Shown here piece by piece: positions 1-64,000 of a DNA stretch of 64,000 bases. Source of the stretch: Lepidodermella squamata (taxonomy: Eukaryota; Animalia; Gastrotricha). The DNA lies in contig JBLDXI010000033.1 in the NCBI GenBank assembly GCA_047495785.1, forward strand, positions 248,001 to 312,000, in the 5' to 3' direction. Position numbers and translations under genes: made by a program. Numbering within the stretch: position 1 is the first letter of the stretch; every line of letters begins with the position of its first letter. Under the pieces are notes generated by a model, which saw only the letters and a program-made list of their open reading frames with translations, was not told the origin of the DNA and ran no database searches.

Positions 1-447
1 CACGTAATAAAAGGAATAAGAAATTGTTTAATTGTCCTCGGGTGTCAAACATTCCTGAGAGTCAGCCTATTTCGAATCCCCAAGGTATTTTGAGAATTTC
101 TCGCCAACTTGGTGTAAAGTTTACAGAGGAGATGACCAAGGCCGACCGGTGAATATTGGGCATGAAAACGAATCGTTAGGGCACCTTACCCTATACTTAT
201 GAGAACATTCGAATTATTGTCTGAGACCTCTGTTTATTTGAATTAATTTAATTTTTTTCCACTGGTAGCTGCTTAATACTTTTATTGCGCAGGCTTTGCT
301 TTTCCGTTGTACGATGAAATGCGGAAAATGGGCGAGGTTCTTTTGCTGCGAATCCTTTCATTTCCTGGTGAATAACAGAGCATAGCCTAGTCAACGAGTG
401 CGTGATCGAACTCAAGTCGATTGATTATCGCAATATTTGAACCAGAG

Positions 448-1584
448 ATGTTTTTCCTATTCATCATACTCTCGAACGTAGGCTCTAGCTGGCTATTCTC
501 GGAAATAGCGAATGCTAGAAGTATAGCTTTGCTAAATAAATGCGGTCACCTGTCAGTTGAATCTGTGAATCCGAGCTGTAACACTAGCAGCAGTTTCGCC
601 TACTCCGACCACTCTTGCACGCCAACGCCTGTTGAAATTAGTTTGGTCGTCTATCGCAACTACGGAATTGATGACATAAATCAGAGCTTCAAGCTGCTGT
701 TCAGCGTTTCAGTTGAGTGGGCTGTCAGCTGCAAAGCACTAGAACACGATGAAGGAGAAATATTCTACCCGAATGCCTCGCTTTTCTGGACACCTCTGAT
801 ATATCACGACAATTCCATTGATGATCTTTCCATGAAACATTTTCACAAGGATCTAATTATTCGAACAAAGAAAGGTTTTGCGTCTTCCCTGATGGTTCTG
901 CGAGGTGTGGCTACTTCTCTATGTGATATAGACTTGAGGAATTTTCCATTTGACTACCAAGAATGTTCGATTGGTATTCGCGTAGGAAATCGAATTAAAG
1001 ATGCCATAGTAAAAGGAACAGTAAAAGCCCGTTATGATTTCAATACGCCAACTCGTGACAACTGGGAACTTCTGACAATCCGAATGAATGTAGATCCTCG
1101 TTCCCTGGCTTCTCGTTCTCCCGTTTTCAAAATTGTTCTCAAAAGACGACCCCACTTCTATGTCTGGTTTCTAATTGTTCCTTGCATCATTTTGACCTCG
1201 ATGCAGTTCCTCTCTGTCGCTATTCATGCAACCAAGCCTTTAAGGCCAGTCTTTGCGTTTACTGTTCTCCTTGCTATGACCGCTTTGAGGCTTGAAGTTA
1301 CCCGAAGGACTCCAGCTAAGCCCGGACGGATGCTACTAACGGATTTCACGCGCTCCTGTGAACTGTTGACGCTGCTGATTACTGTATACGCATTTGTAAC
1401 GTGCTACATGGCGAAAAAGTACTCCAAATGGTACAATCGGAACGTCATAGTTCGTGGGCGTTTCAAGCTGTCTCGAAATAGGCTGATGGACGTTATAGCT
1501 TTTTCGGTAGCTGTTATTGCCTTCAGTGTAATTTGCATCGCCGTTCTTGAACCTGTTCGATATACGGATAACACTGCGCATTAA
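448..1584 (+). CDS. Cys-loop pentameric ligand-gated ion channel subunit, divergent non-alpha type, intronless
   Basis: Cys-loop CDIDLRNFPFDYQEC (C-x13-C), loop A FWTP, pre-M1 LKRRPHFY, M2 with TVLL, four TM helices with a very short M3-M4 loop. ATG at 448 precedes a signal-peptide-like segment (the ORF track starts at TTG 421). Confidence 0.92.
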   Translation: MFFLFIILSNVGSSWLFSEIANARSIALLNKCGHLSVESVNPSCNTSSSFAYSDHSCTPTPVEISLVVYRNYGIDDINQSFKLLFSVSVEWAVSCKALEHDEGEIFYPNASLFWTPLIYHDNSIDDLSMKHFHKDLIIRTKKGFASSLMVLRGVATSLCDIDLRNFPFDYQECSIGIRVGNRIKDAIVKGTVKARYDFNTPTRDNWELLTIRMNVDPRSLASRSPVFKIVLKRRPHFYVWFLIVPCIILTSMQFLSVAIHATKPLRPVFAFTVLLAMTALRLEVTRRTPAKPGRMLLTDFTRSCELLTLLITVYAFVTCYMAKKYSKWYNRNVIVRGRFKLSRNRLMDVIAFSVAVIAFSVICIAVLEPVRYTDNTAH

Positions 1585-1727
1585 TAGTCCCATCCCTAGT
1601 CCGTGGTTCGCATGTCAATTGCAAGAAACAAGCCAAGTACGGGGAGGCGCCGATCTCGAACTATTCAATAATACGTGATATACGTATCTATTGTATGCTC
1701 ATTTCTTCTGATATGTATGTGTGTCAC

Positions 1728-1994
1728 CAGAGGCGTAGCCAGGATTTATTTTTGGGGGGTGTTAATGAAACCTGCGGCCTCGAAAATTTCGGGGTCGAAA
1801 AAACACATTAAAAGCCCATTTGCGAGCGAAGCGAGCTTTAGCTGGCGCTTTTTCGGGCATTTTCAAGCTGAAAATAGCCTTAAAATGCGTTAAAAGTTGC
1901 ATGCTTCTCAGAAAATTTGTTACTGGAGACCACTTTCAGGATTTCTTTGGGGGGTGTTTAACACCCAAAACCCCCCCCCCTGTCTACGCCACTG
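1728..1994. mobile_element. hAT-type non-autonomous element (MITE), 267 bp
   Basis: TIRs CAGAGGCGTAG / CTACGCCACTG (10/11 match). Perfect 8-bp TSD TGTGTCAC at 1720-1727 and 1995-2002. Confidence 0.9.
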
Positions 1995-3660
1995 TGTGTC
2001 ACACCTATCTATCAGTCGAGGTTAATTCAAACATGCAGCTTGAGTAACTCCGCTTGAGTAGCCGCTTTTACACGAGAGCGGAATTATGAAGTGTAATAAA
2101 TATGTGCGTAAACAAAGAATAGATTGCGCATTGCGCAATACTCCTAACTCGAGTTTTCCTTTATATCAACTTTCAATTTTTACAGGTTTTGAAGAGTGAA
2201 ATATTTTTTGGAATTATTTAGAAAGATGGGAAAATTCGGGGAAATTTTTTACTATCTTTTGATTGCTATCCCATCTCTTTTGGGAAAATCACTTGTGCAA
2301 TTATCTTGGAAGAGCTGTTTTTAAGTTATAATAAATTTTTCTGTAAATAGTGCTATCTGATGCATTCGAAACGAAAACGAAAATCTTTTTTATTGTGAAA
2401 TAATACAACTATGGAACGGAATACCGAAAACCTGCTTTCCGGAAATTGTTAATATTGACCTTTTCAAATGATATATGAACGGACTGGGGATGTCGTTATA
2501 ATCATCAGTACGCACCCGAAAGATTATGTAAATAAAAGAAACTAAGTGAACTAAGAAATGAAGAGCAAATTTTCTTTAATCTAGCCCGTGAGTTATGCAC
2601 GAGAAAATTGCTTTCGCATTGAAAAATTTTGGAATTCAAAAAAGCACTTGAAAGGCCGAATTTTTTTAATTTTTTACCCGCAGATTATCTACCTTTTTCA
2701 AATCAAAATATTTGTTCTACAGAAAGAAATTGATTTTTTGTTTGACGTGGCTGCCAATAAATGCTGGAAACGCTGAGTGTAGTCCTGATCACTAACTGAT
2801 TTATATCAATGATATATTTGGGATTTTTTAGTAGTTGTTGTTAGACGGGAGCGTCAATAGAGCCATAGCAGTACACCGGCCCACTTGGTTGAAAAAATTC
2901 AATAGTCAGTGAACCGCTATGCGGTTCTTGGCCATAACTGATCAAGGTGCTTAACAGACAGAATAATTCTGGGGTCTAAATTGGGTTTCCGCGTAGTACT
3001 TTCTTCGGAGAATCCCGGTATTTGATTTCGTAGTACATCTCTATGTGGGTGAATCACCAATGAGATACTTTTAATGAGATCATGTGAGTTCGTTAATTGG
3101 ATTCCGTCTGCCGAGTTAATTGGTTTGCTAGTACTGGTAGTTCGACTGAGAATGTGATTGCGGTTGCGGCATACCGGCTACGGCGTCCTTAACATGGGCT
3201 GGCATTCTTGGGCCCACCAAGTCGCGAAAGCAATGGTCCCCGGCGCTCGAACGCCAGCAAACGTTGAGCTGGTGGTAATAGACCATCTGGCTTATGTCGT
3301 CAGGCCACGACGGTCGCCGTGGGCCGTTGCGGTGTGCGCGGCCGGCCATTTGGATGGACAGGCGGCGGTTGCGAACTAGGCAGTTGTTGCTGTAACGCCT
3401 GCATGTTATAGCCCTTCTGTGCCAGGTTGATGAGCGAACTGGGGCGGCTGGTGTACCGCCGTGTGCTGCTTGGCCTTGGCCGTAGATCGTGCTGGCCTTA
3501 GAGGCGGTGATTGCGAAGGACCCGGCTGGTGGTAGGGCTAAAACTTCTCCACAAACTTTTGTCTCGGCATCCGTTGCTGTGTTTGTTTAGTATTGATCGT
3601 GCTCTCTTCAGCTCTTCTTCACATGTGGCCTCAGTCATGCGTATGATGCTCTGTTCAAAT

Positions 3661-4761
3661 ATGGAAAAAGTCTCCTTATGTTTTCTGATAATTTTGGTAC
3701 TTGTTGTAGCAGGAACGAAAATTTCCTTGAGACCTCGAACGAGTTATTTATTATCCAATTGCTCATGGCTCTCGACGGAATATTTCGGGCCGATTTGCAA
3801 AAGTGAAGTGAAGGATCAATGTTCCAATTTTGTTCTGTTGGCTTCAGTGATTAGTCTCCGAGTCGAAGCCATAAGCGACCAACGGCAAAGCTTCATTGCA
3901 TCTCTTGAAATGCGAATCGACTATGTAACTTCGTGCAAGTGGTTAGACATCGACGAAGGGAGTCGTTTCAATTTACCGCTGAATGTATTCTGGACACCGA
4001 AGTTATACCACGCGAATCCTTCATCAACACTAGTTGACATTCAAGAATCGGAAATGCAGGCTGTTTTCTATAAGAGAGGCATGGCTTTCCGATATAAAAC
4101 TATCAATAAGTTTTATTCAACTTGTTCGTTTGATGTTACTCTGTTCCCCTTTGACAAGCAAAACTGTTGGATCGAGTTGAAAACCGCACCAACGTCGCCT
4201 TTATACTCCCTACGTGTCACTTCACCTACAACCTCCAAGCGATTGAACTATAAAATATCAAACTGGCTTGTTACTCCCGGAAATGCCTCTGTCGAAAATA
4301 GGGTGAAGTTGAAAATAGGTTTAACGTTGCGCCGAAATCCCGAGTTTTACATGTGGAACATAATCATACCATTTGTTGTAACAACATCTGTTGTATTCCT
4401 AATCATTCTACTAGACCCTAAGCAATCCGACAGATCAGTTTTAGCTTTGACTATTTTCGTTTCGGTAATATTCATGGAGGTTGAAGCGCTAAACCATCTC
4501 CCTAGAAAACCAGGATTTGTGTTTCTACTATTTTTCATGAAAACATGTGAATTCCTGATCGGATTCGCTGTAATCTACTGCTGTGTAACCTGTGGCTTAG
4601 CCAACTCTTTTCCAGAATGGTTCACCTCGTCGCTATTCGAAACTCGATATTTTACTTTGTCTGCAGGAAAAACCTTGGATCTCCTTTTCGTTGTTATTTT
4701 CATTCAAATTTATTGCATGGGCGTTCTCTGGCTTTACTTAACAGCTGTGAGTCATTATTGA
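3661..4761 (+). CDS. Cys-loop pentameric ligand-gated ion channel subunit, paralogue 2, intronless
   Basis: Cys-loop CSFDVTLFPFDKQNC, FWTPKLYH, LRRNPEFY, four TM helices. ATG 3661 starts the signal peptide MEKVSLCFLIILVLVVAG. AATAAA lies just after the stop. Confidence 0.92.
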   Translation: MEKVSLCFLIILVLVVAGTKISLRPRTSYLLSNCSWLSTEYFGPICKSEVKDQCSNFVLLASVISLRVEAISDQRQSFIASLEMRIDYVTSCKWLDIDEGSRFNLPLNVFWTPKLYHANPSSTLVDIQESEMQAVFYKRGMAFRYKTINKFYSTCSFDVTLFPFDKQNCWIELKTAPTSPLYSLRVTSPTTSKRLNYKISNWLVTPGNASVENRVKLKIGLTLRRNPEFYMWNIIIPFVVTTSVVFLIILLDPKQSDRSVLALTIFVSVIFMEVEALNHLPRKPGFVFLLFFMKTCEFLIGFAVIYCCVTCGLANSFPEWFTSSLFETRYFTLSAGKTLDLLFVVIFIQIYCMGVLWLYLTAVSHY

Positions 4762-4780
4762 AATAATAAAAAGCGAAAAG

Positions 4781-5260
4781 TCAAATGAGTAATCTGGAGA
4801 TCAGAAATTCAATCGGAAAAGTCGCTGAACCACTTGGATCGAAGGTTCGACGGAACGTCCATCCTTGATCAAATTTACGCGAAGAACGCATAATGTTTTG
4901 AGAGCATGTCGGACCCGCCTCAAAGTTTTCAGCCACGAATCGAATGTACCGCGCGTCACATGACCCTAAAGTGGATGTGTCGCTGATGAAGATTTCGTTC
5001 AAACAGTCCCATCAGTCGTTATTGATCAACAGTAGGAGTTGCGAGTTGCGCACCTTAAATCTTGCATGTTTTGCGTCGATTTGGAGAAACCTCAACGCCT
5101 CTGTGACACTCATTGAAAAAAGTTGAATCGCATACTTGAATTTCATTGGCCTTTTCTCCCAGTCTGCATGATTTTTAGACAAGGAATTCGCCAGCGAGAA
5201 CTGCATGCTATCTTGAAGTTCAATCAGCAATTGGACGAATTTTACGTCAGCAACATAACG
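4781..5260 (-). pseudogene. P-element/THAP9-like transposase remnant (GTP-binding insertion region)
   Basis: SLANSLSKNHADWEKRPMKFKYAIQLFSMSVTEALRFL...INND*WDCLN matches the P-transposase pattern LANKL..H..W...MKV..A.QLFS.SVA.AL...ND.FD.LN, with an in-frame stop. Confidence 0.8.
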
Positions 5261-6134
5261 CTGCTATGTAGCCCGGAATTGAGCTGCTATGTAACACTGC
5301 TTTTTGAGGCGTGTACTCATAATTATCCTCATTATCATGTCATGTTGATCCGTTGACTCATTTTGGCTATCAGGGAAATGAATTCACTTGAGCCTTGAGA
5401 ATTGAAAGCTGGCAATTTAAGGGATCTTATATTTGCGGTTTATATTTAATCGGCTTGATATAATGATAATTCCGCTTTGATTCTCTCAATTTGAAACAAA
5501 TAAGTTCGATGCTTTTTTATTGCATTCTTCTTTTTTGTCTTAAGGCGGCACCAATCACGCGCAACGCTGCAAGCACTGTCGAATCCACCGTTGAGCTTTG
5601 AGCTTGAAGCTTGAGATTGGCTGCGGGTTCCGCTCGAGGATTCCAATGAAGATCCAATTCCAATGAAGCTGGATCGGCAGCAGCGGCACTCATTCCCCTG
5701 TTCGGGTTAGTTACCATAAAACTGTTTTCAATTCTATTTTAAATGATACTTCAGTTCACATATGGAAACATGAAAAGCTTAAGGACCATAGTTTTTTCGT
5801 CAGCAATATCCTTCTTTTCACAGCAAAATCCTTTTTCTCACAGCAATTTTTTTTCGCTAGGAACATCTTTTATTTGCAGCAAATCCCGTTTTATTTCAGG
5901 AGAAGAGAAAAAAATTGCAAGTTGAAATTGAAATTAACCACGCGATTCAGCGTCGCGTGTTTAGTTAGCATCATCACATGTCAGTAGCATTGTCAGTAAA
6001 TTATTGCTAAATTATTCGGAAAAAATGTCAGCTTTTTCTGAAATGAACATTTCCCAATTTTCCACGTCACCCTATTTTCCCAGGGCCATGTAGTGATTGT
6101 TGCAAAAAAACATGGAATGTTGGAATATTTACGT

Positions 6135-6876
6135 ATGAAAGACGGTTCGAGTTGCGCCCTACATCACCCCCTCTCAACGAAGAGTGGTGAGCGTTTTTTA
6201 AAAAAAAATTGTTTTGACGCGCAACGTGAAACTCGATGACATTACATTTACAGTATCATATAAACTTTTGCCAGAAACAAGGCAGGACGCTTACATAGTC
6301 ATACATAGACAAGTACAAGTCATAAAATAGCGATAAATTACATCTGCGATAATATGATGAGTTTTAAACCGAAATTGTTTTTGCTCAAGTAAGGTTGTTT
6401 TATATACCATTGAGAATTGAATACCGAATAGATAATGAATAATCATGTTAAATGAATAATCGGGATTTCAATTGACGAGCCGGAATCCGCCTCAATTCGG
6501 GTCGTTGTTGAGTCGATGTCGTATTTGCGCCGCGCTTCGATAGTTGGCCCTCGGCAAGACAACGGAAGGGGATTTGAGTGGGTTGTGCGGTGCCGCATGA
6601 AGGAACGCGGGGTGACAGTCACGAACTTCGTCGACATTTTGAATTTCGTAGCCAAAATTAATTTTCGAAAGAATTCAGGAAAAATTGAAAAAATTTTGAG
6701 GTGCCTTTTTGGAAGCCAAAAGGGAAGCCATGACTTTTCGAGTCGAATTGTTCACGTTGAACTTTCGTGAAATTTGAAAGCTCGCAATAATTGAAGTGAC
6801 TTCGAGCTGCAATTAATGAACTGTATGAACGCAACGCAACGCAACGAATGAAAGACGGTTCGAGTTGCGCCCTACA
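6135..6876 (-). mobile_element. Probable LTR-retrotransposon remnant (two LTR 5' ends plus a polypurine tract)
   Basis: 29-bp direct repeat at 6135-6163 and 6848-6876 reads TGTAGGGCGCAACTCGAACCGTCTTTCAT on the minus strand. The 6163 copy is immediately preceded (minus strand) by GAGAGGGGGTGA, as expected for a PPT before a 3' LTR. Confidence 0.55.
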
Positions 6877-7206
6877 AAATTAATGACTGATTGTTTGTTC
6901 CAAACGACTATAGGCTAGTATTTTTTCACCGGACAACCACTACCATCTCACATAGTTTCAGAATCGGCTCAAAACCGACTCAGAAGCTTTACTAATCATT
7001 CCCAGCAATAACGTTCACATATTGTGATAAAAGAAACAAACACTTATTAATACATTTCATATACAGTTGATAATTGCTGATGCCATTGCAACAGTGGATG
7101 TCGTAGGTAGTAGATGTGTGGTTTACATTTTCTTCGCAGGAATAGCTGAAATCTTCGTAAGATAAGAAGGCAGCTGCAACAGTAGGGGAGGCTTTCAATA
7201 ATTTTG

Positions 7207-7486
7207 TTGGGAAACATTTTCAAAATCAGCATCTTAATCTCTTTGAATATGACTTTTGGGATAGGGTGCAGATAAAAATTGGCATAAGTGTAAGGCGAGA
7301 CAGGTTCGTTTAAACGGTATACGCCATCGACGATGAATTTAGACAATAGTGGCAACTCGATTTGAGGTGAAGAAACAGCGTCTGTGCTCGTTGACTCGAC
7401 AGCCATTGGTTTCATTAGGAGTCGGCATTTGAAGTTCTGCTCCAAGGTTTGCTGCCTCTACCTCGACAGAGGTCGAGATTCTGGGG
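7207..7486 (-). repeat. Diverged ~280-bp copy of 10374-10638 (N-terminal part of an EnSpm-like transposase remnant)
   Basis: Shared blocks such as aaaatcagcatcttaatctctttgaatatga, gacgatgaatttagacaatagt and cgacagaggtcgagattctggg occur at both loci. Confidence 0.85.
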
Positions 7487-9199
7487 TTTTCTCTTTGGTT
7501 ATCAGCCTCTGATTCCACGATGGTTTGTAAATTCAAGGCTCGGAATCGGCAATGCACGCTCCAGAGTAGTCGTCGTAGCAAGACACAACGAAGGAAGATG
7601 ATGAATCTCTAGACGGCATCACCACACCCGACGAAACAGTGCGTCAGCTTTCTTCTTCTTTTCTCCCGGTGGGCCTGTGATTAAGGCAAGAGGCGTCGTT
7701 GGCTGCAGTCGACAGGCGCAACGTTGCCTTGGGCAACGGGGGGGGGCGGCATGTTGCTCGGCTGAGGAGGTTTGCCGGGATCTCTGAGACGAAATCTCGG
7801 GTCGAGAGGCGTGGCTTTCATCGTTATCTCCAACAAGAATGCTTTCGGTTCATCTCAAGGCCTCGTGTAGGCGGCGGTTCACCTGAGTATTTTCCTAGAT
7901 ATCCGAATTGATTCTCAGGGAAATCTATATAATACCATTTACAATTATCTCGAATCGCCACATCTTTTTATGATCTAAACTACAGATCTTTAACCACAGA
8001 GCAGCGCTACTTCCAGGGAGGGAAAGTAATGCAGAAATGCGCTGTTCAAATGGCCGAAAAATCAGGTTTAGAAATCTTGAAATTTGTCTTTTATATTTGT
8101 AACGGCAGACCGGAGCTGGTAAGAAAAGGCGTCATTCAAAACCGGTCTCGTTTTATTCAACGAAAAGAAAAGTCCCTGACGGGAATTCTGCAATCAAATT
8201 TAAGCAATTCAGTCAGCGTGATCTTGATTTCTTCTACTACTGGTTTGTAACAGGCAGAAGTTAGTTCCGCGAATCCAGTAACCTAAAAAATCCGTACATT
8301 AATCCATTATCCGAGGCTTCAAAAAACCTTGAAATCGAAATCGCACAAATTAAAAGTAATTCTTGGAATTCTTCCATTTGGTTGAATAGAGTACCGCAGC
8401 CGTGAACCTCGCGATGGAGTCGAATCGACATCACGTTCGAAGGAAAGCACCAATTAACAGAAGCCTCGGGCTTTTGGGCGGCTTGTGAACCCTAACAGCT
8501 TTTCAGCCAGCTTCAAAAAAAAATAGTTTTAACATTTTTCACGACATTAATTCATTTTTGAAAGGCCGAGCTTTCTTTTCAGAATTGTCGCTCTCTCCAT
8601 TAGGCTTAAATCGTAGAAGTCCTCTTCCGATGATGACTTATGAGGAATAGTCTAGAAGGATAACAGCAAAAAAGGAAAGTCGTACCAATAAGCGCACAAA
8701 GCTTGTCGTTGGTCCAATTTGCCAACATCGCTAGCAGCGATTTTCGGAAAGTTTTCCATATGTGTAAATTAACATGTATTGATGGTTGTGAATGAAGGCT
8801 TCAGTGAATACTTTGATAACTATAACTACGACGAAGGTGCACAGTCATGACAAAAGTAGCTACGCATTTTTACAATTTTTCAGCCATGAGCCGCACGTCG
8901 TACAGGCCGGGGTGCAACGTCGCCCTGCCGCGCGACAGCCGCAGCGCGAGCCGCAGCCAGAAGTGCATCGGCATGAAGCAGTACGAACAGCAGGAGGAAT
9001 TTTTTTGAAAGCGACATTAATTCGCTTTAGGAGCGATGACACGGATTTGATTTGCGGTTTTGAGGGATCGTAGATCAAGCGCTTCAAGGCACCCGGTTCG
9101 CAACTCCTTGCTGGCCAATGTAATGACGCTTTGTCGTTCTTGCCATGGCGGCCGATCCTAGACGAGCAACTTTGGTCGGAATTCTAGTCGAGCGACCAC

Positions 9200-9900
9200 A
9201 AACCTTAACATTAATTGCATCCAAAATAACCACCATTAAACCGCAATTTTCCAGCCGTCGCGGCAAAATCGATTGAAGAGAATCTCGTTGTGGTCTTGAT
9301 TTGCTCGTGATAGGAAAAAAGGTTTTGACCCCGTTGGACAAGACCTTCGAACAAAAAATTAGCCATATTGATCGAAGTTTCAATCAGCCCCCCGTTAGAG
9401 CTTCAGGGCTTGGCTTTATCCTCAGCTTACGAGATACAGAGCCAGGACACCACAAGGGAGCGAAATCATCTACTTTCAGATTACATGGCAGATAAACACC
9501 GATGAATACCGATGTCTTTCGCCCCAGCCAAAAACCTGCGCCTTATCGTAATTTTCAAGCTCTGGGCTGAAATCCTGTGATATTTGGATTAGATTTCGAG
9601 AGTTTCCATCACGGCGAAATCGGTAACTGAGGCTCAACAGGCTCAGGAGAGCATTTTTCGCCACGCTCGACAAAAGACACGCAAATTCCTAGCGTCGAAG
9701 CAGGCATGGGCAGTTCATCTTTGCCAACTTTTTTCACAAGACTCGCGATAACCCGACGGCCGTTGGCGCTTCCACCAGTCTCGTTATCGAAAAATTGCAC
9801 CAGTTTTAAAAGGCGAATAACGTTGTTTTTGATTTTGAAATGGCCCGCGTTTTTACCACAATGAAAAAACGGCCTTCTGGCAGGAAGTCCACCCTCGATT
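9200..9900 (-). pseudogene. Second P-element-like transposase remnant (C-terminal catalytic region)
   Basis: CSKVLSNGVKTF(frameshift)FLSRANQDHNEILFNRFCR resembles the P/THAP9 motif Y.LT.R.NQD.LE.FF..IR. Boundaries are approximate. Confidence 0.6.
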
Positions 9901-10184
9901 GGGCAGTAAACAGCTTATTTATGAATCAAATTTCGCAATTTGAATAACAGATAACACGTGGTACCTTGGTGGGTTTTTCGGGTCTTATGACACCGTAAAG
10001 AGGTCTCCGACGGAACTGAGCCACTGAGCGCTCGTAGTGGGAACCATGGAATCATTTTTAGATCGGAAATGGGAATTCCCCATTTTTGCTCGAAGCCAAT
10101 TTTTCAATCTTCGTAGTGTCGTAAAGTTTCCAGAGTGCTTTTCTTCGCCAAGGAATTTGCTTGATTTAATTCCGACTTTTGACC

Positions 10185-10640
10185 AGCAGCGAAAGGGCCA
10201 ATCGCATTGGTGAATGTCATCTCGTCGTAGAACAATACAATCGGAATGACAAATGACTCGACTGTCAGTTTGATCTACTCTTGTACATGGAGTCCCTGAA
10301 TCATCGACCCGAAGGCGATGACATTTTCGCCCAGTTTCAGCAGTGAGGCTTATACCTGAGTTGGGTGATATTATTGGGAAACATGTTCAAAATCAGCATC
10401 TTAATCTCTTTGAATATGATTTTGGTATCGGGTGCAGATAAAGATTGGTGTTAGGCGAGACTGGTTCGTTCAAACGGTTTACGCCATTGACGATGAATTT
10501 AGACAATAGTAGCAACTACAATTGAGGTGAAGAAACTTCGTCTTGACTTGTTGACTCAACAATCATTGGTTTCATCAGGAGTCGGCATTCTGCTCCTAGG
10601 TTTGCTGCCTCTAAGTCGACAGAGGTCGAGATTCTGGGTT
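10185..10640 (-). pseudogene. CMC-EnSpm-like transposase fragment
   Basis: FVIPIVLFYDEMTFTNAIGPFAAGQK resembles the first catalytic motif L.LY.DD....NPLG....HK of animal EnSpm-type transposases. Stops and frameshifts surround it. Confidence 0.65.
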
Positions 10641-11936
10641 AGAAATCTTGAAGTTTGTCTCAACAGTGCGACACCTGACAAAGAGAAATGTTTTTGAACG
10701 CTTGGGAAGGAGCTTGGTCGCTAAATTGATAAGATTCAAACCTGTACTCTGGTACTGATAGCAATTGGACACGAAACTTTCACGAGGCTGAAATCCGTCA
10801 GTAAATTGTTATTCTCTCCTGCCGCCTGCCGAAAAAAGTGAGCTTGAATTGTCGTTAGATCGAAAAATCATCAGCAAATTAACTGGTTTGTAAGTGTCGT
10901 CATTTCGTCTGCTCTCGCAACGCAGCGTCATCTCGCGGCTGCAGCCAGACCTTGCACAAGGGTAATCCGTACAATAGTAAGCCATTTCGTTTTTCGAACT
11001 GCGACATTCTGATCCGTTCTCTGCGAAAGGGCAGTAATTATTCTTTTCTTCAGTTCGTTCTGCTTTATACAGCTGTCGACCGTCGTCGGCAGATTTGCTA
11101 TTGACCGGTTCACGTCCATCAGTTCGATGACCGCGCAGGGGGTGATATTTGGCATCGTAAGTCATTCTAGCAATCGAGATTTTCAATTGTAAAACGTGAG
11201 AAGTTGTTTCGGATAACTGTAAATCGGTCGATGTGGACGAGTCAAATGTGTTCCAAGTTGAAGATTCAAGGTTATGTTGAGTTGGCCCAGAACGTGTTTG
11301 GCGAGTGCAGTTAGGACCTCGTTGTTGCTGTTCGGTTGGTGATTGGTGATTCATCTTTTTTGCACGTCAGAGCTTCTCAACTTTTTCAAGGTCATCAATA
11401 CATAGAGCACCCGATTTTTTGAACATTTGTTTAATAACGAAGGTATTATGCGTTAGTTACTCTGTAGCCGGCATATAGTTGTAAATTGCAGACATTTAGT
11501 CAGCGGATTGCAAAATTTTTCTGTAAAAAATACTTAATTCAATCTGTCATAAATTGAACTTTTCATTTCATCTTAGACTTGGAGTCGAAGATTCGCACCG
11601 ATCGAAATTTGAAATCGGACAATGATTCGATGAAATTAGCCTTGGATCGACTACTACTGATTTCTCTCGGGAAGTGCTCACCTGTCGTCGATGAGACCAA
11701 GCTTCACCTTGTATGAACTGACGGTGTTCTTTGCAAACGGGCTCAACTGGTTTCCAACTACTGTACGATGCTGTCCGGATGTGAATCTTTACTGAAATTA
11801 CCCAATTCTTGCCGCCTAAGCGTGTCGAGCTCTTAACTAATCATTTCACATATTAAGCGAGCAGGATTTCTCAACACGTGCCCTTCTTATTGTGTTAAAA
11901 TTACGATAAATCCTTGAAAGGTAGAATTTTTATAGC

Positions 11937-12488
11937 ATGAGAAGTTTCGAGAAGATCTTTGGCCCTTATGAATACGATGCTCGAGTCGAATCTTCGGATT
12001 GGCAAAGTTTGGACCTACTCGCCGGGCTGAAGTCGCTGGAAGATGTTCAAAAGTTGCAGCGTGAGATTCAATTCGAAATCTGCGGTGGGGAAAAGTTGGT
12101 CGAAGAGTTGGCAGCTAAACACGAGCGGATTCGCATTGTTGGCAACAAATTGTTCGAAGCTAAGAAATACGCGGAAGCTTATGAATCTTACAAATCAGCC
12201 ATTTTCTCAGCGGATTGGCCACCGCCTGATGATATCCGTTTCTACACAAACGCTGCCCAGTGTTTAATTCAGCTTGCTCGATACGAAGAAGCTGTTATTT
12301 TCGCGAAATTTGCGCTTCAGATCAATTCTGATTCGATTCGAGCGAGTCAGTTGTGTGCGACTGCATTTGCTCATCTTGGTTTCGATCGCAAGGTTGAGAA
12401 TGAATTGGCTCACATGCAGTACGTCGCGTCGCCTCGAGCTGGGAAGGATTTTATGACAGGTAATTATTCAATATCAGTCGTGGTGTGA
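11937..12488 (+). CDS. TPR-repeat protein (possibly partial or a pseudogene)
   Basis: GNKLFEAKKYAEAYESYKSAI, FYTNAAQCLIQLARYEEAVIFAKFALQIN and SIRASQLCATAFAHLG form three TPR-like motifs. A possible splice donor near 12460 has no downstream exon that I could find. Confidence 0.7.
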   Translation: MRSFEKIFGPYEYDARVESSDWQSLDLLAGLKSLEDVQKLQREIQFEICGGEKLVEELAAKHERIRIVGNKLFEAKKYAEAYESYKSAIFSADWPPPDDIRFYTNAAQCLIQLARYEEAVIFAKFALQINSDSIRASQLCATAFAHLGFDRKVENELAHMQYVASPRAGKDFMTGNYSISVVV

Positions 12489-13242
12489 ATTGATGCGGGT
12501 TTAATACGGCGCACAATTTTCCGATCCTTAGTCTGGAATTCGCACATCGTTTGCGACAAACCAGGGCTGCATCACAATTTTTACATTCTTGAAAAATTGG
12601 TTAAGGTTACCTTTATCTGACTAAAAAGTTGCCACTTTTTCAACTGCCGGCTGTCATTCTATAACCACGGGGTTCTCCGGGCTCAAATTTGGACCATGAA
12701 CAGTCAGAACCCATTCCAGTAAGCTCACAAAATTTCATGAGCTAATTCTTCACCGTTAGAGAGCCACCGTTGCTGAAAGTCAAAATAGTTAAGCATACTT
12801 TAAGTTATAAATCCACAAGGTCTGGGCCCAATAGGACACAAATTTAGCGAGTATGTAAAGGGAATGACCTGGTTTGTAGGACAGCTATAAGCTGTACGAC
12901 TGAAAATATTCAAAAAAAATTAGGTGCTTTAGTGAATAAAAAGACTAGAATGACTGAGACTGAACTCTTTATTATCACTCCTAAGCTGTTTACATAGAGC
13001 CAACTTCCCGCCAACATTGATATCAACAATAACAATAACACGTGAATGAATGTAATTAGGCATTAGGCACGCGATCTTGGTTAGGGTGAGAAATTACGCT
13101 CGGCAAGAGCCCAACCTCACATACTTCCCCACCCTACCAAATCGTATTTACGATGAGAATAACTTTTACTAGCATATTTTCAATCATATTCATCACAAAT
13201 CACAGGAAATAATATATTATTTAGATTCCCAGTCAAAAGTCT

Positions 13243-13316
13243 GTAGGCCTAGACTAGGCTCCTAGGCCTAGCATAGGCCTAAGTGCACCGAGCCTACAAC
13301 CGGTCTAGGCCTAGCA
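13243..13316. repeat. Cluster of palindromic TAGGCCTA/CTAG units
   Basis: gtaggcctagactaggctcctaggcctagcataggcctaag...ctaggcctagc. Confidence 0.7.
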
Positions 13317-13803
13317 CTTGGTTGTTATAACAATTTGAAACATTCCGATGAAAAGGCACATACGTTTCATGGCAAAACAATATGGATATCAATATGAGAG
13401 AGAGTTACGAAAATGATCGCGAAAAGTCTGAACAAATTACCACAGTTTCCTTCAAATTAATATTGAGCAATTTTTAGGGTGTAGCAAAGTATTATATCAC
13501 CAATCGAAAAGCGATGACGAGCATTGAGACGAATTTAATATATAGCAACAACACACGTAGCTATGTGAATTCGATTTTTTTCAAATTCAACTATAATTTC
13601 ACTCAGAAATATTATGCGAGACAAATCCATTGAAAAGGAGATTTTCACGAAAGTAAGAATTGTTCAGCGAACTTCTCTAGCTTGAATCTCCGACAATAAG
13701 CAGTTAACTCACGTTCCAGAAAACTGGCGAGAAATACAATCAGATACGGATCGTCACATCGAAATTCGATACAAAAAAAATTAAAATCCATCAGCAAAAA
13801 CGG

Positions 13804-14421
13804 CTAATGCATATAGCGGCGCGTTTTGTGGCCATCAATAAGCTGCTGCAGCCAGCCACGCATTCGGCTTTTTAGCTCCTCGTATAGGTCTTCTCGAAGG
13901 CTGGGTATAATCGAAACCCTGAGCTGATGTGATATTTCGTCCTCGAGCTCCGACACCACGGCTGAGATGAGGTCACCCTTCACCTCGGCGATGACAGCGT
14001 CGCGGAGTGTTGGCCAATGTTGGGAATCCAGCAGCAAATCGACGCAATTTTCCGTCGCTTCGTCGATTGTTAGTCGGGCATCTTCGAGGTGGTGGTCAAT
14101 AGTCGCCGCGATTTGAGTCTCAGCCTGTAAAAGCGGTATGATTATTAATGAAAAAAATGAATGAGTAATTGCCTCACTTCATAAACAATCTCATCGACTT
14201 CGGCCCGAATTCGCTCCACGACAGCTTGCCCGTGATCGCAGATCGGCATCGGCGGGGTTACGGGACGAGGCGGCTCGGTTAGAGTTCGCGGCAGTTTTCG
14301 TTGACGCTTGGCCTGATTGGGAGAAACAAGATATTGTCGAGCAGTTCCATCAAAAAATATAATACCGCTCACCTCTGGCTCACCGGGTAAGCTGCTCTCT
14401 GATAACATTTCGCTAACATTT
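13804..14421 (-). CDS. Spliced hypothetical protein, alpha-helical; 5' end unresolved
   Basis: ORFs 14145-14408 and 13804-14037 join in frame through a 53-nt GT-AG intron (14177-14125): ...DEIVYE|AETQIAATIDHH... Confidence 0.5.
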
Positions 14422-14889
14422 CTAAAAAAAAAAATTGGAAAAATCCTAATTCAGCTGCCGCCGTGTTCAGTCCGCCACGTAATTCTGGGAAAAAAGTAAC
14501 CAATAAATAGTCAAACTTGTTCGTCGAGAAACTTACTATTCAGGTTAATATCGGATATTTGTTGTCGAAAATTGAGCCAGTCTATTTTCCAGCGAAACTC
14601 TTCTCGATACTGTCTGAAATAAAAACAAGCGAATTATTAATTTGGACGGGAACATGATAAGTGAATATTCATCACAGATTTTAAACAAATTTTTCCTCAT
14701 AGTATATTTTACCTAACTAATATTATGACCCATTAATATATGCATTGATTTGGCGAAACCACGATCCTGAATTTTGGTTCCTCTTTCCAGAAATTGTCCC
14801 AGTGTATCAGCTTTCCCTTTCTCGGTTTGCGGCTTCCTTTCAACTTGAAGTCAACTTGCTTTATAATCTTATAATTCGAAGCAAACATC

Positions 14890-15960
14890 TTCCGGTTAAT
14901 GCTTCCTAAGCTCGATTACTCCCTTCCGGCCTATCATTTAGCAGCCAAAAATATCTCAAAGCTAGCTTTCGACGTTTCAAAATTCCCTACTGCTACAAGC
15001 TCAACCGATTGTTCACTGATCGCATTTTTAGACTGTATTACTACTTGGCACCCTGCCGCTATAACACTTATGGTCGCGAACGATGGTGAGCAGGATAAAT
15101 CAATCCCGAACGCTGTTTGCCTCAGAAATTCACCTAGATCGCCTCTTAGTGTCTTACTAGACAGGCCGATATCGGTTTTTGCAGTAAATGTTTTTCTTGG
15201 CAGAACCCTTTATATCGCTGCAAAGTAAGGCCATTTGGAAGTCGTCAAATATCTTCCTGAATACAGCCTCAAGTTGGCTAAATTGAGGAAAAACTGTGGA
15301 ACGAAACAGGTCGATTTAGCTCGTAGAAAGGGCCTTGATAACTCGGCAGTCGAAATATTTTAGCGAATGTGGGCACCATCACTGCATTAATTGCATTCGT
15401 CAACTCAAAAATGTCAAAGAACGTTTTTAGGCCGATTTCAAAGAACGCTCTTTCCAAGTAATATCGGATTGAGGGCTGCACGAACATATTCGTCAGTGAA
15501 TGGCGACCGTCGTCAATCGCAATAGCCTGTAAGCGAGGATGATCAGATTACCTGCGCCTTCTGGTTAATTCTCCCTAAGCTCGACTTTTCCCATCTGGCC
15601 TATAATTTAGCAGCCAAAAGTCTCCGGAAGGTAGCTATGGACGTTTTGAAGATCCCTAGTATTATATACTGAATTATTTCATCACTTATCGCATTTTGAC
15701 TGTATTCTCTTCTTTAGCACACCGTTTGTTTTTCTGGAGAGCTCGGTGATTTCATGAAAATAATTGAGTGCACGCACTGCACGCACTGGGGCTTCGTTTG
15801 GCCTCAGCGGCGCCATTTAGAAGTCTTCGGCAAATGTGGTCACCATCAATGCATTAACTGCGTTCGTCAATTCAAAAATGTCAGTAAGACTGTTGTCAAA
15901 ATTTATACCCAGTACGACCCAGTACTTCAGGTTACGACCAATCGACCCAGTGCTTCATCT
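14890..15960 (+). pseudogene. Decayed ankyrin-repeat gene, internally duplicated
   Basis: LGRTLYIAAK*GHLEVVKYL (ankyrin motif with a stop) at ~15197-15257. 14894-15040 resembles 15563-15700, and 15367-15420 resembles 15834-15885. Confidence 0.65.
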
Positions 15961-16994
15961 TAGGGTTGATTTTTTAAAACAAAATTCTCAGTTGCGAGGT
16001 GCATAGTAGCCGTTAGGATAAATCGTCTTGGCATTCGTACTGTCACGTTAGTCTAGAATTTCAGCCTTATAATCTATAGAAGATTATAGAAGATTATACT
16101 ACGCAGCAAAACCGATCGACTTGGCTCGATGAAAAGGTCATAATGACTCAACGGTCGAAACAGGCTAAATAAGGCTGTTAACTGGAAAAATTCCAAGTCA
16201 ACAATCACTCTCAAGTCCAATCACTACAAATCTCACTCAGAAATGTGCGAAAAATATGAACATGGCATCAACATCGAAAATATTCTCCTTAGTATTCTCA
16301 AGCCACGCGATCTTGCTGAGTTTCTGAAACAATTTAGACTCAGCAATGCGAAAAATCGAAAAAAAATAAGTCAAAAAATCACTACAGCGACTAAAATAAA
16401 TATAGAATTTACTCATCTCCACTCGACTTCTTTAAGATGATTCAAGCTGATTTAGATAATGTGCTACAATTAGAACTATATTCTGGTTGAAAAACCGTAG
16501 TTTGCCGAACTTTTAAAAAGGATTCCAAGTCAAAAAACCAATTACAAATTCATAAATGGCGTAATGAACCCAAATCCAATGTTTAAAAAATTTGAAAAAG
16601 TAATTTAAAAATATTACAGCTCACCTAATTGATGTCACGTAAATCGACAAGATTTGGTATTTTAACGATGAATTTATCAGCGTTGCTTGAGAACTGATAA
16701 CAGCGGAACATAGTGATTTCAAACACGTTGACGAACAATTCTCCAGCCGCCTTCTTGGGTTGAACAATTTTTCTGACCGCACCCATGTGGGGCTTTGTAG
16801 TAACAGCGGTTACAGACATGTAAACGCGCCGACTGTCCTTGTCGAAGCAGAAATAATTGACTTTCAAGTACTCGATGGTCAAATCTGGTGTATGAATAAT
16901 AGTATCGGCGAAGTAGATTGGACTCAAGTCGTCTGACACCCTTTTCCTTAACTTCGGCCAAGTCAGATGTTAGATTTATATTATCAAGACAGCA

Positions 16995-17261
16995 TTAAGT
17001 CAGTAGACGGTAGAGGCTGGACTGGTAGAACCGATAGCCCCGACCCCGGTTTGGCGGACGATCGAACCCGCGGCGTTTGACAAAGCGGCAGGCCTTTGTC
17101 GAGTGAGTGTCTACCTCGCAGTTGTCGCACCAAAGCTCAGCAGGCTCACCATCGGGGCTTCTGGCCCATCGCTTGAAAACCGCGCCAACATCTCTGACCA
17201 TGTGAAACAACTTGCCCTCCTGCTCTATAGCGGAATCATTACATGTCTGCACATTTCCCAT
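16995..17261 (-). CDS. Small CCHC zinc-knuckle protein with RG-rich tail (gag-nucleocapsid-like, probably TE-derived)
   Basis: CDNCEVDTHSTKAC is an exact C-x2-C-x4-H-x4-C, followed by RRGFDRPPNRGRGY. Confidence 0.5.
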   Translation of the reverse strand: MGNVQTCNDSAIEQEGKLFHMVRDVGAVFKRWARSPDGEPAELWCDNCEVDTHSTKACRFVKRRGFDRPPNRGRGYRFYQSSLYRLLT

Positions 17262-17699
17262 AACGTGGCTTTATCGCGAGTTTTGCAAGCGTGGAAGAAA
17301 GGATTTACACGATGCATTGCTTTTTCACAATTGAATCGCAATGTTCAGAGAAAGAGAGTTTATCATCAATCAATGCCGAGATCTCGAATGGAATTAGCAA
17401 TTGTCAATTCGTGGTCACCAATTTTATAGATCGTTGTAGGCAAGGGTTTATCCAGCCACCCTCAACCCACCCCCAACCAACCCCCAAAATTTCGTTACAC
17501 ATCCCCAAATTTCATACCAACTAGCGGAGCTGGCAGCTTTATTGCGTCGACGGCGCTTCAAGCTGTCACTTATCTTCCTTCCTCTTCTTCTGTTTTTGAC
17601 GACAGACATCTTCATCACTCGAAGTAGACGAATTAGCAGACGGCTGGCTGGATGACGAAGATGTTGAATCTGTATCGGACAGCATTTGAGCAACGTCTA

Positions 17700-17830
17700 G
17701 AGAGACGAGCAAAGTTGAAGTTGCCAAGAATTCGTCCATTCGTTAATTTGGTCAAGTGCGAGATTCAGGTCAGAGACGTTGTTTTTATAAGTCGGCACTA
17801 CCACCGGCGTCAGCGATCACGAAAAGTGTG
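17700..17830 (-). pseudogene. Short non-LTR (CR1/L2-like) reverse transcriptase fragment
   Basis: DLNLALDQINEWTNSWQLQL matches the RT motif LQ.DL..l..W...WqL. Confidence 0.55.
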
Positions 17831-18439
17831 GCAGCCAAGGCTTTTCCAGCCGTTTTCCAGCAGACATCAGCTGATCGATAATTGTTGATGATGAGTGGCT
17901 CCATGGTATCTAGATCGAAAAGGGGATTATGCGGTTCAACGGCTTCTGTTTCTCACGCTTTCCAGAAAGTAGCTAAGTACCAGCGAAAATTCACGAGGCA
18001 ATCACACTCACTTCGAATACTTGAGGCGTAAAAGAATGAGTGTAAGAATGAGACAAATCGGTATAGGGAATATACAATTTTACCTAGTCATTTGAACTAA
18101 TTTACCGGCCTTGTCACGCTTGGTGGTTGACGATTTCACTTCGTTAATGACATAATCGGTTTTTTCTTGTAATTTTCGCTCACGCATAGATGAGAATTGC
18201 TCAAGAGTTGCCCAAGTGGCGTCGCTGAATCGAATTTCAACCAATGACTCCCTGGATGACACCTTCGGCTGAATGAGCTTTTTCGCGGAGTTGCTTGCCT
18301 TCTGCGCCAGAACGGATTAGCCTTGTATTAGCATTCACAGAATTAATAATAAGTACTTGGGTTACTTGGGTTAATTGGGCTTGGGTTAGAAGTCTGAAGA
18401 TATTCTTCTTCAGGGCTTCCTCCTCTATAGATAGAGCGG

Positions 18440-18768
18440 GGTTAGTCGTAGAAGAGTAGCCCCTCCTTTCTACAGTAACACGACCCTCCTTTCCACAACC
18501 CTTGGCCCTTGGTACATTTACACAGCGCTTTTCGCACCAGTCGAGGCTTCTTCCGGACATCTTTGCTTTCGGCATCCTTCTTGGGTCGTTTCTTGTCGAC
18601 GCCGGATTGATGTTGAAACGCCGCGGTATCGGCGACCGACCATATATTTGAGATTATAGCGAATGGCAATAAGAGCGATCGAGATAAGTTGATCCTCCCC
18701 ATTTTCGCTAAAATCCAAGTTTTTAATATTTGTAGTGTCGAAAAGTTTCCAGAGTGCTTTTCTTCGCC
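18440..18768 (-). pseudogene. CXC-like Cys-rich domain fragment, probably a TE accessory ORF; its 5' part is duplicated at 10078-10149
   Basis: ALCKCTKG(frameshift)CGKEG/SCYCRKEGLL. The 70-bp block gtagtgtc..aaagtttccagagtgcttttcttcgcc is shared with 10078-10149. Confidence 0.45.
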
Positions 18769-19255
18769 TATAAATTAATAGTCAAAGATAAGTAGTCGAA
18801 GAAGCGTAGTAAATTGACCTCAATTTTTGTTTTCACAAAATCGTTAATTTAAAGATAAAAATCATTCTTGAAGATAGAATTTTCGCAGAGCCGCTAGGAG
18901 TTTCGACCAAGATGAGCGCTGTTCGATGAGCTGAGTTGAAATTTTGAGCAAAATTATGTCCCAGTTTTCGCTTTTTGCAAAGGGCAAGCGGAAACTTTGG
19001 TGTAGGTTCATCAGGTGCGCAGCGCTTATTTGCAAGATTCCGGCGCCACTTCTTCGCCGAAGTCAAAGTCGACGACGGCGTCGATTTAGATTTTGATACG
19101 TGCTTGCGGTATTTATTAAGAACGTGGACTTTGCGGTAAGGACTGAGGGAAAATAATGTAATGACGAAAGATCTTAACAAAGGAGATTAGCTGGTTAATA
19201 GATTGAATAAAAATAACAATTACCCGGAAACTTCGAATTCTGAAATGGTTGTTGA

Positions 19256-20179
19256 ATGCAACCAAATGTTCTTAAGAGCTTAAATTTCTGTATAATTTAC
19301 ATTTTTCAATATTTTATCTTAGAACTCGAAGCTAAGATTGGTCAAATTCGCATCAATCGCAAATCAGGCCCGGAAACCCGCTTCGATGCTGCGTCGCTGA
19401 AATCCGCAAAAGAAAGGCTGATTCTACTCGGAACTTCGCCATCAATCACTCCAGCCGGCTGTTTCGAAAAGACTGAAGCAAAATTTTTATTTACCTTGTA
19501 TGAACTCGTCCTGCATGCTCAAGAATGCCCTCGATTTCTCAAAGACGCATCTCTGATGAAAGTTATCCCTCGAATTCCGCTGATAGCTCGACTCTTTTCT
19601 ACTAAAATCGATTTTACAACATTGCATTTTTTCGAAGCAATGGTTTTGCAGCTGGTCTTTTTGTTACTGATTCATCTCACTGAAACCCCTGAAATTCGAA
19701 ATCACACAGTAGATCACTTGATTTTCACTCCTGGTCTATGGTTCTTTGAATTTTTATGCTCGCTGGGTGGACAAATGGTGAAACGTGACGCGATTCGATT
19801 GCTGGTCCAATCACCCGTTCATCGGCTGATTTTTGAACATTTTCTCCGAATCGTACTTCAAGTGGAAACCAGCTTGGACATGCGTGATAATTTCATCAGA
19901 GACCGTTTCCCGATTTGCGATCCAACGTTCGGTATTCACTGTTGGCTTGCGGCGTTTTGCTCAACCCCAAAACTGGTTATGCGCGAGGAAAATTTGTTTG
20001 TATTGGCTCTGACGAGATTCAGGAACTTCATCGATGAGAAGCTGAAATGGATTTTGGACCCATGGCGCAAAGCTACCCAATCTGAGCTTGGAAATTCTAT
20101 TGCAATTGCTTCAAATCTAAGTGAGTTGTTTAATCATTTTTTCCTAGAAGTCCGCCTGGGTTCAGGGGAAGATATATAA
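19256..20179 (+). CDS. Hypothetical alpha-helical protein, probably an exon of a gene whose 3' part has decayed
   Basis: 307-codon ORF with a plausible acceptor at ~19322 and donor at ~20121. No motif recognised. The downstream segment 20478-20630 is partly duplicated at 21567-21710. Confidence 0.4.
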   Translation: MQPNVLKSLNFCIIYIFQYFILELEAKIGQIRINRKSGPETRFDAASLKSAKERLILLGTSPSITPAGCFEKTEAKFLFTLYELVLHAQECPRFLKDASLMKVIPRIPLIARLFSTKIDFTTLHFFEAMVLQLVFLLLIHLTETPEIRNHTVDHLIFTPGLWFFEFLCSLGGQMVKRDAIRLLVQSPVHRLIFEHFLRIVLQVETSLDMRDNFIRDRFPICDPTFGIHCWLAAFCSTPKLVMREENLFVLALTRFRNFIDEKLKWILDPWRKATQSELGNSIAIASNLSELFNHFFLEVRLGSGEDI

Positions 20180-20699
20180 TTCCGTCGTGTGGCAGGGTCT
20201 AGAATTGCCGAAATTAATGACAGATTGCTTGCGCCAAGCAATTGTAGATTAGTATTGCATCATCGGACAAAGCATTATCACTGTCTGCCTGGCGGCCTTT
20301 GACAGTTGATGGGCAACTCCTTGACAATGTGAAGCATTCAATAATACGCTTGTCGCATTTCGTTGTATCCAAAACACCTAGATCGTAACGCATGTTTGAA
20401 GATGTAGTACACAAGGTGAAGTTTGAAATGCTGAACCCGCGAGCATTAAAATATTATGGAGTAAAATCGCATCTCAAGGCCTCGCATTGGCGGGCATTCA
20501 ACTGAAATAGCTGTTGCTTTATCGAATTGAACTGCCTAGGTTGTCCATTCTGTCACCCAATCTGAAATCGGCCGAAAGAAATGTAGCCATGGCACGAACT
20601 CTGGTCACAAGCTTTGAAGCATGGTGTAATCGCACACAAGAATTTTCGTATTTTGTACTTGTTGCTCTTCGCGTCTTAAGCTCTTTCGGTCTTCCGTAG

Positions 20700-21472
20700 C
20701 CCATTTTACACATTCGCTGCAGAACGCCCGCGCCGTACACGTCCGCGATAGCACCTGCTACAGCCGGCGCACCATGCGGCCTATGTTGCTGTACACCTAT
20801 AATGAAGTGGAATTAATGATATTTTAAGAAGGATTAAGCGCCACACTTACCGCACACTCGTAAATAAGCATCCTTCACACTCTTCAAGACAAAACGGTGA
20901 TCCTCCCGCCTATCTCCTCCAGTAACGGCTACCGCAACAGGGTGACAGTTTTGTTCCTTGTCGCTTGTACCCATAACCACGCCGAGAATGTTGCGGCCGG
21001 TTTCCGAACCACTGGACTCTTCAATGACCGCTCAAATCTCTGCTTGTCATACGCCGCTTTACCATGAGTTTCGTATCTCCACCACCATTCTTTCTGCTCC
21101 GTCTCTTCCCACTTGCGTATGTAGCTTATTTCTTGCGGGTCCATATCGGTTTCGCCGGTGCAATATGAATACGCGCTGTATCCTGATCTGACTCGTTGTT
21201 TATCACGAGAAATTCAGCTGCAGATGTAATTGAAAAAACTAGATGTTCGAGTGATCTGCTGCAGGAGAACGCCTTATAACTTTGGTCCAGCTCACGCTGA
21301 CCTCTTCCGAAGAAGGGGCTTTGCGCTTCGAACGCTTCGGCTTGGGCAGCTGATCAACAAAAGGTTTCGGACACTCAGGAAATAACTTTGGGGCCGTATT
21401 AGATTTCGACAAGCCAGGTATTTCCTCCGAGCGCCAGTGATCTTGAAAAAAGGCGCATGTCTTTGGATACAT
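20700..21472 (-). pseudogene. Mutator (MULE) transposase remnant
   Basis: LGVVMGTSDKEQNCHPVAVAVTGGDRREDHRFVLKSVK, an intron, then HGAPAVAGAIADVYGAGVLQRMC matches the MULE core GT.D..k.FHP.a.av...E...Df.f / D.a.AI.nA...Vf....mC. The catalytic Asp is replaced by His. Confidence 0.75.
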
Positions 21473-22397
21473 AGCGTGATGTCGGCTTGCCTAATAAACG
21501 ATGCGTGATTGCGATTTGAAATACTTATTAACTCGGTAGCATTAAAATAGTGAGAAAAACCCCCCGGGCCTCGTGTTCAACTGAAATGCCTGTTGTTGAA
21601 ATATCAAAAAAACAGCCTAGGTTCTCTATTGCGTCACCCAATCTGAAATCGGCATAAAAAAATGTAATCATGGTGCGAAGCTTGCATCCAAAAAGCATAG
21701 GGTAATCGCTTTTCCCTATGCTTTTTCATCTTCTTTGCACGTAGCTGATGGGTTTTTTAACAAACTAAGAAAAAAGAAGTTTAACACCGTAGACGCCCGT
21801 TTTTCCGTTGATGACCTTCTGCCATAACGATCAGACATCTTCTAGCAGGCCCTCTTTGATAGCAGGCCATTCAGTTGAACAGCGTTGATACTCGACCAGG
21901 ATTTCGAATTTTTCGAACAAGGAGGCTAACGAATTCGTAGACGATGGGTGAGCGAAAATTGCTGCCCGCCGAGTTTTGACTAGACTTCCTGAATGAGATA
22001 GTATTTCCGCGGTGTCAAACTGCTCTGATACTCGCCAGATATGACCCGACCGAAGCTATCTTTACAAGTGACAGTTAGAGACAGAAATCCAGGTGGGAAA
22101 TGAAAATGCGAAGCTCGGAATAATTCCGATAATCCCGCGTCACAGACTCAGGAAAGGGGGTCCGTCCGTAATGACACCCTAGGATAGGGGTGTAGCTTGC
22201 GAAGTTTGCAAATTAAATTCAAACTGCCTAATTTTAAATTTTGAGCTCAATTGCCAAGTTTTTGTAACTTGCTCTTATTTTTTATTATTTTAGGTCACAT
22301 TTTCTACTTTGTTCTTCGACAGCCCAACTGCGCCTTATACGCCTCGCCTAACGTTATTTGGTGCATACTCACCCTGGAGAAAAACATCGCCATCGCC

Positions 22398-22832
22398 ATG
22401 GGTGAACAGCCTTCCTTTGCATTTTTCGTCACTCAAAACCTACCTGTTCTCGCCCGTGAATTTCGAAATGATCCTCTCAACATTGAATTACAAGAGGACT
22501 TTGGAAGATTGGCGCATGCGACCGGCAAAGCCTTGATCCACCTGCCCAAAGTCAAGCCTTTCTGGTACTCTCCACCTTGTTACAAAGGCCTGGCGGATAG
22601 GGGAAATTTTCTCGAAGAGCTTGTTTCACTTGGCAACGCCCTGGCTTCTCCTGATCGACTATTCAGCCGCATCGAAAGCAAAGACCTGACGCGTTTGCAG
22701 GAAAATATCAGTTTTGCGCTGTTTTTGTATGGGCTGAATTCGGAGAAATTCGCGGCTGATATAAAAACATTGGACCCGCTTGAAACACAGCGCCAGACTT
22801 GCATGCGATTCATGAATAAAGGAAATCGATAG
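22398..22832 (+). CDS. Hypothetical protein (orphan)
   Basis: ORF of 144 aa from ATG 22398, or longer via an acceptor at ~22292. AATAAA at 22861. No motif recognised. Confidence 0.45.
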   Translation: MGEQPSFAFFVTQNLPVLAREFRNDPLNIELQEDFGRLAHATGKALIHLPKVKPFWYSPPCYKGLADRGNFLEELVSLGNALASPDRLFSRIESKDLTRLQENISFALFLYGLNSEKFAADIKTLDPLETQRQTCMRFMNKGNR

Positions 22833-23768
22833 ATGGAAATATTACTGTCATAAAATGAAAAATAAAACTGTTAAATGATATTTTTCAGCGCTGTTTGCTG
22901 TAAAGATTTTTTTTTAGCAAGTTGTAACACGGGGTTACGCAGATGCAGCTATTAACTTGAAAATTACGTCCGGATTCATTGTGTCCTTTTATGTTGACAA
23001 AGATTCCTCATGCGCCCGTAGGTCGGCCTACAGCAACAGAACAAAACTTGTGGCGGAGGATTATCATCAAGTTCATGCACCAATTTCGATCATTTTCATT
23101 CTATTGAGAAAATGGACGGCTGTTATAAGCACCTGATAACGATGTTAAGGATAGGACACAATGGCTGAAAATGGGCTAAACTATTTCTCGGTAAAGTTGT
23201 ATTATTACGCAAGTTGTATCAAGTCATTTGATAGCTTGAATTTGATGGGATAAAAAATCAGCTGACCAAAGCACGATTAGCGGTCTTAATACGATAAGAT
23301 AAAAATCACTTTTACTCCAGGGCAATTTTTATTTACCTCTTGCGATTCCAAATTATTCGTAAATATTTCTGATGAAACAATAAACTCTATCAAGAAACCC
23401 AAGGCAAAACCAAGAACGGGAGACATATTGGATCGAAATCAAGGCATACAGTTCTCCACGCCACAAATGAGACACTTCAGCTTGGGTACAAAAGACGATT
23501 ACCCTGGTGTTAAAAGGTGTCAGAACGCTCGAATTCACATGAGTACAGTACATAGAGAATGAGAAATGGTGAAAATAAGACTTGGATAATTGCTGATGGA
23601 CTTTAAAGAGGAGAGCGAATTAAATGAATAAATCCAAAGAATTATCGCAAATTTGACAAGAATTTGTCTCAATATTTATAGCTTGTATTATTATCAGCAT
23701 TTTCCATCAGCTTTCGAACAGCCATTAATTATGAATTTTCCTGTCCTGAAATACCTTTAATATAGTTC

Positions 23769-25357
23769 TCATGGCAAAGTTGTCCTAATCGTTGTGGTCG
23801 TCGTTGTCGTAGTCGTTGTTGTAGTCGCTCCTCTAGTCGTCGTAGTTGTTGTCGGTGTGGTTTGGCGAGTTGTCGATGTCGACGTGGTCGTGCTGGTCCC
23901 AATCTCGCAGCTGTTCAAATTTCCAGAAACTTGAGCATTTGAACATTCAATTTCACTGCCATAGAAGAAATTGTCAGGAAATATCCTATGGGCTAGCGAC
24001 TGACAACCGATAGTCTGCTTTTGACAAATGACCTCATCCCCACCATGGGCGACACAACGAGAATACTTGTACTGTGAAATGATAACAGTTGAAGATTGAA
24101 GAGTTGGTGTTGAATGAGAGAAAAAAGACAGCTAACCTCCATAAGACAGTTCTCTTCGTTTTTGAAAATAACCGTAGGTGAGGTTGAGACTTCATCACCT
24201 GTTCGGCATCCAGAGCTCGCTGGGCGGCAGGCTACGAATTCAGATGTTGCCTTGCTGAAGCATCGAACATGCGGCTTTTGGTTGTCAGGGACGCGATCTG
24301 TCATGAGAAAGCTTTCCCTTTAAAGCTCACGAAGGATGAATGATAAAACATACCAACATTGTTCGAACATGCTTTCAAGCTGCCGAAAGACTGCCCTGGA
24401 TTCTGAAGAAAACATATTAGCATTGCAGATTACATGCGCGCGCGCGCGCAAATAATATAAACGATTTCCGATAACCTCACCCTCAACCTAAATTTCAAGT
24501 GTTGACCTTCAAATCGTATGTTGCCTACCGTTCTCGCTGGACAAGACTTCAATGAAGCGACTGGTACGCATGCTTTGATTACCCCATCGCGCTCACACCT
24601 CCTGAAACGCTGCTTCTACAAATGATTTGATAAAGGAATGAAAAGAGAGAGAGAGTGATATCATGCCAAACCTGAAACTGTTTGACAGCAGTCTCGCAAT
24701 AGGCCATGTTAGTTCTCAGTTGCACGCGATTATTGAACCGACGTACCTGAAAATGAAGTAAAGTTTGATGTATTTCCGTATTTTTCCGAAACAACGTTGA
24801 TTATTGGTCAATGTTAAATTCAGCAACTCTTTCCACTGCCAATAGTTTTTTGGGTATTCAAGTTCCAAAGAATAGCATATGCCGTTGGAAGATTTTCAGC
24901 AATAATTGACCAGAAAAAGAGGTACATAGTAACAAACCAGGATCTCATCAGATCTGCATCGCACTCCGAATGGACGGCAGAATGGCGTGGAAGCACAGTA
25001 GCTGTAGCAGAGTTTAACAGTCTTTTCAAAAACGGACCAAAGTCAAGGTGTTAACAAAATTTCTTCGAAGAGTAATCTCACCCCGGACTTGCAGGATTGT
25101 TCACTCGGAAATGATCCCAGCTATGGGAATTGAACAATCAACTTGACTTTTGTTAAACTCATATAGGAACATACATGGTACTCGAGGGGTTTGCAGTAAG
25201 TATCTTCCGGTTCCTTTCGACATTCCACGAAACTGTCGTCGGCTTGAGAAAAACATCGACGCCAGTATTGTGACGAAGGAGGAGGAGGAGGATCTTGAGC
25301 AGAAAAGTTGATAAGGCTCGAGTAAAAGATCGAGAAGAGGATAAGCTTTGAATTCAT
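23769..25357 (-). CDS. Secreted multi-exon protein with repeated 4-5-Cys modules and a C-terminal Thr-rich mucin-like tail (middle exons possibly disrupted)
   Basis: Signal peptide MNSKLILFSIFYSSLINFSAQ. Modules RRCFSQ..EC..YC..SFPSEQSC, RRCERD..AC..SC..SFGSLKAC, RCFSKA..AC..GC..FKNEENC and RCVAH..IC..GC..YGSEIEC. Ends TTTTTTIRTTLP*. Confidence 0.7.
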
Positions 25358-25953
25358 TTTCAGAAATGATCTCGCTTGAATATCTTGAATATCTGCGTTT
25401 GATGACTCTTAAAATGAGAACATTAATGAAACGGTGGAGAGCGCGAAGCGCGGGAAAAATTCATTGTTCATTCTATTCCTGTCGCCTTGAAGGGTGGTTT
25501 AATTAAAAAAGCTTGAGCACGCGTTTGCGTCCCCAATTAATAGCAAAAACAGCCCCGTTACAGACGGAACCGTTGGTTCTAATTAATTTTCATAATTTGG
25601 TCATTCAGTGCCAATTAAAACTAGGACCCAACTCGAGCGTTCAAAAAAGTGTGAAAAAATGTCGTTCGGAGGGCTCAAAAAGTTGAGGATGTGTAGGACA
25701 AACCTGGCAGGACTAGCTGCAAGCTACAGCTATAGTCGACTAACAGAAATTAGCAACGAAAACCGGCACACAAAATCATAGCAACTGTTGCCAAGACGCG
25801 AGAAGATCTCCACGCTTTCATAACTTGGCACTAAACGCAAACGATTAAAAAGTGCCATTTTCCGACATTTTATATTGAAAATCATGAATGTTCTCAAAGT
25901 GACTCTCAAAAATAGTGATAATCACGCAGAATGTTTTTCACCGTGAGGTGGGG

Positions 25954-26549
25954 TAAGGGTGCAAATATGTGTACCCCTAAAAATGATGTTTCAGCGCTAA
26001 ATTCAATCGTCCTGGCCCTACATTTTTCAGATTCTTTGCTTTTTCGGCGTTTTGTTTCATGCAATCGATACTGATGCCCTCCCTGGACCTAGGATTTTTC
26101 ATTTTAGCTACATGGTGCCCTAAGCTACTTAGAAAAATTATCGATGTTCGGCTCCAAGTTGGCTGATATCGGGAAAATCACTGATTTGTAAAATCGATAC
26201 TTGGAATCGATATTGGCTCTATAGGATGAAGTATAATTCGTAAGCTGACCGCTTATATAGCGCGAAATACCGAGGGCTCGAAGCCTAACCACAGGGGGGA
26301 CCTTATGCTTTTTTCCCTGGCCCCTGCGGAAACTGCGGAAGGGATATACTTACCTATATCCCCCTTTCGGCAAAATGTCCATCTTCTACACTGTAATGAA
26401 GGTCTATCGTTTAGGCATGATATCAAAAACGTTGAGATTCTAGTGAAGGCTAGAAACTCGAAAAACCATATTTAGGGGGAAATCGTGTGGTGGGTCTGAA
26501 ATTTAGTGCTGGAACCCTAAATTTAGGTTGCGCACTTGGCACACCCTTA
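25954..26549. mobile_element. Non-autonomous TIR element (Tc1/mariner-like, TA ends)
   Basis: Ends TAAGGGTG...CACCCTTA, with imperfect ~55-bp inverted similarity (cctaaa...cagcrctaaatt). Confidence 0.55.
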
Positions 26550-26654
26550 ATAATGAAACACATTTATTTTCAACCCGTTCGCCTTTTATTCCACTGCTTT
26601 GCTAAAGATGTTCTTGAAGCATTATTGCCACGGAACGGGATTTTAACATGAAAT

Positions 26655-27299
26655 TCATAAATCATTGTATCTAAGGTAACATTTCATGCAATCAGGCAAG
26701 TTTAAACTTTCGACATCGTCCGAGCGCTGCTGCAGCCCGAGCCTCAGCTGATTCAAAATTGCTCGCCGACAGCCGGACATCAGAGTGAACAACGGGCGCT
26801 GGGAAAATCCGCCGAAATCTTGCAACATCTCAGGTATCAGCGGAAACAGACGCGAGTCCGACAAAATCGCTGCTCCACTCGCATTGTCCAGCGATGAAAT
26901 TCGCAGCCGCGCGCCCGAGCGCAGAAGAGGTTTAATGAAAAATTGAAAAATCGCTGTAATTCTTTCCGGCTGGCTTGTCACTGACATTTCGCGCATAGCC
27001 AGGATAATTGCGTGGCGATCATTATAAGCCGGATCGCCGGCTGAAGCGCCACTTGCTAGAATGATGGTTGAGACTAGACTCGGCCACTCCACGTCGTCCT
27101 CTTCGCATTCATCGACGAAGATATAGCCGATTTGGAGGAAACCCGGTCGGTCAGGTTTCAAGTACTTCTTCGGAATGGTTTCAGGGTGATTTAAAAAAAG
27201 TTCACGTAAACCTATGTAATCGAAATCGACACCGCCCAAACGCTCGGCGTGCCAGCAGAAGTTTTCAACGCCCATCGTCAAATAATTGCGAATGTACAT
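26655..27299 (-). CDS. SOCS-box-containing protein
   Basis: The C-terminus PLFTLMSGCRRAILNQL...VESLNLPDCMKCYLRY fits the SOCS box (BC box plus the LP..mk.YL Cul5 box). Confidence 0.75.
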   Translation of the reverse strand: MYIRNYLTMGVENFCWHAERLGGVDFDYIGLRELFLNHPETIPKKYLKPDRPGFLQIGYIFVDECEEDDVEWPSLVSTIILASGASAGDPAYNDRHAIILAMREMSVTSQPERITAIFQFFIKPLLRSGARLRISSLDNASGAAILSDSRLFPLIPEMLQDFGGFSQRPLFTLMSGCRRAILNQLRLGLQQRSDDVESLNLPDCMKCYLRYNDL

Positions 27300-28964
27300 G
27301 GTCTAACAAGACGCTGTCAAATTAACGTAGGTGAAGGTAATTTTGGACAAAACAATACAGATTTTCGAGGATTAAAAATCTTGGTACTAATTCAGAAATC
27401 GATGATTTTTTGGGGCTAAGGCGTGTAAGGTGAGCCCCGATGCATCGGTAAAATTGGGTGATTTTAAGATTTTTACCTGATTTTTGGCCATCGAAAAAAT
27501 GTATGACTAAAGTTAGACAATTTGCGGACACGCTCATTTGCATACGGAATGGTATTTTGAATTTTCAGTTTTTCTTCAGCTTTGAGTGAAAAAATTATGA
27601 ACAGATGGTGCATCGCGCTATTAGCTCAAACGATTATTGCGCAACGAAATTAGAGCAAGGGCTTGAATTGAAGTTTACAATTGAAAAATTCGGCAATATT
27701 TTAGAGCATCCCGCCCTAAATTCGGCCACTTTGCGGGTATTTCCTATTTTACCAGCTAGGTGAATTTTTAGAAAATATTCGGCAAACACAGAGTTATAGA
27801 GGACATCTTGGGCTATAAAATGCCGGTTTCCTTGATTTTACCTTGATTTTGAAGTCACCTAGACTCCTGGCCGGAATTAGGGAACCGGGTGCCCTTTTCC
27901 TTGACGATGTGATGCCTGAAACTCTGGTGTTTATGGTAGCAAAGCACTCGAGAAGCTTCATGACCCATTCAGATTTTTTTGCGATCACGCGTGCTTGAAA
28001 AATCATGAAACGATTGGCTCAACAATGCAAATTTCTTGAGTTCCGTGCAAAAAGAAAACTGCTGCTAGGCACTTAGTGTCCAAATTTCGGCCGTTGGTCG
28101 AAGTTAGGTCGCAGCGGCCGAAATTAGGGATTCCTGCTCTAAATTTCAAGATTTTTTATCATTATTTTTTTAAAATCCCACCATACAAAACGTGGATTTT
28201 CTGTGATAAGCAATGAAAATAGCTCATTTAGATGAAAGATAAACGCCCTGCAAATACCACATGTTGGATCTCCATTTTTCCCAATAACTGAGAGAGCAAC
28301 GCTTTTAGCATTTTTTCGTCCTGTAATGGTTATATTTATTAGGAAGATTAGAGGGGGTTCCCAAATCGACATTTGAGTTGCATTGCGCAATAATAATTCT
28401 TAAAAATCAAGTATTGCTCCAATCACTTTGTTCCTTGCTTCATTCGAAAGATCAAAAGACGGGGAATTTTATGCAACAAACCCTTTGTTTTTATCTTACG
28501 GCGTTGCAAAGCTATTCACCTGCAAAGTCGAAGTATCCAAAATTACCCTATCCAAATTTACCATGCACTACGGTATTTGGATAGAAAAGCAAAATATCGG
28601 CCGAAATCGCCGCCCTGAAATCAGCTCCAGCAGTTAATAACAGCTCGCCATGTCTTATTTCATAGCTTACTGCGTGCCGGTCTGGGTCCTCTACCTCTTG
28701 GAAAACTTTGCTTCTTCAAACTATTTTAGTCATATCTCATTTTATTAGATAATCCGATTTTTAGGAAAATGTTAATGCGAAAGTGACGGATGATTCACCA
28801 GTTTCTTCGAACATTCAAGTATACGTGTGGTAGAAAAAAGTTCCAATAGCAGCAGTTCAGATATTTATGCGGATTTTTTTTATAGCAGCAATACGCTTGC
28901 TCATTATATTTTTTTGTGAAAAAATTGTTAATAAATAACGGGATCATCAATCAGAAGGCCGGGT

Positions 28965-30590
28965 TTAATTAGCGTGGGTTACGCCACCGTTAGGATGAGT
29001 CACCGAGGCAGCAGCAGCGGCTAAATTGCCGATGGCGTGGTATGAGGAAGAATAGTACATGTTTCCGCTTCGATTGTTGTCCGGATCGCTGTACTGGAAC
29101 AACAGAAGCGAGGCGATAACCGTCGCGAAAAGGATAACCAAAGTTGAAGCTATCGTCATAAAACTCAGCAATACTGACCATCCGAAATGGGATCTGAAAA
29201 TGAACAATCAAATAATTCAATGAAATCGGCCTGAAAAAATTGAAAAATGTGAAAATTAAACAAGAAAAATTGAAAAAATTCGGCAAAAAATTTCAAAAAA
29301 TGTTCACTCGAATTTTGAAATTGAAATTGAAATTTGTTTATTTTTTATATTTTTAATTTTCAAAAATTTAAAAATTTGATTAGCTAATTTTTTAATTTAG
29401 AATTTTTTAAGTTCAAAAATTTGAATTTTCTCAACTTTTTGAATTTTTAAATTAAAAAAGTCCGAACCATACCTGGACTTTCCGCGATAAGCCATGAAAA
29501 TAGCAGCTAAACTGAGTGGGAAGACGAGGAAGCCGCCGAAAAAGAACGAAAGCAGCGCCAGCCGCTTCGGATTGTCTTTCTGGCGGTGAACAATTTTCGA
29601 CGCAATTTGAACTATCGAAGTACGAGGGCCTGATGTTCGTATCACCAAAGACTGCGACGAGGATTTGATAATGGCAGCTTTATCGAAAGGCAGTAACGGC
29701 GTTGAGGACATTAAACTGCCGTCGAGCTTTTGCGTCGACAAGGTTTCGGCCGTTGATAGGCTTGAATTTGAGTGCTGCTCGCCGCTGGATGATATCGAGT
29801 CAAAGTCGGACATGACTGAGACGCTGACCGGAAATGGCCGATCCATCTCGGCCGGTTCGAGGGAGAGTAAGGACACCACTTCGGGTATCACTGGTAAGCT
29901 TCGACGAGGTAATGCCAACCGATAACTATCAAAAAATATCATTCAGAATTAAATTTTAAAAAAATTGATTTGAAATTTGAAAAGTTTTGAATTTTTTTTA
30001 TTTTTTTTGAAATTTAAAAAGACGAATTTTCGGAATAAACCAAAATTCAAAAATTTCAATATTTTCAATTTTATTCGAATTTCCGAAATGTGAAAATTTT
30101 GCTCTTTTAATTTTAAACAGAAAAAAGTTCAGTTAAATTTAAAATTGAAATGATGTTATTTGCAATTTTTGAAATGTTGGTTAAATCTGAAAATAATTTC
30201 GAAAAATCGTTAAATTTTAGATTTTTACCTCTCATTTCTTGTCCGATTTGTTTTCGCCTGAAGATTGACCATATCATTTCCTATCGATAAATGCCGAGTT
30301 CTAGCAACTGGTTTAATCATCGCTTTCCGACTTTTCTCAACGCGAGGCGAATTCGGCATAGACCTCAGCATGGCGGCTATTGCATGAGGATGGCTACTCA
30401 CACATCTCGGATTCAGCAGCTGAGTTGCTTCTGACTTTTGGTTGATTTTCACAGCACCGGATTTCGCTGATTTTTTAACAAATTTCGAGCCATTTTCCTT
30501 GCCCTTCGAAGCTGATAACAAATGCTGAGCGACTACGACCGGCTTCTTAGCCATTCCGGGCGGCATCCAATCCATAGGTGGCGCCCACAT
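28965..30590 (-). CDS. CD225/dispanin-like membrane protein, 3 exons (30590-30229, 29925-29473, 29193-28965)
   Basis: Exons splice in frame (phase 2, phase 2). A disordered Ser-rich N-terminus is followed by two hydrophobic segments, RLALLSFFFGGFLVFPLSLAAIFMA and WSVLLSFMTIASTLVILFATVIASLLLF. Confidence 0.7.
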
Positions 30591-31711
30591 TTCAATGAAA
30601 AAATCTGTTAAATTCCTATATAAAAAACATTAATCACGTCAGAGGTGTGGAATAACTCGTAATGAAGTGATAAAACGTTTCCTAACTAATTTTATGCGCT
30701 TATTTTTGGCGTGATATCAAAAACGAGGCACGTGATGAATCATCCTATAACTTTCATGTGTGTGGTCAAAATTTTAATTCAAGGTCGAGGTTAATGCAAT
30801 TCCGGATGTGATAAGCGGAACTATGAGCAGAGCAAAGGCCAACGAGTGCGTTTTTTTACTCATTTTAAATAATAAATTGAAATCAACTCCGCGGCCATCT
30901 GCTCGAGGTTTCTACAAAAGAGCGCATTTATTTCGACGGTGTGTATCAGGAATAAAAAACCAGCCAAAAAACAAGTCAATCAAATTGTTGTAAAAAATGA
31001 TGCGATTTAGATAGAAAAAATAACAAAACAACAGGAAAAGACAGGAAAAATGATGAGCGAGATTTGATTACCGAACCCATTCGAGCGAAAAAAACGTGAA
31101 TCGATTTTGCAAATTAACTCTCAGGTGCGTGAAAAAGCGTGATTTTGAACATTTCCTATTTGTCCTAAAGATCATTCACTAGTGTCTTTTATTAGGATAA
31201 AAGATTTTTCCATTGAAAAATCGATTGAGAAGTTTCTTAGTATATAGCGTTGTACGTTTTTTTTAGGATTAGGACGGAAGAGGATATGTAATTTCGAACT
31301 AAAAGGAAATGGAGTATATAATCGGGACACGTGATTACCCCGCCTTCTAACCTAAAATCGATTTTTGTTTTCATTCACTTAATCTTGAGAGAAACTAAAT
31401 TTGGGGGACATAAATCGAAATTTAAAACGGAATTACCAGAGGGCTTACGGAAGTTGTTCATTTTTTTTCACAGCCGTCGTTGTTTAGATCAAAAATTGAA
31501 TATTCGCCAGACAACAGCTAAATAAAAAACCTATAAAGAGACAAAAAATTGCGCGATATAAAGAAAAAAATAAGTAAAACACTTGATAATAATAAATTAG
31601 ATCAATCGATTATTAAATAAAAGTGCGTGACTTTTTTTTATCGCCTTGTTTTTTTTTTTTACCAGAGGTCACGGAGCTGCGGCGGCTAGAATATAACGAG
31701 CAATTTTCCCA

Positions 31712-33112
31712 TCAAATGCCAACGTGTTTTTTTAGATTGAGCCGAATGTCGCGGAACAGCCGTTCAAGGTCGTTGACCGTTCGCTGAGGCGTATCAGCCG
31801 CGATTTGGCCGTGTTCATGCATGACTTTTTCCATTTCTTCAATAATTTTCGCACCATGCCGATTGATAGCCTGCCCGATTGATCTCGAAAGTTCGATTGA
31901 CGGCCGTAGAAACGCGTTATGAAGCGCGGTTGGGAACATTTGTAGCGATTCGAGCACTGTTTGATACAACTCGACGATTGGCCAGAGTAGTAGGTACCAA
32001 ATAAGTGCGATTAGGGTGGGCACGCCGAGGCAAAGCGACATCACACTGAGTAGGACTGACACGCGGGTTGTGAATCTGAGGTTGATATACACAGAAATGC
32101 TCAAATGACGCAAAAAAATGTTGACAAAAAAACAGAGTGAAATTAGCGCTAAGTGGCGAGGACACAGTGCGCTCGATGTACAATTTTGGCTACGAGCCCA
32201 AATTTAGCAATAAAATCCCCGATAATCAGGAAAATCGCAGTTTTCAATAAGAATCTCAAATTATAATTTTTTTATAGAATTCAAGAATAATTAAAAATAT
32301 TCGGAATAAAAAATCAATTTCGCGAAGTAATTATCATTATCACTATTTTTTTAATTTTACAGGTGTAATTTGACGTAATAAAAATCAGGTAAACTTGAAA
32401 GCACGATTTCGTGCCGAATTTTCGCGACTTATTAGGCTCCCACACCTGTTGTAAATTGACCCCAAAAGCAAAAAGAATTAGCCTTATCTCACCTTTGTTA
32501 TCGACTTTGGCGTGTCGTGAGGTGGCGATATAATGACCTGATCAGCTCACTTATTATTAGGAAAACAAGGACCTATACCAAAGCTACCTAATAGTTTCTG
32601 ACCAAAACTAGTTAAAACTCGCCATAGGTATAGAAAACGTAAAAAAGCTTTTCCAACAAACAACACGAGCAGTGAAAATTTTACAGAGCTGCATGAATAA
32701 TTTAATTTAGCGAGTACAAAGTCTGCCCTGACATGATCGTTATTATGTAACAATAACCGCTGTTTCGTAAAAGTTAATGAGCAACAATCAATTCAATTTT
32801 TATATTTAAATTTGAATATTCAAATTTGTGGCCCACTCACTCTGTTTTACCGCAGTGTGAAAAAACGATAGCCGGTATCGATATAGGGAACCATATGAAG
32901 CCGCCGAGGCAGAAGGCTTTTTTCGCCAGCCGTTTGCTTGAGGTGCGCAATTCGTGACCATCATTTCGCTTCCGCGCCAAATTCGGGTCAAAAAGCCACG
33001 AAAATCTCGATTTTTGCTCGGTTCCATACGGTACCACGCGGTTCCAGCGGTGCCACAACCGCATGCACACCGCCCATCGCCTTTTAGGCTCTCGCCTGTT
33101 ATTGTTATTCAT
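31712..33112 (-). CDS. Paralogous CD225/dispanin-like membrane protein; middle exon uncertain
   Basis: Exon 33112-32851 KRLAKKAFCLGGFIWFPISIPAIVF parallels KRLALLSFFFGGFLVFPLSLAAIF. The last exon (from 32075) has VSVLLSVMSLCLG, parallel to WSVLLSFM. The phases require a small intervening exon. Confidence 0.6.
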
Positions 33113-33260
33113 TTTTAATTTCTAAAAAATTACGTTATTATTTTAGTTTGAATTTTTTGTTAGAACACGCGATGTAAACGACTCCGGGGCTCGTGGTGAA
33201 TTTATCAAATAATTTATTTCAATTTTCATCAACATTTTCCATCAATAGAATTGTTTCACG

Positions 33261-34505
33261 TCAATACGAGTCACGGCGAGGCACGCAAGTTGACACGCAT
33301 TTCGACATCGATTTGAAGTTGTTTTTGTTTCGTTTACCGCCACAGCCCTAAGCAGGAGGACGGAAAAAATGGGTGAAAGGAATAAAATTGGTACATCGAA
33401 ATTTATTACATGATAGGCGAATACGGAACATTTTCCAGATCTTATGTCGTAGTAGTAGCGAATTTGAGGATAGCCGCGGTGTTGTTTTTTGCGGTCACGT
33501 GATGACACGCACCGGCCTGGGTCGGGTCGCGGGAAGCAGATCGATTTTTTAGGCACGTACGTATTACCGGCTTCATCACTGACATTCGTGTTTCCGCTGT
33601 TTTTCGATGAATCATCGGTTATATCCGGTGAATCCTGTTTTCGGCCGCAAATCTGTTCGCATTCGAGACGTGTCGTGAATCGGTTTTGATTTCCATTGCA
33701 ACCCTGGAAATAATAGCTTTTTTGTACTTTCAATAGGGGACGAGAAAATAGAGTAAATCAGAAAAAATAAAATGGAAAAAATTCGAATAAAATCTAAAAA
33801 AAATTAAAAAATTTGAAAAAATTGAAAAAGAATGAAACTTACTCCGTAAGCGAATCGTCGGCATAGTCTCATGCCTGGGTCGTAGTAATAGCGAAGAACA
33901 ATAGTGTCACAGGGACCTTTTTGAGGCTTCAAATAGCAGTAGGCCGGCGGGTCATCGATAGGATTCGCAACGCCCAAGCATCGCGTCGTGCAATTTTCAC
34001 GCGTTTCAAACTTGTTCGGCCCATCAAAGCCACAAACCTTCAATAAAAATTCATCAAAATTCACAATTGTTTGAGAATTTTTTCAATTTTTCTAAATTGG
34101 GAAATTTTTACCCCTCGAAGTTCGCACATTTGTTTCACCGGATTGTATCGCCACCGCTCGCCCGAGTAGCACAACGGCTCAATTTGCGGCGAAATGCAGT
34201 CGGTTGGAAGCAATCGACAGGCGTCTGAACATTCTTCTTGCGTTTCGTACTTATTTCGCCCACTCAATCCACAAACCTTAGAAATAATCGAAAATTTCGG
34301 AAAAAATATAGAAAATATCAAAAAAAACCGGTTGAAGTTCGCAAGTTGCTGTTTCATTGTTGTAGCGCCACAGATCGCCTGAGTAGCATTCTAGTTCGAA
34401 TTCTGGTTTATAGCAATTCTGAGGCAAGACTTTTTGCTGTCCTTCGACTCCGAGCGGCAAAAATTCAACGATAAAATGAAAGCTGACCAAAATTAGATGT
34501 ATCAT
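33261..34505 (-). CDS. Secreted four-domain Kunitz/BPTI protein (A): two shortened plus two near-canonical domains, 5 exons
   Basis: Signal peptide. CYLKPQKGPCDTIVLRYYYDPGMRLCRRFAYG|GCNGNQNRFTTRLECEQIC is canonical Kunitz. The N-terminal domains WRYN..CELQP|VCGLSGRNKY..EC..AC are shortened. Confidence 0.9.
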
Positions 34506-34652
34506 TGGTTTGATTTTATTCTTCAGTATATGGCGAAAATTAAAAAAAATTTGAAAGTCGCAGAATTTCAGTAAAATAAAACGATAATTACACGCTTTTT
34601 TAGCTGCGTCGCATTAGTCATTAAGTAATAATTGAGCTGGGAATAGATTTTT

Positions 34653-35677
34653 TCAAGACAAGCAAGTTTTCTTGCACTGCTCCAGGGTCGAGAAACGGTT
34701 CGCGTTTCCGCCGCTGCAACCAGGCAAATTACCCTAAAAAATATTAAACAAATTAAAATTAAATATAAAATTCAGGATTTTACGTAAAAAGCGAATGGAT
34801 CGCAAGTTTCAGTATCTTTGTTGAAGTAGTAGCTAATTGGCGTCAAAACACCGGTGGCAGGGCCATTGGGACAGGTGCCTTGATCAACTGATTGGTAGCA
34901 GATGGCCGGGCGGGGCAATTCAGCGCCTTCTTCGCTCGATTCTGGCTCGCAGGTCTGGTCATAGACGGGGGTCGTAGTGCTCGATGTCGTGGTTGTAGTA
35001 CTGGTAGTAGAGCTTGTTGTTGATGTTGTAGTTGAAGTTGGGACATCATTGTTCGGCTTTTGCGGCAAACAAGCCAATTCGCAAGCCTGTTGTGTTGCGT
35101 ATTTGTTCTTGCCAGTTTGTCCGCAAACCTGAAAATTCAAAAATTTTAATTATTTTAATTTTAGAGATTTTCAATTTTAATTTTTTAATTTTTTAGGCGT
35201 TATTCATAATTGTCTCAAAATCATAAAATCATCGGAATTTCTAAAATTTAATAACATTTTCTAGGTTTAAAATTGAAGGTATTTACCGCCAACAGTTTGC
35301 AACTATAGGAATCGAGGTCGAACCGCCAAACTTCGCCTGTGTAACACTTGGTCTCAAAAGTCGGCGATCTACAGGCGCCTCGAACCGTTCGGCACGCTTT
35401 AAGGCACTCGATCTCTGTTTTGTACTTGTTCTGTCCAGTCAGCTCACAAACCTAAATATATGATCATGAAATCATAAAAAAAATCGGAAGGAGTTTGGAT
35501 TTAATTGTTTACCGCTTTACTTTCGCAGTAGCCCAGTGTTGAGTTGTAACGCCAAGCGTTGCCAGAGAAGCAGAGTGTCTCAAAATCAGGCGTTGTACAT
35601 CTTAATGGGGTCTGGTGAGACATGACATTTGATGCGCTGAGAAGCGCAGTAATTAAAACCGCCGTACAAAAATGCAT
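34653..35677 (-). CDS. Secreted three-domain Kunitz protein (B) with a Thr-rich linker, 4 exons
   Basis: MHFCTAVLITALLSAS signal, two shortened Kunitz domains, a TTTSTT linker, and terminal domain CYQSVDQGTC...YYFNKDTETCDPFAFY|GNLPGCSGGNANRFSTLEQCKKTC. Confidence 0.9.
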
Positions 35678-36018
35678 GACACTTATTGAGTATTGTTGCT
35701 GATAAAATTACTATTTCTGTGTTTTGAGATGAAGAAAAACTTGAAAATTTGAAAAGTGATCACGGCTCGTGCCTTTTCTCTCGTCGAATAACCTGTCCTC
35801 TTGGCGCGTGTCGTGCAGAAAATCGGGGTGACTAGTTACAGACTAAATTAGGTCTAGTCTATGACTTCGCTATATAAATATCAAAATTTAAATTTTGGTT
35901 ATTTCAAAAATCGCCGAAAAATGTTTTGAAATATTTAAATCTGCGAATCTTCTATCTCAAATTAAAATTAAATTCGAATCTTATCCCGAACCAAAATAAT
36001 ACCTACATTTTAATTTAA

Positions 36019-36429
36019 CGTGGTCAGACTTTTCAGCAGTGACACTTCAGCAAATGAGGGTCAAATCAGCAGTGACTTTTCAACAGTGACAAATGAGCAA
36101 GTGACACTTCATCGATTTTTATTTATTAATCTTGAGGATTGAACTTACACTTTTTGAGCTCAACTTCAATGCAGCGCAAAGGCCCCCTGCTTAATATGGC
36201 TACAATTCTCCTGATGAAATGTCTCTGCTGAAATGTCACTGAGATAAAAATAATAAATTTGAAAAAATATAGGAAGAATTAACAAAAATCCCCGCTGACT
36301 TGGCACTGATGATTTGTCACTGCACAAATGTCGCAGCTCAAATGTCATTGCTCATTTGTCACTGATGAAAAGTCACTGATAATTTGACCCTCATTTGCTG
36401 AAATGTCCCTGCTGAAAAGTCGTACAACC
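36019..36429. mobile_element. MITE with ~90-bp TIRs and TTAA flanks (Kolobok- or piggyBac-type target)
   Basis: gacttttcagcagtgacacttcagcaaatgagggtcaaat is inverted at 36381-36421. TTAA flanks both ends. Confidence 0.8.
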
Positions 36430-36533
36430 TTAAATTAAAAGTCCACGAATCATAATTTTAATCTTTTATTCTCCGCAAGAAGTTGTGCACAAAAACTCGA
36501 AATAAATAAAAATATATTCTAAAATGAGTTATT

Positions 36534-38088
36534 TCAACGAGCAGCGCCTCGTGACTGAAGTAGAAACACAACTTCTGGTCTTTTCGAAATTTTCGCAAGA
36601 TCCAGCAATGTCCTGCCAGAGTCGTTTTCAATTTCCAGCAAATCTGGCCTCACCTCCAGGAAGTACTTGACCACCTTCGTCCAGCCCCCCAACGCAGCGA
36701 CAGAAACCGGCGTATTGCCCTCGAAATCTCTCGCCTCCACATCGGCATTCGTCCTCTCACAGAAAAACTTCACCAGCTCTAAATGTCCCTTCCTAGCCGC
36801 GGCGTGAAGAGGCGTCCTACCTAAACATCCAACCGCATCGACGTCCGCCTTTCGAGCTTGGGCGAAATACTCCACCAAAGCCAAATGACCACCAAGAGCA
36901 GCTAGATGCAACGGCGTATCGCCTTCCTTATTCTCAAGCTCTAGCCAGTATGGTCTCTCATTTAGCAGATAGTCTACTAAGCCAACATCACCAGATTTGT
37001 AAGAAGCTAGATGGATTGCGGTAGATTTGGTCGATCCATTAACTGTCGCATCCAAATTGGCACCAAATTCGACCAAGAATCGAACAACATCAAGTCGGCC
37101 GTACTCGGCGGCTAACAACAAAGGAGTTCGACCGTATTGACCCCTTGCCTCGACGTCAGCCTTCGCCTTGATTACAAGGTACTCTACAACATTGAGACGA
37201 CCATGCGCTGCTGCTCGGCATAACGGCGTGTCTCCTGATCTATCTGTAGATTCTAAGAGATCTCTGAAGTTCATGAAGAAGTGAAGAATGTCAACATGAC
37301 CATGCTCTGCAGCTACATGAAGAACTGTCGCGTTTGAAGAATCTCTGGAATACACGTCAGATCTTAATTCCATAACAAGATACTCCACAAGTTCGAGATG
37401 GCCGAAAATGACGGCTTCAAATAGGGCAGTGTATCTGTGGACATTGTCACTCCTATGCTCGATGAGAGGTCTAAGGCACGTGAGCAATTTCGTTTGGCTT
37501 ACAGAGATCACTTCATCAGGAAGCCGGGAGACAAGTTCCGAGACAAGCATTCGCAAAGCGGCAATGTTCCCCTTCATCGCGAAGAAGTGCCACTGATGGG
37601 CTCGATTCAGCGCCTGGTGAAAGACATTAATTGGGTCTGTGGTGAGAAACAGGAGTAGCTTACCAAATCATTTATGCGTCTTCTGATCTCCGGTTCTTTC
37701 TGCCACGAGAGGACCACATTTCGCAGACCTATTTTCGGGAAGATCTCTCGAAGCCTCTCTTCGGTGTAACATCGCAGTTGTCCAGGGGTGATCATATGGT
37801 CTATTTTAGGGGTAATAGCTTACCATATGGGACTTGGAGTATGAATCATCACTCACCTTTCATCGTTGATCTTATGATGTCTTTGTACTCGTCTGGGATG
37901 ATTAGGCTATCCGAGATATCAACGACAGAACCTAGTTCGAATTCCATCTCGTCAAAGTTGGCAGGGATTTCCTCACTGTGTTGTTCAGCGAGCATCTGAT
38001 TGTTCGACTTTATGTCGCCTTCAATTATCTCGAGATAATGTCGCCATTTCGTGCGGGTGTTTCTGTCGCAATCCATGCGGGGGTACAT
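36534..38088 (-). CDS. Ankyrin-repeat protein, 3 exons (38088-37857, 37800-37664, 37613-36534)
   Basis: About 8-9 ANK repeats (GDTPLCRAAAHG, GRTPLLLAAEYG, GDTPLHLAALGG, GRTPLHAAARKG). Upstream exons splice in frame through ~50-56-nt introns. Confidence 0.9.
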
Positions 38089-38549
38089 ATATTTTTGCCG
38101 AATCGCTCTATGTATTATGGCTCAGCTGCCATTTTTTTTAGCATACTACTTTGCGTCCTTTTCTATATCACGTAATTTTCGAATTACGACGGCCTAAGTA
38201 ATTGCTGTTGTCAGCTTCTTTAGGCGCGCGCCTATAAGCAGCCGCAAATCGATCTGCCAACTATCCTTATTTCCGTCTTATAATAGTGGCGCGGGTAAAT
38301 GAGAGAAAATTGGCCAGCGAAAGTAATGAAAATTGCATTATCGGTCTCCGGCGTACAACATGGTATATACTTTCCCAGTAATACAGGCCCTTATATAGGC
38401 AACTTAATGACTGTGATCTCAAGCGACTTGTATAACCTTGTTAATGGTACACAAAGCAAATCGGGAACCACGATTCAGCCTATCTTTTGAATGACAGCCA
38501 TGTTAATCAAGGATTTCCTTTATTCGTTCCCATCATATTTATCGGGCCT

Positions 38550-40044
38550 CTAATCAAGCCGCCAATGAGACGCAATGTTCAAGACATAACAATAAACGCA
38601 GTCCTTAGTTGTATCGTTCTGAAGATAGCGACCAGTGTTTGTGCTGATCAATTTCACGGCTGATTTTTTGGCGATGGCATCAGCCAGGTCGTTCGGAGGC
38701 GTCAGCCCAGAAGCAAATACTGAGCTTAGCTTGACAGGGTGTACATAAGGCAGTGACATGTCGTAGACCTCGCCAATTGGTTTCGTTCGAATGCCACCAT
38801 GCGACCAGTCTTGCCCGGCCAAGCTCAGTAGTTGGACATCTTCTTGGCGTAGTAAGGCGCAAACAGACGTTCCAACTGCAAATTCCAGCCATACCCCATG
38901 CCTGATCAGATAGTGATATAAAAGTGATAAAAGCTATATAAAACCTTACTTGGCCATCAATGTGAAGACTTCAGAAAAATATGACCATTGTGATTTAGCT
39001 ATGTAGAAAAAATCCCCTCCGCTATGCAGAATTCGCCGAGGACCGAATGTACAATCAGCAGCGTTTTGATGCGCCGTCTGCCAGAATTGAGAGCCAGACA
39101 CAGCTAACGAATCAAATTCGTCGAAAAACGATACAAGCGCATCCTTGTACACTGAAGTATAGAACCAGCTCGAAGAGTTTCCGCAATCAACTGAATTATT
39201 CGAGCTCAACCCGAGACATCCACCGCCCTAAATCAGATAATTTTTTCACCAACATGGTTATGTACACCATGGTTTACCGTGTCAACTTGGTGAATCACTA
39301 CAGCCTGTGTTACTTCGCGAGGACGCTGACCTGGGTAATGACTCATCATGAACCAGTTTTTATCCACAGATCTCAGATCAGCAGGCCCGCCCCAGTTCCA
39401 GTAGTTGAGCATAACGTCATCAGCTGCTACTAATATCCCGTCAAAATTAGCTTGCCATATTGCATTGAGAGCTTGATTGAAGCAAATGTATGCTAGTTCA
39501 CCGTTGTCCCATTTTGGCTTCGGGTATGTCACAAATTTGAACTCTTCAGGCAGGGAGAGTTCCGGTATTCTCTTTCGAATAATTCTCCAGAGTGGCCAGA
39601 AATTCGATTCATCTCCAGACTCAGGGCCGCAAAACATGATACCACCGAAAATTCTAGAATAATCAAAGGTTCCTCTTGGTAATTAACCGATATCAAGACA
39701 ATTTACCCTCGATAGAGCGCGTAATTTTTGGCTGCTGTAATGTAGAGTGGGTCGTTGAAATATATGACAAGCAAAACTCGACTCAGCTGTAAATGGCTAG
39801 TGAGGTTTTCGTTCTGTCGTGCGAACCATTTTCCTTTCGAGACGTTGTCGTCAACAAGGGCCGAGCATTCAGGCGAGTTTTGTAACAGGTCGCGGCATTT
39901 ATCCTCGAAATAATTGCTGCGTCGTGCTTCCTGATTTGTTACCAGATTCGAGTTGTAGGGCGAGACGAAAAGGTAAACCGTGAAAAGGCTACAAGATATT
40001 AAAAGCAGGACTCTACACGATCGTTTGATTGGTAATGAAACCAT
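38550..40044 (-). CDS. STELLO/DUF288-like type II membrane glycosyltransferase, paralogue 1 (multi-exon)
   Basis: N-terminal TM anchor. LLVIYFNDPLY..LYR, IMFCGP, GELAYICF and FDGILVAADDVMLNYWN (acidic metal-binding motif) match the STELLO/DUF288 C-terminal pattern. Confidence 0.75.
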
Positions 40045-40216
40045 TAGGAAAATAAAAAAAATACGGTGAAAAGCATACGTTTCGACTAACACGTCGTGTG
40101 CCTATTTCATGAATGAAATGAAATAAGCGATTTGTAGTTTATTGAGGTCATCACCCATGTTACACGTTAAACGCAAAATCATTTTGTCTCATTTTGTAGA
40201 TGATTGCTTTTTATTT

Positions 40217-41761
40217 TCAGTGAATCTCTTTGTTTTCAAGCAAGTCTTTCAATGAGATGCTGAGAACATGACAAAAGACGCAGTTTTTGGTTGTGTCATT
40301 CTTAAGGTAGCGGCCAGTATTGCTGCTGTGTACTTTTATTGCAGACTTATTGGCGATAATACCCATCAGCTCCTTTGGATACGCCAATTTTTCTTGGAAA
40401 ACCGAGCTCAGTTTGATTGGATGCATGTAAGGCAGTGTCATGTCGTAGAGTGCGCCTATAGGATTCACTCGAATCGGACCATTAGACCAGTCTTGCCCGG
40501 CCAAGCTCAGCAATTGGACATCATCGGGCTGGAGAAGAGCGCAAACAGAGGATCCAACTGCGAGTTCGAGCCATACCTTGTGTCTGAAAATCCAAAATAA
40601 AATCAAACTACATTCAAAATAGGGAATAGCGATTTGTTACTTTGCCATCAAATTGAAGATTTCAGCAAAAGAGTACCATTGCGATTTCGTAATGTAGAAA
40701 AAGTCGCCGCCGCTGAACATCACACGTCTCGGACCGTACGTTGCATTCAGAAGGTTTTGATGAGCCCGCTGCCAGAATTCCGAGCTGGAATTGGCTAGCG
40801 AATCGAATTCGTTGTAAAAGGATGTCAGCTCTTCTTTGTACCGGGTAGTATACACCCAGTTTGATGATTTCTCGCAATCGACGGAATTATTCGAGTTCAG
40901 GCCAACACAACCCCCTCCCTTTTATTTTCATAGATTGGAGAAGATGAGATGCTATGAATTTTACTCACCGAATCAACTTGATGGATGACAAAGTACCTTG
41001 TGACATCTCTTGGCCGCAAACCAGGGTACTGCATCATCATAAACCAGTTTTTATCCAGGCTTCTTTTCACATCATTTGGCCCGCCCCACTGCCAATAATT
41101 CAGCAGAACGTCATCAGCTGCGACCAATATGCCATCGAAATCAGCCTGCCAAATCGTGTCCAGCGCTTGGTTGAAGCAGAGGTAAGCCGATTCGCCGTTG
41201 TCCCATTTAGGTTTGGGATAAGTTAAGAATTTGACACGCTCCGGTAGGGATAATTGTGGCATTTTTTCGCGCACCACTTGCCATAAAGGCCAGAAGTTTG
41301 TCTTTTCGCTGTCTTCAGGGCCGCAGAACATAATTTCACCGAATATCCTGTAAAAATCTGGAATGACTATCTACTCGACATTTCTATTGAGAATCTTACC
41401 TTCGGTAGAGTGCGTAGTTTTTTGCCGCTGTAACGTATAGAGGATCGTTGAAGTAGATGACAAGGACAACACGACTGAGATCCAAATGAGTTCTCGAGAA
41501 GTTTGCGCCCGTCGGGTCAATCCATTTGCCGCGAGAAACGTTGGCTTTAATCAGCGAAGCGCAGTCACCGGGTTCTCTCAGTAATGCTCTGCATTGCTCT
41601 TCGAAAAAGTTACTTTCAGACCATGCTTTTTGGGTTATAGACGAGAATAACGGACTGTTCAACCCTATGTTCTGAAAGATGAGTACATAGATGGCAAGTG
41701 AACAGCTTAAAGCTAGCGGGGCTATTGTGATTCGGAAACGATCCAAGGTCACAAAAGTCAT
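40217..41761 (-). CDS. STELLO/DUF288-like glycosyltransferase, paralogue 2
   Basis: Same motifs and exon layout as 38550-40044 (VLVIYFNDPLY, MFCGP, GILVAADDVLLNYWQ). Confidence 0.75.
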
Positions 41762-42065
41762 TTTGAAAGCAAAACCTTTTAATGTATTGGCCTCTTTAGA
41801 GCAACCTTTTCATGCATTATTTCCAAGCGCGTGCGTTTTGTTTTTTATACAACAACCATTCACAGATTAATTTTTGAGTAGGTTTTTTCGAAATATTCGA
41901 AATAAGGACCAGAATTCGTGAATTTTTGCATAAATATCTCAAAAATTTTAAAAGGTAGGGTTTGTTGTTTGTCTAAATAAACCATTCTAAGCAAATATTA
42001 GCCCTAATATTCAAATCGACCAATTCAATGTAAACTAAATTCTAATTATTCCTTACTGATTTGCC

Positions 42066-43629
42066 ATGAAAATAAAATTACCTTTCGTCATAATTTTCAC
42101 ACTATCGTTTTCCGTTCTGAGCGTTTCCCCAGAATGTGTCACTTATCGAGATGACAGCGATCCAACAGGTCAGACAGCTACTACTTACTGTTCGCCAGAT
42201 GAGAAGACCGAATCACCCACAAGAAATGAAACAGCTCCTCGACCCCAGCTTCCTATACCCAGAGATGTTGCTGAGAGTGTGAAGTTTTTCAGATGGAACA
42301 AGCAAAGATTCAACTTGGAACCCATAAGAAGCAGGTAATTCTCCGAAAATGTCTCTATCCTTATTCCATGAATGATGTGGCATAGTACGCAACTCAACCC
42401 ATGGAAGCTTATCATTCTTATTCACGGATTTTCCGGCTCGGCAGCAACTTGGAAGCAAGCTCCTCATCGAAACCTTATTTCCGCTCTGCGATTTATAACC
42501 GTAAGCCTAAACTTTCTGAATCTCGATAAATCAAACAGCAGGACTTCTCAGCCTGATTCTGATCTGATGTTGGTCGATTGGTCGAGCAGCGCGTCGCCAT
42601 ACGGCGGCGATTGGCTCCGGTTTTGGAAGCTGGACAAACTTTACGCTGTTCCTGCTCAGAATGTCAAATTTGTCGGTTCCGTTGTTGCCGGTTTTCTGGA
42701 ATCAGAACCCCACATCGATCTAGCTACAGTCCATTGCATTGGTTTCAGCCTTGGAGGTAAGCAAGGTCCAATTCGTTTCTTAGATTACTTTGATGTATTT
42801 TCCAGCGCACGTCTGCGGTTTTGTCGGAAAGTCATTGAAAACTGGCCGCTTGGGACGGATAACTGGACTCGATCCTGCCGGCCCAGCTTTCGACACTCAC
42901 TATGGTCCTGAGAGATTGGACAAGGCTGATGCCGAATTTGTCGACGTTGTCCATACTTCGATACTAGGTGTTCTTCGAGCTATTGGTCATGTCGACTTTT
43001 ACGTGAATGACCCAACCAGACCGCAGCCCGATTGCAATGTGGAGCCTCAACCATTCGACGGGAAGATCCGGCTGAAACGGAAACGAAGGCAGATACCTCA
43101 ACAGCCGAAGTTACAACTCGGTAAAGAAATCGATGGCTGGAAGCACTTTCTGTCAACCTTCATAAAAGGCATCGATTGGGCGCATAACGATGACGTTGTC
43201 AGCTATCTAACTGGTTCGCCGAATGGCTTCTCCGGCGATAAAACTGTTGGCGAAATCGCGTTGGGTGGTTTATCCCGCCACACTTCGAACAAGGTGAACG
43301 AATTCAACGCAAACACTTGCTCGCATTATCTGGCTATCGACGTTTTCACTTCAAGCATCGTGCCGTCATGTCGCATGGAGTACTGCTCTTGTTTATCGGT
43401 ACTTTCGACCCAGCATGAAGCGTTCTTTCAACGGCAGCTTGAAGCTAATTGCACTTATGAATTCTGCAGCAATTGGCGAAACCGTTTCCTGATGGGTTAC
43501 TGGGCTACTCCTCCGGAAAATGAGGAGAAGCGCTGTTTTGTTGGGACAAGTAAATGCAACCCCTGGCCTTATAATTACAGTGATGAAGGAGAGCCTTATT
43601 TAGACGTGGACAAGATTTTTGCTGATTAA
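42066..43629 (+). CDS. Secreted pancreatic-lipase-family lipase/phospholipase A1, 4 exons (42066-42334, 42386-42500, 42552-42756, 42806-43629)
   Basis: Signal peptide, IHGF, VDWS, nucleophile HCIGFSLG|AHVCG, RITGLDPAGP (Asp), GHVDFY and CSH (His). No PLAT domain. Confidence 0.92.
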
Positions 43630-43939
43630 ATTATTGTTATTGTTTTAAATTAGAAATAAAGTTCTGCGGTAACGCAAATTCTATTTTATTGATTTCAGGA
43701 AAATCGCACAACGAGCTATAAAAAGAGGTAAAGGAACTGGCAGGTTTTTATCTATGTTTTCACGCTTAGTAAAATTGTCGTAGAAGAAGTTGTCAATGGT
43801 GCTATGCTCTAATATGCGATTCCTGTTAGAAAGCTATGATTAAACTGTCATCTGTATCCACATATTTTACGTTTTGGCGAAACGAATGCCGATGAATTTT
43901 ATTGTGACATCAAATTGTCAAACGGGCCTCGAGCGGCTA

Positions 43940-44792
43940 TCAGTCATCAAGATCATCATCTTTCACGCAAACTTTTTCACACTGTTTCTTAGTTGAAAAT
44001 CGGTTTTCGTTCCCACCTTTGCAACCAGGCAAATTACCCTAAAGGTTAAACATTTACGATGGAATTTCAATTTAAGGAAGCCATACTAAATAGGGAAAAG
44101 AAAAGCATTCTCGCCACTCTTTGTCGTAGTAGTAGCTCTTAGGGACTGAACGATCGACCGTGAGCTTCTTTAGACAAGTGCCTTGTTTGAGTGGAAGAAA
44201 GCACTCCCGTGGTCGATCATTGTCCTCATTCGATTCTTGCACGCTAGTCTCATTATCGGCGCCATCATTGTCTGGTTTTCGCGGTAAGCAAGTCTTTTCA
44301 CAATCACTCTGTGTATCGAAATGATAACTTCTACGCCCAGAATTCTGAAAATGATTAATTGTTATCCCCTATAGTCCTCGAGGTTTGACACTTACCGCAT
44401 TGTATTTGCAGGAGTATGAAGACGGTTCCAAAGTCCAGGCATAACTAGGCAAGCTAACCGCACAAAATTCCACGAACCAGACTTTGCATTTGTCAGGTAT
44501 AGGCCGGCATTCTTTAAGACACATTGCTTCTGTCTTGAATGCGTTCTGACTGGTCTGCTCGCAGGTCTGTAGATAAGTCATCCTCAAAATAATCAGAAAT
44601 GGTAAGATACTGGAGTCAACTCACCGGCTGCTTCTCGCAGTAGCCGAGACTCGGATTGTAACGCCAAGCTGTACCGGTTTGCTCGCAACTTAATTCATAA
44701 TCAGGCGTGGTACAGTTGGGTGAAGGCTGACTAGAAATAGCTGCCGACGCATGGGCAAGTACAATCAACAGAATCAGAGTCAAATAGAGCAT
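43940..44792 (-). CDS. Secreted three-domain Kunitz protein (C), 4 exons
   Basis: MLYLTLILLIVLAHASAA signal, CTTPDYELSCEQTGTAWRYNPSLGYCEKQP|TCEQTSQNAFKTEAMCLKEC, and terminal CFLPLKQGTC...YYYDKEWRECFSFPYL|GNLPGCKGGNENRFSTKKQCEKVC. Confidence 0.9.
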
Positions 44793-45196
44793 GATTTCGT
44801 ATTTTTAAATGCGTAATTTCACAGATGTTGAAAAGCAATTTTAGCTTCGTTAGGAAAATGAAAGTGATACTGCTGCGGAATTCTCGAAAATCAAGACTTA
44901 AATGTGTCAGCAAACCAATAAAAATCGGAATCAGAATACAACTCAACTGCAGTGTATTTTTAGGCAATAAACTGATTCTAGGAAGAAATGTTAATTTTCG
45001 TTACCCAAAATTGCTTTGGCTGAGCAATCCATACGAATCTGACACCTTGCACCACGATAAAAATTATAGTAATTGTTTTATGTTTCAGGTATCTTCACAG
45101 CGATGGAAAGTTTTTCGAAAAGAAAACCTAAAAAGCAACTGCGAAATCTACTACAGATAATGATCAAGCTTTTAGGCATTCTGACCTGAGCGCTCA

Positions 45197-45345
45197 CCTG
45201 ATGGGTTACTGGGCTACTCCTCCGGAAAATGATGAGAAGCGTTGTTTTGCTGGGACAAGTTTAATGCAATCCATGGCCCTATAATTATAGTGATTATAGT
45301 GACGAAAGGGATCCTTATTTAGACGTTGAAATGTTTGTTGATTGA
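45197..45345 (+). pseudogene. Duplicated 3' fragment of the lipase gene
   Basis: cctgatgggttactgggctactcctccggaaaatga.gagaagcg matches 43488-43630, with indels. Confidence 0.85.
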
Positions 45346-45634
45346 ACTATTTTTTTTAAACCAGAAATACAGTTTTGCGTTTATGGTTAGTACAAATTCA
45401 TTTCAAAGTGGTTAACATTTTGCATTCAATTTTTTACCAACGTCAGGAAAATCAATAGAGCTATCAAAAAATAACAAAGGCAGCTTTTCGGAAACATTTC
45501 ACGTTTAGTAATAAATCAGAAGAAGAATTTTATCATGTTCAAGTACTGCTTTATTTTGTAATTGCTGCTTTGAAGCTATGACTGCCATTAAACTCGAAAG
45601 GGCCCACGTCAAAACAATGCGTGCGATCCTGTTA

Positions 45635-45801
45635 CCGTACTGCCCGAATTAAAAACCATGACATTTATTACTTTCGAATGCTCGACCCAGCGACCGAAGT
45701 TTACCGGCTCACGGAGAAACGTTCAGAAAAGAGGGTCCTAAAATTGAAATACCCCTACCCTGACATTTATTTGAGGCTGACATTAATTTCGGGCAGTACG
45801 G
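45635..45801. mobile_element. Tc1/mariner-pogo-type MITE, 167 bp
   Basis: TIRs CCGTACTGCCCGAA / TTCGGGCAGTACGG, TA on both sides. Confidence 0.85.
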
Positions 45802-47215
45802 TAATTGAAAGTCGAGGATCTTTTCTTTGTGGCCTCGAACTGGGGTGTAATGTCATGGGCGCCAGATGTCCTGTTGATTCATCAATTTCTTGGAGGCCTA
45901 AAATCATAGTCATACCTAATTTAGGATAGACTGCTTATTCACGAGAAAAAGGGTTCTACGCCATGGGCGCCAGATGGTCAGCTGATTCATCAGCGCTTGG
46001 AGGAAAAGTAAACAAAATATTCGATTCTGTTTTTACTGGTTCCGTGACGGTTTCGATTTTCCCAAGGGTTTGGTTGATGGATCCAGACAGAGGAAATCAC
46101 GAGGAACACGTTGGTTATTTTTTCGAAATTTTTGAAGGAATTTCACTGGTTTTATAAACAAAAAACGGTTTCGCAGTTATAAATAAAAATATATTTCATG
46201 ATCATTTAAATTGAAATTGAAGCAGTTTTTTGGTGGTCCAGGTATCCCACATCGTGGTCCACATTTCAATAATTGGAGCGACCTTCGATGATTTTTTACT
46301 GATTTTCCAGGAATTTTGGAAAAAAATCTCAACCTCCAGCTATTTCAAAACTGGAGGTTTCCAGTTGGAATCTTTGTTGACAGCACGTGCGCCACACCCA
46401 CATGGCGTAGCTGGAAAAAGATTGTAGTAGGGCCTTTTTACTGATTTTCTGGGAATTTTAGAGAATTCAGCCCAGAAAAAACAATGCAAAATTACTGAGG
46501 ATTCAATCCTGAACCTTTTGTGTGAGCACGTGTGATGGAACCACATGGCGCAGTTGGAAATAATTCAGCGGAGTGTCAATCTCAAAAATCAATGCAATAC
46601 CATTCGCCAAAGATTTTCGAAATTCCCAGAAAATCAGGAAAAAATTAACCAAGATCGCTCCAAGTATCAAAGCGTAGCTCTTGGTATGAAGACTCGATTT
46701 TACTCAAAAAGTCGCTCAATTTAACTTTTTTGAAGCTGTTTTCATGGGTTGTTTCCGAATGCAAAAAAAACATATTTCCTCATTTTTCACAGTTCCTTTA
46801 TTTTTAAAATTAAGTAAAAAATGTCATCGTGTTCCTCTTGAAGAGATCTATCTGATAGCATGTCGTAGTTTTATTTATGTAGGCCCTCCGCCGGCCGGCG
46901 CTATAGGCACATATGGTTAACATATATAACGTGAAACATATATTGCCCCCATGCTATTTAGGGCTCGTAACAGTGATAAATTGAGCATGATCATAGGCAG
47001 TTCATATTTTGCAGTTTTATGTTATATTATTTTTGTTTTTCAGATTTTTGTCGATTTTTTGTGGCTTTTTGTGCGTTTTTGTAGAAAAGTAGAAAAAGGC
47101 GATCGTGAGTTCGGGCTCGTTGCACCCATTGAGTGGGTCTGAAAAATATCGAGGTTTGTTAGCGGCAATTAAGGGGCTTACGGGCAGGGCAGGGCTGTTC
47201 CAGCTCATGAAGACA

Positions 47216-47287
47216 AGGCTCAGGTTCAGAAAGGCTCAAGGCTCAAGGGTCAGGCTCATGACGGCTCAGGCTCAGGCTCAGGCTCAG
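47216..47287 (+). repeat. (GGCTCA)n imperfect tandem repeat
   Basis: ggctcaggctcaggctcaggctcagg. Confidence 0.8.
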
Positions 47288-47416
47288 GGCTCTGTAAGGC
47301 AAGGCAGGGATAAATTCATTAACGGTTAGCTTACGTGTTATTTGACTCGAGAGGGGCTCAGGAGGGCGAGGATCACAAGGGCACCTAAAGGAATACAGGG
47401 AAACAACAGGCTCATA

Positions 47417-48284
47417 TTAGCTTTTAGGGAAAATGTCGCATATGAGGCGGCAGGGCTTGGCCGGGGCATCAATGCAGTCTCGCAAGTGCCATGCTGGACA
47501 GTGCTTCTCCAGCATTCGGAGGCCGAAGGCGTCGGGCTGGAAGCTCGCAACGTAGGATATGTAATCCTTCATTCCGTTACTTGCGTTGAGGCACCTCGTG
47601 GCGTACCGCATCAGTTGATGCTCAAATATGTCGCTGATAGCTTCCACGCCAGCTTCGACGACAACACCGAATGGGTCGCACTCAATGGGCAGATCCAAGG
47701 CAGCTTTCAAGCCGTGGGCCTGGAAACCGAACAGGCGTAGCTCGGACGACTTGGGAAGACAGTACCAAGCTGGTGAACCGTAGGTAAGTACACTTTCAAT
47801 AAGGACTTTGCTGAATAGAAGGCAGAGGTCACTAGGGACAACCTTTCGTGCGGCGATACCTCGTAAGCATGCAGCTCGCGGTTTAATTTTCGCTGAGAGC
47901 CGATCAAGATGACTCTCCCACGAGAGTTTCGAAGTCAATGTGATTCCGAGGTACTTAACCTCTTTCACTTGCGGGATTCGCACACCACCAATAGACAATA
48001 GGACGGAGGGGGAGGAGGCGCCATGATGACCGATTATAATACACTCGCACTTTGTCGGGTTGAGGTCAAGTCGCCATCTAGCACACCAGGTTTCTGTCGA
48101 ACGTAAGCGAGACTGAAGCCGCGAAACACATTGCTCATAATGGAGCCCCCATGCCCAGTTTGCAGCGTCATCAGCATAGGTACCGGTGCCCACGATTTTT
48201 CGGCCGTCGTCGGGGTTGACTCTAAGGGGCTGCATATCTGCGCAGTAGAAGATGAATAGAAGCGGGCTCAAAGGGCTTCCCTGA
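47417..48284 (-). mobile_element. 5'-truncated non-LTR retrotransposon (RT C-terminal half, still open)
   Basis: QGSPLSPLLF, YADD, WCARWRLDLNPTKC, VKYLGITL and LTYGSPAW. The frame starts abruptly at the QG motif. Confidence 0.92.
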
Positions 48285-48454
48285 TGGCATTTGATTCTTC
48301 ACAATGCCACTTTTCATCGCTAAGAAATAAATGGAGGAAATGTTAAATTTTCCGATTTCAAGAAATTGATGAATCAGCAGGACATCTGTGGCGCCCATGG
48401 CGTTACACCCCTTTTCTCGTGAGTAGACATTCTTTACTGATATCTGATATTACT

Positions 48455-48580
48455 TCTATGATTCTTGCACGCTAGCCTCGTATAATCGGCGCCATCGTTT
48501 TCTGGTTTTTGGTGTAAGCAAGTCTTTTCTTAATCATTCTGCGTAGTGAAATGGTACCATCGCCTCTCGCAAGTCTGAAA
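48455..48580 (-). pseudogene. Isolated degenerate copy of a Kunitz-gene exon-3 fragment
   Basis: gattcttgcacgctagcctcgtataatcggcgccatc...gtaagcaagtcttttc matches 44232-44325. Confidence 0.75.
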
Positions 48581-48635
48581 TTGATTTATCAATGTTTTCA
48601 CGCTTAGTAAAATTGTCTTAGAAGAAGTGGCGAAT

Positions 48636-48793
48636 GAGGGTTATTTTCGAAGCTCCCTTTATCATAAAGTCGACTTTATGACGTCGATAACAAACGTTTT
48701 TCTAAGTCGAACCACAGTAGTTTTTGCAAATCTGCGTCATTTTGACGTCATCAAGTCGACTTTATGATAAAGGGAGCTTCGAAAATAACCCTC
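48636..48793. mobile_element. 158-bp near-palindromic MITE with 3-bp TSD AAT
   Basis: Perfect TIRs GAGGGTTATTTTCGAAGCTCCCTTTATCATAAAGTCGACTT. AAT flanks both sides, and the paralogous empty site at ~43793 has a single AAT. Confidence 0.92.
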
Positions 48794-48971
48794 AATGGTG
48801 CTATATGCTCTAATTTGCGATTCCTGTTAGGAATCTATGATTAAAATGCCATCTGTATCCACGCATTTTACGTTTTGGTGAAGTTGAGATGAATGCCATT
48901 CAATATTTATTGTGATATGAAACTATCAAATAGGCTTCAATCAGATATCAGTCATTAAAGGAACACGATCC

Positions 48972-49798
48972 TTATTCTTTCCTGCAAACTTGGAAACACT
49001 GCTCTATTGTTGAAAATCGGTTTTTGTTTCCACCTTTGCAACCAGGCAAATTACCCTAAAGGATTAACATTTGATATGGAATTTCAATTTCGGTAAGACA
49101 TACTAAATAGGGAAAAGGCCAGCATGTTTGCAACTCTTTGTCGTAGTAGTAGTAGTAGGCTGAACGATCGACCGTGTGCTTCTTTCGACAAGTGCCTTGT
49201 TTTACTGGAAGAAAGCAATCCCGCGGCGTGTTAGCTTCGTCCTCATTCCATTCTTGCAGGCCAGTCTCATCATCGTCGCCATCAATGTCCGGTTTTTGGG
49301 GTAAGCAATTCTTTTCACAATCGCTCTGAGTATCGAAATGATAACTTCTACGCTGACAATACTGAAAATGATTGATTGTTATTTCCTATTCCTCGAGTTT
49401 TAACACTTACAGAACTGTGCTTGCAGGTGTATGAAGCCGGGTCCAAATACCAAGCCGCGCCAAACGCGCATCTTCCCTGAAGCCCGACTTTGCATTTGTC
49501 AGGTATAGGCCGGCACGCTTTAAGACACATGACTTCTGTCTTGAATGCGTTCTGACTAGTCTGCTCGCAGGTCTGTAGATATGTCATCCTCAAAATAGTC
49601 AGAAATGGCAAGATACGGGTGTTAACTCACCGGCTGCTTCTCGCAGTAGCCGAGACTCGGATTGTAACGCCAAGCTGTGCCGGTTAGCTCGCAACTTGAT
49701 TCGTAATCAGGCGTGGTACAGTTGGGAGAAGGCTGACTAGGAATAGCTGCCAACGCTGGGACAAGTCCAACCAACAGAATCGGAGTCAAATAGAACAT
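48972..49798 (-). CDS. Secreted three-domain Kunitz protein (D), recent paralogue of C
   Basis: MFYLTPILLVGLVPALAA signal, same exon structure as C, terminal GNLPGCKGGNKNRFSTIEQCFQVCRKE*. Confidence 0.9.
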
Positions 49799-50138
49799 GA
49801 TTTCGTATTTTTCAATGCGTAATTTAACAGATGTATGGAAACTTTGAAATTTAAGCTTTGGCTGGAAAATTAAAGTGATACTGCTGCGGAATTCCGAATA
49901 AATCAGCAGACAATAAAAATCGGAATCAGAATACAAATAAGCTCTTGATTAGGTCTAAGCAATAAACTGATTCAAGGAAGAATTTTTAACTGTTGTTATC
50001 ACAACTGCTTTGACTAAGCAACCCATATGGACCTGACACCTTGCGCCATAATAAAAAGCAGCATTTTTCAGCCCTAGATTTATTGATATTTTCTGAAACA
50101 GCAAAATAACAAGTTCGAAATTAACTTATGATCAATTT

Positions 50139-51310
50139 TTATTCGTTCCCACTGGGAGACACTCGTTTAAATGCAGATTTCAGGCGAAGTATCAGTTGGC
50201 CCGCGAATCCTGGCCTCAGACTCTGAATAACTGGTGCTATTGCGGCTTCAATTGAAAACATAAGATAGCATGTCTGATGAGCTGCTGCTGATAAATAGTA
50301 CGCCCCTGCCGATTCCCAACATACCACAAGCACCATGGAAATGAACATTGGTACGTGGAACAAACAGAAAACAAAAAATGACGCAATTGACTGTTTTACG
50401 TAGAAAACTTCGCGTCTCTGCCAGTTCTCAATGATACTTTTCGAGAGCCGGGTCCCGTTTGTTGTAGTAGTTATTAGAGTATTGTTTGAATGCTGAGTTC
50501 TGATGCCTCTCAGCTTTTTAAATATTTCCCTGCAGATTACACACTTTAAAACCGAAACTAGTGAAACTACTAATAGACTTACCAGTAGTTGTAAGCAATA
50601 AGAGAACCGGGAATTACCATGGCACATGTTGTGTAGTAGAGCAAAATCAGGAGAGATGAATCATAGGTACCCCAAAGTTTGTGATTGAACGAACCACAAA
50701 TCAACACTTGGCTACCGTTATTCAATCCTGGAACAACGACATACTGCGGGGCGAAAGAATCAAAGGGATAGAATATTACGGTGCTGAATATCAGGAATCC
50801 TATCACTAGAAAAAGCAGCGCCAAAAGAAGAACTTTCTTAGTATTAGCCGGAGCGTTGGAGCTGTTTGAAAGCAGACACAACCGCCTTTCGTAGCTGATG
50901 AGCATAAAAATCCACGTGTTTTGGCAGCCAAGCGCAGACCCAACCCAAGCGATAATATGACAGAGGTAGGGCGGGGCGTCCCAGTAACCGGTTTTTACTG
51001 ATATCCAAATGCCAGCCGTCTGAGATACACTCTGAATGGTTTGAGTTGCTGCTAGAACCGCTGTCAAAATGAAGAAATCACGCCGGACTTGTCTGCCGTA
51101 GAAAACGGCAAGATTAACGGAACTTGTGACAACGATTAAAACGGTCGTTGTTAGGTATAGAATAGGAAAGAGAAGCCTGTCCTCTGGACTCGATCCACCC
51201 AAATTGTGATACCAGCCGGCAAAATAAGGCCGAGGATTAAGACTTCCAAGCCTTGCATCTGCGAGCAGAACCCAAGCATCTGTTAAGAATCGTCTATCAG
51301 TGTAGTTCAT
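50139..51310 (-). CDS. Orphan rhodopsin-like (class A) 7TM GPCR 1, 2 exons (51310-50583, 50529-50139)
   Basis: Seven hydrophobic segments. TM3 Cys (LCHIIAW), ISYERR (DRY-like), ECL2 Cys (LICGSF), FHVP (CWxP-like) and APVIQ (NPxxY-like). Confidence 0.85.
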
Positions 51311-51588
51311 TTTTAAGATTTTAGATTCCCTTGGGTAACGTTGTGCTTTCTAAGACTGTCATCTTAGAGGGCTAATATTAACATTCGACGCACATTTAAT
51401 CACCTTAATACGTCACGAGGATATCGATTTTGAATATTACTAGAATGCAACACTATCATATTTCTGCTTTAGATCGACTGCGTTCTCTCCTCTGGAGTAC
51501 TTCAAGGAAATTAAACACGCAAAATTTCAAGAATAAAAGTCAAAGATCAACTCATATCCTAGCACCATAAATGTTCGAATAGGTTTTA

Positions 51589-52213
51589 TTAGGAAAAAGA
51601 GCTCGATATTAACGATGATTTCAAGGTGAGGGAAAAAATCGAAGTCAGATCGGACTGCCGAAGTTTTAAGGTAGCAATCTTACGCATGACTGCTCGCATT
51701 CGTCTTGCGTTGAGAATCGATTCAGTCCAACGCCGCGACATACCTAAATGAAAGGATTTTTTTCGAAGCGGAGCCATTGAATCTTCTCTCACCTTCATCC
51801 TTCTGCAAGTGTTTGTCAAAGCGTCGAATCGCCATGTTAAATGCATGAGTAGTCGCATGCAAACGAGATCCTTATCTTTCAAGGATCGGCATGAATTAGG
51901 AGTAAGGCGCCGCCCCGCTAGAACACATCTTCTGAAGCATCCGAATTCACCGCTCGCGAACTGACTCAAAGTCACGTTATGGCGCAAGCATGCCTGGCGC
52001 GAATGATAGTGGTCAACAATATCTCATCCAGCCTACAATTACCTGAGTCAGCTTACAGGATCCCAGGTTGTGTTTAAAGCGAGGTTTGTTCGCACAATCA
52101 AAGGACACCAGCTTTTCGCATTGCTCCGGTAGGTCATTCAAATATGCTACCGCAATATTAACTGACGACAAGATTATCACGAACCAAAACAAGTTGAGTG
52201 AATGAGTACCCAT
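51589..52213 (-). CDS. Secreted divergent Kunitz-like protein (E) with a basic C-terminal tail, 2 exons
   Basis: Signal peptide. CEKLVSFDCANKPRFKHNLGSCKLTQ|ACLRH...GCFRRC, then C..C..WRFDALTNTC. A ~49-nt phase-0 intron lies at the same position as in genes A-D. Confidence 0.6.
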
Positions 52214-52395
52214 TCCAAAATATTAATCGCATCAATAAACGAAAACAGCAATTTCACACCTCGTTTCTGCTTCCTACTATATCGCAGCCCCAGAGGCAAA
52301 ACGTTGATAGCAATGGCCGTCACTTAATTTAATTACTATCGGCGTCAAGATGCATCAAATTGTCCCTGGATAAATTATTTTTTGTAAGTGCGTGG

Positions 52396-53587
52396 TCAAA
52401 AATTTCGAGTTCTAGCTGATGAAGGATAGATCTTCCTAGCCATGGCTCGAAGCCAATGGACTAAATCGGTAGTGAAACCGGGCCGCAGACTCTGAATAAG
52501 GGGCGCGAATGCTGTTTCGATTGCGAACAGTAAGTAGCAAGTTTTGTGAGCTGCCGAAGACAAGTATTTTGACCCTATCGTGTCCCATTTAACAACGAAA
52601 ACCATGGAGATGAAAAGCGGGATGTGAAATAGCGCGAAAGCAAAGAAGGAAAACAGGCTCTGCTTTACGTAGAACACCTCTCGCTGTCGCCATGATTGAA
52701 TAAGAGTTTTTTGCTGATTCGACGAATCATTCGTTTGTAAAGTTGAAGCATGGACGGTGCCTTTTACCTTGTTTTTGACTTCTCGCAGTTTTTGCAAAAT
52801 TTTCCTGAAACACACAGCATATATATGAGCCTAATAATAAATGCGATCTTCAGACTTACCAGTAATTATAAGCTATCAATGTAGACGGAACAGCAATCGC
52901 CGTTACTGCGTAGTAAATCATGATAAGAAGGCCTGTATCATAATTGCCGAACAATCTATGATTGAATGAGCCGCACAGCAAAACAGGCGTTCCGTTGTTA
53001 ATGTTATGGACAGATACATACTCTGATACGGCAGAATTGAAAGGATAGAAGACTACAGTCCCAAATAGAAGAAACCCAACCGCTAGAAACAGTAGTGCTA
53101 GTAAAAGAACTTTTTTCGTGTTAGCCGGTGGGTTTGGGCTGTTTGATAGTAGGCATTGTCTCCTTTCATAACTTATCAGCATGACAATCCATGTGTTTTG
53201 GCAGCCAAGTGCCGATCCTACCCATGCTATCACGTGGCAAAGGTAAGGGTTTGCATTCCAATAGCCGGTTCGAACGGGTATCCAAATGCCAACTAATTGG
53301 GAGATGCATTGAACGATTTTCGAAGTCGCTAGTAACGCAGAGAGGACCAAGAAGTCTCGGCGTAGGTGGCGCTTGTAGTAAACAAAAATATTCGCGGTAC
53401 TCGTTATAATCGTCACGATAGCTGTAAACAGATACAGAATGGGAAACAAAAGCCGATCCTGTGGCGTTTTCTTGTCGAGGTCGTGGTACCAACCCACGAA
53501 ATACGGTCTGGGCTCGAGAAACCACCGAGATGGAAGCTCAGCCATGACCCAAGCATCAGACGTGAAGTCGTTATATGAGCTGTTCAT
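52396..53587 (-). CDS. Orphan class-A GPCR 2, 2 exons
   Basis: Paralogue of GPCR 1 (PRPYFVGWYH, LGCQNTW, ISYERR, FHIP, APLIQSLRPGF) with the same intron after YNYW. Confidence 0.85.
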
Positions 53588-54418
53588 ATCAAAACTTTCA
53601 AACACTATCGATAGCCGGTTTTCATCAAATGGCGACCTTCTTTATGACGATCCCAATCATTACTTCTTCCCTATGCTATTATAGTAATTGAACACGGGTC
53701 TCTTGGTTAATTAGGAAAAACTGGCGAAGTGTCATTCGCGCAAAATATGTCTGAGTTCTACATTTTGAGCATTGTCCGCAATATTTTTCAGACTTTTTTG
53801 ATATAATTTCCGACTTATTTCTGGGTTTGGACAGCGTCTGCAACACAGAGACCTAATCTGTTTCAGATGGACTGATGTTTTCAGCAGTCGGCCATCTACA
53901 TTCCACTGAGTTGTCAAACCTTTTCTAACGTTTTTTAAAACCAGAATGGAATCAGAAGTTGCAGGGACATTATTTGGCAAATAAGACCCAAAGCCCAGAA
54001 CAACTCTAGAATTCCGTATTTACCTAAGACCTACCTACGAGACCACATTACAACTGACCCAATACTAACTATTAATCCATACTGATTCGTCGTCTAATTT
54101 TCATCTCCTTGACCACTCTTAAACATGATCCTACCCTCCTGCATGAGTTCTTCGATATCTTGCTTGTGTCATCGATATAGATCCATGCTTGGCCTTGATA
54201 GCTTTGAACCTTTGATGCGATGCCTTAAAATAGGATAAAAAATCCTACTTCTTTTAGTTTCGCTCTGTTGATATTGGTCACTGCTGTCCCTCAAAGCTCC
54301 TTGAGGGCATCACAATCGTTACTTTAAAAGATTGTTGCGTTCATCCACCAATAAAAAATCACAAAATTGCTTTCAATTAGGTAAATACTTCCATTTTGTA
54401 TTAATATCATCACTCATT

Positions 54419-55592
54419 TCAAGGTACCATATTCCGTTCTCTAAGATAGCCAATCACGCGCATTATGTCCACAGTGAATCCTGGCCTCAAACTTTGAATT
54501 ATCGGCGCGATGGCTGTTTCAGCCGAAAATATTAGATAGCTCGCCTTATGAACAGTAGCTGACAAGTAGTATGGCCCTGCGCCGTCCCATGCCGTAATGA
54601 GAGCTATAGAGATGAACAGCGGAATGTGAGATAGCGCAAAAGCAAAAAAGGATGCCAAGGATTGCTTCATGTAGAAAACTTCTCGCTTTTGCCAATTTGT
54701 CAGCAGGGTTGTAGGTTGTTTCTTCGACCTTTTACGCCCACCCGATGAGATAAGATCCTGATTTATAAACTTGCTCTTCACATCTCGCAACTTTTCGAAA
54801 ATCTTCCTGGAATAGAAGAAAATTCCGTAATTTCAAATTCAATAAAATTCGCAAACCAGTAATTGTATGCTATCAACGAGCAAGGTATGATCATTGCAGC
54901 CAAAGCGTAGTACAGCAGTAATAGAAATTGAGTATCAATACTGCCCCATAATTTATGGTCGAAATTGCCGCAAAACAATACAGCAGATCCGTTGTTAACC
55001 CCAGGTAACACAACATATTCCGCCGTCATAGCGTCGAAAGGGTAAATTGAAGTTGTCTCAAAAATAACGAAACCTATTGCGAGGAAACTCAGGGCAAGAA
55101 AAACTACCCGTTTCGTGTTCGCAGGTGGGTTAGGATTATTACAGGTCAAGCAGAGCCGCCTTTCGTAACTTATCAACATGAAAATCCAAGAATTCTGACA
55201 TCCAAGAGCTGTAGCTATCCAGCATATCCCTTGGCATAGGAACTCAGGACCTTCCCAGAAACCTGTCCTCACTGGTACCCAAATGAGAATCGGAAGGAAT
55301 ATGCTTTGGACGACTGTAGATACTGCGTTCATCACAGTGAGAATAAAAAAATCGCGGCGCGCAGTTGTCGCTTCGAGAATATGAACACCATACCGGTATT
55401 AGTGATGATTGCCAGAACTGTGACCGTAAGATATATTATCGGAAATGTAAGTCGCTGCTGAAGGGTTGTAGCGTCCAAGTTATGGAACCAGCCGATGAAG
55501 TAAGGACGAGGTTCAGGGTAGCCTCGTCTCGGACTGGCATGCATCACCCAAGATCCGTAGAGAAAACCGGCTGCTGTAGACGAGTTGTTCAT
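54419..55592 (-). pseudogene. Orphan class-A GPCR 3 with a +2 frameshift (pseudogene or assembly error)
   Basis: At ~55357 the sequence ctg cgc GC cgc gat breaks LRRDFFIL, which is conserved in the paralogues. The rest is intact. Confidence 0.75.
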
Positions 55593-56148
55593 CCGAGTAT
55601 TGAGATCAAAATGTCTTCGAGAGAGTTAGAAAGAGTCAAATCCTCTCTAACGCGTTCCTCGAAAGTCTGGAATTGCTAATTGGAAAATGCGGAGGTTAGC
55701 GTGAAGAAAATCGATCTTGGGTATGGCTAATCAGCAAACTGTAATGCAATTGACGAAAATTAGGATCTGGGAACACGTTGTTAGCGTAGTTGAAGTTCTC
55801 TCAAAAACAATCTAAGCTCACGTAATATTATGCCGAAGAAGCCCACAATAGAAAAATATGTGGCCGCGCATGAAAAGTATTCCCTGCGATGACAGAATTT
55901 GGGGCAGGTAGTTTTGACCTCAGGAAGCCTAAAATAGCCAACGACACGAGTTCCTTCATTGCGTTATCAGAATCATTCAACTTGGAAGTATCCTCAAAAT
56001 CTCGTGATTTTTACAGTTGTCATTTTTCCTAATTTTTCTGACAAGAGGAAGACAAAATTGACGCAAAATCATTTTTATTTCAGTTATAATTTATACTCTA
56101 TTGAGATTGAAATGAGATTGACAAAGAATTGTAAAACACAAGCATAAG

Positions 56149-59100
56149 TCAAAAACTTGTCTCTACGCAATTTGGAAATGGCACCATGTACTTCACGCCT
56201 TTGTACTTCATACAAACAGCTGGGGCGATTATTTGTTCGAGTTTGATGAAGATAAATTCGCCATTGTCGGTAGCTGTTGAATCGACTTTATGAACTTGCA
56301 CTCCTCGGAACAGTTTTCCCGTGAACTTCAAAGCTTTCACATAGGTTTTATCTTGATAGCAGATCAGATACTTCACCTTCGCAAAGGTTTTCGGACCAAT
56401 TTGCAGATAATCTCCAGCGGCAATGCTGATTTTCTTGGCCATGACATTGCAAATACCACGAGTCCATTTTCTTAACACCACTTTTTCATCAATCATCAAA
56501 CTCAAATCCCGGTAAAGATAGTAAGACGAGTAAGTGTTGACAACCGCCTCAGCACCGAGCCCGATCAACTTGGCATTTGAAGACTTGACGACGGTGCCAA
56601 CATGGCGATAGCCATTAGACAAAAGCTGTAGAGCCCATTCCGGAGGGTCTTTCGCAGAAATCAGTAGTTCCATTAGCAACACACGGTCAACACTTTGGAC
56701 CACAACTCCGTTGCCACTGGTAAGGTACCGAACGAGTTGACCGGCCTTGCTCTCGAACCCAAAGGTGCTATACTTGAACAATGGCCCGAAATTTTCAACG
56801 TCCTCGTGCATGTGTTCCGCTTGGTGGACATTCAGCGTACATCGTTCTTCGCCATGAAGAATCGGAAAATCGTGAACGAAGTTTGACATGGAAATTTCGA
56901 CAAAGTTGGCATCGGGATTTGGCTTCAACGCTTCGTACAGCCCAGCAGAAAAATCCATAAAATGCTTGTAAACCTGAGGTTTCAATACATCTTGGAACAA
57001 CACGGGTCCAAAAAACAGAATCATTGCGCGATTTTCGTTGCCGTGAAACATTCCGCGTTGAGCCAGTGATCGGTAGTTTCGCTGATAGCACGAAGGCATG
57101 TTGACTTTGAAGCTTTTTTCAGCTTCTAGAACCTTGGATTCGCCGACATAGCAAGCTTCGATTGATGTATTGTCGAAGTAACTTGCGAACAGGACTCGGA
57201 GAATGCATGAGCACGAGTTGTGAAGGTAGTCGAATGGGAATCTCCAGACCAGGTCAAGGATCTCAGCGATAATTGCCGGGCCATGAACTCCATGATATGG
57301 CACCTTCTTTGTTCCTATCAGCGCATCTGCAATCATCATTTCATGAGTTCGAAGAAGAACGTCAGGTTCGGGTGCGAAGTAGACGGTTGTGCTGTTTTCG
57401 CGCAACTGACCGCAGATGAGGCACCTTGGACAACTGAAGTAACCTAGATAAAAAGAAAATTTCTTCCATCAGAAAAAATAAATGAAAAAATCGGATATAT
57501 ATTGGAAAGAATTAATCGACGAAATATTGGACAATTGTTATTTGTTATGCACGTTTCTAAATTTTTCAAACTTATCAAAACAAATAAACAGCTAATTTGT
57601 ATGATTTTAGAAAATATTCAGCATTAGTAATCCACCGGCAATCGGCTAAAACCAACGTACTTTTTTATGGTTTTATTGCTCCCTGACTACACTATATAGC
57701 ATCAATTAGTACGTGAAAAATCTGTTTGAAAAAATTAAATCAAAAGCACCAAATTAATATGCAAATAAATTGAAAAATAATAGGATGGATATTAAAAATC
57801 AGGAATGATTTACCGTATTTATGCCAACCTTATTCGCTAATTGCTTATCCCTAATAGGAGCCCAGGGTTGAGAAGTCAAGTTGGTTCGAAAACGTTGAAA
57901 ATAAATGATTTACCAAAAATCATGTGTCGATAGGCGAAATTAAAAAAATTTCATGGTTGAAATTTTAGTGGCCCGCGCTGCTATAGGAAAACATTAGGTA
58001 GAAATAATGAATTGGAAATTATTTACTGGGCAAGTATTTAAAACAATTTTATCGATTAACAGATAATGCGCCACCGTTAAATAATTTTTCTTTGAATTGT
58101 AATAGTAAGGTCATCTTTTTTCATATGCAAATGAGATTTTTCAAATTACCTGTTATTTTTCCAGCTTCATTCAAAAAATTTTAAATCACATAAAATCAGG
58201 TGGAAAAAAAACGAAATCACCCGCGTTTAATTGTCATAATTTTCAGAATTTGTTATGTTTCTCTATCCTCAAAAAACATGGTTTGACCGAAATAACAGTA
58301 TTGAAATTTTTACAAAAAATTCACTATAAAATCTCAAACCTGTGGGATAGGCAGAGTTTCGAATTTCCGCCTTTGCCGGACCGTCAACACAGCACAACGG
58401 ACATTGAATCCACGCCACTCTATTGCCGCAATCAAGACCTTTGTTCAACATTTGTTTGATTTCGTTTACAAACGGTCGCAAAACCTGGTTTGCATCAGGG
58501 TGTCCAAAACCCTGGTATATACCAGCCAAGAAATACTGATTGAGCTGATCGAGGCGAAATAGAATATACCAGACACTTCGAATTGCAGATAAATATGGTG
58601 ATACGCCGTCGTAAAAAAAGCTGGTTTCGACTGGTTCGACAACCTCAGGGTGGTTTTTCAGAGCCGTGACAATGCGATCGCTCAGCCCGATGCTCGCGAA
58701 CGATCCGCCCGATTTACATTTCGGACAGCGGCGCCTCATAGCCTTAGAGTTCAGTTTTCGCGGAACCGAATTCTTACATCCACAAATGTAGACTGTTTCG
58801 ACACCCCGCCCGTTTCGATACCAGGGCAGTAGGCGCGATTTTAATTTATGTTTGGTGTTAATTTGAGGAAAGAAATCAGCTCCAGGAAACAACTGCATGA
58901 AAATATCCATTAGAGTTTCCATAGCCACCCAGGATAGTTTGAACCGATTACAATATGCCACCAACATGAATAGCAATGAGCCGAAAGTAATAGAATCGCT
59001 CAATCCGTGAACTACTTCGTCTTTGTGAGGTAAATTGAAGGGGCAAGGGTCTTCTTCCGTATTAGCATCATCGGTAACCAAATCCTCCATACCTGGGTCG

Positions 59101-59348
59101 CAATAGTCATTTGGATCATTGGAATTACCGCCAAGAGTTTCATTATTATTTCCAGAAAATTCGTAATCTTCTTCAACAATTTCCATGTCGTTGTTTGTTG
59201 AGGTGAATTCAGATTCGATTTCGAGCTCACGTTCATCCTCATCTTTTGTTTCTTCCGGAATTGTTTCAAGCAGCAACTGACGACCAGTACGCCAACCTTG
59301 CCGGGTTGTCCGAGGTAGCACTTTTGCCCAGCGGCTTTTGTATCTCAT
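56149..59348 (-). CDS. CMC-EnSpm (CACTA-type) DDE transposase, apparently intact, 2 exons (59348-58340, 57443-56149; 767 aa)
   Basis: Zn-ribbon YICGC..CPKC, FYDGVSPY (D1), VDGPAKA..G|YFSCPRC (D2 and CxxC across an in-frame splice), PFDYLH, NVHQAEH and GPLFKYSTFGFES (E). Confidence 0.9.
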
Positions 59349-60431
59349 GAGTCAGAATGAAAATTATTCTATGAAGAACTTTTGACAATTATTCATCGCG
59401 AAAAAATATGAAAATAAAACCAGAAAATTCCTTGAATATTTCTTAATTTTGAAACAAGATAATTCAAGCCTTTTATAGTTTTTAGTTATCAATCTGGAAA
59501 TAAATTTTATAATAAAAAAATTGTGATTGAAAATGATTAAAAAGTGAACCAAATGACAATGAAAGTGATAGAAATCCGATTTGGGATCACCAGGGTTAAT
59601 TTTATTGGTTGGAAATGTTAATCACCGACGTTTCGATGGTAAAGCATCGCCGTCAGGACTTAGAAATCTAAGAAATCGACTTAGAATTCGAAATTCGATT
59701 TCTAAAAAATTCGAAATTTTTTTAAAATTCGAAATAAATTCGAATAATATAATATGGGAGGGACAAAGACATTCTGAAAAATATTCAAATAATCCCTGTT
59801 ATTATATGATAGAAAAGGAAGAAGAAATAATCGCATTTAACTTTATTATGAAAAAAGTGAAGCAAAGGGAAATTCTAAAGTTCCTTAAAATGTTGTGGGT
59901 TCCAACGTTGATAAAAATTGGATTTTTTAGGAAACTCTAAAAATCTTTAAAGAGCAATATTTGAAAGGAATTAACTGCAAGTCTGTGTGCCAAAAAAGTA
60001 TTGGCGATCAGAGATCAGCGGCTGGATCAGCGGCTTTTCTTACCAGATAAGTAGGAAAAAATAGGAGCTTTCGCAAAAAATAGGGAAAAATCTGTTTTTG
60101 ATTTCTGTGTCCGCAAAGCAAGTATTCCCAGCTGTGTTGCGATTGCTTTTCGTCTGTTGCGCAAATAATTGCCCATTGTGAATTTCATACACACAAGCAG
60201 ACAACCTGATTTACATTTCGCATTTTTTGTTTTTCGTGAGTTTTTTATTTTCCGGGACGAATCAGAATAGTGCGTGCAACCATCGAGTCTTTTAGTTTAT
60301 TGCTCTTCAGATGTTAATTAATAGCGACTTTGCGGCCACCTAGTGGCCATCGTCAGGCTCAGAAATTTATTAGATCGATCGCAGATTTTTCCAATTTTTT
60401 GCTCTGATTTTTGCTTTTATTTTTGCTAGAC

Positions 60432-62696
60432 ATGTCAAGTATCAAAAAAGTCCTTGTTACGTGGCTGGACTGTGACGGCCAGCAAACGTTAATGTCTCCT
60501 GACAAAGTTCGGACGCGTGACGAACCGATAGAACAAGGCAAAACCTACCTCGTCAACTGGCCTGAGGATAACAAAGATTATCGTGGAAGAATCGACGCTA
60601 TCGGTTCTAGATTTTAAACAATAATAATCCATGCGTGTTAACTATCATTTTTGTAGCACTGTCATCAGGCGAAGTCAAAGAATTGGAGCGACGTCTGAAC
60701 CTCGACCAGGAGGATTGCGAATCGATCGCATCTTCTGTTGATTCGACAACCAGGTCAGGACGGTCTTACGCCCAGCCAACAGAATCTTCTGCTGGCAATA
60801 CAGGAAGAAAGGTAACTCTCTGCCGAAATAATTCCTAAAACTTCCCAAATTCCCACGATTTTTTTTATTTTTAGCGTAAAGAGGTAGCAAGCACAGCTGC
60901 TAGCACAGCTTCGAAATATGCGAGGACCAACATGCAAACGACCCCGGAACCCGCTATGACTCCGGCCAGTTCGCAGGTAAGGCTCAGAAACCCATTCGAT
61001 TTTATGCTGAATCTACGGTCAAATCAAAGAGTGCTGGATTTGGGATTTTTAAGGTTGAATATTTTTTGGAATTTTTAGAAAAAAAACTATAAATTTTCGA
61101 TAAATTTTCATCATATTCTGGAAATACACAAAGAAAATTTGTTATAAATAAAAAGTAGAAAAAATTGCTTCAAAGTAAGAAATTTAATACCTTGGTTATT
61201 TCGTTCTATAATACTCTATATATTTTTCCATTCCAGCGGAAAGAAATATCAGGCCAGTCAAATCGCGCCGGAGCTTCCACCAGCTCACAGGTATTATTCT
61301 TCTTTATTTCCCACCAGTTCCTAAGAAAAATTACCTCCCCTCGATTTTTCAAACTGTTTATTTTTATTTTTTTATTTACGCAGGATCACATTTCTTCTTC
61401 AAACAAGTCTTACAGTAATGGACATCAACATCCAAGTGAAGGCTCTGACGAACATGAAGATCCGGTAAGTCGCAATTTGCTTGCATTATTAAAATATTCG
61501 ATCTGATCATGTTATTTATAAATTCAATTTTTCGAAAATGTTTACTTTTTCATCTAACTATAGAACTGAATTTGTTGCAGGATTTACAGCAGTTCAACAT
61601 TGCCGCACAAAGACCAGGTTCGGTAATCATTCGCGAAGCTCCCGGTGGTTCAAGGGCTTCCGGTGGACCCACTCGCGGTGCCCGCGGTGGTGCTCCAGGT
61701 GGTTCCGTGCAAGCTACTGTTGCCGTAACCGGTATCGAGTCCGCAGAACCGGGGCCATCCGGACTAGGTGTCCGGGGTGGTAGTTCGAATAGCCGTGGCG
61801 GCCGTGGCGGTGGTCGAGTTGGTCGAGTTGGTCGAGGAGCCGTACGGGGAACCGGCCGCGGCGCCGTCGTTCAAAACCATCAGTATCCCTACAACAGTGG
61901 CGAGGAGAACTCATTTGATGAAAAGATCGCCGCTCTCCGATTCCGGCTGGATAACCTGAATAAAGACACACGCGAAATTTTGGAGATTTTGAAGATATTC
62001 AGAAGTTCGCCAAAATTTGTCACGGTTTTTGTGAGTTTACAATCACTTCAAGCTCCTTCAATATTTGTAAAAAAAATTCAATTTTTTATTATGATCTTGA
62101 ATTTTTCGCTTTTTCACCAGAACTTTGCGAAAATTATATAAAATTTTATTTTGAAGGAAAAATAAAATAAAATAAAATTATTAATGATGTCTATTTTTCT
62201 CAATTTTAATATATTTCGCAAAGTTGATTTATTTTTTTATATTTTTAATTTCGTTTTAGGAGAACTTCGAGTTTTCTGATGGATCAATCTTTGAGGGCAA
62301 ATCCGCACTGGAATTCCAGCGTTATAACGATCATGTTCGAGGCGCGGCTGATCTGGCAATCGCCTTGCTGCAGCTGCTGTTCGATCCAGAAGAGTTGAGA
62401 ACAAGAAATCTCAGTGGTCATGATGCCCTCCATGGAAAGACAGTCTTTCCGGAAAAGCAGCTGGACCCAATGAGGCTCGGCGAAATCCACCGTGAGTTCT
62501 GTTAATTTTTCTTTTGTTTTAGCCTAAAAATATAAAATATGGGTTCCAAAAATTAACGCAGGATGTTTTTTTAGGAGTCGTCGATCATTGTTTTCCACTT
62601 TTGACCCTGAGTGAAAGACAAAAAGTTTGGCACGTGAAAGTTGCCAACTGGCTTCGCTCCAACAACAACGGTAATAATCACAACGATGACGCGTAA
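60432..62696 (+). CDS. BEN-domain protein with N-terminal Tudor/SH3-like module, RGG-rich segment and coiled coil; 8 exons, 455 aa; probable transposon accessory gene
   Basis: Exons 60432-60603, 60657-60811, 60875-60976, 61237-61290, 61384-61464, 61581-62030, 62260-62491 and 62575-62696 splice in frame. The C-terminus LAIALLQLLFDPEELRTRNLSG...KQLDPMRLGEIH...VANWLR fits the BEN pattern. Confidence 0.8.
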
Positions 62697-62740
62697 TCGA
62701 TTTTGAACATTTACATTTCTGAAATCCTGACTTACATATT

Positions 62741-62813
62741 ATATATATATATATATATATAACAAATGTAAATCGTATGCTAAAGTTGAATATATCAATG
62801 TATATATATATAT
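62741..62813. repeat. (TA)n microsatellites in the 3' UTR of the BEN gene
   Basis: Two TA runs directly before AATAAA at ~62815. Confidence 0.8.
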
Positions 62814-64000
62814 CAATAAAATGTAATATTAAATGCTGTTCTTATTCTTCCATATAGATTGATTGGAATGTTAATGTTATTCCATTGAAATTGAGCCTTA
62901 AATGGGTCGTGATGTTGGGTAAGTTGTCTTTTATGTTTAATGCATGGAATGATTTTTTTCCTAATTGTTTTGCCGTAAGCCAAGTGGTATGCATTACGGT
63001 TTAGTAAATATTAATTTTCAATTTAGATTTCACAGAATCGGTCGAATCCGTCCGATTAAGATCCAGGTACAACTTCGCCGCAAAGTAAAAATTTGCGAGA
63101 ATTTTATATTTTTACAACAGCGTTGAGCTGCCATGCAGTAACGTGAACACAAGGCGAACTCGTTTTCTCTGCTGGGCCATGATTTACAAATTGAAGTAAG
63201 TCGATGCTCAAAACATGTTGAAATCCTCCATTAAAATTCTGCGATTTTAACTAAATTTTACAATTATTCAAATTACAGGGAAATTTGAAAGGGACTTCGA
63301 AAAATTCTTGGAATTTTTTTACAAATAATTTGAAATTTAAAAGTCTTCAATATTTTTAATATTTTCTCATCCAAATTTAGCTTTTTCAAATTAAAAAAAA
63401 AATGAAAAATCGAAGAAGAAATGATTTCTTATTCTCTCTTCGCTTCTCTTTATTTGAAAATTCACTCGAATTTTTTCGGTTTATTAGATTGGCTCGGTGA
63501 ATGGCTGGATTGGCTTCTAGCAATGGAGCGATGCGGATTTGGTTACCAAGCAGCTCAGGGCTTCGGTTCTGAAACAACGTTTTACCACAACGGCAATCAG
63601 CGGCCAGCCGGAGCAAGTACAACAGGCTTTGATGCCTAACAAATGACTGTTGCTATTATTCGCCTTCTCATGTTATAAAAAATAACACATTTAAATATCG
63701 TTTGATTGATGAAATAAAAATTATTATGTGGATTTAATGTCTCATTTCGGGTCTAAAGTGGCGAAGAAAAGCAGCGAGCGGAAAGGAAGGAGAGGGCCTT
63801 TAATAGCCTATTTAAATGAATAATGAACCTTCAGTTTAGGCTATATTAGACGTTAATTTTGCGCATTTTCCAACGGAAAAGCTGAAACTCTAACTTAGCC
63901 TAACATGGCAGTTGCGAACCTCCAGAATGGCCTAACTTTGGCGCTAATGTAATATTTATTTTCATAATTCTTTATCTAAAGCCTAAAATAGGCTAAATTC

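Follow-up and report, generated by a model that had tools for sequence, protein, structure and literature searches.

The window (the whole 64,000-nucleotide stretch of DNA analysed here) contains two divergent genes within a transposon body that occupies positions 55922-64000 and, by alignment with a sister copy on contig C4, continues 140 bp further. One gene, on the minus strand, encodes a predicted transposase in two exons read from the sequence. Exon 1 (58340-59348) is separated from exon 2 (56149-57443; coding 57443-56152, stop 56151-56149) by an 896-bp GT...AG intron (57444-58339), and the joined CDS is open, with 767 codons and one terminal stop. The other gene, the putative helper gene, lies on the plus strand and starts at 60432; its predicted model has eight exons and encodes 455 aa. 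Between the helper start codon and the transposase ATG lies a spacer of 1,083 bp (59349-60431), a candidate bidirectional promoter. An earlier note on this DNA had described the second gene as divergent, intact, 8-exon and 455 aa long, about 1.1 kb from the transposase; its exons, GT-AG borders, open frame and distance all check out. Database, family and structure searches were run exon by exon, and the spliced joins were used for ORF checks and local alignment.

The same note had claimed a spliced 767-aa minus-strand transposase with all catalytic motifs, and here too the sequence agrees. Exon 1 encodes an N-terminal Cys-rich stretch followed by D247 and D322, while exon 2 encodes CxxC (341-344), HxxxH (543-547) and E567. 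In an alignment with four paralogues and five database homologues, all of these residues (D247, D322, C341-x2-C344, H543-x3-H547 and E567) fall in conserved columns, so the D-D-CxxC-HxxxH-E core is intact. This is the motif set given for EnSpm, Mirage, Chapaev and Transib (PMC12730594), and by this motif criterion the transposase is of the CACTA/Mirage/Chapaev (CMC) DDE type. Direct Pfam searches with either window transposase exon, up to an E-value of 10, gave zero matches, including to Transposase_21 and DUF4218. Exon 2 has 5,131 database relatives at E<=0.001, and those at E 1e-22 to 1e-30 carry the Pfam domains Transposase_21, DUF4218 and DUF1258, some of them above the curated cut-off (homologue P0012 matches Transposase_21 at 40.6 bits vs a cut-off of 28.6). 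One paralogue from the same genome also matched both Transposase_21 and DUF4218 weakly, and a 758-aa transposase paralogue used as query in a word-index protein search returned five matches; exon 2 as query returned none there, under a length filter that excludes full-length relatives. Between the window transposase and its sister copy, pN/pS is 0.20.

The helper protein can be divided into three parts. Exon 1 (60432-60603) encodes a small N-terminal module, called Tudor-like in the earlier note, that is beta-rich in a low-confidence, single-sequence AF2 model (pLDDT 56, two strands only), whereas Tudor and other royal-family readers have an SH3-like beta-barrel with an aromatic cage; Foldseek, PDB profile and ESM Atlas searches with this module gave no fold match, no sequence match and no named cluster, respectively. 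Paralogues have an N-terminal exon of like size, which aligns at only 16-28% identity, leaving homology unproven. Exons 2-5 (60657-60811, 60875-60976, 61237-61290 and 61384-61464) encode a Ser/Thr-rich linker, and exon 6 (61581-62030) encodes an RG/RGG-rich stretch followed by a proposed heptad segment. The RGG/GR repeats reported earlier are thus visible in the translation. The RG-rich linker also occurs in a 55%-diverged copy of the element; elsewhere, linkers are RS-rich (the C21 family) or of neither type (the C32, C19 and C15 families). The RG-rich linker, on which the proposed tie to piRNA/Tudor biology draws, was hence not found in the paralogous families read.

Exon 7 (62260-62491) encodes the first two thirds of a BEN-like domain, and exon 8 (62575-62696) the remainder and the stop codon. 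The BEN domain proposed in the earlier note is backed by four weak but concordant lines of evidence. Exon 7 matches Pfam BEN (PF10523) at E 0.006 over profile positions 1-45 of 76; at 17.2 bits, the match falls below the curated cut-off of 23.2. The domain is split by an intron. Its best PDB sequence matches are BANP BEN domains (E about 0.6), and of the 30 ESM Atlas clusters nearest to it, 19 are of BEN type (score 0.95). Finally, an AF2 model of exon 7 reaches pLDDT 80-91 at residues 30-77, and searches with it returned BEN domains (BANP, BEND3, Insv, Bsg25A and BEND6) at Foldseek ranks 1-11 and in all 11 VIA matches listed, with Z-scores of 3.4-4.8 (all below 5); the model covers about two thirds of the BEN domain, and the fold match half of it. 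In the top case, BANP, the Foldseek probability was 0.99 with 34% identity across 61 columns; the VIA matches span 55-65 residues. To judge from this model, the C-terminal domain of the helper has a BEN fold. Across 12 BEN-like family members, Pfam BEN matched only one, and weakly, and the BEN-family profiles A1 and A2 matched no BEN chain among the PDB sequences. The frame of every family member read breaks at one shared point in the domain, directly after a conserved I-x-G, which fits an intron at that point in each. An intron-free BEN copy, sought among the loci read for folding the whole domain, was not found.

The two genes recur together elsewhere in the genome. The sister copy (C4:557777-568956) matches window positions 55922-64140 at 93-99% identity, the gene pair itself at 97-99%, while its flanks are unrelated to those in the window; it has inverted ends CCCTGTCG and a 2-bp duplication. 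The 55%-diverged copy has the same head-to-head gene order and orientation. More broadly, BEN-like exons lie 2.0-3.4 kb off the transposase 5' end, always divergently, at 10 of 15 transposase loci in the genome (the window copy, the C4 sister copy and eight further loci); none was seen at the other five. In another family, the spacing is identical, 1,993 bp, in two copies (contigs C19 and C60), and the head/linker/BEN-like layout was seen again in the paralogues read. The transposases at the paired loci share 24-55% identity, and pairing kept across lineages this distant must be old. The earlier note had proposed aligning genomic copies to define the ends and to see whether the two genes co-occur, with transposase copies that never carry the BEN gene counting against its idea; other transposase copies do carry it. 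The near-identical pair on another contig with unrelated flanks, its inverted ends and 2-bp duplication, and the ten paired loci all bear out the claim that both genes belong to one element, and the alignments show the two genes moving as a unit. That they are instead domesticated host genes was rejected in view of the multiple copies, inverted repeats, target duplication and differing flanks.

The termini of the element, CCCTGTCG...CGACAGGG, were defined on the C4 sister copy and two 2.6-kb derivatives. They are flanked by 2-bp duplications (TA in the case of the C4 copy, TT for both the C13 and the C61 derivative), and in having these the element is, by its sequence, Mirage-like. The inverted ends pair at 8/8 positions, then 11/12 and about 28/42 with gaps; they read CCCTG...CAGGG rather than the 5'-CA...TG-3' of CACTA-type termini. 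A right end ending in GCTGGG had been suggested at 63176, but homology with the sister copy runs on through this position, spanning 55922-64140. The true right terminus lies at 64140, 140 bp beyond the window, and ends in CGACAGGG. Both ends are also associated with a short subterminal repeat, TAGGCT (AGCCTA on the other strand). The right cluster (63805-64000) has five occurrences within the window and three more in the following 140 bp, giving eight in the last 340 bp of the element vs about one per 2.4 kb in the window, and at the canonical left end six copies lie within the first 310 bp.

The window copy itself is abnormal. Compared with the canonical element, 305 bp are missing on the left, inverted repeat included, which explains why no left inverted repeat was seen at first. 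To its left lies a host segment (55361-55921) made up of the 5' 232 nt of the first exon of a 7TM-receptor gene and 329 bp upstream, and this segment is repeated perfectly to the right of the element, at window-equivalent positions 64141-64701 (561/561 by blastn). This 561-bp flanking repeat stands in place of a 2-bp target duplication. At the left junction (55922-55928), the sequence AGGAAGC occurs both in the truncated element and in the host DNA that continues beyond the segment, a 7-bp microhomology. The second exon of the 7TM-receptor gene has a faint match to 7tm_1. Having lost its left end, the window copy would be unable to move by itself, and the earlier description of an autonomous element does not hold for it. 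It is nonetheless the only copy in which both genes are open. Both ends are present in the C4 copy, but a 2,185-bp insert interrupts its transposase, and its helper has a frameshift at codon 210, in exon 6; in the 55%-diverged copy, transposase exon 1 contains a stop and the frame of helper exon 1 is apparently broken. None of these three copies combines both ends with an open transposase. Judging by its junctions, the window copy is an aberrant, immobile insertion. Origin of the truncated copy by RNA-mediated retro-copying was rejected, as both genes keep their introns and the intact end falls at the DNA terminus.

Taken together, we consider this to be probably a two-gene cut-and-paste DNA transposon of the CMC group, about 8.5 kb long, with a BEN-type end-binding helper, of which the window copy is an abnormal insertion. 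The first gene would encode the DDE transposase, and the second a helper in which a floppy basic linker connects a small beta module at the N-terminus to a BEN-type DNA-binding domain at the C-terminus. By analogy with known two-gene systems, the BEN protein may bind the TAGGCT repeats clustered in the approximately 330 bp beside each end and, once bound, bring the transposase to the ends or hold it there; regulation of the intergenic spacer may be a further role. In the window copy, the right end would have been cut exactly at the terminus, while the broken left side was joined to host DNA via the 7-bp microhomology. Most likely, integration was one-ended or abortive and was completed by host end-joining and fill-in. 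Though immobile, this copy could act in trans as a source of both proteins for the 2.6-kb derivatives, in which both ends are preserved. Two observations count against an end-binding helper: the transposase's own Cys-rich N-terminus could read the ends, and no tie between the BEN domain and the TAGGCT motif was observed.

Several other roles could be imagined for the second protein. BEN proteins studied so far regulate chromatin sequence-specifically or act as insulators (the Drosophila repressor is cited in PMC5704228), and the BEN protein might accordingly be a transposon-encoded chromatin or anti-silencing factor, similar to VANC of VANDAL or to TnpA in its derepressing role. Bound to the element, it would oppose heterochromatin or the piRNA pathway, its RG repeats serving as arginine-methyl/Tudor docking sites. 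The support for a BEN-type fold, the retention of the helper across old lineages and the RG-rich linkers of the window and 55%-diverged copies all fit such a factor, yet the linker is not conserved (RS-rich in C21, neither type in C32, C19 and C15) and the Tudor-like head is unconfirmed. A plain end-binding helper fits the same facts with fewer assumptions, and by analogy we regard a helper like TnpA of En/Spm as more economical than an anti-silencing role, which we consider unlikely. A protein that is mainly a repressor or dosage regulator, one that lowers transcription or transposition by binding at the spacer or the ends while being dispensable for the reaction, seems fairly unlikely as well. 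A 1.1-kb spacer is common to the divergent genes at every locus read, and solved BEN structures include transcriptional repressors. However, the spacer offers no motif evidence, and a required factor would account at least equally well for the gene being retained so long in many lineages.

The second gene could also be a mere passenger that one transposon family captured from the host and that has no role for the element. BEN-like exons that stand alone, no transposase having been detected near them (C46:693550, C13:2126758, C7, C17, C15:2774306 and C36), would agree with this, but ten loci whose transposases are only 24-55% identical agree in position, orientation and intron site, so the capture would have to predate all ten and the gene stay open ever since; we find this very unlikely. 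A different kind of doubt concerns the flanks of the window copy, since mis-joins can yield two perfect repeats 8.2 kb apart. The perfect 561-bp repeat and the missing left end could then be an assembly error, the real locus holding an ordinary full insertion or none. Against this, the truncated junction has a 7-bp microhomology and the other junction falls exactly at the terminus, as biology and not a mis-join would predict, and the C4 sister copy shows a second such pattern, with its 2,185-bp insert lying between 318-bp repeats. An assembly error thus seems rather improbable, and we retain the reading of a two-gene transposon with an end-binding helper and an abnormal window insertion. Going further, one could suppose that BEN-type proteins are an ancient standing part of an entire clade of Mirage-like transposons, acting both as sequence-specific end-binders and as insulator or anti-silencing factors, with such transposons a plausible source of the BEN genes in animal genomes and polydnaviruses; this is a long shot.

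Two-gene DNA transposons are already known from En/Spm and PIF/Harbinger, and the class of the element is ordinary. A BEN-type partner kept beside CMC/Mirage-like transposases, in lineages with only about 25% identity, would be a helper of a new kind, and BEN domains, studied so far as host chromatin factors, would gain a transposon context with a guessable, testable target in the TAGGCT repeats. The window copy would also show cleanly what an abortive one-ended insertion looks like in nature, with its exact terminus, microhomology join and 561-bp host duplication.

The closest comparison is with Mirage, which we take to be the 2-bp-duplication branch of CMC (Repbase, Yuan-Wessler classification). 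The element shares the 2-bp target duplication, the subterminal repeats, and relatives with Transposase_21, DUF4218 and DUF1258. It differs in its CCCTG...CAGGG termini, where CA...TG is usual for the group, in that its best public relatives are about 30% identical (save one 215-aa fragment at 48%), and in its constant divergent BEN-type second gene, of which no description was found in the literature searched. The second gene in turn resembles BEN proteins (BANP, BEND3, BEND6, Insv and Bsg25A/Elba1), the sole coherent structural matches of exon 7, with which it shares the sequence signature LF-x-EEL...SG...LD; theirs are host (or viral) genes, whereas this one is transposon-borne, intron-split and below the Pfam cut-off.

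As for how the two proteins might work together, En/Spm (CACTA) of maize likewise has a transposase, a separate DNA-binding protein, and short repeats clustered beside both ends. Its TnpA binds the subterminal repeats and brings or holds the transposase, and is the model for the proposed helper. However, TnpA and TnpD derive from one transcript by alternative splicing, whereas the genes here are divergent; TnpA has no BEN domain, and En/Spm has a 3-bp duplication and CACTA termini. The comparison between helper and TnpA is one of function. PIF/Harbinger is also a two-gene DNA transposon, whose small Myb/SANT-like protein recruits its transposase to DNA, although its transposase belongs to an unrelated superfamily and its DNA-binding protein has another fold. 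That two-gene system is mentioned in PMC12730594. VANC of the Mutator-like VANDAL elements, the analogy drawn in the earlier note, is alike in idea alone, as an additional gene through which a transposon influences its own chromatin.

The two divergent genes form part of a transposon of the CACTA/Mirage/Chapaev (CMC) group, Mirage-like in character, with a constant BEN-type partner gene. The transposase lies on the minus strand, with exon 1 at 59348-58340 (ATG at 59348), a GT...AG intron at 58339-57444, and exon 2 from 57443 to the stop at 56151-56149. Both exons were read from the window sequence, and the computed joined coding sequence has 767 codons and a single terminal stop. The second gene, here called the helper, is on the plus strand and starts at 60432, with 1,083 bp between it and the transposase ATG; it has eight exons, all with AG/GT borders, and a 455-aa open frame. 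Both gene models of the earlier note therefore stand as predicted open reading frames. The window is C33:248001-312000 of a genome of 121 Mb in 151 contigs; introns are short and the GC content is ~42%. Each exon was submitted separately to the database, family and structure searches, and the joined spliced proteins served solely for in-script reading-frame checks and local alignment.

Window positions 55922-64140 match C4:557777-568956 at 93-99% identity, with unrelated flanks, so the unit starts 227 bp to the left of the start first proposed and extends to 140 bp outside the window. The right end that the earlier note placed at 63176 is internal, as homology with this sister copy on contig C4 runs to 64140. 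The sister copy has its left end at C4:554466 (CCCTGTCG) and its right end at C4:568956 (CGACAGGG), with TA on either side. Two ~2.6-kb non-autonomous deletion derivatives, read at C13:1524037-1526624 and C61:113353-115896, share these termini and are flanked by TT/TT duplications; a third (C73:215951-218535) was inferred from coordinates only. The two that were read also show that the sister copy carries a nested insert of ~3 kb in its left subterminal region (C4:554609-557614); this insert has ~118-bp inverted repeats (81% identical), and its ORFs include a MULE transposase domain (E 4e-13). Together, these ends and the nested insert give a canonical element of about 8.5 kb. Its eight outermost bases are perfectly inverted, the inverted repeat extends more loosely to ~40 bp, and the target duplication is 2 bp long. 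Within the CMC group this is Mirage-like, although CA...TG termini are absent. Eight copies of the hexamer TAGGCT/AGCCTA lie in the last 340 bp and six in the outermost 310 bp of the canonical left end, against a background of ~1 per 2.4 kb across the whole window. In the 2.6-kb derivatives, the left 143 bp is 96-99% identical to the autonomous family and the right 1.1 kb only 75-83%, indicating that the two derivative ends have different histories.

In the window copy, the canonical left end is missing its first 305 bp, inverted repeat included, which explains why no left terminal repeat had been found. On each side of this copy lies the same 561-bp stretch of host DNA, perfectly repeated (55361-55921 and 64141-64701). 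Directly left of the element is a 7TM receptor gene (rhodopsin-type, faint Pfam match; 54778-55592, minus strand), and the repeat consists of the first 232 coding bases of its exon 1 plus 329 bp upstream. The second 561-bp copy lies at C33:312141-312701, and this promoter-bearing duplicate now reads into the right end of the transposon. On the right, element and host meet exactly at the terminus and the 2-bp duplication is missing; on the left, AGGAAGC is common to the element and to the host sequence beyond the repeat. An insertion into cuts staggered by 561 bp has this topology, with one end made by the transposase and the other a broken end joined by microhomology; we infer a one-ended or abortive integration that host repair completed. 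An assembly error could in principle account for both the flanking repeat and the missing left end, which we consider improbable. The sister copy holds a second insertion in this genome with a very long flanking duplication, the same pattern as in the window copy: a 2,185-bp, Helitron-like unit with a Pif1-helicase fragment (C4:558683-560867; Pfam Pif1_2B, E 3e-20) interrupts exon 2 of the transposase, with 318 bp of target sequence directly repeated on its two sides. Four copies of the unit, 99-100% identical, occur in the genome.

No fully autonomous copy of this transposon's family was found among the copies examined in the genome. The window copy has both genes open and its left end absent. 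The sister copy has both ends, a split transposase and a helper frameshifted at codon 210, with a 504-bp MITE-like insert with perfect 26-bp inverted ends in helper intron 5 (C4:565824-566327). In a 55%-diverged copy (C4:2.84 Mb), a stop interrupts exon 1 of the transposase, and the frame of helper exon 1 also appears broken. Between the window and sister copies, the pN/pS of the transposase is 0.20. Their divergence is uneven, 2.6-7% across the 3' half of the transposase (window 56514-57936) and 1-2% elsewhere, including the helper (57975-64140), which suggests recombination or conversion between copies.

Neither transposase exon had a match in Pfam. Searching 1.84 billion representatives in full with HMMER yielded 5,131 relatives at E<=0.001, the nearest ~30% identical (except one 215-aa fragment at 48%) and, where named, from ticks and a springtail; the homologues also include a damselfly sequence. 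Transposase_21 (tnp2), DUF4218 and DUF1258 occur in several of these relatives, in some cases scoring above the curated cut-off, and a 758-aa paralogue from the same genome weakly matches Transposase_21 and DUF4218. Alignment of the transposase to paralogues and to homologues from databases places D247, D322, C341-x2-C344, H543-x3-H547 and E567 in conserved columns, bearing out the claim that all catalytic motifs are present. This is the D-D-C(2)C-H(3-4)H-E pattern given for EnSpm, Mirage, Chapaev and Transib (PMC12730594).

Four weak but agreeing lines of evidence make a BEN-type fold in the helper likely. Pfam BEN matches exon 7 over half of the profile (E 0.006, below the cut-off), and the only PDB sequence matches of the BEN-like exon are BANP BEN domains (E ~0.6). 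In the ESM Atlas, 19 of the 30 nearest named clusters are BEN (score 0.95, recognition 2516). Finally, an AF2 model of exon 7, built from a 12-row family alignment, reached pLDDT 80-91 over residues 30-77. With this model, Foldseek ranked BEN domains 1-11 (probability up to 0.99), and VIA found BEN in 11/11 matches listed (Z 3.4-4.8, 55-65 aligned residues); the proteins matched were BANP, BEND3, Insv, Bsg25A and BEND6. Against this fold, Pfam BEN matched just one of 12 BEN-like family members, and profiles of the family reached no BEN chains among PDB sequences. For the N-terminal head that the earlier note called Tudor-like, AF2 gave a low-confidence model (pLDDT 56, two strands); Foldseek and a PDB profile search returned no match for it, and the ESM Atlas no named cluster. 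The RG-rich linker is not kept in the paralogous families read, which weakens the suggested link to arginine-methyl, Tudor and piRNA biology.

The earlier note's placing of both genes in one element would have been refuted if other transposase copies never carried the second, but they do carry it. In a genome-wide profile search with the BEN-like exon, set against the transposase matches of this genome, we found the exon at ten transposase loci (C33, C4:0.56M, C4:2.84M, C21:1.42M, C19:2.92M, C32:0.10M, C15:0.52M, C60:0.07M, C19:0.31M and C4:1.96M), 2.0-3.4 kb from the transposase 5' end and on the opposite strand every time. Given some 15-28 transposase loci across 121 Mb, a single BEN-like exon has a chance of ~0.001 of falling within 3 kb, placing ten pairings beyond chance. 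The paired transposase lineages are only 24-55% identical to that of the window, so the pairing is old. The 55% copy keeps the head-to-head order and the helper layout of the window (beta-rich head, RG-rich linker, helical stretch, BEN-like last exons), and the spacing is identical, at 1,993 bp, in two members of a different family (C19:0.31M and C60). In every BEN-like member examined, the frame breaks at one shared position of the domain, immediately behind a conserved I-x-G, consistent with a predicted intron there in each. The same search found no BEN-like exon at five transposase loci, and about seven BEN-like exons without a transposase detected nearby, including C46:693550-693729, C13:2126758-2126925, C7:2904203-2904433, C17:1011231-1011437, C15:2774306-2774515 and C36:28995-29138 of the same family. 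They could represent remnants, copies recruited by the host, or partners of transposases that escaped detection. The solo exon on C13 adjoins an ORF with Cys/His-rich, retroelement-like motifs.

The literature searched, a scope outside which Repbase reports fall, contained nothing linking BEN domains to EnSpm, CACTA or Mirage elements. A regulatory or anti-silencing role for the helper is conceivable but less probable than one at the element ends. We propose that the helper would bind the TAGGCT subterminal repeats and, at the element ends, might recruit or position the transposase. The proposed role would match the one played by TnpA in En/Spm and by a Myb-like protein in PIF/Harbinger.
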